DNA of 64,000 nt. Source: an uncultured Elusimicrobiales bacterium (GTDB lineage: Bacteria > Elusimicrobiota > Elusimicrobia > Elusimicrobiales > CAZFMJ01). Every line of letters starts with the position of its first letter. Positions within the stretch are counted from its first letter, which is position 1. This document shows, in pieces, positions 1-64,000 of the stretch. The position numbers were made by a program, and so were the translations under genes. The DNA lies in NCBI GenBank assembly GCA_964520045.1, contig CAZFMJ010000006.1:1390-65389 (forward strand). The letters run 5' to 3'. The notes under the pieces are model-generated. The model was not told the DNA's origin. It did no database searches and saw nothing but the letters and a program-made list of their open reading frames with translations.

Positions 1-40
1 AGAAGGGAGACGGTAAACGGTAGATGGTAGACGGTAAAAT
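1..40. repeat. degenerate heptamer 'stutter' repeat (GGTAGAC/GGTAAAC/GGTAGAT words)
   Basis: gacggtaaacggtagatggtagacggt has GG roughly every 7 nt. The word GGTAGACGG recurs near 8240 and as reverse complement near 7650 and 8305; a variant GGCTAGACGG is near 4100. Confidence 0.6.
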
Positions 41-161
41 AAAAACAGCTGCAAAATTTGCCACAAAAAGCACAGAAAGCACATAAACAATGGAACCACT
101 TTTTTTGTGCCTTATGTGCATTATTGTGGCTGAACTTTCTTCTTTCTTGCCTCTTTTGTTT

Positions 162-1958
162 TTAGTCTCCGCTTTCCATCTTCTTTACTCTGTCGAAAAG
201 TTTTTTTGATTCGTCATTCATGCCCATTTTGTCGAAGTTGTCCGCAAGTTCCGTAAGCCCTTGGGGATCATTGGTAAGGTCATATACGAATATGGAATAT
301 CCCGCGGTAAATACGGGCTTTCTGCTTTTAAGCCAGTCAAAAAATTTCTTGTCGGGGTAATAAGTCGCCTGCAGGTTGGTCGCCGACACCGCCAGAAGCA
401 TCCTATCCCATTTTGACGAATCTTCCGTTATCGCCATCTGCACTACGGCGCTTGTAATGGGAGCGAGCGGGATAGTCTTAATCCCGTAATAGGCAGGGTC
501 CGCCGTTCCGAAATAAGACAGATACAGCGGGGGATTCCCTTCCTTTTTTATGAATTCTCCCAGCTGTTTTAAGGCCTGTCCCCAGTCCAGATTTGAATCC
601 ACCAGCATTTTATAGCCGTTTTCAGCTCCGCCCGCGAATTCATTGAAATAGGCAAGATAAAAGGGATGTGTTTTAACCGTTGAAAAAATTATCCACAAAG
701 AAAGAGCGGCCGGAATAAGCTTGAACCCCATGTTTTTCCGGAAAAGGCAGTATGCGCCCGAGCCGGCCAGCATTACAAGGAACGGGAAAACGGGAAGAAT
801 GTGGCGGTAGCCAATCTGGAGTTTTGCGGTAAGAGCCATAAGAAAATACAAAAGGGGCGGAAGTATTATCCAGAGATATCCCTGCTTTATCCGCGGTTTA
901 AGACATAAAAGTCCCGCCGCGGCCAGCGCGAAAAGTCCCGCCGGAGTTTTTACGGCCAGAGCGAAAGGGAAATACCACCATATGCCGGCAAGCGAATATC
1001 TGCCTAATATGAAGGAAGACCTGCCCTGATCAAGCCTTTTGAATGTTTCCTGCAATCCGTCAAAATATAAATGGAATTGGCCCAGCCTGTATACCATGGC
1101 TATTGTAAAAAATACGCATACGGCGTAAACGGCAAAAAGCCCGAAAAGTCTGTCCCATTTGAATTTTTTCAGGGAAAGATTTTCAATGACCGCCATTCCC
1201 ATTATCATGGCCGGAAGCACCGCCATGTTGAACTTGCAGGACATCGCAAGGCCGGTGGCTATCGCGCAGAGTATGAAAACAAGCAGAGGTGATTGCGATA
1301 AGTCTCTTAATTTAAAAACAGCTGTCTGCTGCTGCAAAACCTGCCTGCGCATTTTTTTATCTTTCGGGGTAGGCTGTGTGTTCTGCGGGACGGCGGCGCC
1401 GGTTTGCGTAATGGGGTGGAACACAAGATAAGCTATGAAAAGGCTTATGACGAAAAAAACCATTCCTCCGGCGTCCGTAGTCACAAGGGCGTTGTTTGTG
1501 ATGAAGGCCGGCATAAACGCCCAGAAAACAAGCGTCCATAGCGCGGCGGAGCTGTTTTCAAGAAGGAGCATCCACAGACCAAGGGTTCCGGCTAAAAGGA
1601 CGCTCCAGAATAAAAGCGAAAACAGCCGTGCCGTATTGAGTATTTTCTCGGCTCCGGAATCGTTGTTATAAAGGAAAAGATTGCTGTAGCTGTACAAAAG
1701 GCCCGAAGCCAGATAGGGATGCCCCAAAAAAATCCTGAGCTTCATTAATGAGACGGGGATGGCCGAGATCATTTCCGCAAGCGGGGGGTGGTCCATTATG
1801 TTCAGGGTGTATCGGCCCGTGGCGATATAGAGATTTCCGCTTGCAAGGTGCACGGATTCGTCGTAAGTGGCGGCGGAGGATTTGATGAAAGACCAGCCCA
1901 GATAAATGTGTATGCAGAACAATAAGCCCGCTGTTATAATTGAAAGTTTTTTTGTCAT
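162..1958 (-). CDS. GT-C fold membrane glycosyltransferase, family 39 / ArnT-PMT-like
   Basis: About 600 aa with many hydrophobic segments. An early periplasmic-loop YDE...H motif (SSAATYDESVHLASGN) is typical of ArnT/PMT_2 enzymes. Start chosen at MTKK (1958); MGV at 1967 or the ORF start at 2012 are also possible. Confidence 0.7.
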   Translation of the reverse strand: MTKKLSIITAGLLFCIHIYLGWSFIKSSAATYDESVHLASGNLYIATGRYTLNIMDHPPLAEMISAIPVSLMKLRIFLGHPYLASGLLYSYSNLFLYNNDSGAEKILNTARLFSLLFWSVLLAGTLGLWMLLLENSSAALWTLVFWAFMPAFITNNALVTTDAGGMVFFVISLFIAYLVFHPITQTGAAVPQNTQPTPKDKKMRRQVLQQQTAVFKLRDLSQSPLLVFILCAIATGLAMSCKFNMAVLPAMIMGMAVIENLSLKKFKWDRLFGLFAVYAVCVFFTIAMVYRLGQFHLYFDGLQETFKRLDQGRSSFILGRYSLAGIWWYFPFALAVKTPAGLFALAAAGLLCLKPRIKQGYLWIILPPLLYFLMALTAKLQIGYRHILPVFPFLVMLAGSGAYCLFRKNMGFKLIPAALSLWIIFSTVKTHPFYLAYFNEFAGGAENGYKMLVDSNLDWGQALKQLGEFIKKEGNPPLYLSYFGTADPAYYGIKTIPLAPITSAVVQMAITEDSSKWDRMLLAVSATNLQATYYPDKKFFDWLKSRKPVFTAGYSIFVYDLTNDPQGLTELADNFDKMGMNDESKKLFDRVKKMESGD

Positions 1959-2135
1959 GACCCCCATAATTATACAAAAACAATCCGCCTCTTCCGGTGT
2001 CGGCGCGGGCAATCGGCGTTCACCATGGAGATTATGATAACGAATCCCGCTACTTTGGGGTATTATATACTGCTAACCTGAAAGTTGCAGTTGAAACATG
2101 TTTATCGTATCAAAAAGCTGAATTTTTTTATGCAT

Positions 2136-2183
2136 CCCCCTCTCCTCTCCCTCTCCCTCGGGGAGAGGATAAAAGGTGAGGGC
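2136..2183. repeat. GC-rich hairpin repeat (REP-like), diverged member of the family at 37113, 37171 and 41447
   Basis: ccctctccctcggggagagg forms a 7-bp stem and is followed by ataaaaggtgaggg. The reverse complement has the same layout as tccccccaccttattcctcccccgcaaggggggagg. Confidence 0.55.
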
Positions 2184-2206
2184 GTAATTGCATTTTTCAG
2201 GTCAAT

Positions 2207-2845
2207 TCAACGCTTTTTATAAAACGGGGGAAGGTCAAACAAAGTCTTGGGATGAGTTAGCCGTTGCATTCGGATTTGGCAGGGGTTTTGGTTTACGTTA
2301 AAATCACACATCAGGGTTCTGATTACATTATTTGTTATGTGCGCTTGCTGTTCGATAGTGATTGGGCTGCAAACTTTCTCAATATTGGTGAAATTATTTC
2401 GAAGTTCAATCATTCTTTCTTTAAATTTATCCTCGGGCATGAGCAGTATGCCGGCCAGTTCTTTCGCCTGTTTGTCTAATCGGCTATATTGTTCGTCGGT
2501 TAATTTATTCCATTGCGCGACCCAAGCCTCAGGGGTATCTATGTTTTTAAAAATATCTTTATGTAGGATCGAGTGCGCGAATTCTTCCGCGAGAGTAAAT
2601 CTATAGCGCCGTTCCATCCAATCTTTGTCCGCCAGGTCTATGTCAATATATAGAATTTTCGCGCTCATGGATATCCAGGCATTGATACCCGTATCTGCCA
2701 GCGGAATCGTGTCTATCTTAATCCCATCTTTTTCAAGCATGAGCTCAATATCCACTTCATATTGTCTACCCATGACAGAAATTCGCGGAATCTCGCTGCC
2801 GATATGCTGTAATTCTGTTAATGTTTTTTCAAATCCCTTAAACAT
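2207..2845 (-). CDS. ImmA/IrrE-like (DUF955) protein with degenerate metal-binding motif
   Basis: RYRFTLAEEFAHSILH aligns with the ImmA/IrrE RFTLAHELGHxxLH block, but the first His is Glu. It lies 5 nt downstream of an XRE-family HTH gene, the usual ImmA/XRE pairing. Confidence 0.6.
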   Translation of the reverse strand: MFKGFEKTLTELQHIGSEIPRISVMGRQYEVDIELMLEKDGIKIDTIPLADTGINAWISMSAKILYIDIDLADKDWMERRYRFTLAEEFAHSILHKDIFKNIDTPEAWVAQWNKLTDEQYSRLDKQAKELAGILLMPEDKFKERMIELRNNFTNIEKVCSPITIEQQAHITNNVIRTLMCDFNVNQNPCQIRMQRLTHPKTLFDLPPFYKKR

Positions 2846-2850
2846 GGGTA

Positions 2851-3240
2851 TTATTGACCAGGGCGGAATGATTTGATTCGCTCTATTAATTGCTTTAATT
2901 CCGTAGCTGTAAGCTTTTGGTTTGCCACCGTTCTAAGCAGGATGGGCAAATAGTCTTGCATGTCGCGGTTATGCGCTATGTCGGCGGGCAGCCGCTCGTT
3001 TCTCCCGGCTACGGCGAGATCGAAAAAATCTCCCCATTCCTGAGAGTCTTTGCTGATGCCAAGAACTTTGGCCATCCTGAAAAGTATGGCCTCATCCTGA
3101 GGGGGCGAAACTCTGCCGTTTTCAATAAAGCTAAGATTGGAAGGCTGCATTCCGATTTCTTTCGCATAGGCGCGAAGGCTTAAATTCCGGCCAATTCGGA
3201 GATTCCGAAGTAAATCCCCAAAAGATTTTTTTTTCTTCAT
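2851..3240 (-). CDS. XRE-family helix-turn-helix transcriptional regulator
   Basis: FGDLLRNLRIGRNLSLRAYAKEIGMQPSNLSFIENGR is a classic HTH_3 pattern. Start moved to MKKKK (cat at 3238-3240). Confidence 0.8.
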   Translation of the reverse strand: MKKKKSFGDLLRNLRIGRNLSLRAYAKEIGMQPSNLSFIENGRVSPPQDEAILFRMAKVLGISKDSQEWGDFFDLAVAGRNERLPADIAHNRDMQDYLPILLRTVANQKLTATELKQLIERIKSFRPGQ

Positions 3241-3692
3241 AATAACCCCTAGTCGTATAGATGTATTGGGTGTTGAATGCTTTCTAAGTGTTATAGTAAT
3301 AGTATAACACCCCAATATAAATTGTCAAGGGCTACGCTCTCCCAAAAATCTGCTATACTTGTTTCGGGTATTAAAAGTCCTGCCCGGCAAGTTCGGACGG
3401 CGGCGTTCCTGCTCCGGGAGAATATGGATTTATTCTTGGGTCCATTTATAGCCACCTTATTAACCTTATCTCAAAAAGATAATATCACATAAACTTCTTA
3501 TAATTTCATTCCCTTGTGGACATCAAGAAATCATTGTAAAATTATAAAGCAGGTGAATAGGCTGAAGCTGTTTAGACTGAAGGTACAAAAAACCAGGTCT
3601 TAACGGCCGATTAGGCAAAACAGGCTTCGAAGCAATTCCTTAAATGCAGTTGCTAAGAGACTTCAGCCTTCAGGCTAAACAACCTGAGTTAG

Positions 3693-3765
3693 GCGCCCAT
3701 AGCTCAATGGATAGAGTACCAGCCTGCGGAGCTGGGTATCTAGGTTCGATTCCTAGTGGGCGCAA
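3693..3765 (+). tRNA. tRNA-Arg (anticodon GCG)
   Basis: GCGCCCA/TGGGCGC acceptor stem, AGCTCAATGGATAGAGT D-arm, CCAGC-CTGCGGA-GCTGG anticodon arm, GGTTCGATTCC T-arm, discriminator A. No encoded CCA. Confidence 0.85.
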
Positions 3766-3792
3766 TTAATTTTATTATGCGGGGTGTTGAAT

Positions 3793-4077
3793 ATGGCCGG
3801 AAAAAAATCCAATAAAAATATCTCAAAGACTTCATCAACGGAAACGTGCGAGTGCCGGAAAACGGCGGTAAAAAAGGAATCAATAACAGGCAAATATATT
3901 TTTGACAAGAAACTTAACAAGGTCGTTAAAGTGTCCGACAACATACCTTCGATTAAGAAAACCGGCGGGGGCGATTTCGATTCGCCCTGTTCCTCGGGCG
4001 AATGCGGAATGGATCCCGGCGCCTGCATGCCCGGCGGATGCGGCGGAGGATGCGGGGGTTTCGGGGAGGATATGTAA
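3793..4077 (+). CDS. small Lys-rich protein with Cys/Gly-rich C-terminus, unknown function
   Basis: The ORF ends in CSSGECGMDPGACMPGGCGGGCGGFGEDM. No recognisable family. Start could be GTG 3784 or ATG 3793. Confidence 0.4.
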   Translation: MAGKKSNKNISKTSSTETCECRKTAVKKESITGKYIFDKKLNKVVKVSDNIPSIKKTGGGDFDSPCSSGECGMDPGACMPGGCGGGCGGFGEDM

Positions 4078-4090
4078 GATGGGGGAATAG

Positions 4091-4206
4091 CGGGACGGCT
4101 AGACGGCGTGACAGCCGGGTAGCTGGGCGGCTGGGAAACTGGGAAACCAGGATTTAGTGTTTAGAATTTGGGATTTTGGATTTATCTATCTTATCGCTTA
4201 CCTACA
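4091..4206. repeat. composite stutter repeat plus conserved module GATTTATCTATCTTAYCGCTTA
   Basis: gacggctagacggcgtgac, gctgggcggctgggaaactgggaaacc, then tttgggattttggatttatctatcttatcgcttacc. This last module is repeated at 7691-7735. Confidence 0.6.
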
Positions 4207-4216
4207 AGGAAACAAA

Positions 4217-5770
4217 ATGGAAAATAAATACAAGCTTCTTAAGGAAAAACTCGGCGAGATAGCGGATATAAATTCCGCCAATAATCTTTTGCAGTGGGAC
4301 CAGCAGACCTATATGCCCAAAGGCGGAGCTTCCGCCAGGGCGGAATCAATATCCGTTTTAAGCAGAATAGCGCATGAGAAATTTACGGCTCAGGAGACGG
4401 GCAGGCTTATAAACGAATCGCGTTCATGGGCTGAAAATAAGGGATTTGACTCCGACGAAGCGGCTCTTCTGAGGGTCGTAGTCAGGGATTATGAAAAGGC
4501 AGTGAAGATTCCAGCGGATTTTGTGGCTGAATTATCAAAAGAAGTGTCCGTGGCCATGGAAGCGTGGCAGAATGCCAAAGCAAAATCTGATTTTTCCCTG
4601 TTTAAAGACCATCTGAAAAAGATAGTGGAGCTTAACAAGAGAAAAGCCGAGATACTGGGGTATAAAGAAAGTCTTTACGACGCTCTGCTGGATGAATTCG
4701 AGCCTGACATGACAAAAGCTCAGGTGAAAAAGGCTTTCAAGGAACTTCGCGACGGGCTTGTGTCCATAGTGCAGAAAATAGCCAAAAAGCAGGATAGAAT
4801 TTCAAACAGCATTTTCAATCAGGATATAGACGAAAAAAAACAGTTTAAATTTACGCGGGGAATAGTGGAAGCTTTGGGCTATGATTTTAACCGCGGACGG
4901 CAGGATCTCTCCTCGCACCCTTTTAGCGTGGACCTTTCCCTTAATGACGTAAGAATAACCACTCGGGTGCAGAAGAACTGGTTTCCGGGAGCGCTGTATG
5001 CTTCGATACATGAATGCGGACACGCGCTGTATGCGCAGGGAGTCAATCAGGCGTATGAGAGGACTCCTCTTTCCGGAGGGGCGTCTTTCGGTATACATGA
5101 ATCCCAGTCAAGGATGTGGGAAAATATAGTGGCGAGAAGCATGCAGTTCTGCGGATGGATTCTGCCGAAACTTACGAAAGAATTTCCCGAGCAATTCGGT
5201 AAAGTCTCTGTGGAACAGCTTTACGGAGCGGCGAATAAAGCGGGTCCTTCGCTTGTGCGGGTGGAGGCTGACGAGGTGACATATAATCTACACATACTGC
5301 TTAGGTTTGAAATTGAGACCGACTTGCTGGAGGGCAGGCTTAAAGTTGAGGATGTCCCCGTGGTATGGAACGAAAAAATGGAAAAATATCTGGGCATCCG
5401 TCCGGAAAAAGACGCGGACGGAGTTCTGCAGGACATACACTGGTCTCTGGGAAGCATGGGATATTTCCCGACATATACTCTCGGCAATATAATAGCCGTT
5501 CAGCTTTTCAATAAGGCGCTTTCCGACATTCCCGGTCTTTACTCCACTTTTGAAAGGGGGGAGTTTAAGCCCCTGCTTGCATGGCTGAGGGATAATATAC
5601 ACGTCCATGGCAGAAAATATACGCCCAATGAGCTTCTTAAGAGGGTGCTTAACGACACCCTGCAGGTCGCTCCCTTTTTGCGCTATATTGAGGAAAAATA
5701 TTCCATGATATACGGCTTTGAGATGAAGCAGAGAGAGCCGATGCAAAAAACAGCGGAAATCGCAAAGTAA
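4217..5770 (+). CDS. M32 family (Taq-type) metallocarboxypeptidase
   Basis: HECGHALY (HEXXH), HPF, IHESQSRMWEN and GYFPTYTLGN motifs. Start at MENKYK, preceded by aagga. Confidence 0.9.
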   Translation: MENKYKLLKEKLGEIADINSANNLLQWDQQTYMPKGGASARAESISVLSRIAHEKFTAQETGRLINESRSWAENKGFDSDEAALLRVVVRDYEKAVKIPADFVAELSKEVSVAMEAWQNAKAKSDFSLFKDHLKKIVELNKRKAEILGYKESLYDALLDEFEPDMTKAQVKKAFKELRDGLVSIVQKIAKKQDRISNSIFNQDIDEKKQFKFTRGIVEALGYDFNRGRQDLSSHPFSVDLSLNDVRITTRVQKNWFPGALYASIHECGHALYAQGVNQAYERTPLSGGASFGIHESQSRMWENIVARSMQFCGWILPKLTKEFPEQFGKVSVEQLYGAANKAGPSLVRVEADEVTYNLHILLRFEIETDLLEGRLKVEDVPVVWNEKMEKYLGIRPEKDADGVLQDIHWSLGSMGYFPTYTLGNIIAVQLFNKALSDIPGLYSTFERGEFKPLLAWLRDNIHVHGRKYTPNELLKRVLNDTLQVAPFLRYIEEKYSMIYGFEMKQREPMQKTAEIAK

Positions 5771-5898
5771 AAAAGGCGGTTCCCAATTTTTCCGCAGGTA
5801 AATTTATTATGAGAGACAGGGGGGCAATCCTGTGACTGCCCCATACCAATACTAAACTCTGAAGATCCGTGAAAGTAAAAATAAGGAGAACGGAATAT

Positions 5899-7527
5899 AT
5901 GAATTCACGATTTTATGTGCCCAAGCCGGTAAACGAGACTATTCTGTCTTACGGTCCTGGAAGTCCCGAAAAAAAGGCGCTTAAGGCCAAGATGTTTGAG
6001 CTCTGCTCGCAGGAGATAGAAATTCCGCTTCACATAGGAGGAAAAGAAATTAAAACCGGAAAACTTGCCGACTGCCGGTGCCCGCATGCGCACAAGCATC
6101 TGCTTGGCAGATATCACAAGGCCGGTTCAAAAGAGGTAGGGCTTGCCATAGCTTCGGCGCGGAAAGCAAGAAAAGACTGGGCCGCCATGCCATGGCATGC
6201 GAGAGCCGCCATATTCCTGAAAGCGGGCGAGCTTCTTGCCGGACCGTGGAGGAGCGCTCTTAATGCGGCGACAATGCTGTGCCAGTCCAAGAATGCGTAT
6301 CAGGCGGAAATAGACTCAGCCTGCGAGCTTGTGGATTTTTACCGGTTCAATGTTTATTTTGCGGAAAAAATATACGAAGAACAGCCCTTTTCTCCGAGGG
6401 GCAATTGGAACATGCTGGAGCAGAGGCCTTTGGAGGGGTTTGTGTTCGCCGTGACCCCCTTTAATTTTACTTCTATAGCGGGAAATCTGCCGACGGCCCC
6501 CGCTTTAATGGGAAATACGGTGCTATGGAAGCCGGCTTCTTCAGCGGTGTATACGGCGCATTTCCTTATGCGGTTGTGGAAAGCGGCGGGGCTTCCCGAC
6601 GGGGTGATAAACCTTGTGGCCGGCTCCGGGGGGGAAGTGGGAAATCCGGTGTTAAACAGCCCCGAGCTTGCGGGCATACATTTTACCGGAAGCACCGATG
6701 TTTTTCAGAATATGTGGACGACTATCGGATCGAATATAAGGAAATACAAGGGATATCCCAGAATAGTGGGAGAAACCGGAGGCAAGGATTTCATAGTGGT
6801 TCATCCCAGCGCTTCGGCGGAGGAAGCCGCGACCGCGATGTCGCGGGGGGCGTTTGAATATCAGGGGCAGAAATGCTCGGCGGCAAGCCGAGCCTATGTT
6901 CCGAAATCATTGTGGCCGAAAATAAAAGAAAAACTTGCCGAACAGCTGAAATCCATGAAAATGGGAGGACCGGAGGATTTCACTAATTTCATAAACGCGG
7001 TCATTGACAGGGGCGCTTATGAAACCATAAAGGGGTATATAGACTTTGCAAAAACAGCCAAACGCTGTAAGATAATTTTCGGCGGTAAATGCGACGACGC
7101 CAAAGGGTATTTTATCGAGCCTACCGTGATAGAGACCACGGATCCGCATTTTAAGACCATGGAGGAGGAGATATTTGGTCCTGTTCTTACGGTTTATGTT
7201 TATCAGGATTCAAAATTCGACTCGGCGCTCAAGCTCTGCGACCAGACTTCTCCCTATGCCTTGACAGGCGCGATATTCGCCTCGGACAGAAAAGCCGTGC
7301 TTAAGGCCATGAGGGTTCTTGAAAATGCGGCGGGCAATTTTTATATAAACGACAAACCCACCGGCGCCGTTGTGGGCCAGCAGCCTTTCGGGGGAGCGAG
7401 AGCCTCGGGCACGAACGACAAAGCGGGCAGTATCCTCAACCTTATAAGGTGGGTGTCCCCCAGAACAATAAAGGAAAATTTTGTCCCGCCGACAGATTAT
7501 AAATATCCCTTCATGTCGGAGAAGTAG
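5899..7527 (+). CDS. pruA: L-glutamate gamma-semialdehyde (1-pyrroline-5-carboxylate) dehydrogenase, aldehyde dehydrogenase superfamily
   Basis: About 540 aa ALDH with ETGGKDF and GQKCSAASR catalytic blocks. The N-terminus FYVPKPVNE is typical of the long P5CDH type. RBS aaggaga precedes ATG 5899. Confidence 0.8.
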   Translation: MNSRFYVPKPVNETILSYGPGSPEKKALKAKMFELCSQEIEIPLHIGGKEIKTGKLADCRCPHAHKHLLGRYHKAGSKEVGLAIASARKARKDWAAMPWHARAAIFLKAGELLAGPWRSALNAATMLCQSKNAYQAEIDSACELVDFYRFNVYFAEKIYEEQPFSPRGNWNMLEQRPLEGFVFAVTPFNFTSIAGNLPTAPALMGNTVLWKPASSAVYTAHFLMRLWKAAGLPDGVINLVAGSGGEVGNPVLNSPELAGIHFTGSTDVFQNMWTTIGSNIRKYKGYPRIVGETGGKDFIVVHPSASAEEAATAMSRGAFEYQGQKCSAASRAYVPKSLWPKIKEKLAEQLKSMKMGGPEDFTNFINAVIDRGAYETIKGYIDFAKTAKRCKIIFGGKCDDAKGYFIEPTVIETTDPHFKTMEEEIFGPVLTVYVYQDSKFDSALKLCDQTSPYALTGAIFASDRKAVLKAMRVLENAAGNFYINDKPTGAVVGQQPFGGARASGTNDKAGSILNLIRWVSPRTIKENFVPPTDYKYPFMSEK

Positions 7528-7530
7528 GAA

Positions 7531-7750
7531 GAGGATAGGCTGAAGGCGTTTAGGCTGAGGGCTGCCCGCCAAACATTACGGCGGGTCCGACGATGCCGTA
7601 GTGGCGGAAAGGAAGAGAGAAGAAGGGGAATGAAGATTTAACTGCTGTCTACCGTCTACGTTCTGCTATCTGTTTTCCGGTGTTTTGAGTTTGGGATTTA
7701 GTATTTTGAATTTATCTATCTTACCGCTTATCACTTACAGCTTATAACTT
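7531..7750. repeat. composite intergenic repeat region (stutter words plus conserved modules)
   Basis: ggctgaaggcgtttaggctgagggctg, ctgtctaccgtctacgttctgctatctg, gaatttatctatcttaccgcttatcacttacagcttat. The 17-mer TATCACTTACAGCTTAT also occurs at about 49892. Confidence 0.6.
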
Positions 7751-7753
7751 TTT

Positions 7754-8197
7754 TCAGGAGCAGATTACCTGCCATTGGGCGTTTAGAACGTCGGTCTGCT
7801 GAACGTAGATGGGATAGGCTTTGTTCCATGGAATCGCAAGCTTAAATTTTTCTCCCTGATATAACACCCACTTTCCGGAAACGCCTATTATTCGCGGTTC
7901 GCCCGACTGAGCCAGCGCGCCTTTGAGCACAAGCGTGTGGGTTTCCGTTTTAAGCGCTCCGTTGTCCACATAAGCGTACTGCGTGGCGGAAATAGAAAAA
8001 GCTTCGGTTCTGCATGCGCTTTTGCCGTCGCATACCTGTAATTCGCCGGCGCAGTCTTTGTTCATACTGCCGGATTCGGCTCCAACAAAGGCTGATTCCA
8101 TTCCGCTTTGAGGCTGAGCCTCAGCCGTCATATTTAAAATTGAATAAACGGCGATAACCGCCGGAATTAAAATAACCCAAATTTTTTTTATTTTCAT
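7754..8197 (-). CDS. hypothetical secreted protein
   Basis: N-terminal signal-like MKIKKIWVILIPAVIAVYSILNMTAEA. No recognisable domain. Flanked on both sides by stutter repeats. Confidence 0.5.
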   Translation of the reverse strand: MKIKKIWVILIPAVIAVYSILNMTAEAQPQSGMESAFVGAESGSMNKDCAGELQVCDGKSACRTEAFSISATQYAYVDNGALKTETHTLVLKGALAQSGEPRIIGVSGKWVLYQGEKFKLAIPWNKAYPIYVQQTDVLNAQWQVICS

Positions 8198-8222
8198 ATT
8201 AATGTGTATCCTTTTTTTGATC

Positions 8223-8317
8223 GGGAGAAGGTAGATGGAAGACGGTAGACGGCAAAACAAAAACATCTTTTTATCTACTATTTCCCTTCTTCCATCTCCC
8301 GTCTACCTTCTTACTTC
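8223..8317. repeat. stutter repeat pair in opposite orientations
   Basis: gggagaaggtagatggaagacggtagacgg ... cccttcttccatctcccgtctaccttct. The same word vocabulary appears on opposite strands. Confidence 0.6.
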
Positions 8318-8467
8318 TTTATAATAGGATACACCTATTTACCGCAATAAAGCAGGTCCTAATGGGTAATATCGCGGATGTTATTTGGCCTATACAAGCG
8401 GGGGTCTTTCTGCCTAAAGACAAGTAGGACTTAATTTCAGCCGTAATATGTAGAACGCAGATGACGC

Positions 8468-8540
8468 AGACCCATTCCTTCCTTAAAAGCCTTGAGAATG
8501 GGTCAGTCCAAACTCACTGCTTGTAAAGGATAGTTTGGGG
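8468..8540. repeat. ~70-nt double-hairpin element, homologous copy inside purS at 40192-40261
   Basis: GACCCATTC...GAATGGGTC and CCAAACT...AGTTTGG stems. The reverse complement aligns with 40192-40261 with about 10 mismatches (manual alignment). Confidence 0.7.
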
Positions 8541-8581
8541 CAGCGGTATCAGTGTTCCATGTTTAATACAGGGCGGGTATC

Positions 8582-8965
8582 TTAATTTCCGGAAAGTTTG
8601 TTTTTGATCTCCTGCGGTATGGTTTTCGGTTCTATGTTTTTGTCTACGCAGACAAGGCTTGTTTTTGCTTTGGAGACAAGCCGTCCTTTCTGGTTTTTTA
8701 TTTCATATTCAAAGATTATCCTGACTTCCGAAATTTCGCTCACCCATGTGCGTATTTCCATGACATCGCCGTAAAACAGGGGGTGTTTATAATCTATCTC
8801 CTGCCTGTGCACCACGAACATTACGCCCTGGTCCATCAGGTCTTTTATAAAAACTCCGCGTTCTTCCATGTGCTGTGTTCTGGCTTCTTCAAGGAATTTC
8901 ATGTAATTGCCGTAATACACGACTCCGCCGCAGTCCGTGTCATGATAAAAAACCCGTTTTTGCAT
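8582..8965 (-). CDS. YbgC/4HBT-family acyl-CoA thioesterase
   Basis: The N-terminal block VFYHDTDCGGVVYYGNYMKFLEEART is typical of YbgC/FadM hotdog thioesterases. Confidence 0.8.
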   Translation of the reverse strand: MQKRVFYHDTDCGGVVYYGNYMKFLEEARTQHMEERGVFIKDLMDQGVMFVVHRQEIDYKHPLFYGDVMEIRTWVSEISEVRIIFEYEIKNQKGRLVSKAKTSLVCVDKNIEPKTIPQEIKNKLSGN

Positions 8966-8969
8966 AAAG

Positions 8970-9386
8970 TCACTCCCCTATGATTTTGACTAAAACACGT
9001 TTTTTTCTCTGTCCGTCGAATTCACCGTAAAAGATCTGCTCCCACGGTCCGAAATCAAGCCCGCCTTTTGTTATGGCGGTAACGACTTCCCTTCCCATTA
9101 TCGTTCTTTTAAGATGGGCGTCCGCATTGTCTTCGCCGGTAAGATTGTGCCTGTATTTATTCACTCCGTAAGGGGCGAGTTTTTCAAGCCAGCTGAGGAA
9201 ATCCTCATGCAGGCCGGACTCATTGTCGTTTATAAAAACGCTGGATGTGATATGCATGGCGTTTACAAGGCATAGGCCTTCTTTTACCGCGCTTTTGCGC
9301 ACCGCTTCTTCAACTTGCGGGGTTATATTTACTATTCCGTATCTCTCTGGAGTGTTCATCCAGATATAGTCCGTATGCGATTTCAT
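8970..9386 (-). CDS. YjbQ/UPF0047 family protein (secondary thiamine-phosphate synthase-like)
   Basis: [21 protein letters not shown]...[21 protein letters not shown]...[15 protein letters not shown]. Start at MKSH; the start overlaps the upstream stop by 1 nt (TAATG). Confidence 0.85.
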
Positions 9387-10006
9387 TATTCCTCCCGCGC
9401 GAGTATTACGGTTTTGCATTTGCAGAGTTTTTTGAATTTCTCCGCGTCCTGAACGGAGCCCGCGATCGAGCCGTAATGCATGGGGACGGCTATTGCGGGG
9501 TTTATTAAGTCCGCCGCCTGAGCGGCTTCTTCGGCTGTCATTGTATAAGTCCCGCCTATCGGAAGAAGAGCGATGTCGGCTTTAATTGATTTCATTTCAG
9601 GTATAAAGTCGGTGTCTCCGGCGTGATATATTCTTTTTCCTCCGGTCGTTATGATAAATCCGAGATAGCCGTTCGCTTTCGGGTGAAAGTTTTTTGCCGG
9701 ATTATAAGCCGGAACGGTTTCAATGATTATCCCTTTGACCGCGGTTTTTTCACCGGGACTCAGCGCCGTAACGGGATGGGGCAGTTTGTCCGCTATGCAG
9801 GACGGCCCGATTATGACGGTATCTTTTGACGCGATTTTATCTATGTCTTCCGGGGAGCAGTGGTCAAAATGGTCGTGCGTGACGAGAATAATATCAGCTT
9901 GTGGAAGTCCGCTCCCGAGTTTGAACGGGTCTATGTATATTTTTACGCCTTCATCCGCGTCTATCCTGAAAGAGGCGTGTCCCAGCCAGTGTATGTTTTC
10001 AATCAT
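9386..10006 (-). CDS. MBL-fold metal-dependent hydrolase (UPF0173-like)
   Basis: WLGHASFRI...[11 protein letters not shown] metallo-beta-lactamase His motif; about 200 aa. Confidence 0.85.
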
Positions 10007-10073
10007 AAGAACAGTTTATAAAAACAAGCAGGAAATGTGAATTGTCTTTTTTGCCGTAAAAATGTAATAGAAT

Positions 10074-11072
10074 ATGTTCATGACAAATAAAAATAGAACT
10101 TTAGGCGCTTTATTCGGAGTGTGCGTGGGCGACGCTCTCGGCCTTCCCGTGCAGTTTTTAAGCAGGAAGGAGATTGACAGCAACCCCGTTGAGGAAATGA
10201 AAAAAATAGGCAAAATGCCGGCCGGAACATGGTCGGACGACAGCTCCCTTACCTTCTGTCTTGCCGACAGCTTATGCAAAGGATTTAACCCCGAGGATAT
10301 CGCTGATAAATTCCGCAGATGGCTTGACGAGGGATTATGGACCCCTGGCGGGCGGGCGTTTGACGTAGGCAAAACCACAAGGCTGGCGATAGAATGCATA
10401 AAAAAGGGAGTGCCGGCGCTTGAATCCGGCGGAATCGACGAGTCCAACAACGGCAACGGCTCGCTTATGCGCATTATTCCGATGGCCTGCCGCTTTGCCG
10501 GCGCGGAGCAAAAGGAAAGGATTGAAAAAACGCATAAGGCTTCGCGCATAACGCACGGACATCCGCGTTCCCAGATGGCATGCGGTTTTTATGTGGAACT
10601 GGCCGTAAAGCTTATAAAAGGAATGGATTTGCGCAAGGCGTATGAAGAGACAAAGCAGGAGGCGGTTGAAATTTACAGGGAGCATCCCTATAAAGGCGAA
10701 TTGCCTAAATTTTCAAGAATAATGGAGCAGGATATAGCTGGTTTAAGCAGGGGGGAAATAAAATCAACCGGCTATGTGATAGACACGCTTGAGGCTGCGC
10801 TCTGGTGCATGCTGACCACAGGGTCTTATAAGGATGCGGTTCTTGCCGCGGTGAATCTGGGCAATGATTCCGATACTACGGGCGCGGTAACCGGCGGGCT
10901 GGCGGGGATATATTACGGGTTTGAGTCCATTCCAAGGGGCTGGATCGAAAAAATAGCCCTTAAGGACAAGATAAATGATCTGGCCGCGCGTTTAGAAAAG
11001 GCAAATGCCCCGGCTGATGCTGTCTCTTCCGCTTCAGGAAAAACAGGAACGGTAAGCAGGAGGAAAAAATGA
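10074..11072 (+). CDS. ADP-ribosylglycohydrolase family protein
   Basis: GALFGVCVGDALGLPVQF near the N-terminus and GNDSDTTGAVTGGLAGIYYG near the C-terminus. Confidence 0.85.
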   Translation: MFMTNKNRTLGALFGVCVGDALGLPVQFLSRKEIDSNPVEEMKKIGKMPAGTWSDDSSLTFCLADSLCKGFNPEDIADKFRRWLDEGLWTPGGRAFDVGKTTRLAIECIKKGVPALESGGIDESNNGNGSLMRIIPMACRFAGAEQKERIEKTHKASRITHGHPRSQMACGFYVELAVKLIKGMDLRKAYEETKQEAVEIYREHPYKGELPKFSRIMEQDIAGLSRGEIKSTGYVIDTLEAALWCMLTTGSYKDAVLAAVNLGNDSDTTGAVTGGLAGIYYGFESIPRGWIEKIALKDKINDLAARLEKANAPADAVSSASGKTGTVSRRKK

Positions 11073-12061
11073 ATAAAAAATTCTGGCTTAAGAAGATTAA
11101 AGATTTGGTTTTTTTGATAATCGTCGCCTTTGTTTTCATAAAATTCACCACTTACGGGTCCAAGTTCTGGGCCACGCAGACGCCGGTGGTTCTTGAGACG
11201 GACAATTCGTCTGCGCGGACAATTAAAAAACGCGTGCATTTCCTGTCCGAAGAAGTGGGAGACCGCAGTGTTTTTAACCATAAAAACCTTGAGAAAGCCA
11301 AAGATTACATAGCCAAAGAATTTAAAACCTCCGGCTACAGCGTTGAGTTTCAGACGTATAAAGCGGCGGCAAAAGACGCGTCCAATATAATCGCCGTTAA
11401 AAAAGGCCGTCTTGCGCCGGACGAGGTTGTTATAATCGGGGCGCATTACGACACCGAAGGCACGAAAGGGGCCGATGACAATGCCAGCGGAACGGCCTGC
11501 CTGCTTGAACTCGCGGACAGATTTTCAAAATCCCAGCCGGCAAAAACGCTTAAATTTATAGCTTTTGTTAATGAAGAGCCGCCGTTTTTTACAAATGACC
11601 TGATGGGAAGCATGGTTTATGCCGGGCGCGCTAAAAAGGACGGAGAAAATATAAAGGCCGCCATCGTTCTGGAAATGCTGGGGTTTTATTCCCAGAAACC
11701 CTTTTCCCAGCGATATCCGCCGTTCATAGGCCCCTTTTATCCCAACAGGGGAAATTTTGTCGCTATAGTCGGAAACCTCAACTCGCGGGATATCGTCAGT
11801 TCGGCGGGGAATTCATTCAGAAGCAAAAGCACGTTTCCGGTTGAAACCGCGGTTCTTCCTTTCTGGATCCCGGGAGTGGCTTTTTCAGATCATTATTCAT
11901 TCTGGAAAAACGGCTATAAGGCGGTGATGGTTACGGATACCGCGTTTTTCCGCAACAGCAATTACCATAAGGCTTCGGACACTGCGGACACTTTAAACTA
12001 CGACTACATGTCGGAAATAGTAAACGGCCTTGAGTCCGTCATAAAAAACCTCGCGGAGTAG
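11069..12061 (+). CDS. M28 family aminopeptidase, membrane-anchored
   Basis: VIIGAHYDT...GADDNASGTACLLELA...FVNEEPPF zinc-ligand blocks and an N-terminal TM helix. ATGA overlap with the upstream gene. Confidence 0.85.
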   Translation: MNKKFWLKKIKDLVFLIIVAFVFIKFTTYGSKFWATQTPVVLETDNSSARTIKKRVHFLSEEVGDRSVFNHKNLEKAKDYIAKEFKTSGYSVEFQTYKAAAKDASNIIAVKKGRLAPDEVVIIGAHYDTEGTKGADDNASGTACLLELADRFSKSQPAKTLKFIAFVNEEPPFFTNDLMGSMVYAGRAKKDGENIKAAIVLEMLGFYSQKPFSQRYPPFIGPFYPNRGNFVAIVGNLNSRDIVSSAGNSFRSKSTFPVETAVLPFWIPGVAFSDHYSFWKNGYKAVMVTDTAFFRNSNYHKASDTADTLNYDYMSEIVNGLESVIKNLAE

Positions 12062-12091
12062 GTTAACCCCGATACTCCGCAGCGCTTCCTT

Positions 12092-12244
12092 ATGGATGAA
12101 AGAAAAAAATATTACGCGCACTCCGCAAATGCCAAAGGCAAATGGCAGCTGCTGAAAGACCATCTGCTAAACACCGCCATCCCGGCCCGCATCCCCCCGA
12201 TGTTCTTGAAAAATGTTCTGTTGACTGCTATAATTACAGTGTAA
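12092..12244 (+). pseudogene. duplicated 5' fragment of cas3 (first ~33 codons), then unrelated sequence to a stop
   Basis: MDERKKYYAHSANAKGKWQLLKDHLLNTAIPAR versus the cas3 N-terminus MDGIKKYYAHSANAKGEWQLLKDHLQNTAVLAR. About 98 nt align with about 10 mismatches (manual). Confidence 0.85.
12206..12234 (+). promoter_or_regulatory. sigma70-like promoter of the TA cassette (TTGAAA-N17-TATAAT), followed by direct repeats AGTGTAATGG/AGTGTAATTG
   Basis: TTGAAA at 12206-12211 and TATAAT at 12229-12234. The tandem decamers at about 12239-12258 lie between the -10 box and the RBS gggagg and are a candidate RHH operator. Confidence 0.5.
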
Positions 12245-12274
12245 TGGAGTGTAATTGAATGGGAGGCGTATTTT

Positions 12275-12517
12275 ATGTCCAGAATAAGCGTTCAGTGGAC
12301 GGTCAGCCTTCCGCCCGAGCTCTCCAGGAAGGCGTTGTTCCTGGCTAAATGCGAAATTCGTTCCAGGTCTGAGCTTGTGCGCGAGGCCTTGCGGGAGTAT
12401 ATCTCCAGGCAGACAAGGTTTTTTGGACTCAGAAAGAAACTTGCGTCTAATATGAACAGGCGCCGCATAAAGACGCTTAAAGACATTGAGAATATTATAG
12501 ATGACGGCCGCATATAA
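12275..12517 (+). CDS. ribbon-helix-helix (CopG/Arc-type) antitoxin
   Basis: VSLPPELSRKALFLAKCEIRSRSELVREALREYI fits the beta-strand plus two helices of RHH. Overlaps the downstream PIN gene by 17 nt. Confidence 0.75.
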   Translation: MSRISVQWTVSLPPELSRKALFLAKCEIRSRSELVREALREYISRQTRFFGLRKKLASNMNRRRIKTLKDIENIIDDGRI

Positions 12518-12935
12518 AAAACTCAGGGTTGTTTTGGACACTAATGTCCTCATCTCTGCTCTGGGTTTTCTTGGCAGGGAGACCGGCAAAATATGGGATT
12601 TGGCCGAGGAAAGCGGGTATGAGCTGTTTCTGTCCGAGTTTATTCTTGATGAGCTTTTGCGTAATTTAGCTGGAAAAGCGGGATTGTCTGAAAATGACGC
12701 CGCGGAAGTAATTGAACGTGTAAGAGATTTTTCCGTCATTGCAGTTCCAAAATCAAAAGTGTCGGTCATCCGTCAAAAAGACGCAGATAACCGCATCCTT
12801 GAATGCGCTGTCGCCGCTAACGCCGATGTGATAGTGACCGGCAATATGCGCCATATCAGGCCGCTTGGCAGTTTTCGGGGCATCGCGATACTAACTCCGC
12901 GCGAGTTTTTGGACAAGCATTTCCCGGGCATTTAG
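12501..12935 (+). CDS. PIN-domain toxin (putative RNase, TA-system toxin component)
   Basis: LRVVLDTNVLISAL, SEFILDEL, DADNRILECAVAANADVIVTGN: the acidic PIN residues in the usual order. Confidence 0.8.
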   Translation: MTAAYKKLRVVLDTNVLISALGFLGRETGKIWDLAEESGYELFLSEFILDELLRNLAGKAGLSENDAAEVIERVRDFSVIAVPKSKVSVIRQKDADNRILECAVAANADVIVTGNMRHIRPLGSFRGIAILTPREFLDKHFPGI

Positions 12936-12958
12936 CCTGCTTCCCTGGCCGCTCTCCT

Positions 12959-15163
12959 ATGGATGGAATAAAAAAATATTATGCGCACTCTGCAAATGCC
13001 AAAGGCGAATGGCAGCTGCTGAAGGATCATCTGCAAAACACCGCCGTCCTGGCCCGTCAGTTTGCCGAGTCCGCCCGCCCTGGTGATAAGGAATTTTCAG
13101 ATGCCGCTCATGCCGCCGGCCTGCTTCATGATTTAGGAAAATATTCAATCAGATTTCAGCAAAGGCTGAAAGATACTCGTGTTTGTGGTATTGAACATTG
13201 GTTGCCTGGTTCGATGACTTTGTTCGAAAATAACATGCCGTATTCCGCGTTTAGTTCATTTGCCCACCATGTGGGGCTCCTGAATATACGTGATATTAAA
13301 AATGCCATATCAGTCCCCAGTGAATCAATTCCTGAAACCACAGAAGAATTGCTTGAGCGGTTTTTGGCAGAATGCCCTCAGCCGCGTTTAAGTGTTAAAC
13401 TTGGAGTTAATTATAATCCAACACAAAACACCATCCTGACAAGAATTATTTTCAGTTGCCTGGTAGACGCTGATTTCTTGGACACGGAAAGGCATTTTGA
13501 ACCAGAAGAGTCGAAATGCCGTTTGAAAAACAAGGGAACGTTTAAGCCAAAGGATTGGCAGGCATGTTTGGATAAAAAGATAAAAACTATTTCCAAGTTG
13601 GCAAGTTCCACAAATAAAGCGAGGAGTATTGTCTTGGAAGCATGCCTTGGAGCGGCGAATAGGAAATCAGGAGTATTCTCTTTGACAGCTCCGACGGGCA
13701 GTGGTAAAACTTTGTCTAGTTTGGCATTTGCGCTTAAGCATTCGCAATTAAATCCTGCTTTTAGGAGAATAATTGTTGTCTTGCCGTATACAACGATAAT
13801 TGAGCAAACTGCGGCAGAATATCGGCAAATAGTAGGAGATCGAAACCTGCTTGAGCATCACTCCGCCAAAGATTTGGAAAAAGATTCAGAGGATGAGTTG
13901 CGTTATCGGTTCGCATCCGAGAATTGGGATGCGCCAGTTATTATTACCACACAGGTGCAGTTTTTTGAAAGTCTATTTTCCAATAAACCTTCTTCCTGCA
14001 GAAAGCTTCATCAGATTGCTAATAGCGTGATAATTTTCGACGAAATCCAGACGCTTACTGGCTATCTCCTGCGGCCGCTTTTAAATATGGTTAATGAGTT
14101 GTGCTGTGTCATGGGCTGCACTGCGGTTTTGTCTTCCGCAACGCCTAACTGTATCGGTTTGACGGCGAAAAAGCTTGGGATTAAGGACTGGGATCCTAAA
14201 GAAATAATAAATAATCCATCGGCATTGGCAAAAGCTATGCGGCGCGTTAATGTTTTAATGCCGGAGGATTACTCAGCTGCCTCTCCTTTGTCTGATATCG
14301 CCGAAGGGATGGGAAAATATAAACAGGCATTGTGTATTGTAAATCGCAAAGATGACGCGGAGGATATATTTAGGCTCCTTCCTCAGGAAGGAAGATATCA
14401 TCTTTCGACAAGAATGTGCCCTGCCCATCGTGTGAATACCCTTGATAAAATTAAGTCGGCGCTAATTTCCAATAAAACATGCCGGTTGTCCGCCACTCAG
14501 TGTGTTGAGGCGGGGGTAGACATGGATTTCCCGGCTGTGTGGCGCGCCCTTGGTCCGTTGGATTCAATTTTACAAGCGGCAGGGCGTTGCAATCGGGAGG
14601 GGAAAATAGCGCTTTCCAAATCTAATGTAAGAGTATTTATTTCTGAACGTCAACCGCCGCAAGGTTATTATAATATAGCGTCGCAGGTAACGCCTATTTT
14701 TCAGCAGTTTTGCCGTGGCGAGGATATTTTAGACCCCGAGACCATTTCTAAATACTTTACCCTGTTGTTGGATAGGATGCCTATTGATAAGGTTTTTCTT
14801 GACGATGGCAGGGAGGCTAGGGTTGCTGATTTGGAGAGGGACGGTGAATTTGCCGCCATTGCGCGTGCGGTTAGGTTGATAAAAGATGATACTGTTCAGG
14901 TAGTTGTGCCTTATGAGAGAAAAGGCCGCGCGGCGAAGAAATACCTGGAAAATTTTAGTAAAAAGTTTGGTGCGCGGCCGTTGCCGCATAATATACGCAA
15001 AAAACTCGGTCGGATTTCCGTGCAATTCCACAAAAATCAAGTGTCATATTATTGTGCCCATGGCGTTATGAAGGAATTTAAAAATCAAACTTATGTGTGG
15101 ATTGGCCATTATGATAAAGATCTTGGTTGTGTCATTCCAAAACCGGAGGATAGTATCGTATGA
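12959..15163 (+). CDS. cas3: CRISPR-associated helicase/nuclease Cas3 (HD plus SF2 helicase)
   Basis: N-terminal HD domain (YAHS...LHDLGK), Walker A APTGSGKT, DEAD-like box FDEIQ. First gene of the I-C operon. Confidence 0.95.
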   Translation: MDGIKKYYAHSANAKGEWQLLKDHLQNTAVLARQFAESARPGDKEFSDAAHAAGLLHDLGKYSIRFQQRLKDTRVCGIEHWLPGSMTLFENNMPYSAFSSFAHHVGLLNIRDIKNAISVPSESIPETTEELLERFLAECPQPRLSVKLGVNYNPTQNTILTRIIFSCLVDADFLDTERHFEPEESKCRLKNKGTFKPKDWQACLDKKIKTISKLASSTNKARSIVLEACLGAANRKSGVFSLTAPTGSGKTLSSLAFALKHSQLNPAFRRIIVVLPYTTIIEQTAAEYRQIVGDRNLLEHHSAKDLEKDSEDELRYRFASENWDAPVIITTQVQFFESLFSNKPSSCRKLHQIANSVIIFDEIQTLTGYLLRPLLNMVNELCCVMGCTAVLSSATPNCIGLTAKKLGIKDWDPKEIINNPSALAKAMRRVNVLMPEDYSAASPLSDIAEGMGKYKQALCIVNRKDDAEDIFRLLPQEGRYHLSTRMCPAHRVNTLDKIKSALISNKTCRLSATQCVEAGVDMDFPAVWRALGPLDSILQAAGRCNREGKIALSKSNVRVFISERQPPQGYYNIASQVTPIFQQFCRGEDILDPETISKYFTLLLDRMPIDKVFLDDGREARVADLERDGEFAAIARAVRLIKDDTVQVVVPYERKGRAAKKYLENFSKKFGARPLPHNIRKKLGRISVQFHKNQVSYYCAHGVMKEFKNQTYVWIGHYDKDLGCVIPKPEDSIV

Positions 15164-15900
15164 ATGAAAACAACTCAGTTTTTCTCAAAGTCTGGGGTGA
15201 GTATGCTTGTTTTACGAGGCCTGAACTCAAAGTTGAGCGTGTCAGCTATGCAGTTCCAACGCCGTCCGCCGCTCGTGGATTTCTGGAAGCTATACTATTT
15301 AAACCGGAATTTCGCTGGCGGATTGAGGAAATAAGTGTGTTGAAAGAAATTCAATTTATAAATCTCCGGCGTAACGAGGTTCAAGGGGTTATCTCAAGCA
15401 GGAATGTAGAATCCGCCATGCGCGGCACAAAGGAATTGTCCCCGCTTATGGCTGATGACACGGATAATGAGGGAGAAGGCCGGACACAACGCCAAACCAT
15501 AGCTTTGCGGGATGTGTCGTATATTATCAAAGCAAGTCCCCGACCTTTTACCGCTTCAGGCACAGTAGATTTAGTTAGGAAATTTAAAGAGCAATTTGAG
15601 CGACGTGTCCAGAAAGGGCAGTGCTTCCAGCAGCCATATTTCGGTTGCAGGGAGTTTGTGGCTAATTTTTTGCTCCCTACCGGTAATGAAAAACCTATTG
15701 CTGTTTCAAGAGAACTTGGCTGGATGCTTTATGATATTTTTGACTTAAACGCACAGCCGGTCCCGATTTCTAACGCAGACGTACTTGAAAAACATAGACA
15801 GCTTTCGCTTTTTGAGGCTAAACTTGAAAACGGCGTAGTTAAGGTGCCGGATTGGAATTCAGACACGGTCAGACATGCCGCTGTTCAGGAGGCAAAATGA
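15160..15900 (+). CDS. cas5: Cas5d (type I-C pre-crRNA endoribonuclease subunit)
   Basis: VFLKVWGEYACFTRPELKVERVSYAVPTPSAARGFLEAILFKPEFRW is the Cas5d signature. ATGA overlaps on both sides. Confidence 0.95.
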   Translation: MNENNSVFLKVWGEYACFTRPELKVERVSYAVPTPSAARGFLEAILFKPEFRWRIEEISVLKEIQFINLRRNEVQGVISSRNVESAMRGTKELSPLMADDTDNEGEGRTQRQTIALRDVSYIIKASPRPFTASGTVDLVRKFKEQFERRVQKGQCFQQPYFGCREFVANFLLPTGNEKPIAVSRELGWMLYDIFDLNAQPVPISNADVLEKHRQLSLFEAKLENGVVKVPDWNSDTVRHAAVQEAK

Positions 15901-17657
15901 TACTTCAAAGACTGGTAGAATACGCGGAGAGGAATAAGCTTGGTGTGGACCAGACCTATTCCGATAAAAAAGTTTACTGGCAAGTGGAACTTGACTCCGT
16001 AGGTAATTTTGTCGGAGTAGTGCCGAGAGGTATAGAGGAAAGGATTATTGGGGGGCAGAGTAGAACGAAACATGTGGGCGAAGATATTTGTGCGCCATAC
16101 ACACCCTCTAATCTCATGAATGGTGGTAAAATAGCCCATTTTATTATTGATTCTGCAGAAAGGATACTATTTTGGCATGAACAGAATATTGATGGGAAAA
16201 AAATTAAAAAATTAAAAATTCAACATCAATATTACTGGATGCTGATAGAAGAATGTTGGAAAACCGCGATTGAGAATAAAAGACAATTTAATGCGCTTGT
16301 TTCTGCGCAGAAAATTATCGCTGACTTAATTGACGCTCTTAAACAACGAGGGGCCAAACCCAGCCAAAATATTGTTTTCGCGATAGATGGAATCCTGCTG
16401 GCGGAATTGCCTGAAGCAAAAAAGTATTGGGGTGAGCATTTCCGTAAATTTACGTGTTCTGGAAAAGCGGGTGCTTCTTATCTGGATTTATCTTCTGGGA
16501 AGGTAATCGTAAATCCAAAAAATAGTCATGGAAAAATCAAACGTGTGCCTGGAGGTAATCAATCCGGGACATCATTTATTGCCAATGATAAAAATGCGTT
16601 TAAGTCTTTCGGACTGGAGGATGCCTTAAATGCTCCGGTTTCTTCTGAGAATGAGGCAAAATATCGAGAAGCCCTCAATGCTTTGATCCAAAAAGGAGAA
16701 AGGATTCCACCTGAAGCGGTAGCCTGTTTCTGGACGAGAAAAGATACGCAATGCGATCCGTGGTCAACAATAAAAGAACCGAATGAGGAGGATGTGCGGT
16801 CACTGCTGGCCTCTCCTTTGTCTGGTGATAGACATGCCGCTGATATCCAAGAGGATGAATTCTATTCTCTTATTTTAAGCGGCGTCGGCGGCCGGATTAT
16901 GGTGCGAGACTGGATGGAAAGCACTGTGGGGAAAACAAAGGAATCCCTTAAAAAATGGTTTGCGGACATAACAATCATACAGCCGGATGGTTTGGCCGTA
17001 AAATCAAATCATAAGCTTTTCGCTCTGCTTGGCGCGTTGATTAGGGAAAAATTTGATGAATTACCGCCCCAACTTCCGGTGCAGTTGATTCAAGCAGCGT
17101 TAAATAGTAGGCCGCTGCCTATTATACTACTCAGCCTTGCCATAAAAAAGGTGATGATGTCTGTTTACATATCTAAAGATGATGATGTTGATAAATTTGG
17201 AAAGGAAATGCGTCGGACGGCGATTATACGTTTATGTCTTCTCCGTTCGCAATCAAATCAGGAGGTGAATGGTAAAATGCAGGAAAAACTTGACAATGAA
17301 CAAAAAGACCCGGCATATTTGTGCGGGCGGCTGTTGGCAATGCTGGATAGAGTGCAGTATCTTGCGCTTGGCGATGTTGGAGCTGGTGTTATTGAGCGAA
17401 TGTATGGTGCAGCAAGCACTACACCAGCACTTGTCTACGGACGTATTTTTAGAAATGCTCAAGCGCACTTGAGTAAACTGTCAAAAGAAAAGCCCGGCGC
17501 GGCCGTGAATATGGAGAAAGACTTGGAGGAAGTTACAGGCCATCTTAAAGTATGGCCGAAAACCTTAGACCTTGAGGGCCAGGCACGCTTTGCTCTAGGG
17601 TTTTATCATCAGAAAGCTGCGTATAGGGCTAGAAGTATTGAAAATAGGACGAGATAA
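15897..17657 (+). CDS. cas8c: Cas8c/Csd1 large subunit (type I-C)
   Basis: Csd1-like N-terminus MILQRLVEYAERN, about 586 aa, positioned between cas5d and cas7. Start at ATG 15897, overlapping the cas5 stop. Confidence 0.9.
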   Translation: MILQRLVEYAERNKLGVDQTYSDKKVYWQVELDSVGNFVGVVPRGIEERIIGGQSRTKHVGEDICAPYTPSNLMNGGKIAHFIIDSAERILFWHEQNIDGKKIKKLKIQHQYYWMLIEECWKTAIENKRQFNALVSAQKIIADLIDALKQRGAKPSQNIVFAIDGILLAELPEAKKYWGEHFRKFTCSGKAGASYLDLSSGKVIVNPKNSHGKIKRVPGGNQSGTSFIANDKNAFKSFGLEDALNAPVSSENEAKYREALNALIQKGERIPPEAVACFWTRKDTQCDPWSTIKEPNEEDVRSLLASPLSGDRHAADIQEDEFYSLILSGVGGRIMVRDWMESTVGKTKESLKKWFADITIIQPDGLAVKSNHKLFALLGALIREKFDELPPQLPVQLIQAALNSRPLPIILLSLAIKKVMMSVYISKDDDVDKFGKEMRRTAIIRLCLLRSQSNQEVNGKMQEKLDNEQKDPAYLCGRLLAMLDRVQYLALGDVGAGVIERMYGAASTTPALVYGRIFRNAQAHLSKLSKEKPGAAVNMEKDLEEVTGHLKVWPKTLDLEGQARFALGFYHQKAAYRARSIENRTR

Positions 17658-17668
17658 AGGAGAATAAA

Positions 17669-18544
17669 ATGACCGTTATAAAAAATCGTTACGACTTTGT
17701 TTATCTGTTTGATTGCCTTGACGGCAATCCCAACGGAGATCCTGATGCCGCAAATGCTCCACGTCTTGACCCCCAAACCTTACAGGGGATAGTTTCCGAT
17801 GTTTGCATTAAGCGCAAAGTGCGTAATTATGTGCAAATGCGCGGCCAGCCCATTTTTATACAGCACCACGGCATATTAAACAGCGAGATAGATAAAGCTG
17901 AACCAAGAAATGCGGAGCGAAATCGTGAAGAACGTAATCAGGCGGCGAAGTGGATGTGCGGAAATTTTTATGATGTCCGGGCATTCGGGGCGGTGATGAG
18001 CACTGGTTCAAATGCGGGACAGGTCAGAGGACCTATTCAGTTTACCTTTTCCCGCTCCATTGATCCGGTTGTGGCGTTGGACTTATCAATAACACGGGTC
18101 GCAATAACAAAAGTGGAGGATAAGGATAAAAAGGAAACGGAAATGGGCCGCAAAAACCTTATCCCTTACGGTCTTTACCGTTGCCATGGTTTTATAAATG
18201 CGAACTTGGCTCAGGAGCCTAATGGTACAGGATTTTCGGAAGAAGACCTTTCTCTTTTTTGGGAATCCTTGAAAATGATGTTTGATCATGATAGATCTGC
18301 TTCAAGAGGGACAATGTCGCCTCAAATGCTTACGGTGTTTAAACATATAGGAACTGATACTGATGAAAAACAGCGGTCTACCCAGGCAAAACTTGGGTGT
18401 GCCCCTGCACATAAACTGTTTGAGCTTATTAAAATTGAAAAAAACAAGGAAATCCCTCGCAAATACTTGGATTATAATGTCACCATGCCGGAAGCTGGAG
18501 TATTGACGGATTTTCCTGGTGTTGAAGTTATGCGCTTGATATAA
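17669..18544 (+). CDS. cas7: Cas7/Csd2 backbone subunit (type I-C)
   Basis: NRYDFVYLFDCLDGNPNGDPDAANAPR is the Csd2 signature. Confidence 0.95.
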   Translation: MTVIKNRYDFVYLFDCLDGNPNGDPDAANAPRLDPQTLQGIVSDVCIKRKVRNYVQMRGQPIFIQHHGILNSEIDKAEPRNAERNREERNQAAKWMCGNFYDVRAFGAVMSTGSNAGQVRGPIQFTFSRSIDPVVALDLSITRVAITKVEDKDKKETEMGRKNLIPYGLYRCHGFINANLAQEPNGTGFSEEDLSLFWESLKMMFDHDRSASRGTMSPQMLTVFKHIGTDTDEKQRSTQAKLGCAPAHKLFELIKIEKNKEIPRKYLDYNVTMPEAGVLTDFPGVEVMRLI

Positions 18545-18556
18545 ACGGGGTATCGA

Positions 18557-19177
18557 TTGGAACAAATTCTTCTTTCTGCTGTTAACCAGTATCTTTTTTG
18601 CCCAAGGAGATGCGGGTTGATTCACGTGGACGGCGTGTTTGCGGATAACGCCTACACGCTGGAGGGGAGTTTTTTGCATGGCAGGGCGGATACGCCAGGA
18701 GTGGAGAACAGGCCCGGCGTGAGAATTGTCCGGGCTCTGCCTCTTTATTCCAGAAAACTGGGGTTGAGCGGCAAGGCTGACATTGTGGAGTTTCATAAAC
18801 AGCAGGGCCATGCAGAAACGCCTCTGCCGGTTGATTACAAACGCGGGCCGCGCAGGAAATGGGAGAACGACGATGCCCAGCTCTGCGCGCAAGCCCTGTG
18901 CCTTGAGGAAATGCTGAATGCGGAGGTGCCGAAGGGGGCAATATTCCACGCCGCATCAAAACGGCGGAGAGAGGTGATATTTGACGTGGCGTTGCGTGAA
19001 ACCACGCTGAAAGCGATAGGCGATGTGCGTTCCATGCTTAAAACCGGCAAAGTTCCGCCGCCGATTCCAAGTCCACGTTGTGAAGGATGTTCGCTTAAAA
19101 AAATCTGCATACCCGAAATAGTTTCCGCGCCGGAAAAAGTTGCAAATTATAATAACAGTGTTTTTGACGGAGGATAG
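18557..19177 (+). CDS. cas4: Cas4 (RecB-like PD-(D/E)xK nuclease with Fe-S Cys cluster)
   Basis: N-terminal YLFCPRRC plus C-terminal CEGCSLKKIC cysteines; GKADIVEF nuclease core. TTG start. Confidence 0.9.
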   Translation: MEQILLSAVNQYLFCPRRCGLIHVDGVFADNAYTLEGSFLHGRADTPGVENRPGVRIVRALPLYSRKLGLSGKADIVEFHKQQGHAETPLPVDYKRGPRRKWENDDAQLCAQALCLEEMLNAEVPKGAIFHAASKRRREVIFDVALRETTLKAIGDVRSMLKTGKVPPPIPSPRCEGCSLKKICIPEIVSAPEKVANYNNSVFDGG

Positions 19178-19178
19178 C

Positions 19179-19922
19179 ATGAATTTCCAAAACCTGGTTA
19201 ATGTTATAACCGAAACGCAGAAAAATCTGCAGGGGCGGGCTTTGCGCAGTGTCGACCATTTTTTGACCGTCCGCAACTGGCTGATAGGTTGTTACATTGT
19301 GGAATATGAGCAAAAGGGAAACGACCGCGCGCAATATGGAGAGCATCTGCTTGAAAAACTGTCTGCCGCGCTTTGCGGGGAAAAAATGCGGGGGATGTCT
19401 TTCAGAAGTCTTAAGCTTTTTAGACAGTTTTACTGCGTGTATCCTCATATTGGGCAATCAGTGATTGCCCAATTCAAGGCAGCGGATATCAGCCTTCCGG
19501 CGCCAATTGGGCAATCGCTGTCTGCCCAATTGAGTGCCAATCTCCTGTCGGGCGGAAGAAATCTTGTCCGGTTAAGACAACCGTCGGGGGACTGTGGCAC
19601 AAAACCCGAATTATTGCTGTGCCGCCTAAGATTTACTCATTTTGCCAGATTGCTGGCTATAGACGAACCGGTTCAACGTTCATTTTATGAAGTGGAAACT
19701 ATCAAAGGCAATTGGAGTGTGCGTCAATTGAAGCGTCAGATAGAAAGCCTTCTTTATGAGCGGACCGGCCTTTCAAAAAACAAGACGTCCCTTCTTGCCA
19801 AAGTTCATAATCAAAAAGACGTTCCCATGCCGGAGGATATCATTAAAGACCCTTATGTTCTGGAATTTACCGGCTTGCAGGAACGTTCTGAATATAGCGA
19901 AAATGATTTAGAAACTGCTTGA
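19179..19922 (+). CDS. YhcG/DUF1016 N-terminal-domain protein lacking the C-terminal PDDEXK nuclease domain
   Basis: NWLIGCYIVEYEQKG..RAQYGEHLLEKLS, FTHFARLL, SFYEVETIKGNWSVRQLKRQI, KDPYVLEFTGL...SENDLETA then a stop, at the point where full-length YhcG proteins begin the nuclease core. RBS ggagga. Confidence 0.7.
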   Translation: MNFQNLVNVITETQKNLQGRALRSVDHFLTVRNWLIGCYIVEYEQKGNDRAQYGEHLLEKLSAALCGEKMRGMSFRSLKLFRQFYCVYPHIGQSVIAQFKAADISLPAPIGQSLSAQLSANLLSGGRNLVRLRQPSGDCGTKPELLLCRLRFTHFARLLAIDEPVQRSFYEVETIKGNWSVRQLKRQIESLLYERTGLSKNKTSLLAKVHNQKDVPMPEDIIKDPYVLEFTGLQERSEYSENDLETA

Positions 19923-19944
19923 TGCCTAACGATATAAAATAAAT

Positions 19945-20979
19945 ATGGACGCCGTAAGACAAAATACCCTATATGTAATGACGCAGGGCGCATACCTGCA
20001 CCGCGACCACTTGACGGTCAAGGTCGAAATTGAAAAAGAGACCCGGCTAAGCGTGCCCATTCACCATCTGGAATCTGTTTCTATTTTCGGGAATGTTATG
20101 GTGTCTCCCGGCGTTATGCGGTTATGCGCTGAAAACGGCGCGGCAATTACTTTTATGAGCGAGACAGGCAGGCTTATTGCCAGAGTTGACGCTCCGCAGT
20201 CAGGCAACGTTTTGTTAAGGCGCGAGCAATTCCGCAAAGCTGATAAGCCGGAAGAGGCGTTAAAAATTTCCATCCGTATAATAGCCGGAAAACTGCAAAA
20301 TACCCGTTGTGTGCTTATGCGGACGGCGCGGCAGGTGGAAGACAGCGTGGATATATCGGTTTTAGATAAATCTGCCGGAGATATCGGCCATATAATCAAA
20401 AGACTTGAATCCGCGAAATCTATTGATGAAGCGCGTGGATACGAAGGCGAAGGCGCGCAGATTTATTTCGGAGTTTTCAATAATCTTATGAAACAGCAGA
20501 GGGATGATTTCAGAATAACAAACAGAAACCGCCGGCCTCCGCTGGATCCCGCCAACGCCCTTCTTTCTTTTTCCTATGCCTTGCTTCTGCATGACTGCGT
20601 TTCAGCGCTTACAGCGGCCGGGTTGGATCCGAATGTGGGATTTCTGCATGCGGACAGGCCGGGGCGTCCGTCGCTGGCGCTGGATTTAATGGAGGAGTTC
20701 CGGCCTATTATCGCCGACAGGCATGTGCTGTCTATGATAAACAGGAAGGAAGTCGATAAAGATTGTTTTGCTAAACGCGAAGGCGGAGCTGTGGAAATGA
20801 GCGATGCCGCCCGAAAAAAGGTGGTTTCCGCATATCAACAGCGCAAACAGGAGGAAGTCACGCATCCATTGCTTGAACAGAAAATGACGGTAGGAATACT
20901 GCCTTTCTGCCAGGCGCGGTTATTGGCCCGCTATATCAGGGGAGACATAGCTGAATATCCGCCGTGCGTGCTGAAATGA
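19945..20979 (+). CDS. cas1: Cas1 integrase (type I-C)
   Basis: About 344 aa with GYEGEGAQIYF, NALLSFSYALL and FLHADRPGRPSLALDLMEEFRP blocks. Confidence 0.95.
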   Translation: MDAVRQNTLYVMTQGAYLHRDHLTVKVEIEKETRLSVPIHHLESVSIFGNVMVSPGVMRLCAENGAAITFMSETGRLIARVDAPQSGNVLLRREQFRKADKPEEALKISIRIIAGKLQNTRCVLMRTARQVEDSVDISVLDKSAGDIGHIIKRLESAKSIDEARGYEGEGAQIYFGVFNNLMKQQRDDFRITNRNRRPPLDPANALLSFSYALLLHDCVSALTAAGLDPNVGFLHADRPGRPSLALDLMEEFRPIIADRHVLSMINRKEVDKDCFAKREGGAVEMSDAARKKVVSAYQQRKQEEVTHPLLEQKMTVGILPFCQARLLARYIRGDIAEYPPCVLK

Positions 20980-21266
20980 TTATTGTTGTAGGATACGATG
21001 TGAATACTGAAACGGCAAAAGGCAGACGCAGACTGCGGCGCGTGGCTCTTGCCTGTAAAGATTACGGCCAGCGGGTGCAGAAGTCTGTTTTTGAGTGCAG
21101 GGTGGGCGGCAATGAATGGGTAAAATTCAAAACCCGGCTTCTTGCTGAAATAGAGGAAAAAGAAGACAGCCTGCGCTTTTATTTTATAGATGAAGCCGCG
21201 CAAAGGCGCACTGAGCATTACGGTCTTGGCAGGCCGGTGGATTTGGACGGCCCATTGATTGCGTGA
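20976..21266 (+). CDS. cas2: Cas2
   Basis: MIIVVGYDVNTETAKGRRRLRRVALACKDYGQRVQKSVFEC...SLRFY. ATGA overlap with cas1. Confidence 0.9.
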   Translation: MIIVVGYDVNTETAKGRRRLRRVALACKDYGQRVQKSVFECRVGGNEWVKFKTRLLAEIEEKEDSLRFYFIDEAAQRRTEHYGLGRPVDLDGPLIA

Positions 21267-21454
21267 TAAAGCCTCCGCCAACCGGAAGCGGGCGCGGTTT
21301 GTGCTGGATTTGGCGGAACTTAAAAAAGACATGAAAAACAAAGATATTTATGGAATGTGTATGGGCGAATGGCTAAGGGTATTTGATTATTTCTATTGCG
21401 TTGGCGATTTTGGGTCAAATTTGTTTTATAGTAGCAAGATATTTTGAGTATGCT

Positions 21455-22204
21455 GTTTCTCCTCTCCGAAAGGGGAGGAGTGGATTGAAACTTATGATGG
21501 TTTAGACTATCTTAAGCCTCGGTTGAGTTTCTCCTCTCCGAAAGGGGAGGAGTGGATTGAAACGTTGAACCATACAAAAGTAAACGACTGAACAAAGGTT
21601 TCTCCTCTCCGAAAGGGGAGGAGTGGATTGAAACAATTAATTCCTGTTCCATAAAGAAATCATACAAAGTTTCTCCTCTCCGAAAGGGGAGGAGTGGATT
21701 GAAACCTCAATCTTCCTGTTCAGTGTGCTACTGGCGTATGTTTCTCCTCTCCGAAAGGGGAGGAGTGGATTGAAACTAAACAATCAATATTTGTATAAAC
21801 TTTACGACCGTTTCTCCTCTCCGAAAGGGGAGGAGTGGATTGAAACATATCGACAGAATACTTGTGTCGCAGGCGGCCGGAACGTTTCTCCTCTCCGAAA
21901 GGGGAGGAGTGGATTGAAACATATACGGAGCCGAAGATAATGCGACGTTTATGAGTTTCTCCTCTCCGAAAGGGGAGGAGTGGATTGAAACATATTGTTT
22001 CATCCTGAAGTGCTTTCGTTGATTTTGTTTCTCCTCTCCGAAAGGGGAGGAGTGGATTGAAACCGCAGACTTTCCTATAAGCTGGGAGTTGTTGAGGTTT
22101 CTCCTCTCCGAAAGGGGAGGAGTGGATTGAAACTGTGAAATTGCGTAGTCGGTATCTGGTATTAATTGTTTCTCCTCTCCGAGAGGGGGGGAGTGGATTG
22201 AAAC
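21455..22204 (+). CRISPR. CRISPR array, 11 repeats of 37 nt and 10 spacers of 33-37 nt; leader on the cas2 side
   Basis: Repeat GTTTCTCCTCTCCGAAAGGGGAGGAGTGGATTGAAAC starts at 21455, 21527, 21598, 21669, 21740, 21810, 21884, 21955, 22027, 22097 and 22168. The last repeat is degenerate (gagaggggggg). The GTGGATTGAAAC 3' end is I-C-like. Confidence 0.97.
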
Positions 22205-22219
22205 AGAAAAAAACAAATT

Positions 22220-22822
22220 ATGAATGAATTAAATTATTGGAAAAATAAATGGTCCGATAATCCGATTGAGCCATCGAATAGTTTTGCTATGCGGGCATAT
22301 ATTTTAATAAAAGCCAAGTTGTTAAAATCTCTGCTTGATTTAGGGTGTGGCGATGGCAGAGATTCAATTTATTTTTCTAACAAAGGCTTATCAGTTACGG
22401 CTGTCGATTTTTCCGAAAGCGGAATCGCTAAATTAAAAGCACAAAGGCAAAAAATAAAATGTATTGCCGAAGATATTAGAAATATAAATTTTCCAGAAAA
22501 TTCTTTCGATGTTATTTATGCTCATTTGAGCTTACATTACTTTGATGACAAAACTACAAGCAAAATTTTTGATAATTTATTCCGGATTTTAAAGAAAGGC
22601 GGATTAATCTTTGTAAAATGCAAGTCAGTCGATGATGCATTGTTTGGGAAGGGAGAAAAAGTTGGCGGGAATATGTACAAGAAAGGCCATATCAGGCACT
22701 TTTTTACAAAAGATTACATGACAGAAAAGTTGAAAAGTTTTATGATTATAAAAGTACGAAAAACGTCGTCGGTTTATCATGATTATAAGTCAGCTTTTGT
22801 TGTGGCAGTAGCGACAAAATAA
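22220..22822 (+). CDS. class I SAM-dependent methyltransferase
   Basis: Motif I LLDLGCGDGRDSIYF and post-I VTAVDFS, then ILKKGGLIF. Visibly AT-rich compared with its neighbours. Confidence 0.8.
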   Translation: MNELNYWKNKWSDNPIEPSNSFAMRAYILIKAKLLKSLLDLGCGDGRDSIYFSNKGLSVTAVDFSESGIAKLKAQRQKIKCIAEDIRNINFPENSFDVIYAHLSLHYFDDKTTSKIFDNLFRILKKGGLIFVKCKSVDDALFGKGEKVGGNMYKKGHIRHFFTKDYMTEKLKSFMIIKVRKTSSVYHDYKSAFVVAVATK

Positions 22823-22898
22823 ATAAGAACTTGCCGACAAACCGAGTGGAGATCGGGGGTGGTGTGTGGTTTTTTTCTATCCGGCGATTTCTTAATAG

Positions 22899-22962
22899 CC
22901 ATCTGGCAGTCCAACTGTTCAGCCGCCTAGCGGTCCAGCTGCCTAGCCGTCAAGCCGGTGAC
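22899..22962. repeat. stutter repeat (GTCCAGC/CTAGCCG words), homologous to the in-frame insert in purL
   Basis: gcggtccagctgcctagccgtcaagcc resembles the reverse complement of 38351-38429 (gcggtccagctgtctagctgcctcgccgtccagcc). Confidence 0.6.
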
Positions 22963-22965
22963 TTC

Positions 22966-25140
22966 TCAATGTCTGAAGTGGCGCACGCCTGTAAAGACCA
23001 TTGCGATATTATGTTCGTCCGCCGCCGCTATAACTTCCTTGTCTTTTATTGATCCGCCCGGCTCTATAACGGCCGTTGCGCCTATTTTCGCCGCTTCGTC
23101 GATCCCGTCCCTGAACGGAAAGAAAGCGTCCGAGGCGAGAGCTAAAACTCCGGCGGGTTTATTGTCTTTCATATACGCCTGATATTTTCTGCCGGCCATG
23201 TGGACGGAGTCGACCCGCGACATCTGGCCGGCGCCTATTCCCACCGTGTTATGCCTGTCCGCAAGAACTATCGCGTTTGATTTCACATGCTTGCAGACCG
23301 TCCACGCGAATTTAAGGGCTTGTTCCTCTTCTTTGGAGGGTTTGCGTTTTGTGACCGCATTCCACTCTTTGCCTAAAACTATCGAGTCGCGCTCCGTGAC
23401 AAGGGTTTCGTCGCCGGTCGAGCGCAGTATCCATTTGTTTCCGATCGGGGTTTTCCTTTCAAGCAGGCGGATGTTCTGCTTTTGGGATAAAATCTTTACC
23501 GCTTCGGGGTCGTATTCCGGAGCGGAGATAACTTCAACGAACCTTTTGGCGAGTATTTCCGCTATTTCCTTTGTGAATTTCCGGTTTACGGCTATAACTC
23601 CCCCGAAGGCCGACAAACCGTCGCAGTTCCACGCCCTGTTGAAAGCGTCAAGAAGGTTTTCGCCTTCCGCTATTCCGCACGGCGTAACGTGCTTAAAAAT
23701 AACCACGGCCGGTTTTTCAAGTTCGCAGACCGCCTCCCATGTTCCGTTCGCGTCAAGGATGTTGTTGAAAGAAAGTTCCTTGCCGTGAAGCTGGCTGAAG
23801 GAGGGGGAGCCTGAATCGGAATAAAGAGCCGCTTTCTGGTGGGGGTTTTCGCCGTATCTTAAATCCTGTATTTTTATCAGAGCGGGCTGGAACGTTTTGG
23901 GAAAAACTCCGTTATTTGAACTTTTACTAAACGCGTTGTGAATCATTGTGTCGTATTCCGCCGTATGGCCGAATGCTTCCACCGCCAGTTTTTTTCTGGT
24001 TTCTCCGCTTAGGCATCCTCCGGAAGACTCCATTTCCTTAATCACATTTTTGTATTCCGCGGGATTTGATATGACGGCCACGTCTTCAAAATTTTTTGCC
24101 GCGGCGCGCAGAAGGGCAACTCCGCCGATGTCTATTTCCTCTATGACTTTCTGCTCGAACGGCGATGCGGCGTTGGCCGCGGTTTTGGCGAACGGATATA
24201 AATTAACGGCAACAAGATCTATGGGCTCAAGTCCGAACCGCTCCGCTTCGGTCCGTTGGCGGCTGTCCTGCCTTCTGAAAAGTATGGCGCCGTGCACCAT
24301 AGGATGAAGCGTTTTGACCCGGCCCGAAAGTATTTCCGGAAATCCCGTCATGGATTCCAGCGGTCTTACGTTTATTCCGGCTTCTTTGAGCATTTTTGCC
24401 GTGCCGGAAGTGGAGACTATTTCCACGCCGAGAGCTGAAAGGCTTTTTGCAAATTCCGCCAAGCCGGTTTTGTCGGACACCGAAATAAGGGCGCGCTTTA
24501 CGGCGTTTTGCCGTTTCCCGCCGTGAGCCGTGATTTTTACCCTGCGGTTTTCCAGCTTCAGCCTGTCTTCGCAGAAAAGGCTTACGGCTCTTGGGTATAA
24601 AAGATGCTCCTGGGCATGCACTCTTTTTGCAAGGGTTTCCGGAGTGTCGCCTTCCAGCACAGGAACGCCGGCCTGAAGTATTATCGGGCCTGTATCGTAA
24701 TCCTTGTCTATAAAATGAACGGTGGCTCCGCTAAGGCGCGCCCCGGAAGCCAGCGCCGCCTCATGAACTTTCATGCCGTACATGCCTTTTCCTCCGAATG
24801 ACGGAAGGAGCGCCGGATGAATGTTCATTATATGAGGAAAACGGCTGAGCATTTGGTTTCCGAGTTTCAGCATGAATCCGGCGAGGCATATTAAATCAAT
24901 ATGTTTTTCAGAGCATAACTGCGTAAGTCTTTTGTCTAAATCTTCAGGGGAGGAATAATCCGCCGGAGTCAGGCAGACTGCCGGTATCCCCGCTTTTTCA
25001 GCCCGTTTAAGGGCTCCCGCGTCTCTGCGGCTGGAGACGACAAGCGCTATATTGCCGTTTATCCGTCCGCTTTGCGCGGAGTCTATCAAAGATTGAAGAT
25101 TAGTGCCTTCTCCGGAAGCAAATACCGCAATATTTTTCAT
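22966..25140 (-). CDS. purH: fused PurN-PurH: GAR formyltransferase (aa 1-~205) joined to AICAR formyltransferase/IMP cyclohydrolase
   Basis: N-terminus: IAVFASGEGTNLQSLID, NIHPALLP, HFIDKDYDTGPIILQ (PurN). From about aa 215: RALISVSDKTGLAEFAKSL...VKTLHP...FTGVRHFRH (PurH). One uninterrupted 724-aa ORF. Confidence 0.9.
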   Translation of the reverse strand: MKNIAVFASGEGTNLQSLIDSAQSGRINGNIALVVSSRRDAGALKRAEKAGIPAVCLTPADYSSPEDLDKRLTQLCSEKHIDLICLAGFMLKLGNQMLSRFPHIMNIHPALLPSFGGKGMYGMKVHEAALASGARLSGATVHFIDKDYDTGPIILQAGVPVLEGDTPETLAKRVHAQEHLLYPRAVSLFCEDRLKLENRRVKITAHGGKRQNAVKRALISVSDKTGLAEFAKSLSALGVEIVSTSGTAKMLKEAGINVRPLESMTGFPEILSGRVKTLHPMVHGAILFRRQDSRQRTEAERFGLEPIDLVAVNLYPFAKTAANAASPFEQKVIEEIDIGGVALLRAAAKNFEDVAVISNPAEYKNVIKEMESSGGCLSGETRKKLAVEAFGHTAEYDTMIHNAFSKSSNNGVFPKTFQPALIKIQDLRYGENPHQKAALYSDSGSPSFSQLHGKELSFNNILDANGTWEAVCELEKPAVVIFKHVTPCGIAEGENLLDAFNRAWNCDGLSAFGGVIAVNRKFTKEIAEILAKRFVEVISAPEYDPEAVKILSQKQNIRLLERKTPIGNKWILRSTGDETLVTERDSIVLGKEWNAVTKRKPSKEEEQALKFAWTVCKHVKSNAIVLADRHNTVGIGAGQMSRVDSVHMAGRKYQAYMKDNKPAGVLALASDAFFPFRDGIDEAAKIGATAVIEPGGSIKDKEVIAAADEHNIAMVFTGVRHFRH

Positions 25141-26108
25141 ATATTTTCGAGACGGACCTCAGGGGTGCCTTTTTTTATATGTCCGATTATTTTTGCCTGA
25201 GGCAGGAGCTTGAGAGATATAGCCGCGCTTTCGGGCCTGACCGCAATGACCATTCCTATGCCCATATTAAAGGTGCGCCACATTTCTTTTTCAGGGATAT
25301 TTCCTTTCTCCCGCAGTGTCAGCATGATGTCCGGTATTTTCCATGAAGAGGCGTCCAGCGCGGCGCAGCAGTTTTTAGGCAGGAATCTCGGCACATTTTC
25401 CACCAATCCTCCGCCCGTTATATGCGCCATGCCCAAAACATCGCGCCCCGCTTTTTTAAGCCCTTCGCGCAGTTTTTTTACGGCTGACACATAAATTATA
25501 GTGGGCGTGAGCAGTTCGCGCGCATATTTTTTAAGAAGGCTTCCTTTAAAGACTTTACGCACAAGCGAGTAGCCGTTGGAATGAAATCCCGAGGATGCCA
25601 GTCCCAGCAGAACATCGCCGGGCTTTATTTTTGTTCCGTCTATCGTTTCCGAATTTTTGACTATTCCCACGGAAAAACCCGCCAGATCATATTCGCTTTT
25701 TGCGTAAAAACCCGGCATCTCCGCGGTTTCGCCTCCCAGAAGCATGGAGTCGGCCTGTCCGCATCCCTCAAGGATTCCGTCCATTATCCGGCGGGAAGTT
25801 TTCATGTCCAATTTGCCGGAGGCGTAGTAATCAAGGAAAAAAAGCGGTTTTGCTCCGCAGGTTATAAGGTCATTAGCGCACATGGCCACCAAATCAATGC
25901 CTATGGTATCGTGCTTATCAAGCAAAAAGGCCAGTTTAAGTTTTGTTCCAACTCCATCCGTGCAAGCGGCAAGGCTGTATCCCCGCGCTTTGTCGCCGAG
26001 CGGAAAAAGTCCGGCAAAACCGCCTATGACCGGACATTTTTTCTGCAGGTAATCAACAAGGCTGTCTCCCGCTTTTGTGTCAACTCCCGAGTCTTTATAT
26101 GTCGGCAT
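25137..26108 (-). CDS. purM: phosphoribosylformylglycinamidine cyclo-ligase (AIR synthetase)
   Basis: [28 protein letters not shown] blocks. Confidence 0.95.
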
Positions 26109-26583
26109 TTTTTTTCGCTTTCTCCCTTATTGATTTTTCAGCGGTCCTGCGTTTTTCCGTCAAAACTTTTTCAAGATGTTTGTCGCTCAAGGCGAGCATC
26201 TGGGCCGCAAGAAGGGCCGCGTTTACCGCTCCGTCTATGGCGACGGTAGCCACGGGCACTCCGGAAGGCATTTGCATGGTGGAAAGAAGCGAATCAAGGC
26301 CCGAAAGCTTTGAGAAAAGAGGAACCCCTATTACCGGTTTTACGGTTTTTCCGGCTATTGTTCCGGCAAGGTGGGCGGCTCCTCCCGCTCCCGCGATATA
26401 AATTTTTACGCCTTTTGATTCGCACTCCGCCAGCAATTCGGCAAGCCAGCCGGGGCTTCTGTGAGCCGAGGATACCGTGCAAATATGCTCTATCCCAAGT
26501 TCAGTCAGCGTTTCCGACGCCTTTTCCATTACCGGCATGTCGGATTCGCTTCCCATAATTACCGCGACTAAAGGTTTTTTCAT
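26095..26583 (-). CDS. purE: PurE, class I-like N5-CAIR mutase
   Basis: [25 protein letters not shown]. No purK in the window. Confidence 0.9.
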
Positions 26584-27830
26584 AAGATATCCTTTCTATA
26601 CTGCATTCCTTCAAAATGCACCAAAGACACGGCTTTGTATGCTTTGTCCCGCGCCTCTGAATGATTTTTGCCCCGGGCTGTTATTCCCAAAACCCTTCCT
26701 CCCGCCGTTACCCAATCGGCTCCTGATTTTTTTGTCCCGGCATGAAAGACCAGAGCATCACCGTTTTTAATATTTTCAAGGCCGCTTATAACCCTGCCGG
26801 TCAGGGGCTTTTCAGGATAGCCTTCGGACGCCAGCGCTATGCAGGCGCAGGACTGCTCATGGGTTTCTATTTTTATTTCGCCAAGCCGGCCTTCCGCGCA
26901 GAGTTTCATTATTTCAATAATATCCGTTTTTAGGAGCGGAAGCACCGCCTGCGTTTCAGGGTCGCCGAACCTGCAGTTAAATTCAAGCGTTCTCGGTCCG
27001 TCTTCTGAAATCATAACGCCCGCGTAAATTATTCCGCAGTAGTTCAGTCCGTCTTTTTTTATGCCCGCTATGAACCTGTCGAAAATTTCTGTTCTGATTC
27101 TTTCAAGGAGGACGGAGTCTATGTCCGGCACCGGCGAATAAGCGCCCATTCCGCCGGTGTTCGGGCCCAGATCGTTGTCAAGAAGACGCTTATGGTCCCG
27201 GCTTGCCGGAAGAAGCGCGTATGTTTTGCCGTCGCAGAATGCCATTATTGAGGCTTCCCTTCCGGTTAAAAATTCCTCGCAGACTATCGCTTCGCCGGAA
27301 TTTCCCAAAGTATGCGCCGTCATAAAATCATTTACCGTCCGCTCCGCTTCTTCTTTGTCCGTACATATTCTTACGCCTTTTCCGGCGGCAAGTCCGTCCG
27401 CTTTCAATACCGCGGGGAATTTCATGCGCTTTATTTGTCTAAACGCCTGTTCGGGGGACCGCCATACCGCCGACTGCGCGGCAGGGATGCGGTGCCTGTT
27501 CATGAAGTCTTTTGCAAAAGATTTGGAAGATTCCAGCCTTGCGGACGTTGATTCCGGACCGAAAACAGGTATGCCGTCTTTTTTCAGATAGTCGGCTATT
27601 CCTCCCGCAAGCGGAGCTTCGGGGCCGACCGCAGCGAGGTCTATTTTATTTGAACGGCAGAACGCTGATATCGCGGAAAAATCTTCGGGTTTTACGGGAA
27701 CGGATTCGGCAAGAGAGGAAATGGCGTCCGAACCCGGAGCGCAGTAAAATTTTTTAAGATTCGGGCTTTGCGATATTTTCCATGCCAGAGCGTGTTCCCG
27801 CCCGCCCGAACCGATCAAGAGTATGTTCAT
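26580..27830 (-). CDS. purD: phosphoribosylamine-glycine ligase
   Basis: MNILLIGSGGREHALAWK and ATP-grasp blocks; about 416 aa. Confidence 0.95.
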   Translation of the reverse strand: MNILLIGSGGREHALAWKISQSPNLKKFYCAPGSDAISSLAESVPVKPEDFSAISAFCRSNKIDLAAVGPEAPLAGGIADYLKKDGIPVFGPESTSARLESSKSFAKDFMNRHRIPAAQSAVWRSPEQAFRQIKRMKFPAVLKADGLAAGKGVRICTDKEEAERTVNDFMTAHTLGNSGEAIVCEEFLTGREASIMAFCDGKTYALLPASRDHKRLLDNDLGPNTGGMGAYSPVPDIDSVLLERIRTEIFDRFIAGIKKDGLNYCGIIYAGVMISEDGPRTLEFNCRFGDPETQAVLPLLKTDIIEIMKLCAEGRLGEIKIETHEQSCACIALASEGYPEKPLTGRVISGLENIKNGDALVFHAGTKKSGADWVTAGGRVLGITARGKNHSEARDKAYKAVSLVHFEGMQYRKDIL

Positions 27831-29182
27831 TTCTTAATGTCCGGCAGAGGGGTCGGGTATTTGCCGGTAAAGCACGCGGTGCAGAAACGGCGCTGCCGGC
27901 CTCCCGCGGCCTTGAGCATATTTTCAAGGCTTAAATAATGAAGCTCATCGGCTCCGAGGAAACGGCGCACTTTTTCAAGGCTTAATCTGCTCGCTATAAG
28001 CTCGTTCCTGCTGGGGGTGTCTATCCCGTAGTAGCAGGGCGATATGATGGGCGGGGAAGATATCGCCATTATAACCCTGCGCGCTCCTATTTTTTTCAGG
28101 CTTTTTATGATTTTTCTGGAAGTCGTTCCGCGCACTATGGAATCGTCTATGAGAACGATGTTCCTGCCCTGTATGACGTCTCTTATCGGCGCAAGTTTAA
28201 GTTCCGCGGTCAGTTCCCGCAGTTCCTGCGTGGGTTTTATAAACGACCTGCCTATGTAATGGTTGCGCATGAATCCCATGCCGAAAGGTATGCCTGAGAC
28301 TTTGGCAAATCCCATGGCGGCCGCAAGGCCCGAGTCGGGAACCGGAACCACGATATCGGCTTTCACGGGCTGCATTTCCTTCGCGAGCAGGCGTCCCATG
28401 TCGTAGCGGCTGGCCTGAACGCTTCGGCCGTTGACTATGGAATCCGGCCTTGAAAAATACACCTGCTCAAATACGCAAACCGCTTTTTTACCGGATGAGC
28501 GGAAGGGTTTGATGCTTTTTATTTTATCTTTTGTGATTACAACCACCTCTCCCGGCTCTATTTCCCTGACAACTTCGCCTTTTACAAGGTCTATGGCGGG
28601 AGTTTCCGAGGCAAGTATAAAAGATTTTCCGAGTTTTCCGAGGACAAGAGGCCTGAATCCAAGCGGGTCGCGGCAGGCTATAATTTTTCCGGGAGCCATG
28701 AATATAAAGGAATATGCTCCGCAGATATTTTTGAGACTTTTTATGATCGCGTTTTCCAGAGGCCCTTTTGAGCGCGCCATGAGGTGGACTATTACCTCGC
28801 TGTCCGTAGAAGACTGAAAAATAGCTCCCTGTTTTTCAAGGCGCCGGCGCAGGCTTTGCGCGTTGACAAGATTGCCGTTATGCGCGATGGCCACGGGTCC
28901 GTGTATATGCTCAAACGCCAGCGGCTGGGCATTTTTAAGATGCGAAACGCCGGCGGTAGAATAGCGCACATGGCCTATGGCGCTTCTTCCCGAAAGCGAA
29001 TTAAGCGCGTCTTCAGTAAATATCTCTGAGACAAGGCCCATGCCAGTGTATGCCAGCAGGGTTTCGCCGGTGTCCGTCACTATTCCGGCTGATTCCTGTC
29101 CTCTGTGCTGGAGCGCGAAAAGCCCCAAGTTGGCAAGCCTTGCGGCATTATGGTGATTTGATACGGCAAATATTCCGCACAT
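27827..29182 (-). CDS. purF: amidophosphoribosyltransferase
   Basis: MCGIFAV Ntn-amidotransferase start; PRTase loop VLIDDSIVRGTT. Confidence 0.95.
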   Translation of the reverse strand: MCGIFAVSNHHNAARLANLGLFALQHRGQESAGIVTDTGETLLAYTGMGLVSEIFTEDALNSLSGRSAIGHVRYSTAGVSHLKNAQPLAFEHIHGPVAIAHNGNLVNAQSLRRRLEKQGAIFQSSTDSEVIVHLMARSKGPLENAIIKSLKNICGAYSFIFMAPGKIIACRDPLGFRPLVLGKLGKSFILASETPAIDLVKGEVVREIEPGEVVVITKDKIKSIKPFRSSGKKAVCVFEQVYFSRPDSIVNGRSVQASRYDMGRLLAKEMQPVKADIVVPVPDSGLAAAMGFAKVSGIPFGMGFMRNHYIGRSFIKPTQELRELTAELKLAPIRDVIQGRNIVLIDDSIVRGTTSRKIIKSLKKIGARRVIMAISSPPIISPCYYGIDTPSRNELIASRLSLEKVRRFLGADELHYLSLENMLKAAGGRQRRFCTACFTGKYPTPLPDIKK

Positions 29183-29285
29183 ATATAAAAAATTCTAGCA
29201 ACTAAAATGCAAATAGACAAATCAGAACTACGCGGACAAATAATAACCTATTTTATTTTGAATAGATTTTCCAACGGAGAGAAGA

Positions 29286-30524
29286 TTATTTGGGAGTATA
29301 CAATCGGACCATGCTTTGGAAGCTTAGATTCCTGACAGCTTTAAAAGCGTCTATAATACCGGCGCCTTGTAAATTTCGTTCTAGTTTTGGTAATGGCGCA
29401 GCTGCATTTACCAATGCTTGACGCACTGCGGACGGCTCGTATATGCCTGCAGCTATTACCATGGCCGCGATCCCTGCTACATGCGGAGCGGCAAAAGATG
29501 TTCCATTACCCAGATCATACCAGTCACCGACCGCTGTGGAAATTATTCTATTTCCGGGAGCTATAAGAGCTATTTGCGGCCCCGACCGTCCGGTAAAAAA
29601 TTCGCCGGCTTCTGATGAATCCATAGCATTAACCGCAATTGTTTCACCATATCCTGCGGGATAAGCAACAGCTTTGGTCCCGTTGCCGTTGCCTGGCGCG
29701 CATATCATCGTGATGCCTGCTTTGTAGGCTGTTTTTACAGCAAGTTCCATGACTTCGATGGGTTGTTCTGAACCGAAGCTCATGTTAATTACCTGTATTT
29801 TTTGCTTAATACACCAATCTATTGCGGCAGCAAAATCAGCGTCGGCAAAGTCGCCTGTTTTATCTACGGCTTTTACAATATAAAGTTTTATTTTCGGAGC
29901 AACTCCGACAACACCTTTCCCGTCCTGTATGGCGGCAATAACGCCTGCTACTTTGGTCCCATGGCCATTATCATCTAAAGGCGGTTGATCCGGATGTATG
30001 GCATTATACGTGCCTGCAATATTTGGCGATAACTCGCGATGCGTAATGTCAGCGCCCGTATCGATTACGGCGACCTTAATATCATTACCCCGTGTTACAG
30101 TCCACGCCTGGCGGACATTCAATCTGTCGATGCCCCACATTTTTTCGCCGAGCCTCGCGGCATATTCCTCTCGCGTTAAAGGTGCGCTTGCGGCTGAATG
30201 CGAATTTTGTTCCGCAAATAATCCTTGCCTTTGTTTATTAGGGTATATTCTGCCTATTTCGCGTAAGGATGATTTTGGAGTTTTTATGTCTTCAGATTGC
30301 GCGAACAACACATTGATATCTGAAACGGGGAATTCCACTACCACGGCTGTTATGTAGTCAAACTTACGAATGATTCGCCCGCCTTGTTTTTCAATGTTGT
30401 TGTATACGGTTTCTCTTGGAGTGGTTTCGTCAAATATGATTATCTGCTGTATCGCATAGGCTTTAGTAAAACCGGTAAAAATGATCACATGTAACATCAG
30501 CAGCCAAAATATAATCTTTTTCAT
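29286..30524 (-). CDS. secreted S8 subtilisin-family serine protease with propeptide
   Basis: Signal peptide, then catalytic D (VAVIDTGAD), H (HGTKVAGVIAA) and S (GTSFAAPHVAGIAA). Confidence 0.9.
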   Translation of the reverse strand: MKKIIFWLLMLHVIIFTGFTKAYAIQQIIIFDETTPRETVYNNIEKQGGRIIRKFDYITAVVVEFPVSDINVLFAQSEDIKTPKSSLREIGRIYPNKQRQGLFAEQNSHSAASAPLTREEYAARLGEKMWGIDRLNVRQAWTVTRGNDIKVAVIDTGADITHRELSPNIAGTYNAIHPDQPPLDDNGHGTKVAGVIAAIQDGKGVVGVAPKIKLYIVKAVDKTGDFADADFAAAIDWCIKQKIQVINMSFGSEQPIEVMELAVKTAYKAGITMICAPGNGNGTKAVAYPAGYGETIAVNAMDSSEAGEFFTGRSGPQIALIAPGNRIISTAVGDWYDLGNGTSFAAPHVAGIAAMVIAAGIYEPSAVRQALVNAAAPLPKLERNLQGAGIIDAFKAVRNLSFQSMVRLYTPK

Positions 30525-30527
30525 TTT

Positions 30528-31004
30528 TTAAAGTTGAATTTCCGCTTTTGCAACATATATAAATTCCAGGCGACTAATTCTTGGTTCACCCAAAGACTTA
30601 TATATGCTTTTTTTGACATCTATCAATGCTCCGCCGGTCCCGTTTATTTTTTGGCGTATTGTTAATGTATAAGCATCGGCTTCTTCCTCCGTCATAGCTT
30701 CGGCATAGGGAAACTCTTTGGTGGAAATAGTCAGCCACTTGAAATCCTCAGGAGCGCGAATAGTCAATTCCACCCAGCAGACTCCTTCCTCCGGCAATGC
30801 TCCGGCGTCGCATTTTATAGTTCGGGATTGAGCTCTAATCTTGGCGCACAGTTCCTTGCCTATGATTTCAATCGATTCGGGAGAGGAGTCTAACCCGAAA
30901 GGTATGTAGGTGAATGTTTTTGATAAAGTGTTGCCTATTGATTGGGCGGCGGCATTGGACACGCTCATCGCTAGTAACAAGGTAAACATAATTGGTAATT
31001 TCAT
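30528..31004 (-). CDS. hypothetical secreted protein, 3 nt upstream of the S8 protease gene
   Basis: Signal peptide MKLPIMFTLLLAMSVSNAAA. No known domain recognised. Confidence 0.5.
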   Translation of the reverse strand: MKLPIMFTLLLAMSVSNAAAQSIGNTLSKTFTYIPFGLDSSPESIEIIGKELCAKIRAQSRTIKCDAGALPEEGVCWVELTIRAPEDFKWLTISTKEFPYAEAMTEEEADAYTLTIRQKINGTGGALIDVKKSIYKSLGEPRISRLEFIYVAKAEIQL

Positions 31005-31061
31005 CGTATTTCCCCCAGTCTATTATTTGGTTTTAATAGCTTTACAATCGCTATATTTTTA

Positions 31062-31505
31062 TCAACGGGCGCACATAAATATGGCTTCTATCCTTTCAAA
31101 GCCCTGATCGCGAGCCTTGCGGTAGCAGTCCACGGGCTTTGTGCCTCTGGCTCTGCGGCATAAATCGATTGCTTCATCTCTATCCAGCTGATATGTAACC
31201 ATATTGCGCGCAGCCTTGTAGCAAACCACAGGCCCTGTTCCGCGGGCGCCCCGGCATAAATCCATTGCCTGTTCCCGATCCAACTGGTAGGTAATCATGT
31301 CGCGCGCTGCTTTGTAACAAGCCATTGCGTCACTGCCGTCATTTTCCGAGCGCATAGCTTCTATACATGGGCTGGGAACAGGTTCGGCGGGAACTTCCTG
31401 AGCCGGAAACATTGAGGCAGATAGTGAAAACTCAGGTAATCCTGAGGCATCCGCTCTAATAGCCATTGCGGCTAGAATTCCAAACAGCGATATTGTTTTT
31501 CTCAT
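31062..31505 (-). CDS. small secreted protein with tandem ~34-aa Cys-containing repeats
   Basis: CYKAARDMITYQLDREQAMDLCRGARGTGPV / CYKAARNMVTYQLDRDEAIDLCRRARGTKPV / CYRKARDQGFERIEAIFMCAR after a signal peptide. Confidence 0.6.
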   Translation of the reverse strand: MRKTISLFGILAAMAIRADASGLPEFSLSASMFPAQEVPAEPVPSPCIEAMRSENDGSDAMACYKAARDMITYQLDREQAMDLCRGARGTGPVVCYKAARNMVTYQLDRDEAIDLCRRARGTKPVDCYRKARDQGFERIEAIFMCAR

Positions 31506-31712
31506 TTTATTCTCCTAATTTATAGACCTACAACCTATCGCCATAAATCATATCACGAAACCCGTTTTCCCGCATGGGCATTCGGGGTAGATTTTTCCGG
31601 GCATTCGGCCTAGGGGAAATCCGGGCTTTAGGCCCATATTTTTTATAGGACTTAAGGCACTGTCCGGATGCCGAACCACCTGTTAAACTATTAGTGCAAG
31701 GGGCGGGGTGAT

Positions 31713-32771
31713 ATGAACTCAAAACTAATTACGTTATCATTGGTCATAACAGCCTTTCTTACTTTCCCGGCTAATTCCGGTGCCGATGACCGATTAACAA
31801 ATATTGCTTCGCAATTGGGAGCCGATCCTTCCATAACCGGCAGTATCCCGGAACCGGCTGCCGTTCCTGCCGATATACAGCGCGGTGAAACCGGCGGAAA
31901 ACGCATGTCGGCCGAGACTATCAGCGCTGAATTCGGCGTTACCTTAAAAGACGGCGCGAGCGATTGGCAAACCTCGGAGCTTGAAGCTGTTTACGGGCTT
32001 TTCAAAAGTCTGCGCCTGTCCAAGGATTTTTTGCGGAAACTGGAGCTGAAATATATAGTCAGGCAGACTTTCAAGCCGGGCGTAATAATGGCCGCGTTGT
32101 ATGTGAATGATAAGCCCGGGGATAAATATCTGGAAGTCTTCGACTTCCTCTATAAAGGCAATTTTGCCGATTTCCCGCCGGCAAGCCGGCCCGGCAGGCG
32201 GCTGCAGGAGGCGCTGGCGCACGAGATAGGGCACGCATGGCAGGAACACTTCACCGATTATAATGCCGACGGCGATTACCGCTTTGCCGGGCAGTCCGTC
32301 ATAAACCGCAGATTATCGGAAGATGCGGAATTTAAAAAAGTGTACGGCCTTATTTATGCCAGGAATAAAATCCGGCTTGAAGACGTTCCCGAAAACCAGA
32401 AAATTGATTTGATAAATTCCGTTCTGCAGGACGCGTCTCCGCGGGAAAAAACCGCTCTGCTTAAGGGACTGCTTTCGGAACGCAATCTTGAATCCTGCGG
32501 GAAAATAAATGATTTTGCGCGGATATCCGGCTGGAAGGGAGTCAATAAGCTGACCGGAGAAACGGCTGATTTTAACAAAGATAGTCTTGACGGATTGTTT
32601 TTTCAGAACGCAAAACCCTCCGCGCAGATGCTTTCGTCTGAAGCGGAACGCGCTCCCACCGAGGATTTTGCCGAAAGTGTAAGATATTATGTCTTTTATC
32701 CTGAACAGCTCCGCATGCACAGCCTTGAAAAATACAATTACATCAAACAGCGCGTATTTAACGGGCGCTAA
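31713..32771 (+). CDS. secreted putative zinc metallopeptidase (HEXXH)
   Basis: Signal peptide plus EALAHEIGHAWQEH. Family not recognised. Confidence 0.55.
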   Translation: MNSKLITLSLVITAFLTFPANSGADDRLTNIASQLGADPSITGSIPEPAAVPADIQRGETGGKRMSAETISAEFGVTLKDGASDWQTSELEAVYGLFKSLRLSKDFLRKLELKYIVRQTFKPGVIMAALYVNDKPGDKYLEVFDFLYKGNFADFPPASRPGRRLQEALAHEIGHAWQEHFTDYNADGDYRFAGQSVINRRLSEDAEFKKVYGLIYARNKIRLEDVPENQKIDLINSVLQDASPREKTALLKGLLSERNLESCGKINDFARISGWKGVNKLTGETADFNKDSLDGLFFQNAKPSAQMLSSEAERAPTEDFAESVRYYVFYPEQLRMHSLEKYNYIKQRVFNGR

Positions 32772-32940
32772 GTCTTAGGAAGGCTTTGTTTAACTGCGCG
32801 CCTGAAGGCAGACCTTTCCGGACATTTGACCTGCTTGAAATTAAGAAAAAAACCCCATACTGTCGTAATAGGCCGAATAGTCCGGAAATATTACCCTTAA
32901 TGCCCATGCGGAAAAAGTAAAACTGCTCTATAATATTGTT

Positions 32941-34221
32941 ATGAAAAGGCGTAAAATCATTCGTTTTACGGCAGTGGCCGCGCTTTGCGTCTGCAGCGCA
33001 TTCTGCGTTCCTCGGGCGCATGCCGACAGCGGGTCTTTGCCTAATCTAAACGTTTCATCAGAGATCAAAGACTGGACCATAATGATATTTATGAACGGAA
33101 AATCCAGCGATTTGCAGGGATACGCGCTGAAAGATATCAACGAAATGGAGGCGATAGGCCCTGCTAAGCGGATGAACGTGGTTGTGCAGGTCAGCCGCAT
33201 AGCGCAGCTGCCTAACCCGATGAATCCGGCCCCTGTTGACCGGTTTTATGAAAATTGGTCCGGAACGAGGCGGTATGAGATACAAAAAGATGAAATGTCT
33301 TATCGGGTAACTTCGCCGCTCAGGCAGGACATGGGCAGGAATGTCGATATGGGCAATTGGACAAATCTGGCTGATTTCGGCAGCTGGGCTAAGGCAAATT
33401 ATCCGGCCAAAAGATACATGCTTATCGTATGGAACCATGGCGACGGGTGGCGCAATGAAAAACCCCAAAAATCTAAATTTGAAAAAAGCAAGGCTATTTC
33501 AGAAGATCCGGAAAGCGGGAACTACATCTCAACCAATGAGCTTGCCTCGGCTCTCGGGCAAATGGGCGGAGTAGATGTATATGCAAGCGATGCATGCCTG
33601 ATGCAGACTATTGAAGTCGCATACGGCTTGAAAAATTACGCCTCGGTTATAACCGGCTCCGAAGCTAATGAGCCCGGAGACGGCTATGCTTATGATGTTT
33701 TTTTCCGCGCGCTTAAAACCCATTCCAAACCGTCTCCGGAAGCGATGGCCTACTACGCCGTTATGAGCTACAGAAAATTTTATTCCGGAACACATGCGAC
33801 ACAATCAGCCGTGCGGGGCGGCCGGGCAATGGAAGAGTTTAGGGGCATATTGGATGACTGGGCCGATGAAGCTATAAAAAGCGGTGAAGCCAAAATATTA
33901 AAGGAAATAAAAGCCCGTACCAAAAGTTTCGATGATTTTGAAATGAAGGACGTCATACACTTCCTTGAATTGGTAAAAGATATTCCTTATAATCCCGCGC
34001 TTGAACCGCTTAAAGCCAAGAGCCGCGATGCCGTCAACTATTTCTACGGGAACGTGCTTATTTTAAACGGCGTTCCGCCAGGACAAATTCCCGATGCGCA
34101 CGGCATGACAATTTATCTGCCTGAAAATGAAAACACGTTTGACCCCAATTATAAGCGTCTTGCCTGGGCGCAAGAAAGCAAATGGGATGAATTTATTGAA
34201 TGGCTCCTGAAAAAAAGATAA
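32941..34221 (+). CDS. secreted clostripain-like cysteine peptidase (C11 family)
   Basis: Signal peptide; LIVWNHGDGW (catalytic His-Gly) and YASDACLMQ (catalytic Cys) at the C11 spacing. Confidence 0.8.
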   Translation: MKRRKIIRFTAVAALCVCSAFCVPRAHADSGSLPNLNVSSEIKDWTIMIFMNGKSSDLQGYALKDINEMEAIGPAKRMNVVVQVSRIAQLPNPMNPAPVDRFYENWSGTRRYEIQKDEMSYRVTSPLRQDMGRNVDMGNWTNLADFGSWAKANYPAKRYMLIVWNHGDGWRNEKPQKSKFEKSKAISEDPESGNYISTNELASALGQMGGVDVYASDACLMQTIEVAYGLKNYASVITGSEANEPGDGYAYDVFFRALKTHSKPSPEAMAYYAVMSYRKFYSGTHATQSAVRGGRAMEEFRGILDDWADEAIKSGEAKILKEIKARTKSFDDFEMKDVIHFLELVKDIPYNPALEPLKAKSRDAVNYFYGNVLILNGVPPGQIPDAHGMTIYLPENENTFDPNYKRLAWAQESKWDEFIEWLLKKR

Positions 34222-34264
34222 TGTTGTAAAATATGCGGAAATAAAGACTGGGGATGAACCGGAA

Positions 34265-35212
34265 ATGAAAACTATAATAATCTGCGTGTTTTTTGGAATA
34301 AGCGTTTTATCCGGAAGTTTAAATGCCGCGGAGACGGCGGCGGACGCCGATTTACTGAGACAGCTTGCGGTCATAGAGCTTAACGAGGAGGCATTCCAGA
34401 CACAGCCTGCTGTTTCACGGCTACCGCCCGGAGTGGGGCTTCTGGACGGAAAAATCGTTTATGAAAAGGTCTCGCAGATTTTAAAAAGCTCTGGAGTTCC
34501 GCAGGGCTATGTTGATTCGATTTTTAAGGACTCCCGTCTGGCTGTGATAGAAAAAACTTTGGAAGCGATACACAAGCCCGCCGAATCCCTGCCGTATGAG
34601 GAATACAGGAAAAGGCTTATAACCGAAAAGCGGATAAACGACGGGGTTCAGTTTTACAATATCAATAAACAGGTGCTGTTCGGGGCCGCGCAAAGCAAAG
34701 GCATTGATCCTTTGATACTGCTGAGCATAACGGGCATAGAAAGCAGTTTCGGCCAGAACAGGGGCGCGTATATAGTCACGAACGCTCTTTATACCTTAAG
34801 CAGAATGACGTCCGAGAGCCGGCCTGATCTGGCAAAAAAATGGCAGGAGCGCGGCCCCAGAGATTTGGCGGCGTTTATCAAATATGCGCATAAAATGGGA
34901 TTTGATCCGTTCGGCATTACCGGTTCCTATGCCGGAGCCTTCGGCTTTTGCCAGTTTATGCCTTTAAGCGTGGAAGTTTATGCCGTGGATTTTAACAATG
35001 ACGGAATAATAGATCTATATAATTGGGCTGATGTTTTCGGCAGTATCGCGAATTATCTGGCCAAAAGCGGTTATAAGCCCGACAGCGCTGATTATTCTCC
35101 CGGCGGAGACATCTGGAAAGCCATATATGCTTACAACCACTACGAAAATTATGTAAAGGTTATTCTGGATTTAAGGCTTGAAATTAAAAAGAAAGTGGAA
35201 GCAGCGCCATAA
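34265..35212 (+). CDS. lytic murein transglycosylase (MltB/SLT_2-like)
   Basis: Signal peptide; ITGIESSFGQ catalytic Glu block; GSYAGAFGFCQFMP. Confidence 0.8.
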   Translation: MKTIIICVFFGISVLSGSLNAAETAADADLLRQLAVIELNEEAFQTQPAVSRLPPGVGLLDGKIVYEKVSQILKSSGVPQGYVDSIFKDSRLAVIEKTLEAIHKPAESLPYEEYRKRLITEKRINDGVQFYNINKQVLFGAAQSKGIDPLILLSITGIESSFGQNRGAYIVTNALYTLSRMTSESRPDLAKKWQERGPRDLAAFIKYAHKMGFDPFGITGSYAGAFGFCQFMPLSVEVYAVDFNNDGIIDLYNWADVFGSIANYLAKSGYKPDSADYSPGGDIWKAIYAYNHYENYVKVILDLRLEIKKKVEAAP

Positions 35213-35220
35213 AATCGGGC

Positions 35221-36315
35221 ATGATAAATAAAATGTCAGGCAAAAATTGGATATTGGCAGGATGCGTGATTATTGCCGGTATAATAGCCGGCGGCAGATA
35301 TGTTTTAACCAGTTATCACAATAATGATATCAAGGACGCGCTGAATGACACTGAATGGGCAAAACCAATAACCAAAATATCTGATAATACTGATGTTCCG
35401 CCGGTTCCCGCTCCCAGCCCGAGTCCAAACACGAAAGAGCCTGATACAAGTGAGCTTCTTCGTTCTTTACTTGAACCGCAGATTATCGCCAGGCCTCCGT
35501 GCATACAAGAACCAGAACACATAGATTTACAATGTCAATTTCCGACAGAATCAACTGACCAGCACGATGTGGGTTCGTGTCATGCCTTTGCCGCCATAGC
35601 TCTTATGGAGGCCGCATACTTCAGGCAATACGGCGAACATGTAAAATTTTCAGAAGCGGATTTGTTGGTGAGAAATACCATATTAACACCGCTGTATTAT
35701 CATAAATATAACATTCAATCGGACGTTGAAGTATTTGAAGGCAATCGTATTTTCGGCGATATTGGAGGTATGCTTAAAAACGGCGTATCACGGCAAAAAA
35801 CTTATGAAGAATTTATGATTCATTACCCCAAATACCGCAACGATGAAATAGCAATGTTGTCTTGGCTGAAAAGCCAGCCTGCTATTATGCGTTGGTTTGT
35901 CAATCCTGCCAAGGCAATGGAATACACCAAAAATGACAGGCAGATGCAGTTATTAGGCAAAAAATTTGATTATGAGCGGCACGAATTTAAAGAAAAAATA
36001 AAAAATTTTGAAATAAAAATTACAACTTATGCTGCTTATTCGCTGGATAACCTAACTCGCGAACAATGTAAAGCGGCAGGCATTAAACAAAAAAACTTTA
36101 TTATTTCTGAATTAAAAGCCGGCAGACCTGTGGTAATTGGCTATGTCGCATTAGAGGGGGAGCATGGGGTAGTTATAGATGGCATGAGGAAAGTTGCTAA
36201 CTTAACGTACTTCACTTTGCGAAACTCAAATAAGGTAGATAAATATCTCCAAGATACTGAATTTTGCACAATATGTGAAATTACTTCTCTTATCACACCG
36301 TCGGATAAAAAATAG
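35221..36315 (+). CDS. membrane-anchored papain-like (C1-like) cysteine peptidase
   Basis: N-terminal TM helix; QHDVGSCHAFAAIALMEAAYF matches the Q...GSCWAF nucleophile block; a later EGEHGVVIDG is the candidate His. Confidence 0.6.
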   Translation: MINKMSGKNWILAGCVIIAGIIAGGRYVLTSYHNNDIKDALNDTEWAKPITKISDNTDVPPVPAPSPSPNTKEPDTSELLRSLLEPQIIARPPCIQEPEHIDLQCQFPTESTDQHDVGSCHAFAAIALMEAAYFRQYGEHVKFSEADLLVRNTILTPLYYHKYNIQSDVEVFEGNRIFGDIGGMLKNGVSRQKTYEEFMIHYPKYRNDEIAMLSWLKSQPAIMRWFVNPAKAMEYTKNDRQMQLLGKKFDYERHEFKEKIKNFEIKITTYAAYSLDNLTREQCKAAGIKQKNFIISELKAGRPVVIGYVALEGEHGVVIDGMRKVANLTYFTLRNSNKVDKYLQDTEFCTICEITSLITPSDKK

Positions 36316-37059
36316 TTATTTGCAGTATTTCACGGTATTTCTGAAAAATTCCAAACCTATTGCGGAGGAATCCGAATCCTTCCTTGTCCAGGAAGGATGA
36401 TGGTATTTTGAGGCGTTTCTTTCAGGATGGGGCATGAGTCCGAAGCAGTTCCCCGTCTCATTGCATATTCCGGCTATGTCGCATACGGAGCCGTTGGGAT
36501 TGTCCGTATATTGAAGTGCTATTCCTCCCGCCCGCGTTATTTTTTGAAGAGTCCGCTTTGAATCCGTTATGAATTTTCCTTCTCCGTGCGCGATGGGCAG
36601 TTCTATGAATTCAGGCAGGCCTTTTGTAAACAGGCAGGGACTGTTTTTGTTTACCTTAAGTTTCACCCATTTTGCCAGAAAATGTCCGCAGTCGTTAAAG
36701 GCAAGGCTTGCGCTCTGTTTGAAATCATCGGCATAAGGAAGCATTCCTGTTTTTACCAAAACCTGAAAGCCGTTGCATATCCCTATCACGGGCCTGCCGC
36801 TTTTTATGAATTCCGGCAAATCTTTAAGATGGCGCGTCACCTGATTGGCGAGAATTTTCCCCGCGGCGATGTCGTCTCCGTAGGAGAATCCTCCCGGAAA
36901 CGCGAGTATGGAATAATCAAGAAGTTTTACATCTCCTGAAATCAGGGATTTTATATGAATACGCTCGGGCGCTCCGCCCGCAGTTTTGAATGCGTTTTCC
37001 GTTTCAATGTCGCAGTTCGTGCCCGCCGTTCGGATTATTAAAACCTTAGGTTTTTTCAT
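36316..37059 (-). CDS. purQ: FGAM synthase glutaminase subunit
   Basis: GICNGFQVL nucleophile elbow and MPHPER; about 247 aa. Confidence 0.9.
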   Translation of the reverse strand: MKKPKVLIIRTAGTNCDIETENAFKTAGGAPERIHIKSLISGDVKLLDYSILAFPGGFSYGDDIAAGKILANQVTRHLKDLPEFIKSGRPVIGICNGFQVLVKTGMLPYADDFKQSASLAFNDCGHFLAKWVKLKVNKNSPCLFTKGLPEFIELPIAHGEGKFITDSKRTLQKITRAGGIALQYTDNPNGSVCDIAGICNETGNCFGLMPHPERNASKYHHPSWTRKDSDSSAIGLEFFRNTVKYCK

Positions 37060-37112
37060 AACTATGGTGCTATCATCTCATGGTATAGAACTATGGGTAA
37101 AATGAGTTAAAG

Positions 37113-37210
37113 TTTCCTCCCCCCTTGCGGGGGAGGAATAAGGTGGGGGGAGGTTTTCCATTCCACACTGTCCCCCCATCCCAACCTTCCCCCGCAAGGG
37201 GGGAAGGAAT
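37113..37210. repeat. inverted pair of GC-rich GNRA-loop hairpin repeats (REP-like)
   Basis: ttcctccccccttgcgggggaggaa and ccttcccccgcaaggggggaagg (GCAA loop), each with a flanking CCCCCCAYC box, in opposite orientations. Confidence 0.7.
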
Positions 37211-37239
37211 CTATATGTATTTTTTCACGACAAACTCTG

Positions 37240-39828
37240 TTATTTGAAAAATGTACATAGCGGACGCTTCCAGCGATCTTTCAAATTTTCAAGGGATTCT
37301 TCAATAACTGTCTTATTGTTAAGCCCCGTTATTTTCAATGTCTTTTCTTCTGTTGTCCGGCCTAGTTCGGCGCAGACCGCTCCGGCCATGCATTTTAGAA
37401 ATTTTAATTTGTTTTCAGGATGAATTTCCATAAGTATTCTGCTTTGCGATTCCGAAAACAGCAGTATTGAATCAGAAACGGATTTTCCCGCAAAAGGCAT
37501 ATTTTTAAGTTTTATATCTGCCCCGCAGTCCCCGGAGAAAGCCATTTCAGCGATGCACGCCCCAAGCCCGCCCTGCGAAAGGTCATGGGCTGAAAGTATC
37601 AGTTCTTTATTTATGGCAGAAAGCAGGGATTTGTAGGTTTTGAATGCTTTCTTAGGATTTGTTTTCGGAACATTAAAATCGCTTACGCCTGTTATTTCGG
37701 AGTAGATAGAGCCTCCGGTCTCGGCGAAGGTTTCGCCTATTATATAAAGCAGGTTTCCCGCGCTCTTTATATCCATTGTAAGCGCTTTTCTTATGTCGTT
37801 TACCGGAGCGGAGGCCGAAATTAAAATCGTGGAAGGTATATCAAGATTTTTGCCGTCTGCGTCTTTTGACCGGTTGTAAAAGCTGTCTTTTCCCGAAATA
37901 AAAGGGGCCTCGTATGCTTTTGAGGCTTCATAGCATCCTTTGGCGCAGCGCACAAGCTCTCCCAGCAATTCAGGATCTTCCGGACTGCCCCAGCAGAAAT
38001 TATCCAGAAAAGCGCATTTGGTTATGTCGGCTCCCGCGCACAGAAGATTTCGGACGGCTTCGTCCGCGCATGAAAGCGCCATCCAGTACGGGTCTAATTT
38101 TCCGAATGCGGGATTGATGCCGTGGCTTACCGCAAATCCGGAGAAATCGGACATGTCGCCGGTGGCTGAGCGCGGCCATATTACGCAGGCATCGCCGGGT
38201 CCGTCGGCATATTTACCCTGAAGCGGTTTTATAACAGTTCCGCCCTGCACTTCATGGTCGTACTGCTGTATCACCGGTTCCCTGCTGCAGACATTAAGGT
38301 GGGAAAGCGCCGCTTTAAGTATTTCTCCGTAATTTTCCTGTCCAATGTGCCGCTGGACGGCTGGATGGCTGGACGGCGAGGCAGCTAGACAGCTGGACCG
38401 CCAGACTGCTGGACCGCTGGACTGGTGACATGGGTTTACTGATGACTGGGTGCCTTTTTCTGGGGGGATAACTGTAATTTTTCGGTTAATCCGCAATTTT
38501 TCGGTTTTGATCTTCTCCTGCGGTTTCCATACAGCGGAACGTTTTATTTTAGGCAGTCCGCTGTGCAGGAAGTCCATTCCTATATCAATGATTGTTTCTT
38601 CATGGAATGTCACAACAAGCCTGCCTGTGCCGGTAAATGTTCCCAAGACCGCATGCTCGCAGTTTTCCGCGTCAAAGATTTCTTCCAGTTTCCTCAGGTT
38701 TTCCGGAGGAACCGCGAATATCATTCTTTCCTGCGATTCGGATACCCATATTTCCCACGGCAGTATGTTTGAATCTTTTAGTTTTGCTTTTTCCAGATGA
38801 ACTTTTGCCCCGCATTCTGAGCCTAGTTCTCCTATGGCCGAGGAAAATCCGCCGGCCCCGCAGTCCGTAACCGCCCTGTAAAGTTTTTTGTCGCGCGCTT
38901 TTAAGAGGCAGTCCAGCGCCTTTTTTTCATTTATGGCATGGCCTATCTGAACTGCTGATGCGGATGCGTTTTCAAGCGAAGCCGAGGAAAAGGTGGCTCC
39001 GTGCAGGCCGTCCCTGCCCGTTCTGCCTCCCGCGGCAAATATTATGTCGCCGGGATTTACCTTTTTTGATACTGCCCAAACCGGCATTATTCCCACTGTT
39101 CCGACGAACACAAGAGGGTTGAGCATGTAGCCTTCGTCAAAATGTATCGCTCCCGCGGCGGTGGGAATGCCCATGCGGTTTCCGTAATCGCGCACTCCCG
39201 CCACTACGCCTTTGAATATGCGCTCCGGAGACAAGGCTGATTTCGGGAGATTTTTTTTGTAGCCGGGGGGGGCGAAGCAGAAAATATCGGTATTAAGCAC
39301 CGGTTTTGCTCCGAGACCTACTCCAAGCACGTCGCGCACCACCCCGCCCACTCCGGTTTCCGCTCCGCCGTAGGGCTCTATGGCGCAGGGGTGGTTATGC
39401 GTTTCGGCTTTAAAAGCCAATGCCCATTTGCCGGATTTCCCGAATTTAACGACCCCGGCGTTGTCTTTGAATACCGAAAGGCACCATGGCTTTGAAAGTT
39501 CAATGGTCGCTTTTTGTATGTATTTTTTAAAAAGCCCCTCGGGAATAAATTGTGTTTTTCCGTTTTCTTTATATAAAATCGGGCCTGTGAATGTTTTGTG
39601 TTTGCAGTGTTCCGACCATGTCTGGGCTATTGTTTCAATTTCACCCAGAGACGGCTGTCTGCCCGTTTTTTTGAAATGGGTCTGGATATATTGAAGCTCC
39701 TGTATGTTCAGCGACCATCCAGCGGAATTATTAAGGAATTCCAGTTGTTTATTGTTAAGGCCGTTGAATGATCCAAGCAGGTTCTCGGGATTTAACATTT
39801 TCCGCGTTCTTGTTTTTAACATAGTCAC
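37240..39828 (-). CDS. purL: FGAM synthase II (PurL) with ~35-40-aa in-frame low-complexity insert
   Basis: SEHCKHKTF, ETHNHP, AIEPYGGAETGVGG and QYDHEVQGGT blocks. 862 aa, longer than I expect for small-type PurL. The insert is encoded by 38351-38429. Confidence 0.9.
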   Translation of the reverse strand: MTMLKTRTRKMLNPENLLGSFNGLNNKQLEFLNNSAGWSLNIQELQYIQTHFKKTGRQPSLGEIETIAQTWSEHCKHKTFTGPILYKENGKTQFIPEGLFKKYIQKATIELSKPWCLSVFKDNAGVVKFGKSGKWALAFKAETHNHPCAIEPYGGAETGVGGVVRDVLGVGLGAKPVLNTDIFCFAPPGYKKNLPKSALSPERIFKGVVAGVRDYGNRMGIPTAAGAIHFDEGYMLNPLVFVGTVGIMPVWAVSKKVNPGDIIFAAGGRTGRDGLHGATFSSASLENASASAVQIGHAINEKKALDCLLKARDKKLYRAVTDCGAGGFSSAIGELGSECGAKVHLEKAKLKDSNILPWEIWVSESQERMIFAVPPENLRKLEEIFDAENCEHAVLGTFTGTGRLVVTFHEETIIDIGMDFLHSGLPKIKRSAVWKPQEKIKTEKLRINRKITVIPPEKGTQSSVNPCHQSSGPAVWRSSCLAASPSSHPAVQRHIGQENYGEILKAALSHLNVCSREPVIQQYDHEVQGGTVIKPLQGKYADGPGDACVIWPRSATGDMSDFSGFAVSHGINPAFGKLDPYWMALSCADEAVRNLLCAGADITKCAFLDNFCWGSPEDPELLGELVRCAKGCYEASKAYEAPFISGKDSFYNRSKDADGKNLDIPSTILISASAPVNDIRKALTMDIKSAGNLLYIIGETFAETGGSIYSEITGVSDFNVPKTNPKKAFKTYKSLLSAINKELILSAHDLSQGGLGACIAEMAFSGDCGADIKLKNMPFAGKSVSDSILLFSESQSRILMEIHPENKLKFLKCMAGAVCAELGRTTEEKTLKITGLNNKTVIEESLENLKDRWKRPLCTFFK
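38351..38429. repeat. stutter repeat (GCTGGAC words) lying in-frame inside purL
   Basis: cgctggacggctggatggctggacggcgaggcagctagacagctggaccgccagactgctggaccgctggactggtgac. Confidence 0.75.
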
Positions 39829-39936
39829 GATAGTTCCATTCTACACATATTTTTGGAGGTATCAAGCCCAAATTGCTATGCAATTTGGAATGCCTAAATC
39901 CATTTTGCTATGTAATTTGGGGTTAGGGTTTCCAGA

Positions 39937-40581
39937 TTACATAATCGAAAAAGTGTTCACGATCGGGTTTACGAAAGTTTTTTTAACGGCATTTTCAATT
40001 TGTCTGCCGGAAGCCGGCGTTTTTAGCAGATAAGCCGTTCCGCAGCGGACGGACTCAGGCTCTTTAAGGCCTAAATCGGCGATCGCTTTTTTAACGCTTT
40101 CCCCCGGCACATCGGTTACCGAGTCTTTAAGCCATACTTCCACCCTGCGCCAGCCCTTCAAGGGGAAGGTGGAGTGCGAGACGGCTGGACTGTCCAAACA
40201 ATCCTTAAAAGCAGTGAGTTTGGACTGATCCATTCTCAAAGCCATTGAGGAAGGAATGGGACAGCTGGACAGTTGGGCCGCCGGAAACTGGTGATTTTTT
40301 TCTCTCTGGTGACCTTTTCCGCTGGAAACTGGTGACTTTTTCTGGAGAGGCAATTGCGGGAGTTGTATTGCATCGCAGGTTTCAGTTACCCTGTCGCATA
40401 AAAGTTCGTTCATTATCAGGTTTATTTCATCCTGCCGGAAATCGCCGGTTATTTTGTAAAGGCGGGAAACAGATGCCGAATGGGCCGAATCAAAGCCGCT
40501 TGTTTTAAGCGTTGATATGACATGCGCTTCTTCCGATTTGGCAAATTCCGGTTTTGTGCTGATTTCTATAACAAAATTCAT
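39937..40581 (-). CDS. purS: PurS-like protein with two PurS-type domains joined by repeat-derived linker (or purS plus an upstream in-frame ORF)
   Basis: C-terminus VEVWLKDSVTDVPGESVKKAIADLGL...VRCGTAYLL...FVNPIVNTFSI is a canonical PurS. The N-terminal 70 aa are PurS-like (RLYKITG...LLCDRVTE). An alternative GTG start lies at 40143. Confidence 0.75.
   Translation of the reverse strand: MNFVIEISTKPEFAKSEEAHVISTLKTSGFDSAHSASVSRLYKITGDFRQDEINLIMNELLCDRVTETCDAIQLPQLPLQKKSPVSSGKGHQREKNHQFPAAQLSSCPIPSSMALRMDQSKLTAFKDCLDSPAVSHSTFPLKGWRRVEVWLKDSVTDVPGESVKKAIADLGLKEPESVRCGTAYLLKTPASGRQIENAVKKTFVNPIVNTFSIM
40192..40345. repeat. double-hairpin element (40192-40261) plus stutter repeat (40262-40345), in-frame inside the purS ORF
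   Basis: Homology to 8468-8540 (reverse complement), and ggaaactggtgac occurs twice. Confidence 0.7.
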
Positions 40582-41441
40582 GAAAGCACTCTTTCCAACG
40601 CTTCTTTGTAGCGTTCGGCGGTTCCGGTTATGACTTCTTCCGGAAGGGCGGGGGGGGCGGATTTTTTATCCCAGCCCGAGTTTTCCAGATAATCTCTCAC
40701 AAACTGCTTATCAAAACTTTCGGGTGATTTGCCATCTGAGTATTGCGCCGAATCCCAGAATCTTGAGGAATCAGGAGTGACCAGCTCGTCTATGACAATT
40801 AATTCCCCGTCAAGAAATCCGAATTCAAATTTGGTGTCCGCAAGCAGTATCCCCCGCTTCTCAAGATAACCTCGGGCGTAATCATAAATTTTAAGGCTCA
40901 TTTGTTTGAGTTTTTCCGCCGTTTCCTTTCCGGCCAGACTGCGGAGCTTTTCAAAAGAAATGTTTTCATCGTGGCCCGTGTCGGCTTTTACGGCGGGAGT
41001 AAAAATAGGCTCGGGCAGTTTTTGGGCTTCTTTAAGTCCTGACGGAAGGCTGTGTCCGCAGGCCGAGCCGGTGTTTTTATATTCTTTCCATGCCGAACCA
41101 GCGATATAGCCGCGCACCACGCACTCAAAGTCTACGCGCTTTGCCTTTTTTACAAGCATTGTCCGGTTTTTGTAATAGGAAACGTCAAATTCCATTCCTG
41201 CGGGAAGGGATTCGCTGATTTCGGAAATCTCCGTAGCCAGCATATGATTGTCCGCTATATGTTTCGTCTTTTCAAACCAGAAGGAGCTTATTTTCGTGAG
41301 CGTTTCGCCTTTTCCGGGGATCAGGGCGGGGAGCACATAATCAAAAGCGGACAACCGGTCCGAAGAAACCAGCAGAAGCTTGTCTCCGAGGTCGTAAACG
41401 TCGCGCACCTTGCCCCTGCGCAGAAGCGGAAGGTTTAACAA
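40578..41441 (-). CDS. purC: SAICAR synthase
   Basis: GKVRDVYDL...LLVSSDRLSAFD. I place the start at TTG 41441 because the upstream 30 codons are the REP-like repeat. Confidence 0.85.
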   Translation of the reverse strand: MLNLPLLRRGKVRDVYDLGDKLLLVSSDRLSAFDYVLPALIPGKGETLTKISSFWFEKTKHIADNHMLATEISEISESLPAGMEFDVSYYKNRTMLVKKAKRVDFECVVRGYIAGSAWKEYKNTGSACGHSLPSGLKEAQKLPEPIFTPAVKADTGHDENISFEKLRSLAGKETAEKLKQMSLKIYDYARGYLEKRGILLADTKFEFGFLDGELIVIDELVTPDSSRFWDSAQYSDGKSPESFDKQFVRDYLENSGWDKKSAPPALPEEVITGTAERYKEALERVLS

Positions 41442-41446
41442 TTTAT

Positions 41447-41487
41447 TCCCCCCATCCCAGCCTTCCCCCGCAAGGGGGGAAGGAACC
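41447..41487. repeat. GC-rich GNRA hairpin repeat (REP-like)
   Basis: tccccccatcccagccttcccccgcaaggggggaaggaa is near-identical to 37171-37210. Confidence 0.7.
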
Positions 41488-41521
41488 TGCCAATACTTTT
41501 TTCTGCCATGAGCCAAATGTG

Positions 41522-43054
41522 TCACTCCCATTCGATCGTGGACGGCGGTTTTGAAGTGATGTCATATACCACGCGGTTTATTCCCCGCACCTCGCTTACT
41601 ATCCTGCCGGATATTTTCTGGAGTATTTCATGGGGAAGTTTTGACCAGTCCGCTGTCATTCCGTCGATGCTTTCCACCAGACGCACCGCCGCGGCGTTTT
41701 CATAGGTGCGCTCGTCTCCCATGACTCCCACGGATTTTACCGGAAGAAGCACGGCAAAGGCCTGCCATATTTTTTTATCCCATCCGCCCGCGGAGATCTC
41801 CTCGCGCACTATCAGATCGGCTTTGCGCAGTATCTCAAGCCTGCCGGCGGTTACGGCGCCGATTATCCTTATGGCAAGTCCGGGGCCGGGGAAAGGATGC
41901 GCCGACAGTATTTCCTCGTTCATGCCCATCTCCCGTCCCAACTTGCGCACCTCGTCCTTAAAAAGGAATTTCAGTGGTTCGATAAGCTTGAGCTTCATTC
42001 GCTTGGGCAGTCCGCCCACATTGTGGTGGCTTTTGATCACGGCGGAGGGTCCTGATACGGACACCGATTCTATCACATCGGGGTAAAGCGTGCCTTGCGC
42101 AAGGAAGTCGATCCCCTTTATGCGTTTTGCTTCTTTGTTGAAAACTTCAATAAAAGTTCTGCCTATGATTTTTCGTTTGCGCTCCGGGTCCGCCACTCCC
42201 TCAAGCCTTTTGAGGAAAAGTTTTGAGGCATCCGTCATTTTAAGATTAAGGCGCATCTTTCCGGCAAAAAGCCGTTTTACCCTTTCGCTGTCGCCGGAGC
42301 GCAGGAGGCCGGTGTCCACAAAAATGCAGTAGAGCCGTTTTCCTATGGCGCGGTGTATTATCGCGGCTGCCACCGAGGAGTCCACTCCTCCGGAAAGCGC
42401 GCAGACAACGGAGCCGTTTCCCGTCTGCCTCCTGATATTTTCAATAGATTCCTTTAATACGCACGCGGGAGTCCAGCGTTCGGAATAGCCGCATATCCGC
42501 CGGGCGAAGTTTTCAAGTATTTTATTCCCGCAGGAGGTATGCGCGACTTCCGGATGGAACTGGACCCCGTAAAAATTTCTGCGCTCATCGGCTATCGCGG
42601 CAAACAGGGCGGATCCGGTAACAGCGGCGGTTTTAAAATCGCCGCCGGTTTTTTTTACTCCGTCGCCGTGGCTCATCCATGCCTGAAAATGCTCGGGAAT
42701 ATTATGAAAAAGAGGGGAGCGCGCCGTCACTTTTACTTTTGCAAAGCCGTATTCGCGTTTTTTTGCTTTGTCCACTCTGCCCCCGCTTACGGCGGCAAGA
42801 AGCTGCATGCCGTAGCATATGCCGAGCGCCGGTATCCCCATTTTAAGGATTCGCAGGTCCGGTCTGGGTGATTTCGCCGCATGCACGCTTGCCGGTCCGC
42901 CTGAAAGTATGATCCCCAGAGGATTGTGTTTTTGTATTTCTTCAAAAGGCGCGGAAAAGGGAAGGATTTCTGCGTAGACGCCCTTTTCCCTGAGCCGTCT
43001 GGCTATGAGCTGGGTGTACTGGCTTCCGAAGTCCAATACAAGTATCCGCCTCAT
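41522..43054 (-). CDS. guaA: GMP synthase (glutamine-hydrolysing)
   Basis: ILVLDFGSQYTQLIARRLRE, SGGVDSSV PP-loop, C-terminal PPSTIEWE. Confidence 0.95.
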   Translation of the reverse strand: MRRILVLDFGSQYTQLIARRLREKGVYAEILPFSAPFEEIQKHNPLGIILSGGPASVHAAKSPRPDLRILKMGIPALGICYGMQLLAAVSGGRVDKAKKREYGFAKVKVTARSPLFHNIPEHFQAWMSHGDGVKKTGGDFKTAAVTGSALFAAIADERRNFYGVQFHPEVAHTSCGNKILENFARRICGYSERWTPACVLKESIENIRRQTGNGSVVCALSGGVDSSVAAAIIHRAIGKRLYCIFVDTGLLRSGDSERVKRLFAGKMRLNLKMTDASKLFLKRLEGVADPERKRKIIGRTFIEVFNKEAKRIKGIDFLAQGTLYPDVIESVSVSGPSAVIKSHHNVGGLPKRMKLKLIEPLKFLFKDEVRKLGREMGMNEEILSAHPFPGPGLAIRIIGAVTAGRLEILRKADLIVREEISAGGWDKKIWQAFAVLLPVKSVGVMGDERTYENAAAVRLVESIDGMTADWSKLPHEILQKISGRIVSEVRGINRVVYDITSKPPSTIEWE

Positions 43055-44211
43055 TTTCCCATGCCTATTTTCTGAGCTTTCTGGAAAAGTTTTCCTTCGG
43101 TCTTTATGGAAGGAGCTATGATTATTTCGGCCAGCTGGAGTTCTTTTATCGTGGCGGCGCCCAGCGTTCCCATGCAGGTCTTGAGCGCTCCAACAAGGTT
43201 CTGGCTTCCGTCGTCAAGCTTTGACGGGCCGCAGAGAATTTCCTCAAGCGAGCCGGTGACGCCCACGTATATTCTGGTTCCGCGCGGAAGATTGTGATGC
43301 GGGGTGGCCATGCCCCAGTGGTATCCGAATCCGGGCGCTTCCTTGCTTTTTGCAAACGCCGAGCCCACCATCACTCCGTCTGAACCGCAGGCTATCGCCT
43401 TGCAGATGTCTCCGCCGGTGGACATTCCGCCGTCCGTTATTATCGGGACATAGCGGTTCGTCTTTTTGAAGTAAAAATCTCTCGCCGAAGAGCAGTCTAT
43501 GGTGGCTGTTACCTGCGGCACGCCGATTCCGAGAACGCCCCGCGTGGTGCAGGCGGCGCCCGGGCCGACTCCCACAAGCAGTCCGGCTATGCCTGTTTCC
43601 ATGAGCTCGAGGGCCGTTTTGAAGGTGACGCAGTTGCCGGCGATTACCGGCATTTTCATTTCTTTGCAGAATTTTGCGATGTCTAAAGATTCGTGTTTTG
43701 AGGATTTATGTTTTACGGTTATGACGGTAGACTGCACTACGAATATGTCGCATCCCGCCTCTTTGGCTATGCGTCCGTAATCTTCTGCGTTCTGGGGTAT
43801 TGTGGATACGGCGCAGGGCACCTTGGCTTTTTTTATTTCCTCCACCCGCTTTCCTATCAGATGCTTTTTGACCGGTTCCTTATACATGTCCTGAACAAGT
43901 TTGGTGGCCGTTTCGGGGTCGGCCTTGGAAATATTTTTCGTTATTTCGCGCGGGTTTTCATACCTTGTGTTTATGCCGTCGAGATTTAAGACCGCAAGCC
44001 CGCCGAGCCTGCCCATTTCTACGGCAAAAGGAACGTCCACGACCCCGTCCATGGCGGAGGCAAGAAAAGGTATCTGAAGCTTTATATCTCCTATGGCCAG
44101 CGTTGTGTTCGTATCTTCGGGGTCGATCGTGCAGTTTCCCGGAATAAGCGCTATCTCGTCAAATCCGTAAGCCCTTCTGGCTTCGCGGTCCCTGCCTATG
44201 AAAAATGCCAT
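43051..44211 (-). CDS. IMP dehydrogenase-family protein without CBS insert (GuaB3-like)
   Basis: FDEIALIP, FLASAMDGV and GAACTTR (IMPDH Cys loop), but only 386 aa. Confidence 0.75.
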   Translation of the reverse strand: MAFFIGRDREARRAYGFDEIALIPGNCTIDPEDTNTTLAIGDIKLQIPFLASAMDGVVDVPFAVEMGRLGGLAVLNLDGINTRYENPREITKNISKADPETATKLVQDMYKEPVKKHLIGKRVEEIKKAKVPCAVSTIPQNAEDYGRIAKEAGCDIFVVQSTVITVKHKSSKHESLDIAKFCKEMKMPVIAGNCVTFKTALELMETGIAGLLVGVGPGAACTTRGVLGIGVPQVTATIDCSSARDFYFKKTNRYVPIITDGGMSTGGDICKAIACGSDGVMVGSAFAKSKEAPGFGYHWGMATPHHNLPRGTRIYVGVTGSLEEILCGPSKLDDGSQNLVGALKTCMGTLGAATIKELQLAEIIIAPSIKTEGKLFQKAQKIGMGK

Positions 44212-44480
44212 AAGATCTCCTTTGGGCTGAAGACTGAAGGCTATCAGTTCTGATTTGTACCTTCAGGCTAACAGCCGTCAGACTATCCACCTGAGCCGTT
44301 ACCTTATATTATCCAATCTCTCACATGAAAGGCAAATTTGAGAAGAAACGGTGAGAGAGAAAACGCGGATGGGATTTTTTCTCCGTCCAGCAAGTTGAGT
44401 AATACCGCAAAAAATGATATTTTTACATTATAAGGCATTATCCGGAATCTAGTGCCTATGTTTTATTCAAGGAGCTTATC

Positions 44481-45827
44481 ATGACGAACACTATTTCAAA
44501 AGCGCGTTCAGCAATGAAGAAAACACTTCCGGGGCCTAAGGCAAAAGCCCTGCTGGCAAAAGACGGAAAATATATATCGCCGTCATATACCCGTTCTTAT
44601 CCGGCCGTGGTATGCCGGGGCCGGGGAGCCAATATATGGGACGTGGACGGCAATTTGTTTCTGGATTTCAACGCGGGCGTCGCGGTATGCAGCACGGGCC
44701 ACTGCCATCCTGAGGTTGTTAAGGCCATACAGAAGCAGGCCGCCGAGCTCATACATATGTCGGGCACAGATTTTTATTATCCGTCCCAGATAAATCTGGC
44801 GGAAAAAATAGCTTCTATATTCCCTTCGGGGCCTTCCGCGAAATCTTTTTTTGCCAATTCCGGAGCAGAGGCCGTAGAGGCCGCCATGAAGCTGTCGCGC
44901 TATTATACCGGACGCCAGAAATTTATTTCTTTCTACGGCGCGTTTCACGGAAGGACGTTCGGAGCGCTTTCTCTTACTGCTTCCAAATATACGCAGAAAA
45001 AGGGTTTCGGAACCCTTCTGGCCGGAGTGGAGCATGCGCACTATGCCTATTGCTACCGCTGTCCGTTTAACCTTAAGTATCCGGGCTGCAGTCTTGCCTG
45101 CGCGGATTATATTGAAAACATACTTTTAAAGAAAACCATGCCTCCCGAGGAAGTCGCGGCGATAGTGGTTGAGCCTTTTCAGGGCGAAGGGGGCTATGTG
45201 GTTCCGCCGGCGGATTGGCTTCCCAGAATACATAAAATAGCGCAGAAATACGGAATGCTTCTGGTCTGCGATGAGATACAGGCAGGCATGGGACGCACCG
45301 GAAAAATGTTCGCATGCGAGCATTTCGGAGTCAAGCCGGATATAATAACGATAGCCAAGGGCGTGGCATCCGGTCTTCCGCTGGGCATAATGGTCGCCAA
45401 ATCATCCATTATGATATGGAAACCGGGAGCGCACGCTTCCACCTTCGGGGGCAATCCTGTCGCCTGCGAGTCGGCGCTTGCCACGCTGAAGCTGATTCAA
45501 AACGGGCTTATGGAAAATGCGCGGGTTCAGGGGGAGTATTTTAAGCAGCAGCTTCTGGAACTGCAGAAAGAATTTGAAGTCATAGGCGATGTGCGCGGAA
45601 AGGGGCTTATGCTGGCCATAGAGCTTGTTGAGGACAGGCATAGCAAAAAACCGGCCTGCGAATTAAGAAACAAAATAGTAGACGACGAGTGCTTTAAGCG
45701 CGGGCTTCTGCTTTTGGGCTGCGGGGCAAGCACGATACGGTTCTGCCCGCCTCTTGTAGTTACAAGAAAGGAAATAGATTCCGCCCTGGATATTTTAAGG
45801 GAAGCAATGCGCAGCTGTGTTAAGTAA
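44481..45827 (+). CDS. class III PLP-dependent aminotransferase (GabT/ArgD-like)
   Basis: ANSGAEAVEAAMKL, DEIQAGMGRTGKMFA, TIAKG (PLP Lys). Confidence 0.8.
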   Translation: MTNTISKARSAMKKTLPGPKAKALLAKDGKYISPSYTRSYPAVVCRGRGANIWDVDGNLFLDFNAGVAVCSTGHCHPEVVKAIQKQAAELIHMSGTDFYYPSQINLAEKIASIFPSGPSAKSFFANSGAEAVEAAMKLSRYYTGRQKFISFYGAFHGRTFGALSLTASKYTQKKGFGTLLAGVEHAHYAYCYRCPFNLKYPGCSLACADYIENILLKKTMPPEEVAAIVVEPFQGEGGYVVPPADWLPRIHKIAQKYGMLLVCDEIQAGMGRTGKMFACEHFGVKPDIITIAKGVASGLPLGIMVAKSSIMIWKPGAHASTFGGNPVACESALATLKLIQNGLMENARVQGEYFKQQLLELQKEFEVIGDVRGKGLMLAIELVEDRHSKKPACELRNKIVDDECFKRGLLLLGCGASTIRFCPPLVVTRKEIDSALDILREAMRSCVK

Positions 45828-45923
45828 AGCGGAAGATGCCGGCAAGCTGGCGGAAGTTTATTTTTTAGGCATTCTGATTACTGAATACTGTCTACTTTAG
45901 GGCTATAGATAAATTGAGTCTAT

Positions 45924-47303
45924 ATGGTAAAAAAAGATTTTGGAATTCTTGTGCTTGCCGCAGGGCTCGGCACCCGCATGAAATCGGGTCTGCCCAAGAT
46001 GCTTCACCCCGTGGCCGGTATGCCGATGATAGGCAGGATATTAAAGACCATACAGCCCCTTAAATCTTCCGGCATATGCCTTGTCGTGGGCCATGAAGCA
46101 GGCAGGGTCAGGCAGGAAATTCTGTCAAAGCTGGATGACTGGGGTATCAAAGCCAAGCCGGTTTTTGTGGAGCAGAAGTTTCTTAAAGGAAGCGGCAGGG
46201 CCGTGCAGGAAGCGGCGGGGTTTGTCAAAAAGCACAAAACCCTGCTGGTTATGTGCGGAGACAGTCCGCTTATTACCGCCGGCGCTCTTTCCGGAATGCT
46301 TGAAACGTTTTTTAAGGGCGATTGCCGGGCCGTGGTTCTTACTGCTAAACTCGCGGATCCTTACGGCTACGGCAGGGTAATGCGTTCCATAGCGGGAGTA
46401 TCCGCCATAGTGGAAGAATCGGAACTGGACGGGGAAAATGCCGGTGTAAACGAGGTTAATTCCGGAATTTATGTTTTTGACTCAGCGGCGCTGGCTCAAG
46501 CCCTGAAAGAACTTAAACCCAAAGGGCCCAAAAAAGAATTTTATCTCACCGATGTCATAGAATCGATTGCGTCAAAAGGCGGGAAAATTTTGCCGTTTGT
46601 CGTTAAGGACCCGGATGAGATTTTAGGCGTTAATTCCAGAAAACAGCTTGCTTATGCCTCGTCCGTCATTAATAAGCGGACGCTTGACCGGCTTATGGCT
46701 GAAGGCGTTACGATAGCCGACCCTGATTCCACATATGTTGATGAGACAGTAAAAATAGGCAGGGACAGCGTAATCTATGCGGGAACGCACATAACAGGCA
46801 AAACTGAAATAGGCGAAAATTCCAGTATAGGGCCGTATGTTCTGCTGGAAAACAGCAGGCTGGGCAGGGAAGTGAAGGTAAAATTTTTCTGCTGCGTATA
46901 TAACAGCAGGATTCTTGACAATACCGTGGTAGGCCCCTTTTCTCATATACGGCCGGGCTGCGTCATAGGTCCTTCGGCTAAAATAGGCAATTTTACGGAA
47001 GTCAAAGCGTCTACCGTGGGCCGCGGCTCAAAAGTGCCGCATTTAAGCTATATAGGCGACACTGAAATGGCGGACGGCATAAATATCGGCGCGGGCACGA
47101 TAACCTGCAACTATGACGGCGTTGAAAAACATAAGACCATCATAGGCGCGGGCGCGTTTATAGGCTCTAATGTAAATCTTGTGGCTCCCGTTAAAATAGG
47201 CAGGCGCAGTAAGATAGGCGCAGGCTCCACTATAACGGATGACGTTCCGGCGGAAACTTTGGCGATAGCAAGGGCAAGACAGATAGTATTAAAAAAGAGG
47301 TGA
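45924..47303 (+). CDS. glmU: bifunctional UDP-GlcNAc pyrophosphorylase / GlcN-1-P acetyltransferase
   Basis: LAAGLGTRMKSGLPKMLHP plus C-terminal hexapeptide repeats. Confidence 0.9.
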   Translation: MVKKDFGILVLAAGLGTRMKSGLPKMLHPVAGMPMIGRILKTIQPLKSSGICLVVGHEAGRVRQEILSKLDDWGIKAKPVFVEQKFLKGSGRAVQEAAGFVKKHKTLLVMCGDSPLITAGALSGMLETFFKGDCRAVVLTAKLADPYGYGRVMRSIAGVSAIVEESELDGENAGVNEVNSGIYVFDSAALAQALKELKPKGPKKEFYLTDVIESIASKGGKILPFVVKDPDEILGVNSRKQLAYASSVINKRTLDRLMAEGVTIADPDSTYVDETVKIGRDSVIYAGTHITGKTEIGENSSIGPYVLLENSRLGREVKVKFFCCVYNSRILDNTVVGPFSHIRPGCVIGPSAKIGNFTEVKASTVGRGSKVPHLSYIGDTEMADGINIGAGTITCNYDGVEKHKTIIGAGAFIGSNVNLVAPVKIGRRSKIGAGSTITDDVPAETLAIARARQIVLKKR

Positions 47304-47304
47304 A

Positions 47305-48261
47305 ATGATGTCCGATAGGTGTTCCCTTAAGGGAGAACTTAAGATATTTTCCGGCAATGCCAATAAGGCTCTTGCGGAAGAAATCTGCAGGATTTTAAAA
47401 GTATCGCTGGGGAAATCCATGTCAGACAGGTTCGCTGACGGCGAAATAAACGCCCATATCATGGAAAATGTCCGAGGCTGCGACTGCTATCTTATTCAGC
47501 CTACATGCCCTCCGGTAAACGAAAATGTTATGGAGCTTCTGATTATGATGGATGCCCTGAGGCGGGCAAGCGCAGGCAGGGTTTCCGCTGTAATGCCTTA
47601 TTACGGATACGGCAGGGCTGACAGGAAAACTTCTCCCCGGGTGCCTATCACGGCTAAGCTTGTGGCCAATCTCATAACTTCAGCCGGAGCCAATAGGGTT
47701 ATAACAATAGACCTGCATGCGTCCCAGATTCAGGGATTTTTTGATATCCCGGTGGACCATCTTTATGCGTCTCCCGTTTTTCTGGATTACATAAAAAAAA
47801 GGAAATATCCCGATATGGTGGTCGTCTCTCCCGATGTGGGAGGAGTGGAAAGAGCAAGGGCTTTTGCGAAACATCTCAACGCCGGTCTGGTTATAATAGA
47901 CAAAAGGCGTCCCCGCCCCAATGAAGCTTCGGTTTATAATGTGATAGGCGCGGTGCGCGGAGCCACGGCGATAATATTTGACGATATGGTTGACACGGCC
48001 GGCACTCTGATAAAAGTGGCCGCCGCTCTTAAGGAAAGCGGGGCTAAAACCATTGTGGCGGCTGCAACTCACGGAGTATTTTCAGGAGAAGCGGTAAATC
48101 GTATTAAAAATTCTCCGCTCAAGGAGATGCTTGTCACAAACACCATCCCTGTGTCAAAAAATCTGCAGTCCAAGATAAAGGTTTTATCTGTGGCTTCCAT
48201 ACTTGCGGAAGCTATACGCAGAAATCATATGGGCATGTCTATAAGCGAAATGTTTAATTAA
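47305..48261 (+). CDS. prs: ribose-phosphate pyrophosphokinase
   Basis: KIFSGNAN, DLHASQIQGFF, IFDDMVDTAGT. Confidence 0.95.
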   Translation: MMSDRCSLKGELKIFSGNANKALAEEICRILKVSLGKSMSDRFADGEINAHIMENVRGCDCYLIQPTCPPVNENVMELLIMMDALRRASAGRVSAVMPYYGYGRADRKTSPRVPITAKLVANLITSAGANRVITIDLHASQIQGFFDIPVDHLYASPVFLDYIKKRKYPDMVVVSPDVGGVERARAFAKHLNAGLVIIDKRRPRPNEASVYNVIGAVRGATAIIFDDMVDTAGTLIKVAAALKESGAKTIVAAATHGVFSGEAVNRIKNSPLKEMLVTNTIPVSKNLQSKIKVLSVASILAEAIRRNHMGMSISEMFN

Positions 48262-48293
48262 GGGGGCATTCCGCCCCTAATTAAGGAGATATT

Positions 48294-49013
48294 ATGGAAG
48301 AAATTCAATTGAAGGCGCAGTTAAGGGAAAAAACCGGCGGGAAGGGCGTGCTTGCGGCTTTGCGCAAAAAAAGCGGTATCCCGGCCGTAGTTTACGGAGG
48401 AAAAAAACCTCCTGTTTCGGTTGAGATCCCCGAGAAAGACTTTTTAAAGCTTATTAAACGCGGTTCTAACGCGATAATAAAAATCGAATATCCCGGCAGT
48501 TCAGACACTGTAATCGTAAAAAAACTGCAGTATCATGTGGTTACGGACAGGCTGATCCATGTGGATTTTCACAGAATTTCGCTGACCGAAAAGATAGAGG
48601 TTGAGGTGCATATCCGGCTTAACGGCGAGGCGCCCGGAGTAAAACTCCACGGCGGAATCTTAGAGCATCCCACGCGCGAGATTAAAGTCCGCTGTCTGCC
48701 GACCGCCATACCCAAGGAAATACCGGTGGATATATCTTTGCTGGATATGGGCGGAAGCATTCTGGTCAAGGACATAACCGTTCCCGAAGGCGTTGAAATT
48801 CTGGAGGATATGTCCAATATAATAGCCAGCATAGTGACGGCCAAAGAAGAAGAAGTCGCCGTTCCCGCCGCTGACGCCGCAGCAGCCGCGGCCGAACCCG
48901 AGGTCGTCGCAGCCAAAGGCAAGAAAGACGAGGAGACAGCCGAAGGCGAAAAGAAAGAGGCGCCTGCCGCGGATAAAAAACCTGCGGAAAAGAAACCTGC
49001 GGAGAAGAAATAA
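48294..49013 (+). CDS. rplY: ribosomal protein L25/Ctc-form with Ala/Lys/Glu-rich tail
   Basis: GKGVLAALRKKSGIPAVVYG N-terminus, beta-barrel domain, low-complexity C-terminal tail. Confidence 0.85.
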   Translation: MEEIQLKAQLREKTGGKGVLAALRKKSGIPAVVYGGKKPPVSVEIPEKDFLKLIKRGSNAIIKIEYPGSSDTVIVKKLQYHVVTDRLIHVDFHRISLTEKIEVEVHIRLNGEAPGVKLHGGILEHPTREIKVRCLPTAIPKEIPVDISLLDMGGSILVKDITVPEGVEILEDMSNIIASIVTAKEEEVAVPAADAAAAAAEPEVVAAKGKKDEETAEGEKKEAPAADKKPAEKKPAEKK

Positions 49014-49607
49014 TTGGTTTCACATATTGAAATCGTGGCCGGGCTCGGCAATCCGGGCCCGGAATACGCCCGCACCAGACACAACGCGGGGTTTATGCTT
49101 GCCGACCTGATCAGGCAGTCAGGCGAATCTTCCGCGTGGAAATCATGGCGGGGTACGGGGGAATACTGCAGTCAGAGCCTGCCCTCGGGCAGAAGTTTTT
49201 TCCTGATACGGCCCATGACTTTCATGAATGATTCGGGAAGAATGACCGCGGATTTCGCCAGATTTCACAAAGTGCATCCTGAAGCGGTGCTTGTCTGCTT
49301 TGACGACATCTCTCTTGAGCTGGGCCGCATAAGAATACGGCAGGAAGGCTCTGCCGGAGGCCACCGCGGGATGGAGTCGGTTATAAGCGCGTTTTCTTCC
49401 CAAAATATACCGCGGCTGAGAATAGGGATAGGGCCGAGGCCTGTAAAAGCGGACTGCAAGGATTTTGTGCTTTCCGCTTTTTCCGGCGCAGAAACAACAA
49501 TTCTGCGGGATGTGCTTGAAAATGCGCGCGCGGCGGTTTCGGATATAATTGAAAAAGGCTTTTCTTATTCAATGGACCGGTATAACAACACATGTTTTCG
49601 TTCATAA
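49014..49607 (+). CDS. pth: peptidyl-tRNA hydrolase
   Basis: VAGLGNPGPEYARTRHNAGF; TTG start directly after the rplY stop. Confidence 0.9.
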   Translation: MVSHIEIVAGLGNPGPEYARTRHNAGFMLADLIRQSGESSAWKSWRGTGEYCSQSLPSGRSFFLIRPMTFMNDSGRMTADFARFHKVHPEAVLVCFDDISLELGRIRIRQEGSAGGHRGMESVISAFSSQNIPRLRIGIGPRPVKADCKDFVLSAFSGAETTILRDVLENARAAVSDIIEKGFSYSMDRYNNTCFRS

Positions 49608-49798
49608 AAATACCGCTGGGAATATTTTTCTGCTTTATCGGATTCTGCTATCTTTTCAGGCCGGCCATTCTTGAAAGGATCAAGGTTTTTATAAGGGATA
49701 CCCTTCTTAATGATTCCTATATCGCTCTCGAAAGAAAAAAATGGGGAACATTTTTTCTACTCATAGGATTCCTGCTTTTATACATGGGGATGGATTGA
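49592..49798 (+). CDS. small two-TM membrane protein, hypothetical
   Basis: Two hydrophobic stretches (GIFFCFIGFCYLF, FFLLIGFLLLY). No family recognised. Confidence 0.35.
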   Translation: MFSFIKIPLGIFFCFIGFCYLFRPAILERIKVFIRDTLLNDSYIALERKKWGTFFLLIGFLLLYMGMD

Positions 49799-49803
49799 GA
49801 AAA

Positions 49804-49915
49804 CAGTATACAGCAGATAGTATGCAGTAGACAGGAAAAAAACATACCGCTTGTCGTTTCTGCAATTTATTCTTCAGCTTCATTTTTTGACATATCACTT
49901 ACAGCTTATCTGGAT
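49804..49915. repeat. stutter repeat plus shared 17-mer module
   Basis: cagtatacagcagatagtatgcagtagacagg; TATCACTTACAGCTTAT is shared with 7729-7746. Confidence 0.55.
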
Positions 49916-50176
49916 TCCACAATCGGGGGGAATCCAGATAAAATCTTTTTTCAGTGAGCCCTATTTAGGGCACGGCGGGGTTGTGCCGGTCAACGGGGTG
50001 CAGACGCCTGTTTTGCTGAAACTATATCCCCAGCCGTTAAAAACAGATTCGTCGTATTTCCGGACAGAACATGCGGCGGCATTTGGAACCAAAGCGCAGC
50101 ATGACTCGCCATTGTTATCGTCGCAAGCAGAAACATGATAATTTAAGGCATTCCATGCGGCGCTGAGCGGAATATA

Positions 50177-51079
50177 CTAAAATTTAAGCGCTACTGATAA
50201 TCTGTGGACATTTCCGAGGTCATTGCACGGTACGAAGGCATAGTCGACTCCGAATTCCTTCTGCTTAAAGCCCGCGCCTATGCTGTAGCTGTTGGCGTCC
50301 GTCTGGACCTTGTATCCCCCGCGCACAAAGAACATGCCCGACAGGGAATATTCCATGCCTACGGAGCCGCCCATATCCGCGTCTTCTCCTATCCGCGCCA
50401 GGTCCGCTTCTACAAGGAAGCCGTTTTTGCCCAGTTTGTTCGAATAGGAAGCCCCTGCCCGTATTATCTGCGGGAGTTTTTCCTCTTCTTCGATATATTT
50501 TATCCCCTGTCCTATATTCTGCACCGCGGCGCCCAATTTTATGTTTTTGCTCGCCCTGAAAGTTCCCCCGAAATCAACCATCATCGACGAAGCCTTGAAC
50601 TCCTCGAGCATGGTGGTGCTCAGGTATTTCAAATTGGCTCCTAAGTTGAATTTCCCGAGCTTCACCCCCGGAGAAACAACCGCGAGCATATCTGATAAGC
50701 CGTTTACCGAGCTTTCGTTGCCCAAAGTGTCTATAAGCTCCACGGCTCCGGCTGTGTAATACAGGGCGGAGACGGCTATGCGGAATTTATTGGAGAGCGG
50801 TATACTTGCTCCCAGTCCGCCGAAGATGTCGCCCGCAATGCCGGTCTGGTAGAGCATTCCAGCCTGTCTTGTTGCTATGGAGGCTCCGGGGTTATAAAAT
50901 ATGCCGAATACGTCGCCGGCGGAGCAGACGTAGGCGTCCGCCATGCCGTTGGCCCTGCCGCCTACCGGCTGCATTAGTATGGCGCCCGAGGCTGTGCCGG
51001 CTCCGCTGTATGCGCAGTCCGGCAGTATAAGTCCCAAGAGTCCGAATAGAACCATTAAAACCGATTTGAGATGTTTCAT
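50177..51079 (-). CDS. outer-membrane beta-barrel protein (PorV/PorQ-like; family uncertain)
   Basis: Signal peptide, GGRANGMADAY...FYNPG N-terminal block, alternating beta-strand pattern, C-terminal aromatic ...SVALKF. Confidence 0.6.
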   Translation of the reverse strand: MKHLKSVLMVLFGLLGLILPDCAYSGAGTASGAILMQPVGGRANGMADAYVCSAGDVFGIFYNPGASIATRQAGMLYQTGIAGDIFGGLGASIPLSNKFRIAVSALYYTAGAVELIDTLGNESSVNGLSDMLAVVSPGVKLGKFNLGANLKYLSTTMLEEFKASSMMVDFGGTFRASKNIKLGAAVQNIGQGIKYIEEEEKLPQIIRAGASYSNKLGKNGFLVEADLARIGEDADMGGSVGMEYSLSGMFFVRGGYKVQTDANSYSIGAGFKQKEFGVDYAFVPCNDLGNVHRLSVALKF

Positions 51080-51625
51080 TTTAGCCTCCTTACTCCCTTA
51101 TACTAGAGATGTAGCAGGAATCTGGGGAGAAGTCCAGTAAAGATTTATTCAAGAAAAAAGTGATGGAAAATTAAGGATAATTGGGGGGTAAAAGGGGGGT
51201 CTTGAATTTTTCTTGAAAGACAAAACGACAAATAACAGAGTTCCGGGGATAGGCCGTTTAACTGCCGGTAACAGCGCGCCTTAAGTCCCGAAAACTAACT
51301 GAACGAGGCGGTCTACCGTGCGCTTCCCTGCAAAGCCGTCAAATCGAAAGACCCGAACGCCCCGAGGATGAATTTTTTGCGAAAAGCCATACAAGCTTGT
51401 CTGTGGATTTTACCATGTCCAGCCATTGGCCTTCCAGAACGCAGGGCATCGTTTTCCACGCAAGGCGCGAATTCTTTTCCATGTCATAGCTTTCCGAGAG
51501 AGTTTTCCATTTCATAGTATTTTACCGCCGTTCATAGTCTAGCCCCGCGGAAGCCGGAAATAAAGTGCCTAATGGCCTATGGCCGTACAGGTCTTAAGGC
51601 CTATGGAAAAATTTTGAGTGGTATT

Positions 51626-52441
51626 TTATATCGGCTGCGGCTGGTTATTCGCAATTTCTATTCTGCCGTATCCCGCGATCATTCCGTTCGGCATGCATGT
51701 GCCCAGAACTCCGTATCTTTTGCCTGCGGCATGAACGACGTCCGTGCATCCGCCTGATTCGGGGCCGGTGTATATTCCCACATGCCCTACTGATTTTCCT
51801 CTGTAAAAAAATACTATGTCGCCCCTTTGCGGAGCCGCCTTTTTGGGTAGAAATTTCAGCCTGTATTCTTTGCCGTTTACGTACAGCGAATGGCCTTTTT
51901 TGGCCGCATTATACTGCCCGCCCGCGCTGCGGGGAAAATTTCCGGCGTCAAAGCCGGCAGATTCCAGCGCCCGTATCACAAGCATGGAGCAGTCGATCCC
52001 GGTATTCCCGTTTCCTCCCATGACATACGGCATTCCAAAATAAGCCATTGCTCCCGATACTATTTTTTCAGACAAAGCGGCCTCATTCAAATTTTGTTTT
52101 ACTCCGGCTGCCGGTTGAATTCCATGCCGGCCTGCGCGGTATTGAAACTCCTCGGGCGAATAGCTGTTTTCTTTAATTATCATGTCAAAGGCATCTTCGG
52201 AAGGTTCTTCTGCGGACGGTTGCTTAAAAATTCCGGCAGAGGACGCGGGTTTTACGCCTGCCGCGGATTTTTGCGGCAAAACAGCGGTTGGTTTGGGATC
52301 AGGCAGAGATAATTGCGCATCCGCATCTCCGAAATAACTTTCAATAATTTCTTTTTCGCCGCTTAAAGCCCCTCCGCATAAGCAGGAAGCGGTTATAAAA
52401 TTAACAGCGATAAGCAGTAACTGCGGTTTCGGATATTCCAT
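51626..52441 (-). CDS. NlpC/P60 (C40) peptidoglycan endopeptidase lipoprotein
   Basis: Lipobox ITASC; YVMGGNGNTGIDCSMLV (catalytic Cys) and GDIVFF...GHVGIYTG (His). Confidence 0.85.
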   Translation of the reverse strand: MEYPKPQLLLIAVNFITASCLCGGALSGEKEIIESYFGDADAQLSLPDPKPTAVLPQKSAAGVKPASSAGIFKQPSAEEPSEDAFDMIIKENSYSPEEFQYRAGRHGIQPAAGVKQNLNEAALSEKIVSGAMAYFGMPYVMGGNGNTGIDCSMLVIRALESAGFDAGNFPRSAGGQYNAAKKGHSLYVNGKEYRLKFLPKKAAPQRGDIVFFYRGKSVGHVGIYTGPESGGCTDVVHAAGKRYGVLGTCMPNGMIAGYGRIEIANNQPQPI

Positions 52442-52498
52442 ACTACTGTTTTATACCCTAAGGCTTGACAAGTCAAGGGCCAAAGGACCTAGGGAAAA

Positions 52499-52999
52499 TC
52501 ATTTTGACGGAGGGAATATCCTTCTGCCTCTTGATTGGCTTATCGCCTGAGATTTTACGGAGGGAGGCGGCGCGTCTTCGATCTCGCGGTCTATCATTAT
52601 GGAAAGCCCCGAAGCCAGTATATACGCCGTGTTTTTGCAGTATCCGAGCATGTCTCCGCGGTTGAGCTGTCCCACCTGCCCGTGCCTGTTTATGTGCGCC
52701 TGCACCCTTAATTTTTCCTGCCAGGGGGGCGGGTCGGGCAGTATGAGATTATCCGAAGTGATATGGAAATGAAAAGGGAATACGGGATTGACGACGCGTT
52801 TGACCGCCACGGGTATTCCCGCCGAGTTTTCAACGGTAAGAAAAAGCAGAGTGTTGGGATAGGACGCTTTTCTTATCAGGGAAGGGGGCAGATAAACGTT
52901 GCCGGATATGTTGAACGCCCTCCGCAGAAAAAACGGATACGCGAGATATACGAAAACGGCCAGAACGCTTATCAGCAGGATCGCGAGAATTTTTTTCAT
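52499..52999 (-). CDS. hypothetical membrane-anchored protein
   Basis: N-terminal TM helix MKKILAILLISVLAVFVYLAY. No domain recognised. Confidence 0.45.
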   Translation of the reverse strand: MKKILAILLISVLAVFVYLAYPFFLRRAFNISGNVYLPPSLIRKASYPNTLLFLTVENSAGIPVAVKRVVNPVFPFHFHITSDNLILPDPPPWQEKLRVQAHINRHGQVGQLNRGDMLGYCKNTAYILASGLSIMIDREIEDAPPPSVKSQAISQSRGRRIFPPSK

Positions 53000-53013
53000 T
53001 ATAGGCCTACAAA

Positions 53014-53532
53014 CTAACAAACGGCTTTTTCCGCCATCAGAAACAGTAAATCAGATAAACGGTTTAAATAAACCGCCGCCGGACGCGCATTGCGCGTCCT
53101 CCAGACCGAGATCTCCGCCGATCGGCAGAAAGAGCGGCTTAAATGCAGAGAGGCCTCGACGGGGTTTCGCCCCGGCACGGCGAATTTCCGCATAGGCTTT
53201 AGTTCTTTCGACAGCTCAAGTATTCTGCGTTCCGTTGAAAGCACGGCTTCCTTAAGCCGGTCCGAGCGGTCCGTTCCGGCGATCAGTGCGGAGGCGGATG
53301 TCAGATGGTTTTGTATCTCTTCTATTTCCGGCGCAAGAAAACGGACGCCCCCGCGCCGGCAGGATCTTATCCGCGCTTTGCACGCGCCCAGTATGCAGAT
53401 CAGTTCGTCTATGGAAGCGCAGGCTCTGATGCGGGCATCGCCCTTTTTAATTTTTGAGCCGTCCGCAAGGGTCGTGTTTCCCCTGTCTCCCGAGCCTCCG
53501 CGCGGTTTAAACCAATTCATTTTTTCGGACAT
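53014..53532 (-). CDS. PduO-type ATP:cob(I)alamin adenosyltransferase
   Basis: GDRGNTTLADGSKIKKGDARIRACASIDEL matches the PduO/MMAB N-terminal block. Confidence 0.8.
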   Translation of the reverse strand: MSEKMNWFKPRGGSGDRGNTTLADGSKIKKGDARIRACASIDELICILGACKARIRSCRRGGVRFLAPEIEEIQNHLTSASALIAGTDRSDRLKEAVLSTERRILELSKELKPMRKFAVPGRNPVEASLHLSRSFCRSAEISVWRTRNARPAAVYLNRLSDLLFLMAEKAVC

Positions 53533-53662
53533 ATAAATTGCAGGGTCCTTTTCGTCATAGTAGATTATATGAATTTATTCCGCGTCAAAAAAATGCGGGC
53601 GCGGCGAAATCAAATTTTATATGATGGAATTATAATTCCGTAAGATGGAAAAGGAGTCTGGA

Positions 53663-53887
53663 ATGAAAGAAAAAGTTGAAAAAGCCATTGAGAAAATACG
53701 CCCCATGCTTCAGGCCGACGGCGGAGATATCGCCCTGGTGGGCGTAGACGAGGCCACCGGCACGGTGAAGGTTTCCCTCAAAGGCGCCTGCGCCTGTTGT
53801 CCCGGAGCTCAGATGACGCTGAAAATGGGAGTTGAAAGGGCATTGAAGCAGGAAATACCGGAAGTGAAACAGGTTATAGCTGTGTAA
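53663..53887 (+). CDS. NifU C-terminal-domain-like Fe-S cluster protein
   Basis: IRPMLQADGGDIALVGVD...VKVSLKGACACCPGAQMTLK. RBS aaggag lies 6 nt upstream of ATG 53663. Confidence 0.8.
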   Translation: MKEKVEKAIEKIRPMLQADGGDIALVGVDEATGTVKVSLKGACACCPGAQMTLKMGVERALKQEIPEVKQVIAV

Positions 53888-53894
53888 GCGATTC

Positions 53895-54707
53895 ATGCGG
53901 CTGGTTGATCTTCATACACACTCCATTTATTCGGACGGCACCTCCAAACCCGAGTCTGTCGCGCGGTCGGCCGCGGCAAGGAAGGTGGAACTTTTTGCTC
54001 TTGCCGACCATGATACTTTGGAGGGCTGCGGACCGGCGATGAAAGAATCCGCAGGTTTGGGCATGCCGTCATGCAGAGCCGTGGAGGTTTCCACGTGCAT
54101 CCATGACAATCTTCATATACTCGGGTACAGGGTTCCTGTAGACAATAAAAAATTTTTAGGCTGTCTTGAAGATTACCGCGCGAGGCGCGTAAACCGCATA
54201 AAGCGGATCATAGATATCCTTGCTTCGCAGGGATTAAGCGTATCCTTCAGCGATATTAACGCGGGCCCCGGCCATAGTATCGGAAGGCCTCATATAGCGG
54301 ATATGCTAAAACGCAGAGGATATGCTCGGACAAGGCACGAGGCATTTCAGAAATACCTTGTTCCGGGCAGGCCCGCTTATATCCCTTCCGCGGGGCCGTT
54401 GGTGGAGGAGGCTGTCTGCGCCATACGCGAAGCGGGGGGGATACCCGTGCTGGCGCATCCCGGCGTAATTATGAAGATAGCCGATATCCCGCGCTGGCGG
54501 GACTGCGGACTTGAAGGTCTTGAGGTTTTTTATCCGGCGCATACCATGAGCATGACACGAAAGCTTCTGGAAATTGCGGAAAGATATTCTTTGATAGCCA
54601 CTGCAGGGACGGATTATCACGGCCCCGGCAGCGGAAGGGATGATGCTATGGGTATGGAAATACCGGATGAAAATTTCAGGCAGATGCGGGAACGTTTGTT
54701 TGAATAA
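53895..54707 (+). CDS. PHP-domain phosphoesterase (TrpH/YciV-like)
   Basis: LVDLHTHSIYSDG, ALADHD, LAHP, GTDYHG. Confidence 0.8.
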   Translation: MRLVDLHTHSIYSDGTSKPESVARSAAARKVELFALADHDTLEGCGPAMKESAGLGMPSCRAVEVSTCIHDNLHILGYRVPVDNKKFLGCLEDYRARRVNRIKRIIDILASQGLSVSFSDINAGPGHSIGRPHIADMLKRRGYARTRHEAFQKYLVPGRPAYIPSAGPLVEEAVCAIREAGGIPVLAHPGVIMKIADIPRWRDCGLEGLEVFYPAHTMSMTRKLLEIAERYSLIATAGTDYHGPGSGRDDAMGMEIPDENFRQMRERLFE

Positions 54708-54718
54708 TTTTTAACGAT

Positions 54719-55459
54719 ATGGAATATATAGCTCACAGGGGCGCTTCCGGCTATGCGCCGGAAAACACCATGGCGGCTTTCAGGCTGGCCCGCGACATGG
54801 GATTGCGCAGTTTTGAGTTTGACGTGCATCTTTCAAAAGACGGCGTGCCTGTCGTTCACCATGATTATGACCTCGCGCGCACCGCGGGTATAAAGCCGCA
54901 GATAGCGGAACTTTCTTATGCCCGGCTTGCCCGTGTAAATGCGGCGCGCAATTTTTCTCCGTGGTATCCGTTTCAGCAGGTTCCCGCTTTTGAGCAGGTT
55001 ATGGAATTTCTTTCCGCGTTCGCATCCGCAATAAATATAGAAATAAAAAACGATGGCGGAATATACGAGGGAATAGAAAAAATAGTCCTTGATAAAATCT
55101 GTTTGAGCAAAAGCCGGCTTGAAAAAAGCATAATATCCAGCTTTGACTATCCGACTCTCCTGCGGCTGAGGGCGCTGCACTCCGGAGTAAGGCTGGGGCT
55201 TCTTACAAGAGACCTTTCCGTCTCCCGGATTATATACGCGGCGCGCGCGATTAAAGCTGAAACCGTGAATTTAAGCAGCAGGCGGGTCAGTGAAAGAAAA
55301 GTGAAGCTCCTGCATAAGGCCGGATTTAAGGTTTTTGTATACACAGTGAACACTTTTGAGGAGGCGGAGAATTTTAAGAAGATGGGAGCGGACGCGGTTT
55401 TTACAAATTATCCCTACGTGTCTCAGCGCGGCTGGGAAAATATAGGCGGGACTTTATGA
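54719..55459 (+). CDS. glycerophosphodiester phosphodiesterase
   Basis: IAHRGASGYAPENT, FEFDVHLSKDGVPVVHHD. Confidence 0.85.
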   Translation: MEYIAHRGASGYAPENTMAAFRLARDMGLRSFEFDVHLSKDGVPVVHHDYDLARTAGIKPQIAELSYARLARVNAARNFSPWYPFQQVPAFEQVMEFLSAFASAINIEIKNDGGIYEGIEKIVLDKICLSKSRLEKSIISSFDYPTLLRLRALHSGVRLGLLTRDLSVSRIIYAARAIKAETVNLSSRRVSERKVKLLHKAGFKVFVYTVNTFEEAENFKKMGADAVFTNYPYVSQRGWENIGGTL

Positions 55460-56478
55460 CGGAATTTTCCGGAGGAGAGATTCAATCGGAAATACGGCGT
55501 CTTGCCGGCAGAGGCATAAGGACTTTGTGCGGGGAGCAGGACTTGAAATCCGCCGCAGTTCTCACATTGGAAATAAACCGGCTGAAGAAAGAAAAGAATG
55601 CTGTTATCCCGGGCCATGTTTACCAGAGGCCCGAGATACTTCAGGGAATAGCTGATTTTACCGGGGACTCCTATAAACTGGCAAAACTCTGCTCCCAAGC
55701 CGAGGCTTCAACTATAATTTTCTGCGGAGTGAGGTTTATGGCTGAAACGGCCAAAATACTCAATTCCGAAAAGAAAGTTTATCTCCCCGCGCCGGAGGCG
55801 GGATGCACTCTCGCCGAAAGCATAACCGCGCAGAATGTGCGCGATCTCAGGGCCGGCCATCCCGGAGCTCCGGTGGTTTCGTATATAAACACGACCGCTG
55901 AGGTGAAGGCTGAAAGCGACTGCATAGTCACAAGCGCGAACGCGGAAAAGATAGTAAGGCGGTTTTACGAAAAACATAAAAAAATAATTTTCCTTCCGGA
56001 CAAGCTTATGGGCGCAAATCTTGCCAAGACTCTCGGTAAGACCATAGGAAAGGATATTATTTTATGGAACGGCACGTGCGTGGTGCATGAGCATTTTGAT
56101 CCTGAAGCTGTAGTTTTTTACCGGAAGGCTTATCCGGGAATAAAGGTTTTGGCTCATGCCGAGTGCGAGCCGAGGCTTATTGAGTCCGTGGATTTTATGG
56201 GGGGGACGGGAACCATGATGGATTATGTCAGGGACACTCCCGCCCCCGCGTATCTCCTTATCACGGAATGCGGATTCGGCGAGCTTGCGCGCATAAATTT
56301 TCCGGATAAAAACTTCATAGCCATGTGCAGACTCTGTCCGTACATGAAATACACCTCTCTTGAAACGGTGCTCAAAACGCTTCGAAACCCCGATAATTCC
56401 CAAAAAATAGAAGTTCCCGCCGAGACCGCGTCCAAAGCCGAACGCGCCATAAAAAAAATGTTTAAACTTGCGGAATAG
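55456..56478 (+). CDS. nadA: quinolinate synthase
   Basis: GHVYQRPEIL..IADFTGDS, GVRFMAETAKIL, YINT, HAEC blocks. Confidence 0.9.
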   Translation: MTEFSGGEIQSEIRRLAGRGIRTLCGEQDLKSAAVLTLEINRLKKEKNAVIPGHVYQRPEILQGIADFTGDSYKLAKLCSQAEASTIIFCGVRFMAETAKILNSEKKVYLPAPEAGCTLAESITAQNVRDLRAGHPGAPVVSYINTTAEVKAESDCIVTSANAEKIVRRFYEKHKKIIFLPDKLMGANLAKTLGKTIGKDIILWNGTCVVHEHFDPEAVVFYRKAYPGIKVLAHAECEPRLIESVDFMGGTGTMMDYVRDTPAPAYLLITECGFGELARINFPDKNFIAMCRLCPYMKYTSLETVLKTLRNPDNSQKIEVPAETASKAERAIKKMFKLAE

Positions 56479-56835
56479 CTATTTTCTCCTTCTTTTCCCA
56501 AAAGCTTTTGAGGCCGCCTTAACCATTGCTATAAATGCGTCGACTTCTTCAGGGTTCTTGTCCCGGACAAGCTGGATGAATTTGCGGCTGCCAGCATAAA
56601 TAAAATTTTTTTCGGGTTCAGATGCATCCCTGAATAAATCCGCTACCGAAATGCGCAGGGCATGCGCCAGTTTGTGTATTGTTTCCAGGCTCGCCTTTCT
56701 GCCTTTTGTTTCAATATATGCCAGAAAACTCGGGCTTATGCCGGCGGATTCTGATAGTTGTTCAATGGTCAGCCCTGCTTTTTTCCGTTCTTCCCTCACC
56801 CGTTCACCAACAAGTGTATAGATATCTTTTACCAT
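56479..56835 (-). CDS. XRE-family HTH transcriptional regulator
   Basis: VGERVREERKKAGLTIEQLSESAGISPSFLAYIETKGRKASL. Confidence 0.8.
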   Translation of the reverse strand: MVKDIYTLVGERVREERKKAGLTIEQLSESAGISPSFLAYIETKGRKASLETIHKLAHALRISVADLFRDASEPEKNFIYAGSRKFIQLVRDKNPEEVDAFIAMVKAASKAFGKRRRK

Positions 56836-56904
56836 TGATACCTCCAGACTTAATTATACAGGCAGGAGTAGTGAATTTACATAATATACTAGAGGAATAA
56901 CATA

Positions 56905-56932
56905 TTGACTTGTAGTGGGTATTTTTTATAAT
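56905..56932 (+). promoter_or_regulatory. near-consensus sigma70 promoter TTGACT-N16-TATAAT upstream of the response regulator gene
   Basis: TTGACT at 56905-56910 and TATAAT at 56927-56932, about 87 nt upstream of ATG 57019. Confidence 0.5.
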
Positions 56933-57018
56933 TTAAGATAAGACTTTAACCGGTGCGCTATGGAACGACAGGGCATGGTTTTGTGGCATATGCCTCTGCA
57001 CATTGGAAGCCAAGTTTA

Positions 57019-57414
57019 ATGAAAATACTTATTGCGGATGATGACGGCGCTGTGAGGAAAATGATTTTGAAAATTTTGGTATCCGCAGGATATCAAGGGG
57101 ATGAAGCTTCTGATGCAGAAAAACTCCTTCAATTATGGAAAGAACATCGCCATATGCTTATTATAAGCGACATTGAAATGCCTGGAAAAAACGGAATACA
57201 AGTTTGTCTGGAAATTAAAAAATCCGCGCCGGACATGCGCTTTATCCTGATGAGCGGGTCTCCTGAACTTTTGGACAAAGCCATGGCCGCTGGTTTTATA
57301 CATTTGCTTGGCAAACCATTTACCATTTCCGAATTTATGGAAAAGCTGGATGAAGCGGCAGTCGGTTTCCGTGAGAAACGGAACTTTTCCAGCGCGGATA
57401 ATAGAAGTCTATAA
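57019..57414 (+). CDS. single-domain CheY-like response regulator
   Basis: MKILIADDDGAVRKMI, LIISDIEMPGKNG (phospho-Asp), ILMSG, GKPF. Confidence 0.85.
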   Translation: MKILIADDDGAVRKMILKILVSAGYQGDEASDAEKLLQLWKEHRHMLIISDIEMPGKNGIQVCLEIKKSAPDMRFILMSGSPELLDKAMAAGFIHLLGKPFTISEFMEKLDEAAVGFREKRNFSSADNRSL

Positions 57415-57616
57415 TCGGAAATCCACTACCTTTTTACTGTGACAGCGCGAGAGATTGAGGTGAGGGATGCCGCCGTTGTAAGCTTGCCCCTGCCCGGACG
57501 TATGGCAGGAGGGCTCCGATGTCGTAGCAGTCAGTTGGATGCTTATCTTGAGGATATACGGCTTCTGTATGCTGCCCACGAAGATAAAAGGAAGGGCAGG
57601 GCAAATCTGTGCGGTT

Positions 57617-58294
57617 TTAAAAGAAATTCTGATCTATTCTGCAGACGACTCCGCTTTCTTTAACTCCGTCCGCGCGCGTATAAGTCCCGTTCCCGCAGAA
57701 AATCTCTATTGATCTGTTGTCCGCCTTGTCCCGCGCTATGGCGCCGGTTATCCGCAGTTTTCCTCCGGGGGGCAGAATGCTTAAAAATTTCCCCGCTTCT
57801 TTTCCATAGAATTCGATCGTCCGGAAGACATTTGTATGAGGCGCAAAGTCAATTTTGGATATTACCGGATCGGTCAGCCTTGTCTTGGGCTCCCATGGAA
57901 AAAGATCGCCGGTGCCGGGGTTTCCGGGCTCGTAGTTTTTGCGGACTGCGATCGCGCAGAGCGGGTCGAATTCTATCCACTTTTTTTGCTGAACATTATA
58001 TGTAGCGTCTATACACTGCATGCCTATGTTGTAATCCCGGCTGACTATCAAAAGCATGCGGTCGTGCTGTCCGGCTTCAGGCAAGCCGGGTCTTTTTATG
58101 GAAGGAAGCGTTTCCATAAAGGGTCTGAGCGTTTTGCCTTCGAAATACGTTTCCTGTGTGTCGGCGGCCGTCACGGGATTTATTCCGGACACTTCTATGG
58201 CTGCTCTCCCTGTGCCAGCGGCATATGTGACGTCTGCTCCGGATGCAAGGACGGTTATAACCAATACAGTGCCTGCTGTTTTAGCGAGTTTCAT
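57617..58294 (-). CDS. hypothetical secreted protein
   Basis: Signal peptide MKLAKTAGTVLVITVLASGADVTYA. No domain recognised. Confidence 0.5.
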   Translation of the reverse strand: MKLAKTAGTVLVITVLASGADVTYAAGTGRAAIEVSGINPVTAADTQETYFEGKTLRPFMETLPSIKRPGLPEAGQHDRMLLIVSRDYNIGMQCIDATYNVQQKKWIEFDPLCAIAVRKNYEPGNPGTGDLFPWEPKTRLTDPVISKIDFAPHTNVFRTIEFYGKEAGKFLSILPPGGKLRITGAIARDKADNRSIEIFCGNGTYTRADGVKESGVVCRIDQNFF

Positions 58295-58320
58295 TTTGTT
58301 TCCTAGGGCTAATAAAAGAA

Positions 58321-58548
58321 ATGGGCAGTATAAGATTTGCCAGCGAACGCGGGTCCCAGCGGCCGTGTGCTGGGAAACCTATGACCTATAAAAGAAATGG
58401 GCAGTATAGGATTTGCCAGCGAATGCGGGTCCCCGCTGCCGTGTGCTGGGAAACCTATGACCTATAAAAGAAATGGGCAGTATAGGATTTGCCAGCGAAT
58501 GCGGGTCCCCGCTGCCGTGTGCTGGGAAACCTATGACCTATAAAAGAA
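58321..58548 (-). repeat. three tandem 76-bp units derived from the tRNA-Val 3' part (T-arm plus acceptor 3' strand), each with a 36-nt insert in the T-loop
   Basis: Period 76 (atgggcag at 58321, 58397, 58473, and 58549 in the tRNA itself). Units 2 and 3 look identical; unit 1 has 4 substitutions. Confidence 0.9.
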
Positions 58549-58549
58549 A

Positions 58550-58621
58550 TGGGCAGTATAGGATTTGAACCTATGACCCTTCGCGTGTGAGGCGAATGCT
58601 CTTCCGCTGAGCTAACTGCCC
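58550..58621 (-). tRNA. tRNA-Val (anticodon CAC)
   Basis: Reverse complement reads GGGCAGT TAGCTCAGCGGAAGAGC ATTCGC-CTCACAC-GCGAA GGGTC ATAGGTTCAAATCCTAT ACTGCCC A, a full cloverleaf. Confidence 0.85.
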
Positions 58622-58642
58622 CTTCTACCGTCCTAGATTCTA

Positions 58643-58915
58643 TCATATTTGAGCCGGCGTATGCGCAGGTGGTGCAATCAGTGGTGCAATTCCGGCATTA
58701 TCCGGGCCAAGGGAACCCGACATTGCTTCTGCCAGCGCTTCCATTTTTTCAGCCAGATGTTTATCGCTTAAATGAGAGTATCTCAAAGTCATCTGCAGGC
58801 TTGCGTGACCGGTATGTGGTGAGTTTTTCTCCCTATGTGTCCTCTCGTCGGTGGTTTCCAACTCTTGCAGAGCCTTTTCATGGCACTCGTCACATAATAA
58901 AACATCTCGACACAT
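58643..58915 (-). pseudogene. remnant ORF carrying only the extreme C-terminal motif of a tyrosine recombinase
   Basis: GHASLQMTLRYSHL (the LGHxSxxxTxxYxH block with catalytic Tyr), but no upstream R/HxxR boxes. About 90 codons. Confidence 0.6.
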
Positions 58916-58968
58916 AACAGTTCGACGAGCTTTCCATTCCCCACGGCAGCTTCCCGGCAGTTTCCCGT

Positions 58969-59991
58969 CTACAACTCCTGCAGCCAGTCCAGGATTTCCT
59001 TGGAAGACTCCGGCTTCTGCGGCTGCAAGGAACTCTCCACATAACTTGGCGGCCCGAACTGCTCCATGATGCGGCGCTTGTGGTTCAAATCGGTGTCGAG
59101 GTAGCGACTTGTGGAACTGATTGACGCGTGGCCCAGCCATGATTTTATAACGTTGGGGTCCACGCGCGATTCGAACAGATGAACTGCCGTGGTATGGCGC
59201 AAACTGTGAGTGGAAAGGCGTTTACCGACGAGGCTTGGGCATACGCGGGTGGCGAGCCGGAGGTATCTTTTAACAATGGTGCGTATCCCGAAGCGGGTGA
59301 AGGCGCCGCCGCGCTGGTTGACGAAGAATCGGCCGGAGGTGGCGAGTACGCCTTTACGGCGGTGGTCGTCGCGGTAGAGCTTGAGCAGTCTGACCGTAGA
59401 AGGCCACAGCGGCGTGAGCCTCTGTCGTTGCCCCTTGCCTATAATAGAAACGGTTCTATTGGCGAAATCGAACCAGCCGTCACGCGCATCAGCGGCCTCA
59501 TGGGCGCGCGCGCCGGTGTTGTAGAGAAAAGTCAGGATGGCCAGATCACGCATTCCGTCCGCCCTGGTTGTTTGCGGCTGTGCGAGCAATGCTTCCAGTT
59601 CCTTGCGGTCGAGCGACCCCGCCGCTTTGGGATGGACACGTTTGGCCGGAATGGCGAAGATGCGCTGGGCCTGCCGCTCGATGGCCGGGACATGGAGGGA
59701 GAGATACTTGAAGAAGCACTGGATTGCGGCCAGGCGCAGATTCCGGCTCTGTGCGCAGTTGCCCCGGCCGCCGACAGGGTCCTCCAGGTGGCGCAGGAAG
59801 GCGAGAATGGTCTTTGCGTCGAGATCTTGTACGGACAAGGGCTTCGCGCTTCGTCTTTTGGAGCCGAGATAGGCGAGCAGGAGCTTGAATGTGTCGCGGT
59901 AGCTCTTGATCGTATTTGGGCTGACCGACCTCTGGTCCCGAAGATAAACGTGGAAGAAGTCCCGTAACCGATGGTCGAGATGGGTGTTCAT
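58969..59991 (-). CDS. tyrosine recombinase (phage-integrase family)
   Basis: TGARAHEAA (Arg), HSLRHTTAVHL (HxxR), LGHASISSTSRYL (Tyr). The N-terminal SAM-like domain includes SPNTIKSYRDTF. Confidence 0.9.
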   Translation of the reverse strand: MNTHLDHRLRDFFHVYLRDQRSVSPNTIKSYRDTFKLLLAYLGSKRRSAKPLSVQDLDAKTILAFLRHLEDPVGGRGNCAQSRNLRLAAIQCFFKYLSLHVPAIERQAQRIFAIPAKRVHPKAAGSLDRKELEALLAQPQTTRADGMRDLAILTFLYNTGARAHEAADARDGWFDFANRTVSIIGKGQRQRLTPLWPSTVRLLKLYRDDHRRKGVLATSGRFFVNQRGGAFTRFGIRTIVKRYLRLATRVCPSLVGKRLSTHSLRHTTAVHLFESRVDPNVIKSWLGHASISSTSRYLDTDLNHKRRIMEQFGPPSYVESSLQPQKPESSKEILDWLQEL

Positions 59992-60788
59992 GGTTTACTG
60001 ATGGCGCGTTTAAGCGCCTTATCAGCGACAGCCTCAAAGCCGCTCTGGAAGCGCCGATCTCCTTCCCGTAGCAAGGCCTGTGTGATGGTGAGGTAGACCT
60101 GTGTGTTTTCGATATTGACATGGCCCATGTAGGTGGACAGGAGCGGAAGCTTGTTGAGAATGTCGTGGCCCTCCTGGTACCACTTATAGAGCCGGTGGAC
60201 GGCGAAGGTATGGCGCAGGTCGTGCAGTCGCGGCCTGCCGCGACCAGACTTAGCCATGCCGCAGTGCGCCAGAAGGAGTTGAAAGCGTTGGTAGATGCCG
60301 GACTTGCTGTATTTTCCTCCGGGATTGCGGAAGAAAGGTTCCTGCGGCTTAGCGGATGAATAGGATTTCTTGCGACGCGATAGATATGCGCGTAGTTTTT
60401 GCGCGATAGCGGGCGAGAACGGGACCAAACGCTCCTTATGGAATTTTGTCCGCCAAAGCGAGAGGGTCCCCTGCTCGAAATCTACGTCCTCTATTTTGAG
60501 ATTGATAGCTTCGCTGAGCCTGAGACTGCAGGCATAGAGGAGCAAAACGAGAGTTTCCATTGTCCAGCCCGTGAGGCGGTTGGGGTAGCGACGCTGGAGA
60601 GCGTGGGACGCCTCGATTATCCGATGGATCTCCTGGAGCGTGTAGATGTGAGGTTTGTAGGTCTTCTGCCGCAGGTACGGGATGCGCTGGGCCGGGTTGT
60701 CTGGAAGCTCGCCCATGCGCACAAGATAGTTGAGGAAGCCTCTGGCGAAACGGAGATTGGCGTTCTTAGTCTGCCGGAACGCCCGCAC
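59988..60788 (-). CDS. tyrosine recombinase (phage-integrase family), N-terminus possibly frameshifted
   Basis: LRLSEAINL, HDLRHTFAVH, MGHVNIENTQVYL. ATGA overlap with the downstream recombinase. An out-of-frame MSIDKQIRKYLA start at 60868 could be the original N-terminus. Confidence 0.8.
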   Translation of the reverse strand: MRAFRQTKNANLRFARGFLNYLVRMGELPDNPAQRIPYLRQKTYKPHIYTLQEIHRIIEASHALQRRYPNRLTGWTMETLVLLLYACSLRLSEAINLKIEDVDFEQGTLSLWRTKFHKERLVPFSPAIAQKLRAYLSRRKKSYSSAKPQEPFFRNPGGKYSKSGIYQRFQLLLAHCGMAKSGRGRPRLHDLRHTFAVHRLYKWYQEGHDILNKLPLLSTYMGHVNIENTQVYLTITQALLREGDRRFQSGFEAVADKALKRAISKP

Positions 60789-61004
60789 AATTGGCAGCAG
60801 GCAGGCTTTAGGAGGCGGCTATCCTGCGCGCAAGCGAGGTATTTGCGTATCTGTTTGTCTATGGACATGGATAGCAATCACCATTTGAGCCAGAGTTCGC
60901 TGCTTCGTTATCATGTCCTTTGGGACAGACTTGGCCTTCCAGTGCTGAACGCTGAAGTTTTTATCCTCTTCCGCTTCAGAACTTTAGTATAACAGCCATC
61001 GGCT

Positions 61005-62069
61005 TCATTTCCAGCCGGCAGTTCCGCATTTATTATCAAGAATCTTCTGCACGTTTTTACTGGTGGTCTCGGTTTCTTCAAACACTTCTTCCACAATTTC
61101 CTTAAGTCGCAGTGGGTCCTTTACGCCTCGGCGAAGCAAAAGCTTCACTTTTTCAATCCCAAATTTTTCATACCAGTATCGCATCACGATCTGAGCCAGA
61201 CCGTACACATTTTCTTCTCTAAGATGCGCCTGAAAAAAATTACTTCCGTTCAGATAGTAGGGGATCCCAGTCTTAAGCAGAACTCTAATCTTTTCGCACT
61301 TTTCACCGTCTGGAACAAGATCACTGGAACCAAAAGCAGTGGCGAGGCCCTCGTCTATAAAAGGCCCGACGTAGCCAATTTCAAGGGCGAATACATGCGC
61401 AAGTTCATGAGTATGTTCCAGACAATTAACGGCTTTTATCATCCGATAGCGGGCGTTCCCGGCACCCTTGTCTGTTTCACCTATCACGCGTGCTGCAATC
61501 TCAGCATTGTCCGGGGACGAGTAATAATCCAGCTCCGGCATGGAATAACCGAATATTTTTTCAAGCTCGTTGGATTTTTCCACGAGCACCGATGCTTTCC
61601 GCATCTCTTCTGCGGTTAAAGGCACGGTGGTGTGAAAGCGTATGTTCCCAATCTTTTCCGACACCCATCCGGCCGTTAATTTTTCCAGAACCCGCCTCTC
61701 GTCCAAAGTCAGTCTCCACCTGCCGGAGGCCTCGTCTTTTTTTACCGCCAGCCATGGTCTGAATCTCCCGAGAGAGAAAACTATCCTACCCAGGTCTTTT
61801 ACAAACAACTCCACCCTTTCCACCTTAAAATCGTTCACCACGCCGGAACCTGGCGGCACGGTATTGAGGAAAAAAGCATAATATCTTTCCTCAACCATGC
61901 TCTTCAACCCTTCCGTTCCGGAAGTTTTGTACTCTTCCCAGAATCCCGCTATCTCAGATTCACGATGTTTATCCATAGATACACATCCTCCCAAAAAGCA
62001 CAACCCTGCAACAGCAAGGACGGAGGCAATTTGACCTTTTAGAGTTTGTGCCATTTTCGCTAAATGCAT
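61005..62069 (-). CDS. lipoprotein with HEXXH motif (putative metallopeptidase)
   Basis: Lipobox CFLGGC; THELAHVF. Confidence 0.5.
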   Translation of the reverse strand: MHLAKMAQTLKGQIASVLAVAGLCFLGGCVSMDKHRESEIAGFWEEYKTSGTEGLKSMVEERYYAFFLNTVPPGSGVVNDFKVERVELFVKDLGRIVFSLGRFRPWLAVKKDEASGRWRLTLDERRVLEKLTAGWVSEKIGNIRFHTTVPLTAEEMRKASVLVEKSNELEKIFGYSMPELDYYSSPDNAEIAARVIGETDKGAGNARYRMIKAVNCLEHTHELAHVFALEIGYVGPFIDEGLATAFGSSDLVPDGEKCEKIRVLLKTGIPYYLNGSNFFQAHLREENVYGLAQIVMRYWYEKFGIEKVKLLLRRGVKDPLRLKEIVEEVFEETETTSKNVQKILDNKCGTAGWK

Positions 62070-62155
62070 TTTCGAGCCTTTCTTAGTTTACAATTTTTAT
62101 GCGCGAAAAGGAGATGTGTCTAAAAAAATTGCCCGACGGTATGAAGACGTAATTT

Positions 62156-62644
62156 TTAAAAGAGAGAAGAATTTTCGGCGCGTGGGTGAGCGCTTCGGTA
62201 GACCTTAATGATGTGCTGGGGACTCACATGTAGGTAAATGGCTGTCGTCGAGAGGTGGCGATGGCCAAGCATTTCTTGCAGGGATCGCAGGTCCGCCCCA
62301 TGTTGAAGCATGTGGCTGGCGAAGCAATGCCGAAGAAGATGCGGGTGGACGGACTTATTCAGGCCGGCGCTCTTTGCGTAAAGCTTTACGCGATGCCAAA
62401 AGGAACTCCGATTTAAGGGACGACCCTGGCGGGTCAGAAACAGAACCCGCTCCGTCCCATTAGGAAACCTCTTGACCCTTTCCTCCATGTAGCGGACAAT
62501 GGCTTCCTGCGCTTTCTGGCCGATGGGTACAAGCCTTGTCCGGCCTCCCTTGCCGTGGATGCGGGCATATCCTTCCGCAAAATGGATTTGGTTTTCCTGA
62601 AGATTAAGAATGGGAAGGGGGACGTAGCTTTGATTCTTGAATAT
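62156..62644 (-). pseudogene. 5'-truncated XerD-like tyrosine recombinase (catalytic domain only)
   Basis: The stop-free frame reads ...HGKGGRTRLVPIGQKAQEAIVRYMEER...HPHLLRHCFASHML..GADLRSLQEMLGHRHLSTTAIYLHV. The roughly 130 N-terminal residues I would expect are absent, with a stop at 62645-62647. Confidence 0.75.
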
Positions 62645-62649
62645 TTAAA

Positions 62650-62841
62650 ACTGCCTTCAGCGGATTAAAAGATTTTAGCAGGCCAAGGAAAACAACTAAA
62701 AATAAGCTGCCACGTGGTTTCTTTGCCGACCGTTGCATAACGCTGAAACCAATTCGATGAATGGAACCCGGTAAGCCGTGTGCGGGAAAACCGCCTGCAC
62801 GGTTTGACGAGGGGAGGAGGCTTAGCCTTCTTCTACTCTAC
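62650..62841 (+). mobile_element. orphan 3' end of a group II intron (domain V 62773-62805, domain VI with bulged A at 62835, 3' end ..CTAC at 62841)
   Basis: AAGCCGTGTGCGGGAAAACCGCCTGCACGGTTT folds like consensus DV: AGC triad, 9-bp lower helix, 2-nt bulge, 4-bp upper helix. The following hairpin has a bulged A 6 nt before an AC terminus. No RT ORF or 5' domains are present. Confidence 0.65.
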
Positions 62842-62856
62842 TAGTTCAGGGTAGAT

Positions 62857-64000
62857 TTATCGTATTCCCAAGACCACAGGCAGGTTGACTATAAATTCCT
62901 CAAACGGCCGGACCTCAATGCCGTTATGATACTCCTTGCTGTCCACTCCGCATGCCAGAAAACATTTTGCCTGCGGATAGTCCGCCTTAAACAATTTTAA
63001 GCCGGTCATTAGATCATTTTTTACGCGATGAGACCGCTTAACTTCAATGGCGATAAAAGTGTTTTTTCCGTAAATCACAAAATCCACCTCAGCGCCTAAA
63101 GATGTTTTCCAGTAATAAATGGTCAGATCCAGGCCGAAGTAATCGTTGAGCGCGGTAATTTCCTGTAAAAGCAGCGTTTCAAGCGCGGCGTCGTTTATTT
63201 CCTCAGGTGTGTCCAGCGGTCCCACCGGGCGCAGTGTGCGGTATATGCCGGCGTCAAAAAAGAAAAACTTATCTCCGGTTACAAGCCGTCTTTTGGCGCG
63301 CCGCGTAAAAGGCGGAATTCTGGCGCCGACCAAAAGATCTTCGGTGATCTGAAAATATCCCTCAACGGTCTTTCTGTCGATCCCAACTTCGCGGGCAATT
63401 TCCGTTGAGTTGACCGCGCCCGCCTGTGAAAAGCTGGCGACTTCCAAAAATCTTGAAAACGAAGCGATTGACCGCGTAATTCCTTCCTGCAAAACTTCTT
63501 CCCGCAGATAGGTTTTAATATAGGACGACAGATAGGCGTCTTTGTCTTTGGCCTTAAATATATAAGGTAGGTGCCCGAATTTCAGCGATTGTTTTAAGTT
63601 GAAGTCTCTTCCAAGCTCCATCACGGTAAGCGGGTGAAAATGATAGGTTAATGCTCTTCCCGCAAGCAGATTAACGCCTTTTCTTCTTAGCGTGCGCGCG
63701 CTTGAGCCTGTAAGCACGAAAGAAATACCCTTTTCTTCAATAAGCCTGTGAACTTCGTTAAGCAGGGCGGGAATGCGCTGGATTTCATCAATAACAACTC
63801 TGCCGGTATGATCGGGAGGAATAAAGCTTTCAAGCCGCTCGGGCGCGGCCAATAATTTTGTGTATGACTGTGACTTAAGCAGGTCGATAAAAACGGCTTT
63901 AGGGAACACTGTTTTAAGCCATGTGGTTTTGCCTGTGGCGCGCGGGCCGAAAAGAAAAAAACTCTGTTGGGAGTCCAGATATCGCTTTACAATTCGAGTA
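62857..64000 (-). CDS. AAA-family ATPase with DUF4143-like C-terminal domain (5' end runs off the window)
   Basis: Walker A FGPRATGKTT is encoded at about 63925-63955, upstream of the ORF-track start. VIDEIQRIP Walker B-like block. No start codon within the window. Confidence 0.75.
   Translation of the reverse strand, partial: TRIVKRYLDSQQSFFLFGPRATGKTTWLKTVFPKAVFIDLLKSQSYTKLLAAPERLESFIPPDHTGRVVIDEIQRIPALLNEVHRLIEEKGISFVLTGSSARTLRRKGVNLLAGRALTYHFHPLTVMELGRDFNLKQSLKFGHLPYIFKAKDKDAYLSSYIKTYLREEVLQEGITRSIASFSRFLEVASFSQAGAVNSTEIAREVGIDRKTVEGYFQITEDLLVGARIPPFTRRAKRRLVTGDKFFFFDAGIYRTLRPVGPLDTPEEINDAALETLLLQEITALNDYFGLDLTIYYWKTSLGAEVDFVIYGKNTFIAIEVKRSHRVKNDLMTGLKLFKADYPQAKCFLACGVDSKEYHNGIEVRPFEEFIVNLPVVLGIR

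Follow-up and report, generated by a model that had tools for sequence, protein, structure and literature searches.

The locus described here comprises a tRNA-Val(CAC) gene, a tandem array of short repeats, an orphan open reading frame (ORF) of 225 aa and a decayed recombinase-in-trio (RIT) element (Table 1). Positions refer to the window, i.e. the whole stretch of DNA that was analysed, with a length of 64 kb. The tRNA gene was called by ARAGORN and, at a score of 71.4 bits, by the Rfam tRNA model, and its product is 95.8% identical to an Elusimicrobiales tRNA-Val. The closest tRNA-Val relatives (L013, which is 95.8% identical, and L017) encode the CCA end as well as a terminator, whereas the tRNA-Val gene of the window encodes neither. 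A scan for sigma-70 promoters, in which a -35 box was required, called no promoter at the TGaTAGAAT motif upstream of the tRNA gene.

Table 1. Features of the tRNA-Val locus and their positions in the window.
Feature	Position	Strand	Remarks
225-aa orphan ORF	57617..58294	minus	Signal-peptide-like N-terminus; ribosome-binding site (RBS) and ATG 17 nt after the array
Final trailer copy	58312..58321	minus	TTTCTTTTAT; the repeat then stops at TAGCCCTAGGAAACAAAATG
Unit 3 (distal)	58322..58397	minus	Four substitutions; present in all four other assemblies
Unit 2	58398..58473	minus	Identical to unit 1; missing from assemblies L002 and L003
Unit 1 (proximal)	58474..58549	minus	Trailer 58539-58549; copy of tRNA 45-55 at 58528-58538; insert 58492-58527; copy of tRNA 56-73 at 58474-58491
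tRNA-Val(CAC)	58550-58621	minus	72 nt, without encoded CCA, then TTTCTTTTAT; ARAGORN and Rfam tRNA
Possible extended -10 element	58637..58645	minus	TGaTAGAAT, ~15 nt upstream of the tRNA 5' end; resemblance to the consensus only, read from the sequence
ORF tail	58646..58805	minus	Ends 24 nt before the tRNA; weak tyrosine-recombinase C-terminal motif (GHASLQMTLRYSHL)
Decayed RIT element	58806..60935	minus	Context, outside the array
RIT third gene	58969-59991	minus	Intact, 340 aa
RIT second gene	59988-60788	minus	Truncated, 266 of ~333 aa

The array consists of three units of 76 bp (58322-58549), which lie on the same strand as tRNA-Val and at 0 nt from its 3' end. Tandem Repeats Finder reported a period of 76 bp, with 3.4 copies, 97% matches and a score of 484, at 58312-58567. 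Read in the tRNA sense, alignment resolved each unit into TTTCTTTTATA + GGTCATAGGTT + a 36-nt insert + CAAATCCTATACTGCCCA. The first part, TTTCTTTTATA, is an 11-nt AU-rich trailer that opens the unit; GGTCATAGGTT is identical to positions 45-55 of the tRNA (11 nt) and CAAATCCTATACTGCCCA to positions 56-73 (18 nt). The boundaries of the insert are unambiguous, with T55 on one side and C56 on the other, inside the T-loop. The anatomy given in the initial annotation, i.e. a tRNA-Val gene and three 76-bp units with the T-loop broken between TT and CAAAT, was therefore correct to the base in the alignment and in the output of Tandem Repeats Finder. The alignment also bore out its description of two identical units and a distal unit with four substitutions.

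Three of the substitutions in unit 3 are located in the insert, and one in the 3' strand of the T-stem. [quoted passage not shown] In all units this identity stops at the discriminator base, because no CCA is encoded. Each 48-bp interior lies between perfect repeats of 28 bp, made up of 18 nt of tRNA and 10 nt of trailer. The coding potential of the repeats is limited to short, frame-shifting ORFs. In the window, the 36-mer occurs three times (0.00 expected from shuffles) and the 18-mer four times (0.07 expected), and chance is excluded as the source of the repeats. A derivation of the insert from the anticodon arm of the tRNA itself was also considered, as the two have GCATTCGC and CACACG in common; it was set aside, the probability that an 8-mer is shared by chance being ~0.03-0.06.

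Four independent metagenome contigs from ENA, JGI and Logan (L001-L004), all of which encode the downstream 225-aa protein, were used as comparison assemblies. The locus is covered in full by two of these contigs (L002 and L003), which match the window at 99.9-100% identity, lack exactly 76 bp and contain two units, one of the proximal type followed by the distal one. In the other two (L001 and L004), the sequence breaks off within the array. Reproduced across four assemblies, the unit and the array are real. An assembler might also have created or inflated the repeat, an objection that the initial annotation had raised itself; the copy number of three versus two between assemblies, and the two contigs that stop inside the array, would fit such an artefact. 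However, the insert-bearing unit, its junction with the tRNA and the diverged distal unit recur in four assemblies from different projects and assemblers, with two units in both contigs that span the locus, and a diverged third copy is not expected from an artefact. We regard an artefact as scarcely credible. The difference between two and three units may stem from the collapse of identical units in short-read assembly, or the number may be truly variable.

The nadA gene lies 2 kb from the array. NadA shares 63-66% identity with Elusimicrobia proteins, and its nearest relatives reach only 72-76%. The two nearest relatives by NadA have kept the synteny NifU-PHP-GDPD-NadA; gene order after NadA differs, and no tRNA-Val gene follows NadA in either of them. 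Judged from this comparison, the segment from ~56.5 kb to the end of the window, which contains an HTH gene, a response regulator, the orphan ORF, the array, the tRNA gene and recombinase debris, looks lineage-specific. An orthologous locus that could serve as comparator was found neither among the GTDB tRNA stretches nor among the homologues of the 225-aa protein or the relatives of NadA. 

Searches for the insert returned little beyond the array. In the 64-kb window, with up to three mismatches allowed, only the three array copies were found. There were 0 matches in viral contigs, no match in phages and plasmids, and one chance match, inside a coding region (L056), in the metagenome contig collection. 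A scan of GTDB with the 3' half of the tRNA yielded 51 stretches, none of which contained the insert. Rfam recognised only the tRNA at the locus, and we found no larger repeat-bounded element around the array. The search that the initial annotation had proposed for the insert thus retrieved the copies in the array, whereas a wider family did not emerge from the viral, metagenome, phage and plasmid collections.

Two candidate identities for the insert were considered. As a short, GC-rich, imperfect palindrome without target-site duplication, the insert is similar to REP/MITE-like mobile hairpins. Dispersed hairpins of this type would have many copies in a genome; neither the 64-kb window (up to three mismatches) nor the scanned collections contained a copy outside the array. 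An integron attC site or an insertion by a serine recombinase was rejected, since the junctions do not fit G/TTRRRY and do not share a duplicated dinucleotide.

Between the last tRNA-derived 18-mer and the start of the 225-aa ORF there are 27 nt, and the RBS of the ORF is positioned 8 nt after the last trailer. The ORF could be assigned to no Pfam or NCBIfam family. Only two homologues were found, on short contigs, neither of which has a tRNA gene upstream. Scans on the tRNA strand called no terminator and no promoter between tRNA-Val and the ORF. Given these missing calls and the close spacing of the RBS to the last trailer, the tRNA, the units and the ORF are probably part of one transcript.

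The predicted fold of the unit starts from the T-stem AUAGG/CCUAU and continues with three U-A pairs, CCAGC/GCUGG and an inner GC hairpin, leaving a free tail. According to this model, the RNA of a unit would be a long T-arm-like hairpin with the 3' acceptor strand of the tRNA as its free tail. The nested hairpin noticed in the initial annotation was thus recovered in the predicted fold, whereas its stability (z = -1.0 to -1.6 versus shuffled sequences) is not unusual for the composition. In the predicted fold 95% of cells were paired, versus 28-48% in slid controls, where the comparison covers two distinct unit sequences only. Two of the substitutions in unit 3, A37C and A50G (unit coordinates), lie opposite one another in the inner hairpin, where they replace A.A by C-G. 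Of the remaining two, G40U breaks a G-C pair and C65U leaves a pair of the T-stem as G.U. In the modelled structure, these substitutions offer weak hints of constraint on pairing, and among the two distinct unit sequences no pair was changed on both sides as a compensatory change. A covariance model built from the units scored 109.9 bits on unit 1. When run over 335 kb of fetched loci, it retrieved only the units and ordinary tRNA-Val T-arms with the insert deleted.

Repeats linked to tRNA genes (TLRs) have been defined for E. coli (PMC8144298; Egan & Landy 1978). We examined the TLRs of strain K-12 directly in four operons (tyrTV, lysT, valU-lysV and serV-argVYZQ). After tyrV, a 178-bp unit is present in 3.1 copies and encodes the RttR/rtT RNA (Rfam RtT, RF00391); the other TLR sites are the tyrT-tyrV spacer, the lysT operon, the region after lysV and the serV-arg operon. 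The last 18-19 nt of every TLR examined are those of the local tRNA (Tyr, Lys or Arg), CCA included. The junctions of these TLRs are always within the T-loop, and a conserved double-hairpin core lies directly upstream of the junction. In the tyrT units and the lysV/lysQ-terminal TLR, this core is preceded by the T-stem 5' strand along with the beginning of the T-loop (AAGGTTCGA, GCAGGTTtGA), a split T-arm that matches the layout of the units in the window. In total, the E. coli family counts 22 members, distributed over ten loci that carry one to five each; although TLRs have been known since 1978, 19 of the 22 have no assigned function or accepted origin (PMC8144298). It has been proposed that the repeated 3' end directs processing by RNase E, and TLRs with a layout like that in the window are transcribed and processed (PMC8144298).

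The array in the window shares several properties with these repeats. It directly follows a tRNA gene in the same orientation and is arranged in tandem, as are the 3.1 copies at tyrV. The 3' end of each unit consists of 18-19 nt of the upstream tRNA, after which the trailer is repeated. The tRNA-derived junction is in the T-loop, and the insert is predicted to be closed by a helix that uses the 3' strand of the T-stem and leaves the 3' acceptor strand as a tail. The number of units (three in the window, two in L002 and L003) falls within the one to five found per locus in E. coli. In the RtT consensus structure, a closing helix, formed by the tRNA-derived 3' segment and an upstream strand, encloses internal hairpins and is followed by a free 3' tail; a closing helix, an inner hairpin and a free tail are likewise predicted for the unit in the window.

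The differences concern sequence and detail. In sequence, the window unit does not resemble the conserved core of the E. coli repeats (GGATAACGTTGC..GCAACGGCCCGAAGGGCGAG). The insert of the window unit measures 36 nt, versus ~55-150 nt in E. coli, and the junction is at 55/56 rather than at ~58. CCA is carried by all E. coli TLRs, whereas it is not encoded in the units of the window. Moreover, the host is an Elusimicrobiota metagenome-assembled genome (MAG) instead of an enterobacterium. The Rfam RtT model, which has a gathering score of 45 bits, gave 46.7-137.5 bits on E. coli TLRs, and no RtT match was obtained in 57500-59500 even at E <= 10. Hence, the likeness is architectural only, and as far as sequence comparison goes it could be convergence or coincidence.

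We interpret the array as a set of tRNA-linked repeats, of the RtT-like class that was first noticed behind the tyrT genes of E. coli, and give this reading a probability of about 0.55. We class the locus as TLR/RtT-like, an Elusimicrobiota array whose 36-nt insert is unrelated and whose units lack CCA, and thus as a variant of something already known, not as an element of a new kind. The initial annotation did not recognise this class. Two of the explanations that it had listed, slippage of a repeat-bounded unit and a co-transcribed structured RNA array, are in combination favoured by the evidence, and together they amount to the layout of the E. coli TLRs.

Two further loci with a comparable build were met by chance. 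In the first (L025, from an Elusimicrobiales MAG), a tRNA-Val gene is followed by a spacer of 136 nt and then by an exact 18-nt copy that begins at C56 and is itself followed by CCA and a terminator. The spacer is highly structured (z = -4.5) and has no significant similarity to the unit in the window. In the second (L024), a tRNA-Asp gene is followed by two tandem units, the second of which ends in 16 nt of the tRNA 3' end. These examples imply that TLR-like units are not confined to enterobacteria. The suggestion in the initial annotation that the break point in the T-loop is meaningful gained weight, because the C56 boundary recurs in L025 and the junctions of all E. coli TLRs examined are in the T-loop as well. 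Junctions at this place in the window, in L025 and in E. coli suggest that the T-arm hairpin was the site of recombination, whether site-specific or illegitimate, or of template switching.

The same features can be read as a mere scar in the DNA. According to this explanation, an element whose attP site shared the last 18 nt of tRNA-Val integrated at the T-loop, its interior was later deleted down to 58 bp and the scar was duplicated, without any role for the units as RNA. Direct repeats of a tRNA 3' segment that begin in the T-loop are typical of the attL/attR sites of tRNA-targeting tyrosine integrases, and L025 displays their classic signature at the same C56: tRNA, 136 nt of filler, and the 18 nt repeated exactly, along with the native CCA and terminator. 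The tRNA-Val in the window lacks the CCA and terminator of its closest relatives, and partial tRNA-Val copies that flank islands were common among the loci fetched. The lineage-specific segment from 56.5 kb to the end of the window is littered with recombinase remnants, a setting that resembles tandem island accretion. Such accretion at tRNA genes is known, e.g. from tycheposons (bioRxiv 10.1101/2020.12.28.424599). In contrast to attL and attR, however, the repeats in the window are only 58 bp apart with no genes between them, and they form a perfect tandem array without a cognate integrase. Their tRNA copy is also split by 36 nt into 11 nt (45-55) and 18 nt (56-73), and a scar would not be expected to leave the extra 11-nt copy, which sits 36 nt ahead of the 18-nt block. 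This interruption of the T-arm copy upholds the earlier argument that a single attL/attR scar does not explain the layout. Furthermore, no intact cognate integrase and no attR-type copy elsewhere in the 64 kb were found, and the viral, phage and plasmid collections searched did not contain the insert. An element that has since been deleted may nevertheless have been present in the past. A scar would also account for the origin of the units only and would be compatible with later use as RNA; the similarly built TLRs of E. coli are transcribed and processed (PMC8144298). We consider a pure scar possible, albeit on the unlikely side. Repeated integration of a minimal element, which the initial annotation had offered as an alternative, is unlikely, given that a 76-bp circle is implausibly small and that the insert did not turn up in the viral, phage, plasmid and metagenome collections searched.

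Alternatively, the units might act in cis as the leader of the 225-aa gene, serving as tandem promoters, as attenuators or terminators, or as stabilising 5' structures that couple the gene to the tRNA or insulate it from it. The ORF is on the same strand and starts so soon after the last 18-mer that there is no room for a promoter of its own, and TATACT occurs in each unit, with a U-rich tract after the unit. Yet scans on the tRNA strand of the array detected no sigma-70-like promoter and no intrinsic terminator; TATACT is simply tRNA sequence, and the U-tract is set apart from the main stem. In addition, the regions upstream of the two ORF homologues, both on short contigs, are unrelated to the array. 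A role as leader therefore appears improbable to us.

Recombinase genes are located less than 350 bp from the tRNA, and the T-loop is a crossover sublocation of tRNA-targeting integrases. The break in the T-loop could accordingly mark live recombination sites, or a mobile mini-element, of the neighbouring tyrosine recombinases, in an att- or cassette-like array. However, these recombinases belong to a truncated RIT trio, of which the first gene has been lost in the window. Eight other contigs carry RIT trios ([533][333][340 aa]) that are 82-94% identical in DNA, and a tRNA gene was found beside the RIT copy in 0/8 of these. The homology between the RIT copies and the window ends at ~58805, which is ~180 bp upstream of the tRNA, and no part of the unit occurs near the recombinases or elsewhere in the window. 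We also infer that a circle of 76 bp is too small to be a plausible substrate for recombination. Live recombination sites are thus largely refuted and very improbable, and the involvement of the neighbouring recombinases that the initial annotation had suggested is not supported; we found no link between the RIT recombinases and the array. The ORF tail in the 160 bp between the RIT element and the tRNA matched a XerD-like fragment (BLASTP E = 0.015) and had no Pfam match. Tentatively, it is possibly the remnant of an older integrase that was disrupted by the RIT element.

If the array is indeed a set of tRNA-linked repeats, the following sequence of events can be proposed. Transcription would start at the TGnTAGAAT element ~15 nt upstream of the tRNA, and the tRNA promoter would drive a single transcript of tRNA-Val, the array and probably the 225-aa gene. 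Because each unit copies the tRNA 3' end together with the AU-rich trailer, enzymes that process tRNA 3' ends would be expected to cut each copy. Trimming of the 3' ends and trailers would then release tRNA-Val, hairpin RNAs of ~76 nt and the mRNA. The ~76-nt RNAs are expected to have their 5' end in the trailer and their 3' end at or just after ...ACTGCCCA.

The founding unit may have arisen by recombination or a template switch at the T-arm hairpin, which would have placed the junction in the T-loop. Thereafter, the array would gain and lose units by unequal recombination or replication slippage between the perfect 28-bp repeats. The identity of units 1 and 2, the difference of one unit between assemblies and the flanking 28-bp repeats make this the obvious route of expansion. 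The divergence of the distal unit and a difference between assemblies of exactly one 76-bp unit suggest, together with the two identical units, that the expansion was recent.

With one locus, the practical importance of these results is modest. The finding of the same architecture with an unrelated insert in a distant, uncultured phylum nevertheless suggests that this layout is produced repeatedly, and the two chance examples from other genomes point in the same direction. The layout combines the T-stem 5' strand, a structured insert that replaces T-loop nucleotides, and the final 18 nt of the tRNA with the trailer. The clustering of the junctions in the T-loop, at 55/56 in the window and in L025 and at ~58 in E. 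coli, is a clue to the mechanism of origin and provides a simple rule for a genome-wide survey. A broader idea, which we hold to be doubtful, is that mimics of the tRNA 3' end with a split T-arm are a recurrent product, across phyla, of a T-loop-directed process and are retained because their RNAs act. If this were true, the Elusimicrobiota array, L025 and L024 would be the first members outside the enterobacteria, with inserts that evolved independently. The RNAs might then serve as decoys or buffers for the processing of tRNA 3' ends or for CCA addition, or as processing punctuation by which an mRNA is coupled to the promoter of a tRNA.

A unit whose junction with the tRNA coincides with that of the window array was found beside tRNA-Val(CAC) in another Elusimicrobiales MAG (locus L025). 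There, the tRNA, which lacks an encoded CCA, is followed by a spacer of 136 nt, an 18-nt copy of its 3' end, a CCA and a terminator, in that order. The 18-nt copy matches the tRNA 3' end exactly and has C56 as its first base. The spacer is strongly structured (z = -4.5), and contains positions 54-68 of the tRNA in inverted orientation (AGTATAGGATTTGAA). This arrangement is one TLR-like or mini-insertion unit.

Partial copies of tRNA-Val were also detected at a larger distance. Several Elusimicrobiota and Magnetococcales contigs (L009/L032, L018/L023, L026/L033/L054, L044/L049 and L019/L050) carry a full tRNA-Val together with one or two partial copies at a distance of 2-7 kb. These copies begin in the anticodon stem-loop, and they represent ordinary att repeats from integrated elements that use the anticodon-loop sublocation rather than the T-loop.

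Features at the window tRNA-Val and at the tRNA loci L025 and L024
Feature	Location	Strand	Remark
Tail of an ORF	window 58646-58805		ends 24 nt before the tRNA; GHASLQMTLRYSHL motif
Tandemly duplicated 12-nt motif	window 58669-58692		
Decayed recombinase-in-trio (RIT) element	window 58806-60935		
C-terminal XerD-like fragment	window 62156-62488		110 aa
AAA_14/DUF4143 ATPase gene	window 62857-63909		
tRNA-Val(CAC), spacer and 18-nt copy	L025 1323-1551	minus	Elusimicrobiales MAG
tRNA-Asp(GTC) and two tandem units	L024 about 5480-5843	minus	tRNA cluster, uncultured MAG

On the other side of the window tRNA-Val from the array, the RIT element retains its third gene intact (340 aa) and its second gene cut to 266 aa, while the first gene is absent. 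Very close relatives, with DNA identities of up to 94%, are spread over many short metagenome contigs, as expected for a multicopy mobile element. The GHASLQMTLRYSHL motif in the ORF tail is similar to the region of tyrosine recombinases that contains the catalytic tyrosine (E = 0.015 versus the XerD-like fragment). The tail may belong to an integrase gene interrupted by the RIT element. The XerD-like fragment and the ATPase gene are further mobile-element debris upstream of the tRNA, and this variable region extends past the window end. The two copies of the 12-nt motif (ATTGCACCAC-TG and ATTGCACCAC-CTG in tRNA sense) sit immediately upstream of the putative tRNA promoter.

From the array up to and including the response-regulator gene, a contig of another assembly that ends inside the array (L001) matched the window with 100% identity. 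The contig departs from the window 53 nt into the HTH gene (from L001 1636 onward; window 56782), and continues with a truncated gyrB, dciA, dnaN and dnaA. The cause of this divergence is either chimeric assembly at low coverage or a genuine rearrangement between strains.

TLRs were compared among tRNA operons of E. coli K-12 (L059, L062, L065 and L066). The TLRs beside the Tyr, Lys and Arg tRNAs have a conserved core in common, GGATAACGTTGC..GCAACGGCCCGAAGGGCGAG..GAGTnAT. Despite this common core, each TLR bears the 3' end of the respective local tRNA. The strand 5' of the core, which would pair with the T-stem, tracked the local tRNA only in part (GAAGG for Tyr; GTAGG or GAAGG for Lys; GGAGG, GAAGG or GGATG for Arg). 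At the tRNA-Asp(GTC) locus L024, the tRNA is followed by tandem units of roughly 115-140 nt each, the second of which ends in 16 nt of the tRNA-Asp 3' end (CCCGTCGTCCCCGCCA). This locus is a further TLR-like arrangement beyond the enterobacteria.
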